From: Eledone cirrhosa
Lineage: Eukaryota
Assembly (NCBI GenBank): GCA_964016885.1
Contig: OZ024740.1
Location: 263,500,001 to 263,564,000, forward strand
Length of the DNA stretch: 64,000 nt
Direction: 5' to 3'
Shown in pieces: positions 1 through 64,000 of this stretch (positions within the stretch are counted from its first letter, which is position 1; each line of letters opens with the position of its first letter). Below the pieces are notes generated by a model, which saw only the letters and a list, made by a program, of their open reading frames with translations, had not been told where the DNA came from and searched no databases. The position numbers and the translations under genes are program-made.

Positions 1-266
1 TATATATATATATATATATATATATATAGATAGATATATATATATTGATATATATATATATATATATTGCTATATATATACATATATTGATAAATATATA
101 TATACATATATTGATATATATATATATATATATATATACAGACATATATATATATAGATGTGCGTATGTATATATGTATATATATATATACATATATTGA
201 TATAAATATATATAAATATATTGATATGTATATATATATATATTGAGATATATATATATATATATT

Positions 267-630
267 TCGTTTCTGAATTTGTTTAGCAAGATTCTTTATC
301 TGAAATCGTGTGTTGAAACCGATATTGTTATACTTTGGGAGGGTCATGTTGCCAATAAGAAACACACGCACCAGTTGCTTTCACTTCAATTTAATTTATT
401 AAATATTTATAAATTTACAAATTTATAAATTCCTGGTTGGTTGGTTGGTTCCACAACCAGATAGTTGTTTATATATATATAGTCATAGTTCTTTCGTCAC
501 ACACTCTGTGACCTCTTCAGTGACTGGGGATTTCTTTCTTCGTTTCTGTGCCTTTCCTTTCTTCTATCCTACGCCATTTTGTTTGTGTGTGGGTTGCGTG
601 CTCAGTTTGCGCATGCGCCACATCCGGGTG
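267..630 (-). mobile_element. Short (TA)n-embedded Penelope-like/retrozyme-like element remnant with hammerhead motif
   Basis: Unique sequence bounded by TA runs. On the minus strand a hammerhead motif is followed by an AT-rich AATAAA segment and a tail. Its segment ggcaacatgaccctcccaaagtataacaata recurs at ~58703-58733 ending directly in (TA)n. Confidence 0.55.
481..525 (-). ncRNA. Minimal type I hammerhead ribozyme motif
   Basis: Minus strand AGTCA-CTGAAGA-G-GTCAC(agagtgt)GTGAC-GAAA-GAAC-TA-TGACT: 5-bp stem I, CUGANGA and GAAA cores, 5-bp stem II (one extra unpaired G), 1-bp stem III, UA cleavage site. Confidence 0.65.
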
Positions 631-1080
631 TATATATACATGTGTATGTATATATATATATGTTTATACATATATACATACACACATGTTAATATATATA
701 TGGTATATATATATATATATGTATACATATATATATATATATTTATATATATATATATATGTATACATATATATATATATATACCATATATATATTAACA
801 TGTGTGTATGTATATATGTATAAACATATATATATATACATACACATGTATATATACATATACAAAATATATATATATGTATTTATATATATATATTTAT
901 ATTGATATATATATATATATACATTTATATATATATATATAAATTGATATATAAATATATCAATATATATATCAATATACATATCAATATATATATATAT
1001 ATATAAATATATATATATAAATATATATATATAAATTTATATATATATATAGATATATATATATATATATATATATACAT

Positions 1081-1125
<45 letters not shown>

Positions 1126-1140
1126 TATATATATATAAAT

Positions 1141-1193
<53 letters not shown>

Positions 1194-1196
1194 AAT

Positions 1197-1485
<289 letters not shown>

Positions 1486-1559
1486 AATACATATATATAT
1501 ATATTTATATACATATATATATATATATATATATTTATAAATACATATATATATATATT

Positions 1560-1635
<76 letters not shown>

Positions 1636-1688
1636 TATACATATATATGTATATATATCAATTTAAATATATATATATATATAAATAA

Positions 1689-1719
<31 letters not shown>

Positions 1720-1754
1720 CATATATATATATAAATATATACATATATATGTAT

Positions 1755-1823
<69 letters not shown>

Positions 1824-1936
1824 TATGAATATATATATATGTCAATATATAAATATATATATATTGACATATATTGATATGTATCTATATATATACATAT
1901 ATATATATTGATATGTTTATATATATACATATATGC

Positions 1937-1971
<35 letters not shown>

Positions 1972-1988
1972 TACATATATATGTATAT

Positions 1989-2021
<33 letters not shown>

Positions 2022-2139
2022 TGAATATATATATATGTCAATATATAATTATATATATATTGATATATATTGATATGTATATATATATATACATATATAA
2101 ATATTGATATGTATATATATATACATATATGCATATATA

Positions 2140-2224
<85 letters not shown>

Positions 2225-2333
2225 ATATGTATATATATATACATATATGCATATATATATATATATATATATATGAATATATATATGTGTCTATAAATAT
2301 ATATACATATATATAAATATATATATATGTATA

Positions 2334-2391
<58 letters not shown>

Positions 2392-2507
2392 TACACATAA
2401 ATATAAATATATATATATGAATATATATGTATATAAATATATATGTATATATATGAATATATATATATATATATATATATGTATTAACATACATATATAT
2501 AAACATG

Positions 2508-2567
<60 letters not shown>

Positions 2568-2837
2568 TATATATATATACATAAATAATAAATATATATA
2601 TATAAATAAATATATATATATAAATATAAATATATGAATAAATATATATATATTTAAATAAATAAATAAATATATATAAATAAAAATATATAAATAGATA
2701 TAGATATATTTAAATAATATATATATGTGTAGATAAAAATATATGTGTATATTAAAATATACATATGAATAAATATATATATATATATATATACAAATAC
2801 ACACATACATATATATATATTCATATATATATATGTG

Positions 2838-2868
<31 letters not shown>

Positions 2869-4459
2869 ATATATATATAATATATCGATATAGATATATA
2901 GATATTTAGTTTATGTTTATTGCCGAAGAAAAAGAAACACTATAAATAGTAAGTTGTTATCTAACAATAATTGGTTAACGAGATCAAACCTTCTACTCAA
3001 ATATGCAGTTCAGGTAATTGTTGATCCTCATGTGTAGGATTATCAAGCGCAATCAAAGTTATAATTATGATTTCTGCTTTAGTCACAATGCCAGGAAAGT
3101 TAATGTTATTTGGCTGTAGCGTTATTGTATTGGCCCTTGGAAGTGAAAGCGATATGGTTTGAACTGATATCTTAAAACCTTGGATCAAGGATTAGCTAAA
3201 TTGCTCTTTTAATGAGAAAGAGATATAAATGATAAAATCGACACCAGACTTGTACTTTGTCTATCGATCTGTACTTTGTTTATCGACCTCGATATGATAA
3301 AATGCAAAGGTGACGTGATTTGATTCAGTGTGCAGAAAGCTGGAAGGGATACAACAAATTATTCTATCGAACATTCTAACTGCTCAACCAATTCGCCACT
3401 CAATGAATGATATACTATATTAATGGTTTCTGGCACAAAGCCAACAATTTTGGAGGAGAAAGTCGACGAAATCGAGCCTAGTGCATTACCGGTATTTTAT
3501 TTTATCAAATATATTGCAATATTAATACATTGTCTGGCTCATAACTACAGAGGTGTATCGAGTTTCTCCTGCTGTTGAATCTCATCAATCAAGTGTCCTA
3601 ATATAAGATGTAAGTTTATAGAAAGGAAGGTAGGCCTAGGAATTTCGGTGCGTGCGGTTATATATCTGTATAAATATATAAGTATATAAGTATATAAATA
3701 TATATATATATGTATAAATATATAAGTATATATATATAAATATATATATATGTATAAATATATAAATATATATATATGAATATATGTATATATATATAAA
3801 TATATAAATATATATATGAATATATATATATATATATAAATATATAAATATATATATGAATATATATATATATATAAATATATATATGAATATATATATA
3901 TATATAAATATATATATGAATATATATATATAAATATATATATATGAATATATATATATAAATATATATGAATATATATATATATATATAAATATATATT
4001 AATATATATATATATATAAATATATAAATATATATGAATATATATATATATAAATATATATTAATATAAATATATATAAATATATACATATATATATATA
4101 TCAATATATATTAATATATATATATATAAATAGAGAGAGAGAGGGAGAGTGAGAGAGAGAAAGAGAAATAGAGAGAGAGAGAAAGAGAGGGAAGTGGGAG
4201 ATTGAGAAATGTGTCAAGATGGATTAAAAAGCAAATAAATTAGAACATTTTCAAGATAATCACTGATAACTTTCTCATTAGTTTAGTTAATTAATTAATT
4301 TGTTGTCATTTTTTTCCATTCAGCTACTATTGTTGTTGTCAATGTTGTTGTTACCACTGGTTCTCTATCTATATTGGGATCTCAATACTGTACATAATGT
4401 GTTTAAATTGTTTCTTCTCTTCATGTCACAAGTTGCTTGTAGTTGTTGTTATTGTTGTT

Positions 4460-5936
4460 GAGATGGTGTTGTGGTTGTTGTTCAGATGTTGCTATACTTG
4501 TCATTGTTGTTGCTGAGATGGTTGTTGTTCAGATGTTGCTATACTTGTCATTGTTGTTGTTGAGATGGTGTTGTGGTTGTTGTTCAGATGATGCTATACC
4601 TGTCATTGTTGTTGTTGAGATGGTGTTGTGGTTGTTGTTCAGATGTTGCTGTACTTGTCATTGTTGTTGTTAGGATGGTGTTGTGGTTGTTGTTCAGATG
4701 CTGCCATACTTGTCATTGTTGTTGTTGAGATGGTGTTGTGGTTGTTGTTCAGATGTTGCTGTACTTGTCATTGTTGTTGCTGAGATGGTGTTGTGGTTGT
4801 TGTTCAGACGTTGTTATACTTGTCATTGTTGTTGTTGAGATGGTGTTGTGGTTGTTGTTCAGATGCTGCTATGTTTGTCATTGTTGTTGTTGAGATGGTG
4901 TTGTGGTTGTTGTTCAGAAGTTGTTATACTTGTCATTGTTGTTGTTGAGATGGTGTTGTGGTTGTTGTTCAGATGCTGCTATACTTGTCATTGTTGTTGT
5001 TGAGATGGTGTTGTGGTTGTTGTTCAGATGTTGTTATACTTGTCATTGTTGTTTTTGAGATGGTGTTGTGGTTGTTGTTCAGATGCTGCTATGTTTGTCA
5101 TTGTTGTTGTTGAGATGGTGTTGTGGTTGTTGTTCAGAAGTTGTTATACTTGTCAGTGTTGTTGTTGAGATGGTGTTGTGGTTGTTGTTCAGATGCTGCT
5201 ATGTTTGTCATTGTTGTTGTTGAGATGGTGTTGTGGTTGTTGTTCAGAAGTTGTTATACTTGTCATTGTTGTTGTTGAGATGGTGTTGTGGTTGTTGTTC
5301 AGATGTCGTTATACTTGTCATTGTTGTTGCTGAGATGGTGTTGTGGTTGTTGTTCAGATTTTGCTATACTTGTCATTGTTGTTGTTGAGATGGTGTTGTG
5401 GTTGTTGTTCAGATGTTGGTATACTTGTCATTGTTGTTGTTGAGATGGTGTTGTGGTTGTTGTTCAGATGTTGTTATACTTGTCATTGTTGTTGTTGAGA
5501 TGGTGTTGTGGTTGTTGTTCAGATGTTGCTATACTTGTCATTGTTGTTGTTGAGATGGTGTTGTGGTTGTTGTTCAGATGTTGTTATACTTGTCATTGTT
5601 GTTGTTGAGATGGTGTTGTGGTTGTTGTTCAGATGTTGCTATACTTGTCATTGTTGTTGTTGAGATGGTGTTGTGGTTGTTGTTCAGATGCTGCCATACT
5701 TGTCATTGTTGTTGTTGAGATGGTGTTGTGGTTGTTGTTCAGATGTTGCTATACTTGTCATTGTTGTTGTTGGGATGGTGTTGTGGTTGTTGTTCAGATG
5801 TTGGTATACTTGTCATTGTTGTTGTTGAGATGGTGTTGTGGTTGTTGTTCAGATGCTGCCATACTTGTCATTGTTGTTGTTGAGATGGTGTTGTGGTTGT
5901 TGTTCAGATGCTGCTGTACTTGTCATTGTTGTTGTT
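4460..5936. repeat. 55-bp minisatellite, about 27 units
   Basis: Unit gagatggtgttgtggttgttgttcagatgYtgYtatacttgtcattgttgttgtt. Unit starts at 4562, 4617, ... 5937 are 55 apart; one unit near 4515 has an 8-nt deletion. Confidence 0.95.
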
Positions 5937-6520
5937 GAGATGGTGTTGTGTTGTAGTTATTGTTCCCATGCTGCTGTATATGTTGTTGTTGTTGTTGTAG
6001 CTGTTATTGTTGTTGTAGCTGTAATTGTTGTTGTTGAGATGGTGTTGTGTTGTAGTTATTGTTCACATGCTGCTGTATATGTTGTTGTTGTTATTGTAGC
6101 TGTTATTGTTGTTGTAGTTGTTATTGTTGTTGTTGAGATGGTGTTGTGTTGTAGTTATTGTTCCCATGCTGCTGTATATGTTGTTGTTGTTGTAGATGTT
6201 ATTGTTGTTGTAGTTGTTATTGTTGTTGTTGAGATGGTGTTGTGTTGTAGTTATTGTTCCCATGCTGCTGTATATGTTGTTGTTCTTGTTGTAGCTGTTA
6301 TTGTTGTTGTAGCTGTAAGTTTTGTTGTTGAGATGGTGTTGTGTTGTAGTTATTGTTCCCATGCTGCTGTATATGTTGTTGTTGTTGTTGTAGCTGTTAT
6401 TGACGTTATTGTAATTGTTGTTGTTGAGATGGTGTTGTGTTGTACTTGTTGTACAGATGCTGCTGTGCATGTTGTTGTTGTTGTAGCTGTTATTGTTGTT
6501 ATTGTTGTTGTTGAAGCTAT
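5937..6520. repeat. 96-99-bp minisatellite (about 6 units) related to the 55-bp unit, decaying into (GTT)n-rich sequence
   Basis: Unit starts gagatggtgttgtgttgta at 5937, 6036, 6135, 6231, 6330 and 6426. Confidence 0.9.
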
Positions 6521-6901
6521 TATTGATGTTGTTGTAATTGCTATTATTGTTGTTGTAGCTTTTGTTGATGTTAGTGTTGTTGTTGTTGATGTAGTGTTGT
6601 AACTGTTACTGTTGTTGTTTACTGTTGAATCTGTTGTGATATTGTTACTCATGTTGTAATCGTTGTTGTAGCTTTTGTTGATGTTATTGTTGTTGTTGTT
6701 CTGGTTGAGATGATGTTGTAGGTGTTATTGTTGTTATGTTTGTTGTTGTGGTACTTGTTATTGTTCTTCTTCTTGATATAGTGCTGTAGCTGTTGTTGTA
6801 ATTGAATGGTGCTGTATATATTAGTATTGTTGTTGCTGTTGTTATTGTTGTTGAGGGCATTGTTGAAACTGATGGCGTTGTTATTATTTCTGGCTGTTGT
6901 A

Positions 6902-7092
6902 GGGCGGTGGATTGGCAGTATCGTTAGAGGGTCGGATGCCATGCTGAGCAGCATAGAGTTACGTCCCTTTATGATCATAGTTCAAATCCCACCGAGGTTA
7001 ACGTTGCCTTTCATCCTTACGGGGTCGATAAAATAAAGTACCAGTAATACACTTGGTAATTGCTGGCCTTGTGCCAAAACGTAGAAACAATT
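6902..7092 (+). mobile_element. tRNA-derived SINE, full length
   Basis: A-box-like tggcagtatcgttag, B-box gttcaaatc, core gcctttcatccttacggggtcgataaaataaagtaccag, 3' end gtagaaacaat; many copies in the window. Confidence 0.9.
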
Positions 7093-7098
7093 ATTATA

Positions 7099-7311
7099 CG
7101 GATTGGCCGTATCAGTAGAGAGTCGGACGCCATGCTTTCCAATATAGTTACGTGCCTTTACGGTCTGAGTTCAAATCCCGCCGCGGTTAAAGTTGCCTTT
7201 CATCCTTACGGGGTCGATAAAATAAAGTACCAGTAACATACTGAGGTCGATTTAATCGACTTTGCTATCCTCCTAAATTACTGGCCTTATGCCTATACTA
7301 GAAATCATTAT
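7099..7311 (+). mobile_element. tRNA-derived SINE, long-3' variant, tandem to the previous copy
   Basis: Same head and core plus the gtcgatttaatcgac hairpin segment. Confidence 0.88.
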
Positions 7312-8456
7312 TTGTGGCTGTTGTTGTTATTTGTTGTTGTTATTGTTGCTGCTGCTGATTGTTGTGGTCGTAGTCGTTAACATCATGATTGAACTGGTAA
7401 TATTGGAGTTGTTCTTGTTGTTGCTTGTGGTGGTGGTGGTGGTGTTGATGGTAATTGTCGTCGTGATAGTATGTGTGATGGTGGTGGTGTAGTTATTGTG
7501 GCCGTAGTCGTTATCGTCACCATCATGATTGTGATGGTAACGTTGAAGTTGTTATTGATATTGTTGTTGATGTTGTTCATAGTGATCGGGGTGATGTTGA
7601 TGTTGTCATGGTTGCTCTTGTTATTGGTATTCTTTGTATGTTGATTGAGTTAATGTCATTGGAGCTGTTACTACTATTGTTATTAGTGATGATAGTGGCG
7701 TTTGTTGTTATTGGTTGAACATGATAGAGACAAAACAACTTTCATCTAACGTGTTCCATCTACGCCCATACTATTTGTTATCTATGTGTTGATAAGGCAT
7801 GGCCACATTAACTAATGTGTCTTCATTGTGAGGGAGATATACTGCCATCTAATCAGTAAAGTTCAAGTCATGCCTCCCCTACTTTAAGTATATCTAGGAC
7901 TATATTAGTCAATGTGCACTTGCTTTTTCAATAAAGTTGTTTTTAGGTAGATCTCGCTATTATATTTAGCAATTGGAATGTGGGTGGTGTGGGTACATTT
8001 TAGAGTTGTTGTCAAGTTGTTATTTTTGTTTTGACTCATGTTTGCCATGATAGAAGAGAACTGTAATCATAGACGTTCCAGCCAAGGCCATCTCGTCTTT
8101 TTATTCCAGGCATAGCTGAATCCCGAGATATATTTTCCAATGTGTTTCATCAGTTATAAGACGTTTTGAGAGAAATTTGACTTATATTTGTAGCAGATCA
8201 TGCAACCACTTAGAGGCTTTCTATCTGATAGTAGTGATGGTGATGGAAATGACAGTTCTGGCGGTGGCGGTAGTGATTCTATTGGTGCTGTGTTTTTGTT
8301 GATGTAATGTATATACAATCACACAAGGACTAACACACACTCACACCAACAAACTCAGAGAATACATTTAAAACATGTACGACAAGTACACACGAACACA
8401 CATTCACATACACTTGCACATACACAAACATCCCATATTATTATAAGTAGACATAA

Positions 8457-8558
8457 TCCCACTGAGGTTAACTTTGCCTTTCATCCTTATGGGGTCGATA
8501 AAATAAAGTACCAGTAATGTACTGGGTAATTGCTGGCCTTGTGCCAAAAGTAGAAACA
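8457..8558 (+). mobile_element. 5'-truncated SINE with 20-bp target-site duplication
   Basis: attattataagtagacataa at 8437-8456 and 8559-8578 flanks the SINE 3' half. Confidence 0.92.
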
Positions 8559-8740
8559 ATTATTATAAGTAGACATAAGAATGAAAGACAAACACGCAGA
8601 TGTATACATAGAAACATTCTCAAAGTGTATTCAATCTAGACTTTAAGATAACTGGTGAAAGCAACAAACATCTTTCGATCTTCTACTTTCTCATTAGTGA
8701 AGCATATTTCATCCAGATGAGAACATTGAGTGTGATCAAC

Positions 8741-8745
8741 AGAGA

Positions 8746-8832
<87 letters not shown>
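8741..8832. repeat. (GA)n microsatellite
   Basis: Direct inspection. Confidence 0.95.
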
Positions 8833-8837
<5 letters not shown>

Positions 8838-9523
8838 AGTGACAATAGTTACACTGATTATGAGTATCAACAATATGGTAGTGTTTTAAGTGCTCTATAC
8901 AAATAGATATTTTGTATACTAATTTCAAATTAGATAGGATCTTACATATGTAATGTAGCAAATTGAAAAACCCCGATTTACTGAGTCTATCCACTCTGGT
9001 GGCGTTTAAAATCTGAAAATTTCAAACAAAGGAGATTACTTATATATAATGAATTAATCAACATTTTTGGAAAATATGGAAAATTCTGTTTAGTTCACAG
9101 GCATCGCCTAATAATCTATATAGACACCACATATTAACAGTGAGAGATGCAGACAGAGAGAGAGAGAGAGAGAGGGGGAGGGAGAGAGAGAGAAAGAGAG
9201 AGAGAGAGAGGTGGAGAAGAGAGTGAGAGCGAGAGAGAGACCAAAAGAGAAAGAGAGATCATATAATGGTATTTAAGCTGCTCGAGCACTTATAGGTGTG
9301 TTGTTCCGAAATGTGGTCATGAAACTGTCAGAAATAGCAGCCACACAGTTTTCGAGAAATTTTGAATAGTGTGGCAATACATAGATATTGCTTGAAAAAA
9401 TAATAGAATATTCGATAGGATAGGCATCGCTGGAATGGCTTCGATAACGAGTATGTTCAGTAAATTAAGGGTTACTCGGATTTTAACCAGAATTACAATA
9501 AAATAAACACATACATACACGCA

Positions 9524-9572
<49 letters not shown>

Positions 9573-9724
9573 TGCACACATGCCTATTATGTAAGAAAGA
9601 TAGTGTACGAGAATAAGAGACAAAGAGAGAGGTAGGAAGTGAAGAGGAAATAGAACGAGAAAAAGAGATGTAGAGAGATAGACTGAGTGAGGAGGAGACA
9701 GAAAGACAAAAGAGAGAGAAAAAC

Positions 9725-9756
<32 letters not shown>

Positions 9757-11187
9757 TGAGAGAAAGAGAGAGATAGAGAAAGATAAAGAGAAGAGGAAGA
9801 GAGAGAGATACAGAAACATTACATATCAAAGTGAAACAAGAGCAACATCTGCAACTGCAGTGTCGTTTACTGAAAATTTCGTAAGGCACGAAATAAGGCG
9901 GAGTTTAACAATTGGGAAGGCGGGGTCTGGAATTGACAGGGTAATAAGCCATGCCTTTCATACATAACATTATCGATGTAGCTGTACTGAAATGGCTTCA
10001 ACTGGGTATCGAAACCAGATATTCAGCTCCATTTGCCTACAGTGTAACCCCTTTTGATACCACACGCTCAAAACTGCCCATGCAAAAATCTTTTAAAATA
10101 ATTTGTTAAGTTAAGTTGCAAATATTTTAATAATGATATAATACATTATATTAGTAAATTCTTTTAAAATTATCATAGATTAATTCAAATACACTTTTAC
10201 TTTTATAAATATTGCAACGAAAGGTTTTACGTTATATTACTGGTTAGTGTGGATTTATGATCATAAGAATTATTTTACTTAGAATGGGGTGTAATGCTAC
10301 TAAAGACATCAACGATATTAATAGTTACGATTTGGTAAACTTAATTGTGAGGGACAAGTAAATAGAATACACATTCGATAACTGGAAACCAATATATTCA
10401 TAGAAATTACATAAGTCGACGCTGGTGACATAAAATGTAAAACATATTCTAGTAAGATTCGAACTCAAAATATCAATATATGCTGCTCCACCTCCTTAAT
10501 AACAAATATTAAAGTCTTTAACATAAGTATAAATGGCAAAAAACATTGACATAGCACAGAAATGAATAACATTGACCCCAGAAAGTGATAGTTATTTAAC
10601 CCATCCCTTCACACAGCGAAAGAATGAAAAGCAAATCAACGACACTAGAATTTAAACTAAAATGATCTCATGTTTTTTTTTTCTTCTATTTATGGAGCAA
10701 AAGTGTTTACACTTCGCAGTTAAATATTTCTGAAATGAATTCTTCTAAATGTAAAGTGTGGTAATTATATCTACATTAATTTCGCCTTAATCTTCAAATA
10801 TTCCATATGGTCTTCTTGTTGTATATAATTTTGGCTCTAATTTTTTATCATCGAATCATTTCGTTTCATAATAAAACTATGCACTGATGAAACAAAACGA
10901 ATAAGTGGAGAGCGGATCATTCGGTCATTGTTTACATGATGCTCCAGTGGACAGCAACAACAACAACAACAGCGGCAAATGTGGGTGATAGGAACACTCA
11001 ATTATTTCGATACTAGTAGATGATTAATCTCTAAAGACATGTAAGATAAAGCTGCGTTGTGAAACAAAACAAAACATGACGTTGAAGATAGGGAAGAGAA
11101 GGAAAAGAGGGACGGGTAGAATGTGAAGAAGAGAAGGAATGTGGGACGATAACCATATATATATCAATATATATCGATATACATAGG

Positions 11188-11219
<32 letters not shown>

Positions 11220-11739
11220 TGGGACGATGACCATATATATATCAATATAAATACATATATATATATATAATTATATATATTTATATATATACGTATATAT
11301 TATAATATTAAATCGAAGCCTCACCTGACAACATTTTTTAGATAGATGTGTGTGCCAAATAGTAATTTGATATGTTCCACCCTACCTCTCTCTGTCTCAC
11401 ACACTCGCAAATCACCAGTATGTGTGTGTGTTTGTCCCCGCGCGCTTTATGTATCTGCGCATGTGAATACCTGTGTGTTTTTGTGCAAAATTATGTATTG
11501 ACCTCTCAGTGAATATATACCTAATATGGAAGAATTAAGATCTGCCTTGTGAGTAGTATATGCCTCAATCTCCCTATGCTAACTTACCCCGTTTCTGATG
11601 AGTAACCTGTTATAACTTGTTGAATTGTATGGCAATTGTATGGCATTGAATTATTGATAGATGTTAAGGGCCGAAGTATTTGCTTGAGGTTTTTTTCTGT
11701 TCAGCTCTCCTGAGAGTTTTGTACTACTGTGAGGGTGTA

Positions 11740-12920
11740 TAAAGAACCAACAGGTAGATACTGCTATGCTTATAAAAGGTGTCTATAAGAATGTACTTCA
11801 ATTACTTGAATCATGAATTATGAAATATATCTATGTCCCTACCCTACTAACTCTCCCCCTCCTTCTATATATACATATATATATATATACATAAAAGACA
11901 GGAAATTCACGGAATCTTGCATTTTCAACTAATGAGTAATCTTTTGCTTTAATCCTACCCAACCATATTATCTTACTACCGGAGACTCAACGACTTGAAC
12001 CTCAATTTGCTTGTTGGTCTTCCATTGTCATGAGTGGTATGATGTTTCTCAACTTACTTTAAGGGAATTGCCACGTCCAGTAAAATACGGTGTTAGTTTT
12101 ATTTCTTTGTTTTTTGTTTTTTTTGCATCATGATTTTTTTGGCATCAGTAAAGATATTTGACTGCATAAATCGCAAAGCCATGAAAAAAGGATTGTTAAT
12201 ATAGCTTCCCCAAAATATCTATCCCAATCTTGCTTCTTCTTCACAACATGAATGTCGAAAAATGGTGCCACTCTTCTACAAAGGATAACTTTGATGTCAA
12301 TGCTGGAGAAATACAATCCACCAGCTTTATCGGCCTGGCGAGTGTGCGGTAGTATGCCTGCTAAACACCGACATATGCTGGACATCCGAGAGACGGAGAG
12401 TAACTTTCCAGTCACCAGAGTAACTTTCCAGTCAATGATGACTGAAAGGACCGTCACCTTTCACATGAAGCAGATACTGCTAAGAAGATCTAAGACTGTC
12501 TCAAATTAATGCAGCATAGAAAATAGGACATCTGAGGGGATATATATACGAATATGAAGTTCTAAGCTAGTTGTGGCACATTAGTTGCTGACCAATTTCT
12601 TATATGGCTTTGTCAGTTCAACAGGTTATAATGACGTCTCCCTATGTTAGGAATAGAGAATCAGACGAAAACAAAAACAAAGCGCTTATTTCCAGTGGTA
12701 AAAAATATGAAGTAATGTCAGCATGTTCGAGGTAGTCAATATCTCCTGCATTAAAGTCACGATTATGTACCAAATTATAACTGCTGGGTTTGTCTTGTGA
12801 AATCTAGACCATCGGCTGTCCGAAAAATACGCGTCCCTCTCAGGTGTTTGAAGGGAAGTAGAAGCAAAAAGTTCAATCAAGCACTGAGTTTCCAAGTTGT
12901 ATTTTAAGTAAATTTGTACA
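11740..12920 (+). mobile_element. Heavily decayed RTE-clade LINE reverse-transcriptase fragment
   Basis: Frameshifted + strand pieces in RTE RT order: FALILPNHIILLPETQ (~ARILLNRL..LPESQ), KIFDCINRKAM (~KAFDSVNR), FPKISIPILLLLHN, NFDVNAG, LTNFLYG (~LPTLLYG), AGFVL*NLDHRLSEK (~AGHVxRMxDxRLPK). Confidence 0.6.
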
Positions 12921-13068
12921 AATATGAATCCTAACTGAATATAAGCAAAGCTGGGGTTCACAAAAGTGAATATATATATATATAGATAGATATTTATATG
13001 GATGAATAGATAGATATATACATATATATGCCTGAGCAAACACACTCAAACACACACACACACACACA

Positions 13069-13116
<48 letters not shown>

Positions 13117-13144
13117 CGCACACACACACACACACACGCACGCG

Positions 13145-13177
<33 letters not shown>

Positions 13178-13734
13178 ACACACACACACACGCACACACA
13201 CACACACACACGCACGCACGCACATATATATATATATATATAATGATAAAGATATTGCATAAGTGTTGTTTATTAGTCCTCAATATATCCGTTTATTAAA
13301 AGAAGATTTGAAGAAGATAATTCGCAACAGAATATCATAGGTCATTGTTATGTTGCAATTTGGAAACATAAAAAAAATGGCAGCATACGAAGGAGAAGTG
13401 ATATAACTATTCCAAATTAATATCCTATGTTACACTGAAGAAAGAAATTTATACCGGAATATTACCGATTATTAAACAACTCCGAGTAACATTTCGACCA
13501 TTTCTTAAAATTATATTTAATATTTAATGTACTATTTGCATTATCGTATCATGATAGGTACACGATTGTATACATGTTACATAATGCATTTAGTAAACGG
13601 CAATATATAAACACACACACACACACACAAAAACGCACACACACATACAAACACACACACATACACCAATATATAAACACACACACACACAAACGCACAC
13701 ACGAACAAACACACACACATACAAACACACACAT

Positions 13735-13865
<131 letters not shown>

Positions 13866-14274
13866 ATTATCCCGGGTCCAATCGGAGGTAACAACAGTAA
13901 GTAAGGTACTCAATACAAAGTAGAGTATAAATATTTAATCTTAACCGGGGTACAGAGTACTTATTCACAAATATATATTATCTGTATATCATTGTACACA
14001 TATATATATCCATATCAATACATATATATTCACACAACACACACACACACATATATATATATGCATGTATATATATATGAATATGTATATGTATATATAT
14101 ATGTGTATATATGCATATATACATGTATATAGATATGTATATAAATAGGTATATATGTATATAAATATATATATATATGTATATAAATATGTATATTTAT
14201 ATGTATATAGATATGTATATGTATATAAATATGTATATTTATATGTATATAGATATGTATATGTATATAAATAG

Positions 14275-14306
<32 letters not shown>

Positions 14307-14551
14307 CTATTTATATGTATATATATATATATATGCATATGTATTCATATGTATTCATATGTATATATATATATATATATATATGTATTCATATGTATAT
14401 ATGTATATATATATATATATCTATATATATATATGTATTAATATATGTATATATATATGTACGTATATATACATATTTATATATATATATACATATATAT
14501 ACATATTTATATATATATATACATATATATACATATTTATATATACATATT

Positions 14552-14623
<72 letters not shown>

Positions 14624-14863
14624 CAATCTGAGTTTTTCGAATATTAATAATAACATTCGATCCGTTTGCAATTATGCAAATAAGCCTCAATTTTATAGCC
14701 ATGTAAGTAGAATGAACACTTCATTCTTGCTCTTGTGATGGCATGCGAACATACACATATATACACACATATATACACACATATATACATACACATATAT
14801 ACATACATATATATATAGATGTGTGTGTGTGTAAATATACTAATAGACACACAGAGACACCTA

Positions 14864-14894
<31 letters not shown>

Positions 14895-15133
14895 TTCTTT
14901 ATTTACCATAAAGGCATTATATATATATATATATATATATATATCGGCGATAAATATGCATAGGCATTCATCTGTGAGTGTGTGTGTGTGTGTGTGTGCG
15001 CCTGTGTATGCATGTGTTTATATGTGTTTATATGTGTGTATGTGTGTGTGTGGGTATGTATGTGTATGTGTGTGTGCCTGTGTGTGTGTTAATGTGTGTG
15101 TGTATGTGTGTGTATGTGTGTTTGTTTGTATAT

Positions 15134-15203
<70 letters not shown>

Positions 15204-15469
15204 TTGTGTTTGCACGCGTGAATATGCCGTATGACGTGAAGACGAATCGACCAAATGTCTATAAAACATGAAAGAGGAATATAGGAAAATTACCATAATG
15301 AAATGCACACACACATATAGGAAGACATGTTGTGGGGCTATGTGTATTCATATATATATATGTATGTGAGTAATTTATGCCTCCAAATATACATCTCTAT
15401 GTAAATATATTACATAATGTTATCACTATATACATATACACACACGCAAACGCACACACACACACACAG

Positions 15470-15507
<38 letters not shown>

Positions 15508-15649
15508 ACGCACAGACATATATGAATATGCTTACATATAATGTGGTTGATCGTGTGTCTATTCATGACCGCACTCGCACGTTCATTTGCATTATATGTA
15601 CATATATATATATATATGTACATATATATATATTTATATACATATAAAC

Positions 15650-15680
<31 letters not shown>

Positions 15681-15684
15681 CATA

Positions 15685-15718
<34 letters not shown>

Positions 15719-15749
15719 TATATATATATATATGAATATATATATATAC

Positions 15750-15786
<37 letters not shown>

Positions 15787-15833
15787 AAAATATATATATA
15801 TATATATATATACAGATACATAAGAATATATAC

Positions 15834-15993
<160 letters not shown>

Positions 15994-16018
15994 TTATGTA
16001 TATATATATATATATTCT

Positions 16019-16056
<38 letters not shown>

Positions 16057-16231
16057 TATGTATATATATATATTCATATGTATATTCATATACATATGGA
16101 TATATATATATTTATATATATCTTTATATATACATATGAATATATATATATATGTACATATGGATATATCATATATATATTTATAAACATATCAACATAT
16201 ATATAAAAATATATTTGTATATATATGAAAA

Positions 16232-16362
<131 letters not shown>

Positions 16363-16502
16363 TTATGTGTATGCGTTGCGTGTGAATACGTGCGCGTGTG
16401 GGTATTATACGTGTGTGCATGTGTGTGTGTGTGTGTGTTTGCTATAAAGAGAATGCGAATGTAATGTTACAATACCATCACGAGGGCACACACATAGCTT
16501 AC

Positions 16503-16591
16503 CTGGTGAGTATTTCAAGAGACGAAGTATAGATCACACCCCCAACATCAATATGCACGGGCGCTGAGCCCCTCCCAAACATCATCATCAT
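16503..16591 (-). CDS. Second, short exon encoding the same KCTD1/15 BTB N-terminal module (putative alternative first or mutually exclusive exon)
   Basis: Manual translation MMMMFGRGSAPVHIDVGGVIYTSSLEILT(R), then AG|GTAAGC donor at 16502 in the same phase as the long exon. In-frame TAG upstream at 16609-16607 (also a possible acceptor). Confidence 0.85.
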
Positions 16592-16841
16592 CGTTCTGGT
16601 CTTGATCTAAACGAACACCATTTTTACCACAGCACTATGTCTGTTGAGTGAATTGTGTGTGAGTAAGGTGGGGCACTTGATATGTTTGTGTATGTGTGTT
16701 CGTGCATGGCTGTATGTGTCTACGTGTTTACTTTTCAGATGATCAATATACATACACTCACACACATACACACACACACACATCTATCTATCTATATATA
16801 TATAAATATATATACACACACACACACGCACACGCACACAT

Positions 16842-16886
<45 letters not shown>

Positions 16887-17084
16887 TATATATACACACA
16901 CACACACGCACACACACACACACACATGTATATATACTTATATATATATATATTGTGCGTGTGTAATATACCAATATATGTGTATATATATATATATATG
17001 TATATATATTGTGCGTGTGTGTGTGGAATGGGAGGACCACAAATCAGGTTATTTCTCGAGACATGGTAGCTGGATGTCTGTGCG

Positions 17085-17149
<65 letters not shown>

Positions 17150-17708
17150 CGTAATGGACGCACCCAGAATTGCATATGATTGAAAGGATTTTTACGATAC
17201 CTAGTTAATTCTTCGTCTGAATGTATGTGTGAGTGAGTGCGTGTGTGTGTGTATGTGTAGGTGTATGGGTGTGTGTTTGTGTTTGTGTTTCTGAATAGGT
17301 GGTTTGTGCGAATGAGTATGTCAGTGAAATTGCGTGTGTGCACCATCGAATATTTGGAAAACCCGTCTGTATTCCTTTACTCAGATAATATATGTCTATC
17401 TATGTAGCTTAGTATCATTTGGTTGTAATTATGCATTTGTGTATCTGTGTGTATATGGGTGTTCTAGGGAGAAAACGGCTTTAAATCCAGGTACTAGCGC
17501 ACGCACGCCTGCGTGTGTACACACGCGCCAAATGGCGTATAAGTGTGTAAATGAGTACGTACATCGTATGCTGTTTTGTGTGTGTGTGCAAGTAAGCGAA
17601 TGGTGTGTACAGTATCTATCTATCTATCGATTTCCGTATGTGTGCGCTTGTAATTTTATGTTGGAAAGTAAATGGGGTATTTGATAGTTGTTGCGTTTTG
17701 TTGGTGTG

Positions 17709-17820
17709 AGAAGAAGAAGAAGAAGAAGAAGAAGAAGAAGAAGAAGAAGAAGAAGAAGAAGAAGAAGAAGAAGAAGAAGAAGAAGAAGAAGAAGAAGAAG
17801 AAGAAGAAGAAGAAGAAGAA
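17709..17820. repeat. (AAG)n trinucleotide repeat, about 37 units
   Basis: Direct inspection; source of the poly-K and poly-R ORFs. Confidence 0.97.
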
Positions 17821-18078
17821 TTACAGGGGAATGTATATTAACAACAATTTACCAGTCAAATCAAAAACCATTGAAGGAACAATCGAAATAAATAATACAA
17901 GGAACAGAAACTAGAATATAGAAGAGTAATAAAGAATCTGAAAGATATGATTAATAAAAAACATGAATAAATAATTGTTAATAAAACAAAGAAATATATA
18001 AAGTATAACAGGAAATATCACATCGCTTCATTCTTTCCGACCTCAAATTGGGAAAAATATATGATGAGTTTCACTTAC

Positions 18079-20347
18079 CTGGTGAGCGTTTCCAATGATG
18101 ATGTGTATATCACTCCACCTACGTCGATGTGTACAGGAGCTGTATAGCGGGTCGGCGTGGCTGGGCAAGGTACGCCGGAGATTTTCGTGAAGTGCCCGTT
18201 GTGAGTGACGGGCGACGAGGCCGAAGTTGTTGATGAGGACATAACCCTGCTGGCAGCGTTGGGTGACTCACAGGAAGAACTGCGGTAAACGCCGCCACCT
18301 CTATCAGCAGCCACTGTGAAGGCGGATAGGATACCCGTGCCGAGAGTCGGGGGTGGCGGATGCAGTGGTGGTGGGTGAAGGGGCGGCGCCGAAACCGTGA
18401 CGAGAGTCCTGCCGCCGGCCGATGCGTAGCCCACCAACGATGCGCACGCGGTGGGCGACAGAGATGAAGGCGGCGAAGACGATGACGAAGACGACGACAG
18501 AGACGGCGACGGCGACGACAGCGTCTGGCCCTGCTGCTGTCTGAGCGCCTGCTGCTGCTGCTGCTGCTGCTGTTGCTGCTGGTGGTGGTGGTGGTGGTGG
18601 CGGTGGCGGTGGTGGGGGTGATGCGGGTGGTGGGGGTGGTGGGGGTGGTGCGCGGAGGAAGGGGGCGGCGGAGGAGGCAGTTGATGCAAAGGTGGCGTCG
18701 TTGTCGTCGTCGTCGACGACGGCGGCGGCGGCGTCGACGTCGGCGACGTCGTCAGCGGCGACAACGATGAGACGAACGAGATTTGGGGCCGGTGTAAGAG
18801 CGGCAGATACGGGTGATGAGGGTGTGGTGGTGATGGCCCTGCGAGCTCCACGGCGACGCTGTTGTTATTACTACTAGTATAGTAGTTATTACTTATATGG
18901 TTGTAGCAGTTGTAATAGTTGTTGTTGTTGTCGTCGTTGTTGTTGTTGTTATAGTAATAGTAATAATAGTTGTTGTCGTTGTTGTTGTTGTTGTTGTTGT
19001 TGTTGCTGTTGTTGTTGTTGTTGTTGTTACTGTAGTTGGGTGACCAGACCCGTTCGATTATCTTCTTATGTTCAGGAGCGACCAAACTCACTTGTACAAC
19101 ACAGCACAGCAAAGATGGAGTAGGCGTCTGGCAACAGAGGCTATGTCGATAGAGGAGATGCCCGGGGCTCGCTTTGTCACGCTGATTACTACTACAGCAG
19201 CTGCTGCTGCTACTGCTGCTGATGATATTACCACCACCATCACTACTACCACCACCACTACAACTACTACTGTTTCCGCCACTAACACCAACTCCACTAG
19301 CAGCAACACCAGCGACACTAACACATCCGCCGCCGATAACACTACTACTGCTGCTACTGCTACTGCTAATGCTGCTGCTGCTACTACTACCACTACGATT
19401 TATAACACTGGTGTTGTTGTTATTACTGTTGGTATAATTGTTACTGCTATTACAGCTGCTGATTATAACATCGTCTCTTTTACCGCTACTACTAACAGCA
19501 ACACCACCACCACTATTTATATTACTACTACTACTACTACTACTACTACTTTTACCACTATTATTAGTACTACCACTGCAGTTACTAACAACAGCACTCT
19601 TAACTAGACTATTACAAATAGTATTGCTGTTGTTATTACCACAGCTCACACCACAACCATAACCACAACTACTACCACCACAACCAGCACCACCACTGAC
19701 AGCACCACTATCAGCGATTATACTATTAATGCTACTAATGTAATTAATAGCACTGCTACTATTATGATTACTACTAGTGTTACTACTACTGTGAACACTA
19801 GTTCCGGTAGGAAATCCTACACCTATATCACCAACTCCGAAACCACCGTTGCCAACAGCACCACCACAAATGCAAGCACCGACTACACCAGCGCCACCAG
19901 TAATGAGACGCGTACAATAGCAAGTAGTTCTGCTATTACTACTACCGACACCAATGCCAGCAATACCACCGATACTACTACTACTGCTAGTATTGTTACT
20001 GCAACAACCGCAGAAAGAGTAAGGATGTAGATACGGAGAAGACAAATGATTTTGAGACGTAGAAGTTGAAAGAACTCCGAAAGAACTCCCTACACCTACA
20101 CCGCCGACAGCAAGTTCTCCCCCGATATCATCTACAATACCAACACTACCACTAGCAGCACCACCATCAACGGCACAAATACTATTGGCATGTCCACCAA
20201 GACCACCACCAATACCACCACCAATACCACCAACACAAACACTACTTTCTAATTCGTTCCTGCTATTGGAGAAGAAACTGAGAGAAGCGCCTTCGCCAAC
20301 TATATTCCTTGCCAAGCGCGGAATCAATCTGCTTGGAAACTGGTTCC
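18079..20347 (-). CDS. Large coding exon of a KCTD1/KCTD15 (Tiwaz-like) BTB/POZ protein: low-complexity N-terminal region plus start of the BTB domain
   Basis: Stop-free frame across 2269 nt ending ...GVPCPATPTRYTAPVHIDVGGVIYTSSLETLT(R), matching the KCTD1/15 BTB start (APVHIDVGGxxYTSSLxTLT). Polypyrimidine tract + CAG acceptor at 20348-20350; AG|GTAAGT donor at 18078 (phase 2). The ORF-track start is a TTG; the only in-frame ATG is at 18242. Confidence 0.88.
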
Positions 20348-20421
20348 CTGAGGAAAGAAAAATGAATGAAAAGAAAAAAAAAATAGTTATGGAGTATGAA
20401 AGAGAGTGAAAAATTAATCAT

Positions 20422-20486
<65 letters not shown>

Positions 20487-21644
20487 CTTAGCCACGAAAT
20501 ATATTTTTTATTTCATTTTCTTTTATTTCTCGTGTTTAAACATTTATTTTCATGGTTTTACGTACAACTTAAGCAAGATTTTGTGGCATTCATGCGTATT
20601 TTGATATTTTGGAAACATACTTTCTCTTTCATAAATAACGGAAATAACAGATTAAAAAAAAGGAATATATAGCAAGGTCAAAAAGTAATGTTTATCGAAT
20701 AGTTTATGTCTGTGTTGAGGAGGATATATTCATTTATTAATATGAACTTCTGCCAGTGCACAAATTATTATTTTCTGATATTCATTCGCGTTCTTATTAA
20801 CCAATACATGCATCGAGAACAGATGTATCGAATAAGTCTCATGAAGAAGGGAAGTATAAAAGGCCGCTGAAGTCAAATTCGACTTTCCATGTTCCGGGTG
20901 TTCCAGGGTCGAGAAAACCGAATCCATTCAAGTGCTACGTCGATGATACTCACAAGCAGCAGTAAAATAAGTCTCCTTGTGCTTATTTGAGATATTATTC
21001 GATAATTAGTGTTATTTGTGGGTCAATATTTAAGAGTTACGATCAACTATTAGCAGGTGCGAGGGGGCTGATAAGATTGATTATACTACTCAAAACTTAT
21101 GGAATGATGGATTTGTCTCTGAATTCTTTTGCAGAAAATAGGGGGCGATGTTTTACGGATGGGAGTTGGGATTGATTAAATCGACTATACTACACACGAC
21201 TCATAGAATGATGGGCTTGTAACTGCCTTTGAATTCCTTGCCGTAAAAGAAGGGTTGATGTCTTACGGCATTTGTTTAGGCATTCCGCATTCTGATTTCA
21301 AATCCTGTAGAATCAATGTTACCTTCATCATAAGTCAATAAAAAAAAAGTATCAATCTTGGGTAAAATTAATAGAGAAATACTTTGCCAAAACTTCTGAT
21401 ATTGTGCCTATGTTACGAGTTATTATACATAAAGTAGGTTTAGCGCAAAACATATAATGACGCCTCGATATTTTGGCACCTGTTTAGTTCTACAAGGACC
21501 TTAAAGAGACGGCAGACTTCAGAGTATGTGTGGAGTGTCCAATAAAGACTACTATTGATATATTCTCTTCGAGATTTATTTCAGTTATTGTATTATCGAA
21601 CCAAATGATCCCAGGACAACTGTGATTATAATTTTGTGCATTTA

Positions 21645-22360
21645 TAGGATCGGTAGAGCGTCGAAAAAAGGCTACATGCTATTTAATACGAGATTTTAAG
21701 TTTTGAGTCTAAATACGTCGACATTAGCTTCGCCTTTCATCCTTACGAGATGTATAAAATAAAGTACCAGTAACGTACTGGGTGGACTTAATCGATTTTA
21801 TCCTACTCTTCACATTGCTGGCCTTGTACTATATGTAGAAAAAATTATTAATATTCTTGATGTTTTTTGTTTTACTGTTGTCATTATCATTATTGTTATT
21901 ATTATTATTATTATTAATTGTCCTTATCATGGCAGTGGATTACCAGTATCCGTACAACGTCGGACCACATGTATTGAATCATATACGTACGGACATGAGC
22001 TCCAATCCTGCCGGTGTTAGCTTTGCCTTACATCCTTACGGGGTCGATAAAATAAAGCCCCTGTAATGCACTGGGTCAATTTAATCGACTTCCCTCTCCA
22101 CCCAAACTGCTGGCCTTGTGCCTATAGTATAAATCATTATTATTATTATTATTAGTAGTAGTAGTAGTAGTACTAGTAGTAGTAGTAGAAGTAGTAGTAT
22201 CGGTAGAGGGTCACACGTCATGCTTTGATGCATAGAGTTACGGCCCTTGCCATTCTGAGATCAAATCCCGCCGTGATTAACTTTGCCTTTCATCCTTACG
22301 GGGTCGATAAAATAAAGTACCAGTAATGTACTGGCTTTGTGCCAAAAGTAGAAACAATTA
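21645..22360 (+). mobile_element. Cluster of three head-to-tail SINE copies (~21645-21845, ~21930-22140, ~22195-22360)
   Basis: Each has the catccttacg..ataaaataaag core and a gcc/gct-ttgt 3' part; separated by (ATT)n/(AGT)n tails. Confidence 0.85.
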
Positions 22361-22727
22361 GTATTACTATTATTATTATTGTTTAAGATTGAAGTGTAAA
22401 TCGTGTGTTGTAATCTTAATCCAAGCAACCTGAAAACAATGATTGAAGTTCAGAAAAAGTTAAGTATAATAATCAACGAGTAATTAAATACTAACAAATC
22501 TATTATTGCGTATAGCATAATGTATTATAATTCGAAGTGTTATTGATTATAGTGAAATGATGGAAATATGACTAAGTATTCATTCGTATCAACAAGAGAC
22601 ATGAAACGAAATAGAGGAGCACAGCAAAAATAAAGGACACATGCAAATACTCCTGTAGTTGCCATAAGTATTGTTTTCATTTCATACAGATCAATGACGC
22701 TCAATCTCCCCCCCCCCTCTCTCTCTC

Positions 22728-22807
<80 letters not shown>

Positions 22808-22860
22808 TATATACATATATATATACATATATACATATATATATACATATATACATATAT

Positions 22861-22989
<129 letters not shown>

Positions 22990-23506
22990 TTTGTATATAT
23001 GTAAATACGTGCATACACATACACAAACATGGGGCACAGAACCTATCTATCTATCTATCTATATATGGGGGGGGGGTGTATACATATATACACGCGCAAA
23101 TATATATGTGTGTGTGTAGTAGTAGTAGTATTATAATTAGTAGTAATAGTAGTAGTAGTAGTAGTAGTATAAGCAACATAGTCAGGACGTGTAGGATACT
23201 ATGTTTTGCAGTATTCGTTCGCCTCTCTGAGTTCAAATTCCGCCAATGTCAACATTGAAGTTCAGGCTTTCGAGTCGACAGAAACGATTCTGGTTCACAG
23301 CTGGCGTTAATTATTCATCTTTCTCATTATCGATGTGACATTCACACTATCTGTCTCCAAAAGAAATCGGTAGTGTTCAATCATAGAGACATTATGTTTA
23401 GCTGGGTTGAAAGTTCCCTAAACGCACCGTTTGTCACTATTCATGTAAGTACGACTCACAAGTTTTAAGTATCCACAGAACCACTAATACATACACACAC
23501 ACATAC

Positions 23507-23599
<93 letters not shown>

Positions 23600-23676
23600 C
23601 ATGTGCATGTATATATACAAACATATATATACATATATACATATATATAATTATATATGCATGCATATATTTATAT

Positions 23677-23708
<32 letters not shown>

Positions 23709-23772
23709 GCACATCTATACGTACATGGATATACATATAAATACTTATGTATATGTATATATTGAAAATGTG

Positions 23773-24007
<235 letters not shown>

Positions 24008-24008
24008 G

Positions 24009-24046
<38 letters not shown>

Positions 24047-24161
24047 AACTTAAAACCAAAACTGAAAAATAACCAATACTATTACTAATTTTTACTTATT
24101 CCTAATTAAACTATTTTTCACTGGGAACAATTTGTCAGCATTTTCTCATCCATTTACCAAT

Positions 24162-24217
<56 letters not shown>

Positions 24218-24499
24218 TTATATATATACTGTATATGTATATATATGTATATATATATATATTTTATATATATATATATTCATACACACACACACATGTA
24301 TACATATACGATTATATATATCTATATATATATATATTGTAAATATATATATATATATATATAACTTCATATATATGTAATCATATATGTGTGTGTGTGC
24401 GTGTGTGTGCATATGTATATACAGAGTCTGCGAACTGAGTCCGAGGAAAACACTTGGCGCAGCGGAGGGGATTTTACATATCTCCATATATACATATGC

Positions 24500-24542
<43 letters not shown>

Positions 24543-24547
<5 letters not shown>

Positions 24548-24723
24548 AAGAGGGATGGATTTAATTATGTCTCATATAAAATAATACAACTGGCTATCCT
24601 TAAAATACGTATAGTTAGCACCACAAACGTATAATTGGGATTATACTAAGGTATATCCTAATGTTTGTTGGGTGAGACAGAAGTCGGTCGAATTATTGCT
24701 TAAAGCTTTCTCTGTTAATGTAC

Positions 24724-24725
<2 letters not shown>
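24543..24725. mobile_element. (TA)n-embedded ~180-bp interspersed repeat, family B, copy 1
   Basis: Reverse complement of 53661-53835 (e.g. ggtatatcctaatgtttgttg / caacaaacattaggatatacc; aaagctttctctgttaatgta / tacattaacagagaaagcttt). Confidence 0.8.
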
Positions 24726-24790
<65 letters not shown>

Positions 24791-24904
24791 GTATCTATAT
24801 ATATGCATATATATATATAAATATATACATCGATGAATATATGCATATATATATATACATATATACATATATATCCATATCAAAATATATAAATATACAT
24901 ATAT

Positions 24905-24972
<68 letters not shown>

Positions 24973-25018
24973 GTATATACACACATATATATATGTATAT
25001 ATATATATGCTTTTCATT

Positions 25019-25084
<66 letters not shown>

Positions 25085-25111
25085 TATATATGAATATATA
25101 TGCATATATTG

Positions 25112-25148
<37 letters not shown>

Positions 25149-25164
25149 TATATATATATATATA

Positions 25165-25255
<91 letters not shown>

Positions 25256-25415
25256 CGTTTGACTGATGCATTGTTTTATTGGCCCCTGTTAGCATAAATC
25301 TCATAGATGACTTTCGCAGTATGCGAACTGCTTTCGACTTCATCCTCAAGTCTCAGGAAGCTCCCTTTCTTCCTTTCTCTTCCATTCATTCTCCCCCATC
25401 CTATCACACACACAC

Positions 25416-25455
<40 letters not shown>

Positions 25456-25573
25456 CACACACTCATATGAATAGCGATTGATAGATAAAGGCATATAGAT
25501 ATCTTCTGATAAAGAAATAGTTTCAGAAACCAGAAAGATCTTTTCGTCTTGTAATATGAACATCCCCAAGTAT

Positions 25574-25619
<46 letters not shown>

Positions 25620-25754
25620 TATTAATATAACAATGAAAACACTAACAAAGTAAATATATTTTACATATTCATATGTCATTTTTAAATGATCGTTACGGAG
25701 GGTTGATCATAGTGACCCTACCTCGAAGGGTTGATCACATTCAATATATATATA

Positions 25755-25794
<40 letters not shown>

Positions 25795-26044
25795 CATATA
25801 TACAAGTATATGTGTATATATATATATACATATATATATATCTACTTATATATATATATATATATATATACATATATCTATATACATATATATACATACA
25901 TACATATATATACATACATACTTATATATATATATATACACACACGCATATATACATATATTTGGTGTAGGGTTCTTGTATATTTGATATATATTTATCC
26001 TTATCGAGTCATCTTTGGATTTTAGTCTTCACATTTATTATTAT

Positions 26045-26084
<40 letters not shown>

Positions 26085-26123
26085 GCGCGCGCGCACACAC
26101 ACACACACATATATATATATATA

Positions 26124-26313
26124 ATTGTTTCTACTTTTGGCACAAGGCCAGCAATTATCCAGTGTATTACTGCTACTTTATTTTATCGACCCCGTAAGGA
26201 TGAAAGACAAAGTTAACCTCGGCGGGATTTGAACTCAGAATGGCAAGGGCCGTAACTCCATGCGTCAAAGCATGGCGTCCGACCCTCAACCGATACTGCC
26301 AATCTACCGCCCT
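26124..26313 (-). mobile_element. tRNA-derived SINE, full length
   Basis: Reverse complement of the SINE consensus from agggcggt to agaaacaat. Confidence 0.92.
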
Positions 26314-26479
26314 TATTATTATATATATATAATAGCAATAAATATGAAGACTAAAATGCGAAGATCCCGTTAAGGGGGAAACCAGCGATTGTTTGCTTAA
26401 ACTTGAAAGTGTTATTTTCATATATATAGATATATCTCTCTCTCTATATATATATATATATATACATATATACATTTAT

Positions 26480-26587
<108 letters not shown>

Positions 26588-26607
26588 TATTCATTTATTT
26601 ATTTATG

Positions 26608-26671
<64 letters not shown>

Positions 26672-26844
26672 TATATACTTATATAGATCTATGTATGTGT
26701 GTGAGTGTGTGTTTGCGGCGTGTTTGCGTGTCTGTGTAATTCTATCATAATTATAGTTATGCATAACGAAACGAAGTGACAACATTTAAATCCTGAACAG
26801 AAAACTAAATTGTAAAACGTAACGGCCTGATTGACAGTGTATAT

Positions 26845-26947
26845 ATTGTTTCTACTTTTGGCACAAGGCCAGCAATTCCTCAGTACATTACTGGTACTTT
26901 ATTTTATCGTCCCCGTAAGGATGAAAGGCAAAGTTAACCTTGGCGGG
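26845..26947 (-). mobile_element. 5'-truncated SINE
   Basis: SINE 3' half in reverse; gtatatattg duplicated on both sides. Confidence 0.88.
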
Positions 26948-27093
26948 TATATATTGACTGTGTATATATTGACAAGAAATATTACGTCGAAGAGAAACAT
27001 CAGAAACAGTGACAGAAAATATAAATATACATATTAAGTAAAATATGAAATTGGAATCAATACTTGTTTTGTTGGATACACATACCCTCCCCC

Positions 27094-27192
<99 letters not shown>

Positions 27193-27269
27193 AAATATAT
27201 ACATATATATACATTTACATATATACATATACATATATACATAAATACATATATACATAAATACATATA

Positions 27270-27344
<75 letters not shown>

Positions 27345-27679
27345 GTGTGTGTATATACATATATACATATATATACGAAACCGGGAGATTAGTTCTAAAG
27401 TCTGGCTTGTGGTCTTTAATACCCAGGGTATATTTATATGTATATATTTATGTAATAAAAAACATAAGATAATTTTTTTCATTTAACAATGGTTTCTCGA
27501 AGACAGATACTTATGTCTGTCTTTATCAGTTATTACATAAATAAAAAGCTCTGTAGCATACATAGAGCACTCTCTATTCCTTTACTTTTCCTACGGAAAT
27601 ACTTCATTTATATATATATAAATTTATATATATAAATATATAAATATAAATATATATATATATAATTATATAAATATAT

Positions 27680-28226
<547 letters not shown>

Positions 28227-28845
28227 CATATAACACCTTCACACACACATAATCATTTTGGTAACAAATGAGAACTATATGAAATGCCCCGTGACCTGAT
28301 TGGTATAATACCCATTTTCTGCTTAAATCTTAAATTCTCGCCCAAGAAAATGTTGTATGAGACAAATGACCCTAGATGAAGCCCTGTAAATTGTCTGTAG
28401 ATTGCCATGTCCCGTGTCGCATCACATTTAATCATAGTTTTGCTGAACGAAGTTTGACAAGGTTTATACAATTAGAGCATACACTCGCCGATTGATTAAG
28501 TGGTATTAATCACTGGAATCGGGAAATGCGGGGTGAAGCGTAGAAAGAGATTGTTGATCATACCAGCAAGAGTCAAGTAATTATTTCAGTCACTTATTTA
28601 TTTTATCGATTTCTCATTCATGTATTGCTATTTTACGGGACATAAAGCGAGTCTAAATTGTAATGCGGGATAGTGTGAAAAACACACACGTGTGCGTAGA
28701 TACAAATACATGCACAAGCGGGCACACGCACACACACAGTCATATAGCAATATACATGTACATATAATATACAAGTATATATGTATATATACAAAGATAA
28801 ATATATATATATATATGTGTCTGTGTGTTTGTGTGTGTGAATATA

Positions 28846-28907
<62 letters not shown>

Positions 28908-28950
28908 TATTTACGTATATATATTTAAACATATCTATATATACGTATAT

Positions 28951-29020
<70 letters not shown>

Positions 29021-29133
29021 ATATATATATATATGTATATATAAATATATATACATATATATACATACACATATATATATACATATTCATATTTACATAT
29101 ATATATTTAAACATATCTATATATACGTTTATC

Positions 29134-29169
<36 letters not shown>

Positions 29170-29192
29170 CATATATATATATATATATAATA

Positions 29193-29249
<57 letters not shown>

Positions 29250-29542
29250 ATTAATATATATGTGTGTGTGTATATATATATATATATAATATATCCATAA
29301 ATATATATATGTACATATATGCAGACACACAGACACATATATATATATATATAAATATATATATACATATATATATACATATATATACATATATACATAT
29401 ATACATATATATACATATATACATATATATACATATATATACATATATACATATATATACATATATATACATATATACATATATATATATAAACATATAT
29501 ATTATATATATATATACACATATATATATATATATATATGCA

Positions 29543-29576
<34 letters not shown>

Positions 29577-29739
29577 CATATATATATATACACACATATA
29601 TATATACACACATATATATATACACACATATATATATATACACACATATATATATACACACATATATATATACACACATATATATATACACACATATATA
29701 TATACACACATATATATATACACACACATATATATATAT

Positions 29740-29804
<65 letters not shown>

Positions 29805-29807
29805 TTC

Positions 29808-29838
<31 letters not shown>

Positions 29839-30098
29839 TATATATATATATTTTCGTACATATATGCGTGTGTGCGTGTGTGTGTGTGTGCAAAAAAGAA
29901 ACATAAATAAATTAGGAAACACACATTACAATGAGAAAAATTGAATTCCCTTAGTGTTTTCTACAAGAAGAAATGTGTTTTAACGTTTCGGAGACCAGTC
30001 GTTCGCTAGGAGAGATAGAACTAGAAATAAAAGATGAATTAGAAAAAGAGGGTATTTGAAATAAAGCTTGTGTGAAGTAACCCGGATGTACTCAGGCA

Positions 30099-30144
<46 letters not shown>

Positions 30145-30344
30145 TCTGAAGACGTAAAAGGCAAAATGCCTTTATGTTCGTATGTTATGCATTTTCCTAC
30201 TCATGTATGTCGAACACTTGCCTTGCTTCATATGTTTGTATATGGGCATGTGTGTATATGTGTGTGAATATATGCTTATATAGATATCCCTTAATTTTCA
30301 CTCAGAATCATATGTATATGTTTATTTATATATACACGTATATA

Positions 30345-30467
<123 letters not shown>

Positions 30468-30646
30468 GTATATATACATACATATAAATGTATATATACA
30501 TATATATATTAGAAAGTGAGGTTTTTTTTACAAAATGAAAAATAACCGAGGTGTCCTACACGATTGGAAGTATAAAGAAAAAGGGATGAAATCGAAAATG
30601 CAACTGAAGTCTTATTTTTTAAAAAAATATATATATTTATTTGGTT

Positions 30647-30684
30647 CCTCTACCGGTTTCGCAGTTCTTCTGCTTTTCAAAAGG
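30647..30684 (-). ncRNA. Decayed minimal hammerhead motif in a (TA)n-embedded element (~30510-30720)
   Basis: Minus strand CCTT-TTGAAAA-GCAG(aagaa)CTGC-GAAA-CCGG-TA-GAGG: all three stems present, palindromic CCGG stem III; core differs from CTGAAGA by two transitions. Confidence 0.55.
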
Positions 30685-30767
30685 TGAGTTGAGATGGAGG
30701 GTCTGTGGTTTTTCTCACATCCGTATATATATATATAAATGTATATATACACATATATATATAAATG

Positions 30768-30803
<36 letters not shown>

Positions 30804-47814: not shown

Positions 47815-48676
47815 TGTGTGTATATACATCAGGGAGAAAGAGAAAGGGATTTAGTGAGAGAGAGAGAAAGGGACAGATATATAAATGAGGAAAGAAAGAG
47901 ACGAGTGTGTGAGAGATAAAGAAACCATAGTTTCGACATGTGAAACACAGAATCATTAAGATAATGCTTATGTTATTTAAATGTGTAAGAGCAGAAACAA
48001 GAATAACCAATAAAAATAAATCGAAGAAGGAAAGCCTGACGCATATAAACATACATGTATGTGTATATGACATACAAACATATTCATATATTTGTATATA
48101 TATATACACACACACACACATACACACACATATATATATATATGATGTGTGTGTGTGTGTGTATATATGACATACAAACATATTCATATATTTGTATATA
48201 TATTTATACACCCACACACACACATATATATGTGTGTGTGTGTATATATGACATACACGTATATACATATATTTGTATATATATATATATATATATACAA
48301 CCACACACACACATATATATATGTGTGTTTGTGTGTATATATGACATACAAACATATTCATATATTTGTATGTATATATATATATATATATATACAAATA
48401 TATGAATATGTTTGTATGTCATATATACACATACATGTATGTTTATATGCGTCAGGCTTTCCTTCTTCGATTTATTTTTATTGGTTATTCTTGTTTCTGC
48501 TCTTACACATTTAAAATAACATAAGCATTATCTTAATGATTCTGTGTTTCACATGTCGTAACAATGGTTTCTTTATCGCTCACACACTCGTCTCTTTCTT
48601 TCCTCATTTTATATATCTGTCCCTTTCTCTCTCACTAAATCCCTTTCTCTATTCTCCCTGATGTATATATACACAC
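47815..48676. repeat. Long inverted repeat, ~280-bp arms around ~290 bp of tandem subrepeats
   Basis: 47821-~48100 is the near-identical reverse complement of ~48390-48668; the spacer repeats gtatatatgacatacaaacatattcatatatttgtat. Confidence 0.9.
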
Positions 48677-49211
48677 TCATACACATACACACAGCCAAAC
48701 ATACATGCACGAGTGTGTATGTGTGTGTGTGTGTGTATGTGTATGTGTGTGTGTGTGTATGTATATGTGTATGTGTGTATGTGTGTGTGTTTACCTAGTT
48801 TTCATTATGGAAAGATTTCACAAGCAACACGGCAACAATAGTAAGAGTTCTTCACGATTACGACATCGGAGAATTATGTCCACAACACGCAGACTCACAC
48901 ACACACATATGTACACACTAACATAAACACACAATTAAAGAGGGAGAGAGAGAGGGGGATACATACACACAATCACACTGAGAGAAACACAAACACATAG
49001 ACAAACACATAGACAAACACATAGACAAACACAAACACGAGTGAACACATTCCTGATATTTACAAATCGAAAGGGGACATATTCAGCATAAATATTCAGC
49101 AAAATTGTATGCAAAGGGATATTGTAATACGTAAGTAACATTTCTAACATCCACATATTTATGTATTATTTTTCGAGCTAACAACAATATGAAAAATGAG
49201 AATAACAACAA

Positions 49212-49264
<53 letters not shown>

Positions 49265-49305
49265 TATATAACGGATATATATATATATATATATATAAAT
49301 AAACG

Positions 49306-49341
<36 letters not shown>

Positions 49342-49421
49342 ATATATATAAACGTATATATATATATATATAAAACTTATATATATGTATAAAAACATAT
49401 ATATAATATACGCATATGTAA

Positions 49422-49479
<58 letters not shown>

Positions 49480-49758
49480 ATATATATATATATTATATAT
49501 ATATAAACATATATATATATATATGTATATAAACATATATATATATATGTATATAAACATATATATATATATGTATATAAACATATATATATATGTATGT
49601 ATATAAACATATATTTATATGTATGTATATAAACATATATATATATATGTATGTATATAAACATATATATCTATGTATATAAACATATATATATATATAT
49701 ATATATAATACACATATATATAATATACACATATGTAAATATAAATATATGTGTAAAA

Positions 49759-49832
<74 letters not shown>

Positions 49833-49850
49833 TATATATATAAATATATG

Positions 49851-49882
<32 letters not shown>

Positions 49883-50169
49883 GGTATATCAATACATGCA
49901 CATACTCTCATATATTGAAGCACATTCACACATATGCATGCCTGTATTTGCACACACACACACACACATACATATAAATGTATATGTATATTCAAATATA
50001 TATGCATATGAATATATATATATATATATTTATATAAATATAGATATGTATGTATATATATATATATATATAGATACATATATATATATATATATAAATG
50101 TATATACATATACATATGTATATATATATTAAGTGTATATATATCTACATATATATATATCTACATATA

Positions 50170-50201
<32 letters not shown>

Positions 50202-50225
50202 CTTAAATACATATATATATATACT

Positions 50226-50278
<53 letters not shown>

Positions 50279-50838
50279 CATAGGCTCTCAGAAGCACTTC
50301 AGACAGAAATAGTCACTTCACTAATAGGCAAAATACGTACGTAATATTCTAGAGAAAATTTAGATAGTTTTACCTCGTTTGCTATGGATATGTAAAATTT
50401 CAACGCCGTTTATAGCAAGAGTAGTTAGAGATATGTGACCCTCCTATGTGCGTGTGTGTATAACATCCGTATAAGACTGAAAATGATATCAGTGCCGTAG
50501 GAACTGTTTCGAGGCTAGGGGGCGTGTGCATAGCCCCCTCCTTCTCTCCCTCCTCCTCCTTCTCAACATTGCCTCTTTCCTCTTCTCTCGCTTGCTCTAT
50601 GATGATTTCGTTCGACTAGGCATAATGCCAATTTTATAAGAGGGAGGGGTAAAGACGATCGAATCTTCTATCTCCCTCCATTGGCACATACACACACACT
50701 CACACCCAAGCAGTCTATCATATCGAAACAAATAGCACACTTCCCACCTCCCGTAGGGTTTAGATGAGGGAAGCAGTGAAGAAAGAAAGAAAGAAAGAAA
50801 GAAAGACGACGTCGACGACGACGACGACGACGACGACG

Positions 50839-50865
50839 AAGAAGAAGAAGAAGAAGAAGAAGAAG

Positions 50866-50897
<32 letters not shown>

Positions 50898-50918
50898 GAA
50901 GAAGAAGAAGAAGAAGAA
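50839..50918. repeat. (AAG)n repeat preceded by (AAAG)n and (GAC)n
   Basis: Direct inspection. Confidence 0.93.
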
Positions 50919-51122
50919 ATCTACAATTGATAATTGCTAGTCGGAATTGAACTCGAGAATATTAATAAGACGTCATGAACCTAAACTAACTTTTAAACTG
51001 TTTTCTATAATGCTTGATACTACGATACTATGAGTGGCTGCACGCACCACTTTACCCCAGTACTAATATCTACCCATGTATTTCACATCTCTTATTATTT
51101 CTAATATTTTTAACTTTTATGC

Positions 51123-51322
51123 NNNNNNNNNNNNNNNNNNNNNNNNNNNNNNNNNNNNNNNNNNNNNNNNNNNNNNNNNNNNNNNNNNNNNNNNNNNNNN
51201 NNNNNNNNNNNNNNNNNNNNNNNNNNNNNNNNNNNNNNNNNNNNNNNNNNNNNNNNNNNNNNNNNNNNNNNNNNNNNNNNNNNNNNNNNNNNNNNNNNNN
51301 NNNNNNNNNNNNNNNNNNNNNN
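51123..51322. other. Assembly gap (200 N)
   Basis: Exactly 200 N, a fixed-size scaffolding gap; true distance unknown. Confidence 0.99.
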
Positions 51323-51894
51323 CAAGTGTAAACATAAGCCCACTCCCCACCACACACGCATATGCACTCACACATGCACTCACACACAAACAGAAATTCC
51401 ATCCAGCAAAATCCGCCAATAATGAATACTTTAAACCAAGGTATAATAAACGTTGCTTGTCCAGGCTGCAGTTTGATGATATCGAAACCAGAATCCCGTG
51501 GCTGTGTTGCGAGGCAAACTAAATAATCGAAGAAGCGTACTCGCATTAATTTCTCATTTCGTTTAAACCTATGTTTAGTTTTGTTGGTTATTTGCAAAAA
51601 CGCAATCTCTGTTGCTACGTGAAAATCTAATTAAATTTATTAATATAAAATAAGATTAAAGAAAAGAAAGAAAGAAATAGATATAAAAATGTTTAGATAA
51701 TAGTTAATTCTCTTATAGGTTCAGGCATTTTACTGTGGCATGTTGGGGTATCCCCACGGTCCCCAGTACTTCTTTTACAAAATCTTTTTTTATTTTGTCG
51801 TTCTCTGTTTATCAAACAGCTATGTCACGTATGAGAACACGTAAACACAGTCCCAAATATACAGAAATATATCTGTCATATATATTTATATATG

Positions 51895-51946
<52 letters not shown>

Positions 51947-52824
51947 ATGTGTGTGTGTGTGTATGTGTCTGTGTGTGTGCATTATATATATGTGTGTGTG
52001 TTTGTGTGTGAATGTGTATGTGTGTGTGCATGTGTGACTGTGTGTGTGTTTGTGAGAGTGTACAATGAGCTTCCTCACACGCATTCACTACATTTCACTT
52101 ACGAGGCATTGGTTAACTGGAGGCTATGGGAGTTGACCAGGACTGGACTTTCCTCTGTTGAGGCCCTTCACTATTTAAAATTTGAGGCCCTCCGCAAAAA
52201 TAATTCGAATAAAAATATTGAAAATAATTATACATCATTAGCATTTCTCTATTAATATTAATGATAAAATCTAAATAATATATATATAATTTTTAATGAT
52301 TTAAAGTTAAGGAATAAACAAATAAATATTACCGATAAAATAAAACTATAGTTAAAAAAAAGGACACCGAGGGAGTACGGCCCCAAGCTATCAGCTTATA
52401 GGTAACTCCATCACTGTAGATGTCACATGCCTATAGTAACAAGCAATACGACTGAAACCGAAATCACGTGTTTTGAAGGCAACAAACTAACTCGACAACC
52501 ATATATTTCACGTAGAATATTATGAAAATAAATGTATAAGCTTGTTTGTCATTTCCACGAGCAATTAGTATGTGAATACGCTTCATCACCATCCTCATCA
52601 CTATCATGTCATGTTGTTGGAATTGTTGTTGGTAATGTGGTAGTGGTTGTTGTTGTTATTATTATTGTTATAGTGGTTAGGTATGGAGTTAATGAATAAA
52701 GTGTTAAATATATTCATTAGATACTATTTGTCATTGTATCACTATGTCAAATATATAACAGAGATTATCAAACTGACGAAATAAAAAGCACACACAAGCA
52801 CACATATACACACACTGACACACA

Positions 52825-52875
<51 letters not shown>

Positions 52876-52923
52876 GTATATATATATACTTATATATACA
52901 CGTATATACATATAAATATATAT

Positions 52924-52955
<32 letters not shown>

Positions 52956-53023
52956 GTATAGATGTGTATATATAGGTAATACATGTAAATATATATACTT
53001 ATATATATATATATATATATATA

Positions 53024-53325
<302 letters not shown>

Positions 53326-53660
53326 GTATATTTACACATCCATCCAGCGGGCTTTAGTAGTGTTTGGAAACCATTAGCTAAGATTGTCATATTGTCATAT
53401 CCTGGAAACAGACACACGTACATATTTCGATTTGTAAATATACAACTACAGACAGTATGTCAATGTTATATATGTTTATGTACATGCATTCACTCCTCCG
53501 CACACAGACATACGTATGCATATATGTATATATTTTACATGTATATATATTGTATATATTATCTAATTATCTCTCTCTATATATATATATACATATATAT
53601 TATTTCATATATATATATATGTCTTATATATATATATATATTATATATATATATGTGTAT

Positions 53661-53835
53661 ACTTAATACATTAACAGAGAAAGCTTTTAGCGATACTCAG
53701 ACCAACTCCATCTCACTCAACAAACATTAGGATATACCTGAGTATAATCCCCATTATGCGTTCGGGGTGGTAACTATATTGTATTTCGTGGATAGTTGGC
53801 TGTGTTATTTCATATGGGACATAATTAAATAAATC
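53661..53835. mobile_element. (TA)n-embedded interspersed repeat, family B, copy 2 (opposite orientation)
   Basis: Matches 24543-24725 in reverse; both copies are flanked by TA runs. Confidence 0.8.
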
Positions 53836-53927
53836 TCTCTTTTATATATATATATGTATATATATATATGTATATGTATATATATATATGTATACATATA
53901 TGTATATGTATATATATATATGTATAC

Positions 53928-53961
<34 letters not shown>

Positions 53962-53962
53962 G

Positions 53963-54037
<75 letters not shown>

Positions 54038-54267
54038 GGAGGATATATAACCCTGGATTAACCACTAAGGAACGAAAACAGGCGTTTTGGTGGGTCTTAA
54101 CATTGCCTCATGTACTATTATTAAATGGTATATGGGAATGATCGCGCAACAAATTAAGGTTTCACAAAAAAATAAATAAATAAAAATAAATAAATAAATA
54201 AATCGTGGAACATCTCACATATAAAATCAACAAAAAGAATATTGAAAATAAAGTACTTTTATTTTGC

Positions 54268-54630
54268 GGCATGTAGTTACTGCCTTTTACGTTCTGAGTT
54301 CAAATCCAATCGAGGTTAGATTTTCTTTTCTTCCCCATAGAGGTCGATAAAAGAAGGTGCCAGTAACGCACTGGGGTCGATTTAATCGACTTTACCCCCT
54401 CCCAGAATTGCTAGAATATTGCCTATAGTAGAGATAGTAATAATTGTTTCTACTTTAGGCACAAGGCCAGCAATTACTCAGTTCATTACTGGTACTTTAT
54501 TTTATCGACCCCGTAAGGATGAAGGGCAAAGTTAACCTCGGCGGGATTTGAACTCAGATCGTAAAGGGACGTAACTATGCTGGAAAGCATGGCGTCCGAC
54601 CCTCTACCGATACTGCCAATCCACCGCCCT
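54268..54630. mobile_element. Older + strand SINE (~54268-54432) with a young full-length - strand SINE (54443-54630) inserted in its tail
   Basis: TSD atagtaataat at 54434-44 and 54631-41. Confidence 0.9.
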
Positions 54631-55831
54631 ATAGTAATAATAATAATAATTATCATTATTGTTCAAGCGGTAATGATATATTCGAAATATGTGAATAGAA
54701 CAAAATTAGAATCTGGTAAACTCTATACGGAACAACCCCAGTGAGTCGCTTTCCTATGAGTCAGTGACAGTTGTGTGGTTGTCACTACCACAAAATATAT
54801 TTGATGATCATTGTATCGATTTATATAAGGAGTGTTGTAAATTATTGAGCATAGGATTTTTTTGATTTTTTTAGGTTACATGAGCAAATCATTTATGAGT
54901 AACATTAATGACAAAGCAACACAAAATTTGATATGTAATATATTATTTATTTATTTATGTTCATACACGGAACAAAAGGGCTAACTAAGATTTCAAGGGC
55001 CAATATTCACCATATCTCCAGAATGTAAGTGTGATTAAAGCTGTGACTTATTTCCAGGCGCCGTTTATACATACCTACACCCACACACCGACCCCCCCCC
55101 CCCCACACACATATATATACATATATATATATATATACATATGTATGTGTAAGTTTGTGTGTTTCTGTTTATCGATATGTGTGTATGTAAAAACATAATT
55201 ATTATGCGCAGGTCATTTAATTCGTTTACTCTTATAGTGTTTTGAAACATGACAGAAGTTTAATTTGACGTGTTATATAATCTGCATTTCTCATTAGATG
55301 ATTAATTTACATTAAATAATTAAAGCTTGAATAAGAATTGTTGTGTTTGAGAAGTATGATTTGTTTTTCATATTTACATTATTTTACATAACAAAACAAA
55401 GAGGCAGATATTTTAAATACATAAACACGCACAACTACTAAGGAGAAAGTCCAGTGAAAATCGATTAAATTGAATGTGCTACAAGCACAAGTTGGCTTAC
55501 AAATCTCACTTGAAACATTAAAAAACCCAACATGATATCTGTGTGTCAAAGCATGCTGGTTACCAACCTGTCTACTAGATATCGAAGCAGATTTGTATCC
55601 TAGAATACAAATATATATACATGTGTATCTTTTAACCAGTTAGTTCTTTCGTTACTTTGGTATTGTGTGGTTGGGTTTTGCCTACAGCAATGTTCAATTT
55701 GTCAAGCTTTTTAAACGTATGTTATTACTCTAAGGACCTACCCTGATTGAGTGCTTTGCTAACTCATTCCTATTGTAGGTCGACTTTGCTTGCCCACAGC
55801 CAAAGCTTCGATTTTACTAAGCTTCCACTTG

Positions 55832-55881
<50 letters not shown>

Positions 55882-55921
55882 AATATATATATAGATGAAC
55901 ACACAGACACACACACACACT

Positions 55922-56029
<108 letters not shown>

Positions 56030-56052
56030 TATACATACACACATACACACAT

Positions 56053-56108
<56 letters not shown>

Positions 56109-56117
56109 GTATAAATT

Positions 56118-56159
<42 letters not shown>

Positions 56160-56246
56160 AAAGAGGATAAGGGGAGTTTCACTCTGTAAATTCCTACTCA
56201 CTTCTTGCCTCTTTTTCTGGTTTGTACTTTATTTAACACACACACA

Positions 56247-56330
<84 letters not shown>

Positions 56331-56666
56331 TATATATACATATCATTCATACACACATTTAGAGGAGTGTCTTAATGCATTAGTATAAATATCAAGTATT
56401 TAAAATATTTTACACATCATCTCTTGTCAATTACATCACATATACTTAGTTGCGTATGTGTAAGTGTGTGCGTTACTGTCTCCACGCATCACTGTATATG
56501 TTTTACACACACACACACATATAAATATATATATATATATATAGAGAGAGAGAAATATATATATATATATGTATGTATAACTATATATATATATATATAT
56601 ATGTATGTATAACTATATATATATATTTATATATATATATATTTATATATATTTATATATATATAT

Positions 56667-56713
<47 letters not shown>

Positions 56714-56727
56714 CATAACTATATATA

Positions 56728-56804
<77 letters not shown>

Positions 56805-56854
56805 CCTTATCGAGCCCTCTTTGGATTTTAGTCTTGAAATAAATTATTATTACT

Positions 56855-56924
56855 GGCAGCGATAATGAGGGACAAGGACCGCTGGAGAGAGCTCCTCCAT
56901 GGATCTCGGAAATTTACCTGCCTT

Positions 56925-56930
<6 letters not shown>
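56855..56930 (+). mobile_element. Short RTE-type LINE 3'-end fragment
   Basis: Translates AAIMRDKDRWRELLHGSR, resembling the MxDRxxWRxxV end of RTE ORFs. Confidence 0.45.
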
Positions 56931-56960
<30 letters not shown>

Positions 56961-56963
<3 letters not shown>

Positions 56964-57162
56964 ATAGGATCAAGTAAGACCCCGACGGCTGAGCTCAAGC
57001 CGTTTCGACGGCTAATTCTGGACTGAGTCCAGAATTAGCCGTCGAAACGGCTTGAGCTCAGCTGTCGGGGTCTTACTGGTTCCTATTACCCACTCTACTA
57101 CCTCAAGTATTGAGTACTTTGGTGCGTTATGTTCCGCCTGGTTCCTTACCACATTTCCTTCG
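56961..57162 (+). mobile_element. Family A copy 4: inverted arm + forward body and tail
   Basis: Palindrome centred on ctggactgagtccag (~57025), then tail ending ttccttcg. Confidence 0.9.
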
Positions 57163-57185
57163 TTATATGTATATGTATATATATG

Positions 57186-57371
<186 letters not shown>

Positions 57372-57424
57372 TAAATAAATATATATAAATTATACATGCA
57401 TATATATATATATATATTTATATA

Positions 57425-57468
<44 letters not shown>

Positions 57469-57484
57469 TATTTATATATATATA

Positions 57485-57535
<51 letters not shown>

Positions 57536-57548
57536 TTATATATATATA

Positions 57549-57709
<161 letters not shown>

Positions 57710-57986
57710 TTATATATATATATATATATAAATGAAATAACACGAGGCTAGACTGGTGTAAATCCTTGAAAGGTTTATTATACAATGATCAATTCAATGA
57801 CCGGGTTCCATATGAATCCGGTCACAATATTACACCAAGATTGACCATACGGAATGACCTGTTCTATCCAGTGGTGAACCAACAAACCTTAGGATTACAT
57901 ATATACAGTTATACATACATATATATATAGAAATATATACACATATATACATATATATATATATATATATGTTTATAACTATATAC

Positions 57987-58102
<116 letters not shown>

Positions 58103-58168
58103 GTATATATATATACATATATATGTAAATATATACATGTATATATATATATATACATATATACATAC

Positions 58169-58241
<73 letters not shown>

Positions 58242-58395
58242 AATATATTGAAATATATATATATATATATATATATTTCAATATATTTATATATATATAT
58301 ATATATTTATACATATTTAAATATATATATATATATATATAAATATATTTATTTATATATATACATGTACATGCATATATATGTATATTTATATG

Positions 58396-58690
<295 letters not shown>

Positions 58691-58726
58691 TATATATATA
58701 TAGGCAACATGACTCTCCCAAAGCAT

Positions 58727-58793
<67 letters not shown>

Positions 58794-58859
58794 AATATAT
58801 ATGCATATTATATGTGTGAGTGTGCTTCCTTAAATATCTACAACGAATATATATTAAGC

Positions 58860-59100
58860 TGGGAGATGAAAAACATACGTATGGCTGGGAGATAAGGGTG
58901 CTTGCCATTGGGGATTGGATGTCGAATATTGTAGCCATAAACCTTGGGCACCTCACGGGTAACTAGGCATTACGAGTGCAACCACGAAACGACCCACCAA
59001 TAACAACATCCAATCACTAGATTAAGAGAAGTATCATTTTTGATCTGTAGTTTCTAAGACAGCCATATGGGCAATGCCTTAGAGATTATTAAGAACCCTT
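58860..59100 (+). mobile_element. Possible decayed REL-endonuclease (HERO-like) LINE C-terminal fragment
   Basis: Frameshifted GWEIRVLAI / IGCR / VAINLGHL / LGI resembles GWxxxxxPVEVGCRGFVxxSxxxLLxxLG. Confidence 0.4.
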
Positions 59101-59213
59101 TACTCACTGAATGCGGGTGTGTGTTTCACACACAAAAACGCCACTGACACTTGGGTATATTGAGATCTTGCATACGTCGTTCAATGTAGAACATATATAC
59201 ATAGATCTAAACA

Positions 59214-59426
<213 letters not shown>

Positions 59427-59479
59427 TATATATTTATATATATATATGTATATCTATATACATATATATATATAAAAGC

Positions 59480-59531
<52 letters not shown>

Positions 59532-59536
59532 ATGTA

Positions 59537-59568
<32 letters not shown>

Positions 59569-59572
59569 AACA

Positions 59573-59639
<67 letters not shown>

Positions 59640-59680
59640 CTACGTGTATGTATATATATATATACATGTTTATATATATA

Positions 59681-59765
<85 letters not shown>

Positions 59766-59796
59766 ATATATATACGTATATGTTTATATATATATA

Positions 59797-59843
<47 letters not shown>

Positions 59844-59888
59844 GTATATATATATATATACATATATGCTTATATATATATATAAATG

Positions 59889-59924
<36 letters not shown>

Positions 59925-60018
59925 CACATATATATAAATATATATATATATATATACATACACGTAGTAATATATGTATATATATATATATATATGTATG
60001 TATATATATATGTATATA

Positions 60019-60060
<42 letters not shown>

Positions 60061-60094
60061 TATCTATATATATTTATATGTATATATATATATA

Positions 60095-60210
60095 GTAATA
60101 GTAATAAATGTGAAGACTAAAATCCAAAGAGGCTCGATAAGGATAAATATATATCAGATATATAAGAATCGTAGAGCAAATATTTATTAAACTTGAATCT
60201 ATTATTTTAA
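60095..60210 (+). mobile_element. (TA)n-embedded repeat family C (other copies ~25962-26046 -, ~26333-26420 +, 56801-56853 -)
   Basis: Shared aataaatgtgaagactaaaatccaaagaggctcgataaggataaa. Confidence 0.75.
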
Positions 60211-60222
60211 TAAATATATATA

Positions 60223-60267
60223 TCATCATCATCATCGTTTAACGTCCATTTTCCAGGCTAGCATGGG

Positions 60268-60269
<2 letters not shown>
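60223..60269 (-). mobile_element. Short LINE-type 3' end with (ATG)n tail
   Basis: catcatcatcatcatcgtttaacgtccattttccaggctagcatgggtt resembles, from memory, an abundant octopus retroelement 3' end. Confidence 0.45.
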
Positions 60270-60329
<60 letters not shown>

Positions 60330-60439
60330 TTATTTATTTCTGCTCACACACACACATATATATATATATATGTGAGTATATATAAATGTCTGTATATATA
60401 TATACATATATAAATGTATATATAAATATATATATATAT

Positions 60440-60502
<63 letters not shown>

Positions 60503-60598
60503 TATATTGTATATGTAGATATAATTCTATATGTATATAGATATGTATATATCGAAGTATACATAGGTGAATATACACACACATTTATATTAGTATAT

Positions 60599-60633
<35 letters not shown>

Positions 60634-60825
60634 ATTATTACAATATATTATATATATATATTATTTTCACGATATATATATATATATACCCACACACACA
60701 CATGAATACACTCACACACACACACACAAATACATATATATATATATACATACATTGGGTTGTAACATAAATTCCCGCCGTTTTTAAAGGAGTATTATAA
60801 CAACGGCGGGAATATATATTCCCAT

Positions 60826-60877
<52 letters not shown>

Positions 60878-60913
60878 CGTATATATATATAATATATATA
60901 CGTATATATATAC

Positions 60914-60959
<46 letters not shown>

Positions 60960-61036
60960 GTATATATACATATATACATATATATATATATATATGAATG
61001 TATATATGGTGTATTTTGCAATACAGAGCACCAATA

Positions 61037-61078
<42 letters not shown>

Positions 61079-61437
61079 TGCGTGTGTATGCCTGTGTGTA
61101 CGTGAATGTATGTGTGCATGTATATATATATATATATATATATATACATAGATTTCAGTAACATATGTATAAACCACATTGTTTCATATTTTATTCATAA
61201 CTAATTTAGATTCGCACAATTATACTCCTCAAAGATGAGACAGAAAAATATAATTATCTTGTTGAATACATATTCTATGATGCAGGTGTATTCATATATA
61301 TATGTAATATATGTTTATACGTCATCTACGACATCGATTCCGATCCATTCCCTACCGATACACACACACACACACATACACACACACATATATATATATG
61401 TATATATACATGCATATGTATATATCTATATATCTAT

Positions 61438-61499
<62 letters not shown>

Positions 61500-61500
61500 G

Positions 61501-61742
<242 letters not shown>

Positions 61743-61755
61743 TATGTATATCTAA

Positions 61756-61813
<58 letters not shown>

Positions 61814-61851
61814 GTATATATATATGTATATATATATATATATATATATAA

Positions 61852-61901
<50 letters not shown>

Positions 61902-61914
61902 GTATATATATATG

Positions 61915-61989
<75 letters not shown>

Positions 61990-61998
61990 GTATATATG

Positions 61999-62197
<199 letters not shown>

Positions 62198-62198
62198 G

Positions 62199-62345
<147 letters not shown>

Positions 62346-62363
62346 GTGTATATGTATATATAT

Positions 62364-62396
<33 letters not shown>

Positions 62397-62397
62397 C

Positions 62398-62488
<91 letters not shown>

Positions 62489-62490
62489 TG

Positions 62491-62591
<101 letters not shown>

Positions 62592-62784
62592 ATGTATTAT
62601 GATGTATGATGTATGAACATGTATATATATACATGTATATTAATATTCATAGCTATATATATATATATGCGTGTGTGTGCGTGTGTGTGCATGTATATAT
62701 GTATATGTGTATATATGATATATGATGTATAAACAATTATATATATATATATATATATAAATATATATACATATTTATGTATGG

Positions 62785-62834
<50 letters not shown>

Positions 62835-62846
62835 TTATGTATGGAA

Positions 62847-62911
<65 letters not shown>

Positions 62912-63218
62912 TATAAATATACACTTATTTACATATATACACTCTTACATTCGTACATGCACATATTTATATGTGTGTTTGTGGCTGTGTATACTGATAA
63001 TTAATATATTCTATGTTGTATACAATATTATAGATATTGCTTTACAATGCGTTACATATACATTCATATAGGACCTCACTCATACATACAAAGACATATT
63101 CAGACAGATACGCTTATATATTCATAAGATTGGGTTGGTGTGTGAGTGTTAATGTGTGTTTATGTTTGACATAGATTTTTGATCTAACATAGTATAATAC
63201 TGTGAGTGGAGATGATTA

Positions 63219-63715
63219 TTTCTTCTTCTTCTTCTTCTTCTTCTTCTTCTTCTTCTTCTTCTTCTTCTTCTTCTTCTTCTTCTTCTTCTTCTTCTTCTTC
63301 TTCTTCTTCTTCTTCTTCTTCTTCTTCTTCTTCTTCTTCTTCTTCTTCTTCTTCTTCTCTGTCCACTTATTCCTGCGAGAATCTTGACAGCAGAGTTCTC
63401 AAATCTCCTAACGGCTCCTGTAAGAATTAACCGTTTCTAACTGATTCGGCTGGATCCCCAAGCGAGATCATATATTATCCAACCATATTGTTTCGGGTCT
63501 ACTCCTGGGTTTCCTCTTGTTGTTGTTGTCCGCAAAATCCGTCTAGCAATTCTTTCCTGGGACAGTTCAACCAGAATCAAAAGTATCGGAGCTGTGATTT
63601 CTCAATATTTGTGTGTATAATTTTGATATATTACAGGTTCGCCCAAGATTGCTATTTATGCAACACACCTCTGATCAAGTACATTCCAGTCTTATCCATT
63701 CAATATTAGAAACTT
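63219..63715 (-). mobile_element. RTE/RTE-X (Expander-like) LINE 3' fragment with an expanded (GAA)n tail
   Basis: Minus-strand pieces IEKSQLRYF, QERIARRIL, KRKPRSRPETIWLDNIYDLAW and GIQPNQLE match IERSQLRWFGH..RPRGRPRTRWxDYIxxLAW; (TTC)n at 63219-63357 is the tail. Confidence 0.72.
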
Positions 63716-63944
63716 ATCTTTGGCCATATTAACTTATATATTTTCTCTGTTATTTATTTATTTATTTAGGTATTATTTTACTTCTGTTTTATATAATTTA
63801 ATGGCCTATAATGATATGTATGTCTTACAAGGTGTTCATATAAGGATATATACTAATGTATACGTATATGTGGTGATGTGCATCCATGCGCATGAATGCT
63901 CATATATGTTCGTTTGTTTTATATATATTTAAATACACACACAC

Positions 63945-64000
<56 letters not shown>

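Follow-up and report, generated by a model that had tools for sequence, protein, structure and literature searches.

The window analysed here, a stretch of 64,000 nucleotides from Eledone cirrhosa (contig OZ024740.1, called C1 below, positions 263,500,001 to 263,564,000), carries on its minus strand a long exon and a short exon, each of which contains a copy of the same 20-codon piece encoding the start of a BTB domain and each of which is followed by a splice donor. The features of the locus are listed below in the direction of transcription; positions are those of the window unless a contig is named.

20348..20350, minus: CAG after a polypyrimidine tract, an acceptor-like site
18079..20347, minus: long exon of 2269 nt, starting in phase 1 and ending in phase 2, with the BTB frame open throughout
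18243..20347, minus: tail, ~700 codons, S/G/N/P-rich low-complexity sequence with Cys-rich patches, no in-frame ATG, likely coding
18240..18242, minus: the long exon's sole in-frame ATG, at which the 252-aa form starts; database proteins P0174 and P0177 begin here
18141..18176, minus: pre-BTB arm, 12 codons, aligned to the human KCTD1 N-terminal extension around Pro20, not in the short exon
18081..18140, minus: BTB-start copy 1, 20 codons; BTB_2 (Pfam) begins at residue 37 of the 252-aa form
18073..18078, minus: splice donor of the long exon, in frame to the downstream exon, intron of 85,544 nt
16607..16609, minus: in-frame TAG that ends a 4-codon upstream open reading frame (16621-16607) and could double as a weak acceptor
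16503..16591, minus: short coding exon (four Met, a 5-residue linker and copy 2), which starts the 227-aa form
16591-16580, minus: four tandem ATGs, start of the short form
16564-16505, minus: BTB-start copy 2, 20 codons, inside the short coding exon
16497..16502, minus: splice donor of the short exon, in frame to the same downstream exon, intron of 83,968 nt
C1:263432534-263431940, minus, outside the window: downstream BTB+CTD exon, which holds the rest of the BTB and the C-terminal domain (CTD)

Two copies of a BTB-start exon piece in one KCTD1/15 gene

When the 3.0-Gb genome was searched with a full mollusc KCTD15 as the query (27 of 27 candidates scored, 11 matches listed), one downstream exon was returned, at 72% identity over query residues 48-270. 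The other matches listed were the two BTB-start copies, one copy on another contig (C4) and seven matches of 31-51% identity in the BTB region, which are taken to be other BTB genes. No second KCTD1/15 downstream exon was seen among the 11 matches listed genome-wide or in the 339 kb around the locus. Octopus bimaculoides kctd15 (P0081; RefSeq XP_014768024.1) has a downstream exon identical (100%) to the one found here. The BTB_2 profile (PF02214) matched P0174, P0081 and P0182 at 65-68 bits (cut-off, 21.4), and the KCTD1-15 C-terminal domain (PF20871) scored 157 bits (cut-off, 27) over the full profile (1-97); judged by these domains, the gene belongs to the KCTD1/15 clade as an ordinary member. 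The two copies are homologous, lie on the same strand, end in the same splice phase and lead to a single common downstream exon, as tandem alternative exons do. Because both donors are in frame with the sole downstream exon found, we conclude that the locus is one KCTD1/15 gene with two copies of the BTB-start exon piece. An earlier sequence-only reading of the window had placed a common BTB exon to its left, which is where the exon lies, and had named downstream exons proper to each copy as the arrangement that would speak against it; the genome search returned a single downstream exon among the matches listed. An arrangement of two genes, in which each copy would have downstream exons of its own, is contradicted by the sole downstream exon in the genome search and in the surrounding 339 kb unless a second one was collapsed in the assembly, and we give it practically no weight.

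Re-reading of the sequence located both blocks exactly where they had been claimed, with AG|GTAAG directly 3' of each and both donors in phase 2. The codon comparison (n = 20) likewise agreed with the earlier count: there are 15 synonymous differences, 4 identical codons and 1 replacement (T to I), so that 19 of 20 residues are the same at a nucleotide identity of 42/60. Outside the block and the donor the likeness is lost, with 18/60 nucleotides matching upstream and 14/54 downstream of AGGTAAG. Between the copies pS is ~0.95, i.e. saturated, and pN is ~0.06, as expected of the old duplication under purifying selection that had been proposed. When 18 random substitutions were simulated on the block, one residue change or fewer was obtained in 0 of 20,000 trials, the minimum being 5; the likeness of the two copies is not a matter of chance. 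No third copy was found in the 339 kb around the locus. We note that the BTB_2 profile begins inside the duplicated block, so that the downstream exon alone is without the start of the domain and a new N terminus would have to bring its own copy. We infer that exactly 20 codons were duplicated and kept under constraint because the intron splits the BTB domain after ~20 residues, which any new start would need to supply for itself.

The short exon and the 252-residue form

The four tandem ATGs (16591-16580) and the upstream in-frame TAG (16609-16607) that had been described for the short exon are both present, and the exon is single-copy in the genome. Weak acceptor-like sites precede it at 16609-16607 and 16598-16596, and it may be an internal exon with its own acceptor. 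The protein that it starts has a 9-residue Met-rich leader in place of the pre-BTB arm. A minimal isoform starting at the BTB domain, as had been proposed, corresponds to RefSeq XP_014768024.1 (O. bimaculoides kctd15, 227 aa), which agrees with the short exon, Ile included, in 28 of the 30 residues at its N terminus; the short form is thus an existing gene model and is not hidden. Further, P0182, which comes from a single 985-nt Logan contig, joins a homologous short leader to the downstream exon, and this implies a spliced transcript if the intron of its species is also long. Because the downstream exon of P0182 differs by 6-7 residues from those of Octopus and Argonauta, which differ from each other by 0-1, its source is a more distant cephalopod, probably a squid or a cuttlefish, with that fork open in the tree. 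It seems very improbable that the short exon was functional in the past and is now a relic in E. cirrhosa. Synonymous saturation between the copies would record long past constraint and not present use, and the sole replacement sits in the short copy, as a relic would have it. Against this, the reading frame, the ATGs and the donor of the short exon are all intact, the O. bimaculoides short form has the same 20 block residues as copy 2, Ile included, and Ile at this site is also found in P0132.

The long frame is open for 779 codons and has its sole in-frame ATG at 18242, 54 codons before the donor; the other two sense frames of the exon contain 21 and 105 stops, and seven ATGs. The 252-aa form that begins at this ATG is represented in the databases by P0174, from Argonauta, and P0177, from 51 Logan contigs. 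The equivalent Met is where gastropod and bivalve proteins begin. The pre-BTB arm (18176-18141) aligns to human KCTD1 residues 18-29 and is nearly invariant in molluscs and annelids, and the motif G-[VI]-P lies 16 or fewer residues before the BTB start in 99 of the 121 fetched proteins that have this start. The pre-BTB extension is thus present in the forms made from the long exon and absent from the short form. With 1 Logan contig for the short form against 51 for the 252-aa form, the short form may be rare or tissue-restricted.

The 90% cluster to which these proteins belong has 10 members, and its representative, XP_014768024.1, is the only RefSeq entry for O. bimaculoides in it. Neither exon is used by P0175 and P0176 (an O. 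sinensis model and a UniRef O. bimaculoides model), and the other four members have later starts or starts in intron-like sequence. Among the 224 proteins fetched, 121 contain the BTB start, and only three of these (P0081, P0182 and P0158) begin within 10 residues before it, P0158 apparently having been called from inside the arm. This suggests that the arm-less form is restricted to cephalopods, in a protein sample biased by its queries. The claim that both copies are translated held in part: both N termini are joined to the downstream exon in database proteins (P0081 and P0182 for the short form, P0174 and P0177 for the long one, P0081 and P0174 being gene models), but all of these come from other cephalopods. 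Overall, the gene may give up to three forms, with lengths of 227 aa, 252 aa and at least 954 aa.

The low-complexity tail of the long exon

The tail frame is open for 701 codons, whereas the longest frame in 2000 block shuffles was 508 codons (median, 167). For comparison across species, we used Logan contigs from four runs, representing three or more other organisms, aligned to 19030-20420; three runs were guessed to be RNA and one was of unclear kind, and several tail bins had no cover. Of 24 runs listed, none was on record as RNA. The 39 cross-species substitutions listed comprise 20 synonymous changes, 19 replacements and no stops, with 21 at third positions, and between 19101 and 19911 all seven of seven are at third positions. 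The synonymous share of 20/39 compares with an expected 0.22-0.26 (P = 5e-5 to 8e-4, the latter against 26%), and omega is ~0.3. The one indel cluster in the tail, at 20131-20138, nets +3, and a 1-base insertion at 19699 occurs in one run, in a region of short low-complexity matches. In three of the four runs, alignment of the contigs ceases at 20347-20349, with 93-581 further bases in three records; this is expected of a splice, and a diverged intron in DNA contigs would look similar. A 2720-nt contig of one run goes past 20240 without further listed pieces. We consider the tail likely to be coding. The form that contains it would have at least 954 aa and would include an upstream exon: because the sole in-frame ATG lies at 18242, the tail is not translatable from an ATG in the long exon, and an upstream exon is needed. 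No clear candidate for this exon emerged in 244 kb scanned, or in the GC/CpG profile and ORF scan over 339 kb among the ORFs listed of 257, and the ORFs listed for the 339 kb around the locus are mostly mobile-element-like.

Searches for relatives of the tail gave no Pfam match, no usable match in the ESM Atlas and, with residues 1-190 as the query of a word search, no relative among 8000 candidates of 415-1322 aa. A phmmer search with a 69-aa piece gave three matches, all of them repetitive proteins and judged unrelated. No tailed cephalopod protein was found in the protein searches, which is a weak test for a low-complexity tail.

A copy of 19107-18079 is present on contig C4 and differs from the locus by 15 substitutions and five indels, all of the indels being multiples of three and within triplet repeats. 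This copy breaks exactly at the long donor (18079) and then continues with a 99.5% match to sequence 317 kb downstream on C1, on the same strand; its neighbours are a (TAA)n repeat and a reverse-transcriptase element, and no poly(A) was seen. On the simplest reading, the C4 sequence would be a processed copy, its source transcript having used the long donor, left out the BTB exon and extended at least 1 kb into the tail. The partner site of the join on C1 has poly-T and then GAG, which is unusual as an acceptor, and the join may alternatively be a DNA-level or template-switch event. As a candidate second gene, this 95% match was ruled out because one stop lies in its tail and another two codons past the junction.

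The sequence-only reading had proposed an isoform of ~750 aa. Coding constraint on its tail is borne out, but the exon holds no ATG for the tail, and the database proteins start at 18242. It is improbable that the main contrast at this locus lies between a disordered tail of ~750 aa and none, so that mixed rings would differ in their number of tails (acting e.g. through a condensate or co-repressor recruitment). The open frame beyond the shuffle maximum, the excess of synonymous substitutions, the lack of stops, the indel cluster that keeps the frame, the contigs of three of four runs that end at the acceptor and the processed copy, with transcripts reaching at least to 19107, are all in keeping with such a model. 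Set against it are the lack of an in-frame ATG before 18242, the seven out-of-frame ATGs of the exon, the upstream exon not found in the 244 kb scanned, the tailed cephalopod protein not found in searches that low complexity makes weak, the runs only guessed to be RNA and the 2720-nt contig that continues beyond 20240. Further, taking tail number as the main mechanism passes over a difference that is better grounded, from human KCTD1, namely the loss of the arm in the short exon.

Arm loss, AP-2 and proposed mixed pentamers

In vertebrates, KCTD1 and KCTD15 are repressors of AP-2 in ectoderm, neural crest and kidney. In people, losing the pre-BTB contact is a mechanism of disease (PMC7618933). 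In human KCTD1 the N-terminal extension is reported to drape over the neighbouring BTB, where Pro20 inserts in a pocket (Pinkas et al., PMC7618933), and the arm is described as a polyproline helix that stabilises the pentamer (Balasco et al., 10.1101/2024.06.14.599007). The truncation KCTD1ΔN27 (aa 28-257) is reported to show minimal binding of a TFAP2A peptide, compared with a KD of 380 nM for the full-length protein (PMC7618933). KCTD hetero-oligomers are reported to be common (PMC13361646).

We propose that a single gene uses alternative N-terminal exons and that the arm-less subunit enters the pentamer, binds AP-2 poorly and lowers repression, and we put the probability of this reading at a little over one half (about 0.55). 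By analogy with human KCTD1, the 252-aa form, and also the tailed form of 954 aa or longer, would bind the PY motif of AP-2 through the arm, whereas the 227-aa form would behave like ΔN27. The CTD is common to all forms and the BTB nearly the same, so the forms would be expected to co-assemble where they are co-expressed, and the ratio of short to long subunits would then set the number of AP-2-competent arms per ring. The key difference between the forms is probably the arm and not the tail. Pentamer formation by the octopus proteins is itself predicted from the human structures. In the AP-2 gene found in this genome, the core residues of the TFAP2A assay peptide are all kept (11 of 11), and it is the only match to this pattern in the genome; the argument from AP-2 is drawn from a single peptide assay with human proteins. 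A complex prediction with four arm+BTB copies (P0174 residues 18-135) and 35 AP-2 residues yielded no answer either way, its score being 0.00 and its controls not folded. We hold only tentatively, and think it on balance doubtful, that cephalopods have in this gene a built-in KCTD15 antagonist, in which a ΔN27-like subunit would poison or dilute AP-2 repression in mixed pentamers, together with a third form bearing a constrained disordered tail of 700 residues.

It is rather unlikely, to our mind, that the short exon is regulatory, providing a second promoter or 5' end, with the short pentamer working alone in roles independent of AP-2. The short leader has been kept in both P0081 and P0182, an arm-less ring can evidently exist, ΔN27 having been crystallised with similar BTB-CTD contacts (PDB 6S4L; 10.1101/2024.06.14.599007, PMC7618933), and further partners of KCTD1/15 are on record (PMC13361646). 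However, a purely regulatory duplication could have kept the arm, which directly precedes the block and is nearly invariant from molluscs to annelids, and the arm is missing from both known short forms. Against the reading based on loss of the arm, the short leader (Met-rich, then G-R-G), itself conserved, might replace the arm or add a new function.

The closest known counterparts are human KCTD1 and KCTD15 (clade A KCTD; PDB 9FOI for the full length, 6S4L for ΔN27), which share BTB_2 and the KCTD1-15 CTD with the octopus gene and the arm with its long exon. In the short octopus form, the BTB starts at most a few residues from the ΔN27 boundary, but ΔN27 is an engineered construct, whereas the arm-less octopus form is encoded in the genome by a duplicated exon. 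Human KCTD1 also has alternative N termini, including an 865-aa form with a Crypton-derived DUF3504 domain (10.1101/2024.06.14.599007); the long octopus tail is low-complexity and without a Pfam domain. RefSeq XP_014768024.1 matches the short isoform, but its name is silent on the duplicated long exon and on the loss of the arm. Tandem exon duplication has given rise to alternative 5' or mutually exclusive exons in chelicerate sDscam and in the clustered protocadherins, where, as here, tandem homologous exons are each spliced to a common constant region. The octopus gene differs from these in having two copies only, in that the unit is 20 codons of a split domain and in that the outcome is loss of a binding arm, not a range of specificities. 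ΔNp63 and ΔNp73 are isoforms made from internal promoters, in which a shortened subunit can enter the oligomer and oppose the full-length protein. The octopus short form is predicted to do likewise, the differences being that it is a co-repressor and not a DNA-binding factor and that its opposing role is a prediction.

Tandem-duplicated alternative 5' exons and ΔN antagonist isoforms are already known, and the short sequence is in RefSeq; as a well-known class of mechanism, an alternative N-terminal exon made by duplication limits the interest of the case. No paper on octopus KCTD15 isoforms was found in the literature searched, which under-represents subscription journals. The apparently new points are the duplicated exon, the fact that it persists in a distant cephalopod and the correspondence between it and a truncation that loses AP-2 binding. 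A natural and conserved arm-less isoform would make it possible to test directly how an arm-less subunit acts within the ring, and makes the short form a candidate cephalopod-specific control on AP-2. If the proposal is true, one gene would work as a rheostat for AP-2, and the defect that causes scalp-ear-nipple syndrome in people would serve here as a normal control. For annotation, we note that the RefSeq O. bimaculoides kctd15 is the arm-less form and that other octopus models use neither exon, so that functional work built on these models would start from an atypical protein.

A probable processed copy and a candidate terminal exon

Two loci in the Eledone cirrhosa genome (G000) bear on how transcripts of the KCTD1/15 gene may end.

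C4:109854901-109860999, probable processed copy, made up of the long exon's 3' kilobase and a 383-nt segment of contig C1
C1:263201018-263200636, candidate alternative terminal exon for kctd15, 231 kb past the common BTB exon

On contig C4, the long exon's last kilobase is joined, precisely at its donor, to the 383-nt segment from C1:263201018, beyond which lie a TAA repeat and a reverse-transcriptase (RVT_1) element of ~4.7 kb. A related RVT_1 element on C1 is 97% identical, its 5' end being 2.7 kb shorter than that of the C4 element. The C4 copy looks like a spliced transcript mobilised by a LINE and inserted into a TAA microsatellite. On C1, the acceptor of the segment consists of poly-T followed by GAG. 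When the segment is joined to the long donor, a stop is reached two codons on, so such a transcript would encode only the tail, the arm and the BTB start.

The tail and sequence upstream of both forms

Window 19030-20050 (-), several Cys-rich patches amid the Ser/Gly/Asn runs of the tail
Window 51123-51322, assembly gap of 200 N, 5' of the long exon
Window 16621-16607 (-), in-frame uORF of 4 codons, ending at a TAG just 5' of the short form

The tail contains 27 Cys among its 701 residues, and the patch at 19830-19945 is kept in contigs of three other sequencing runs, where the listed changes are all synonymous. The missing upstream exon, needed to start the tailed form, could lie in assembly gaps such as 51123-51322 or in sequence past them. 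We note that the TAG ending the uORF is a weak acceptor-like site. A second such site, a CAG at window 16598-16596, would match the long donor in phase.

Related proteins and a possible partner

Three unnamed mollusc-like KCTD15 proteins (P0015, P0016 and P0023) have a short motif in common ahead of the usual Met, hinting that forms with N-terminal extensions also occur beyond the cephalopods. In one Logan protein (P0179), the downstream exon's TGA stop is read through as Trp, most likely because the gene caller applied another genetic code; A-to-I editing would look the same. Finally, the genome contains an AP-2 gene.

C1:55279149-55384800, AP-2 (TFAP2) gene

In its N-terminal PY motif, 11 core residues agree with those of the KCTD1-binding peptide from human TFAP2A.
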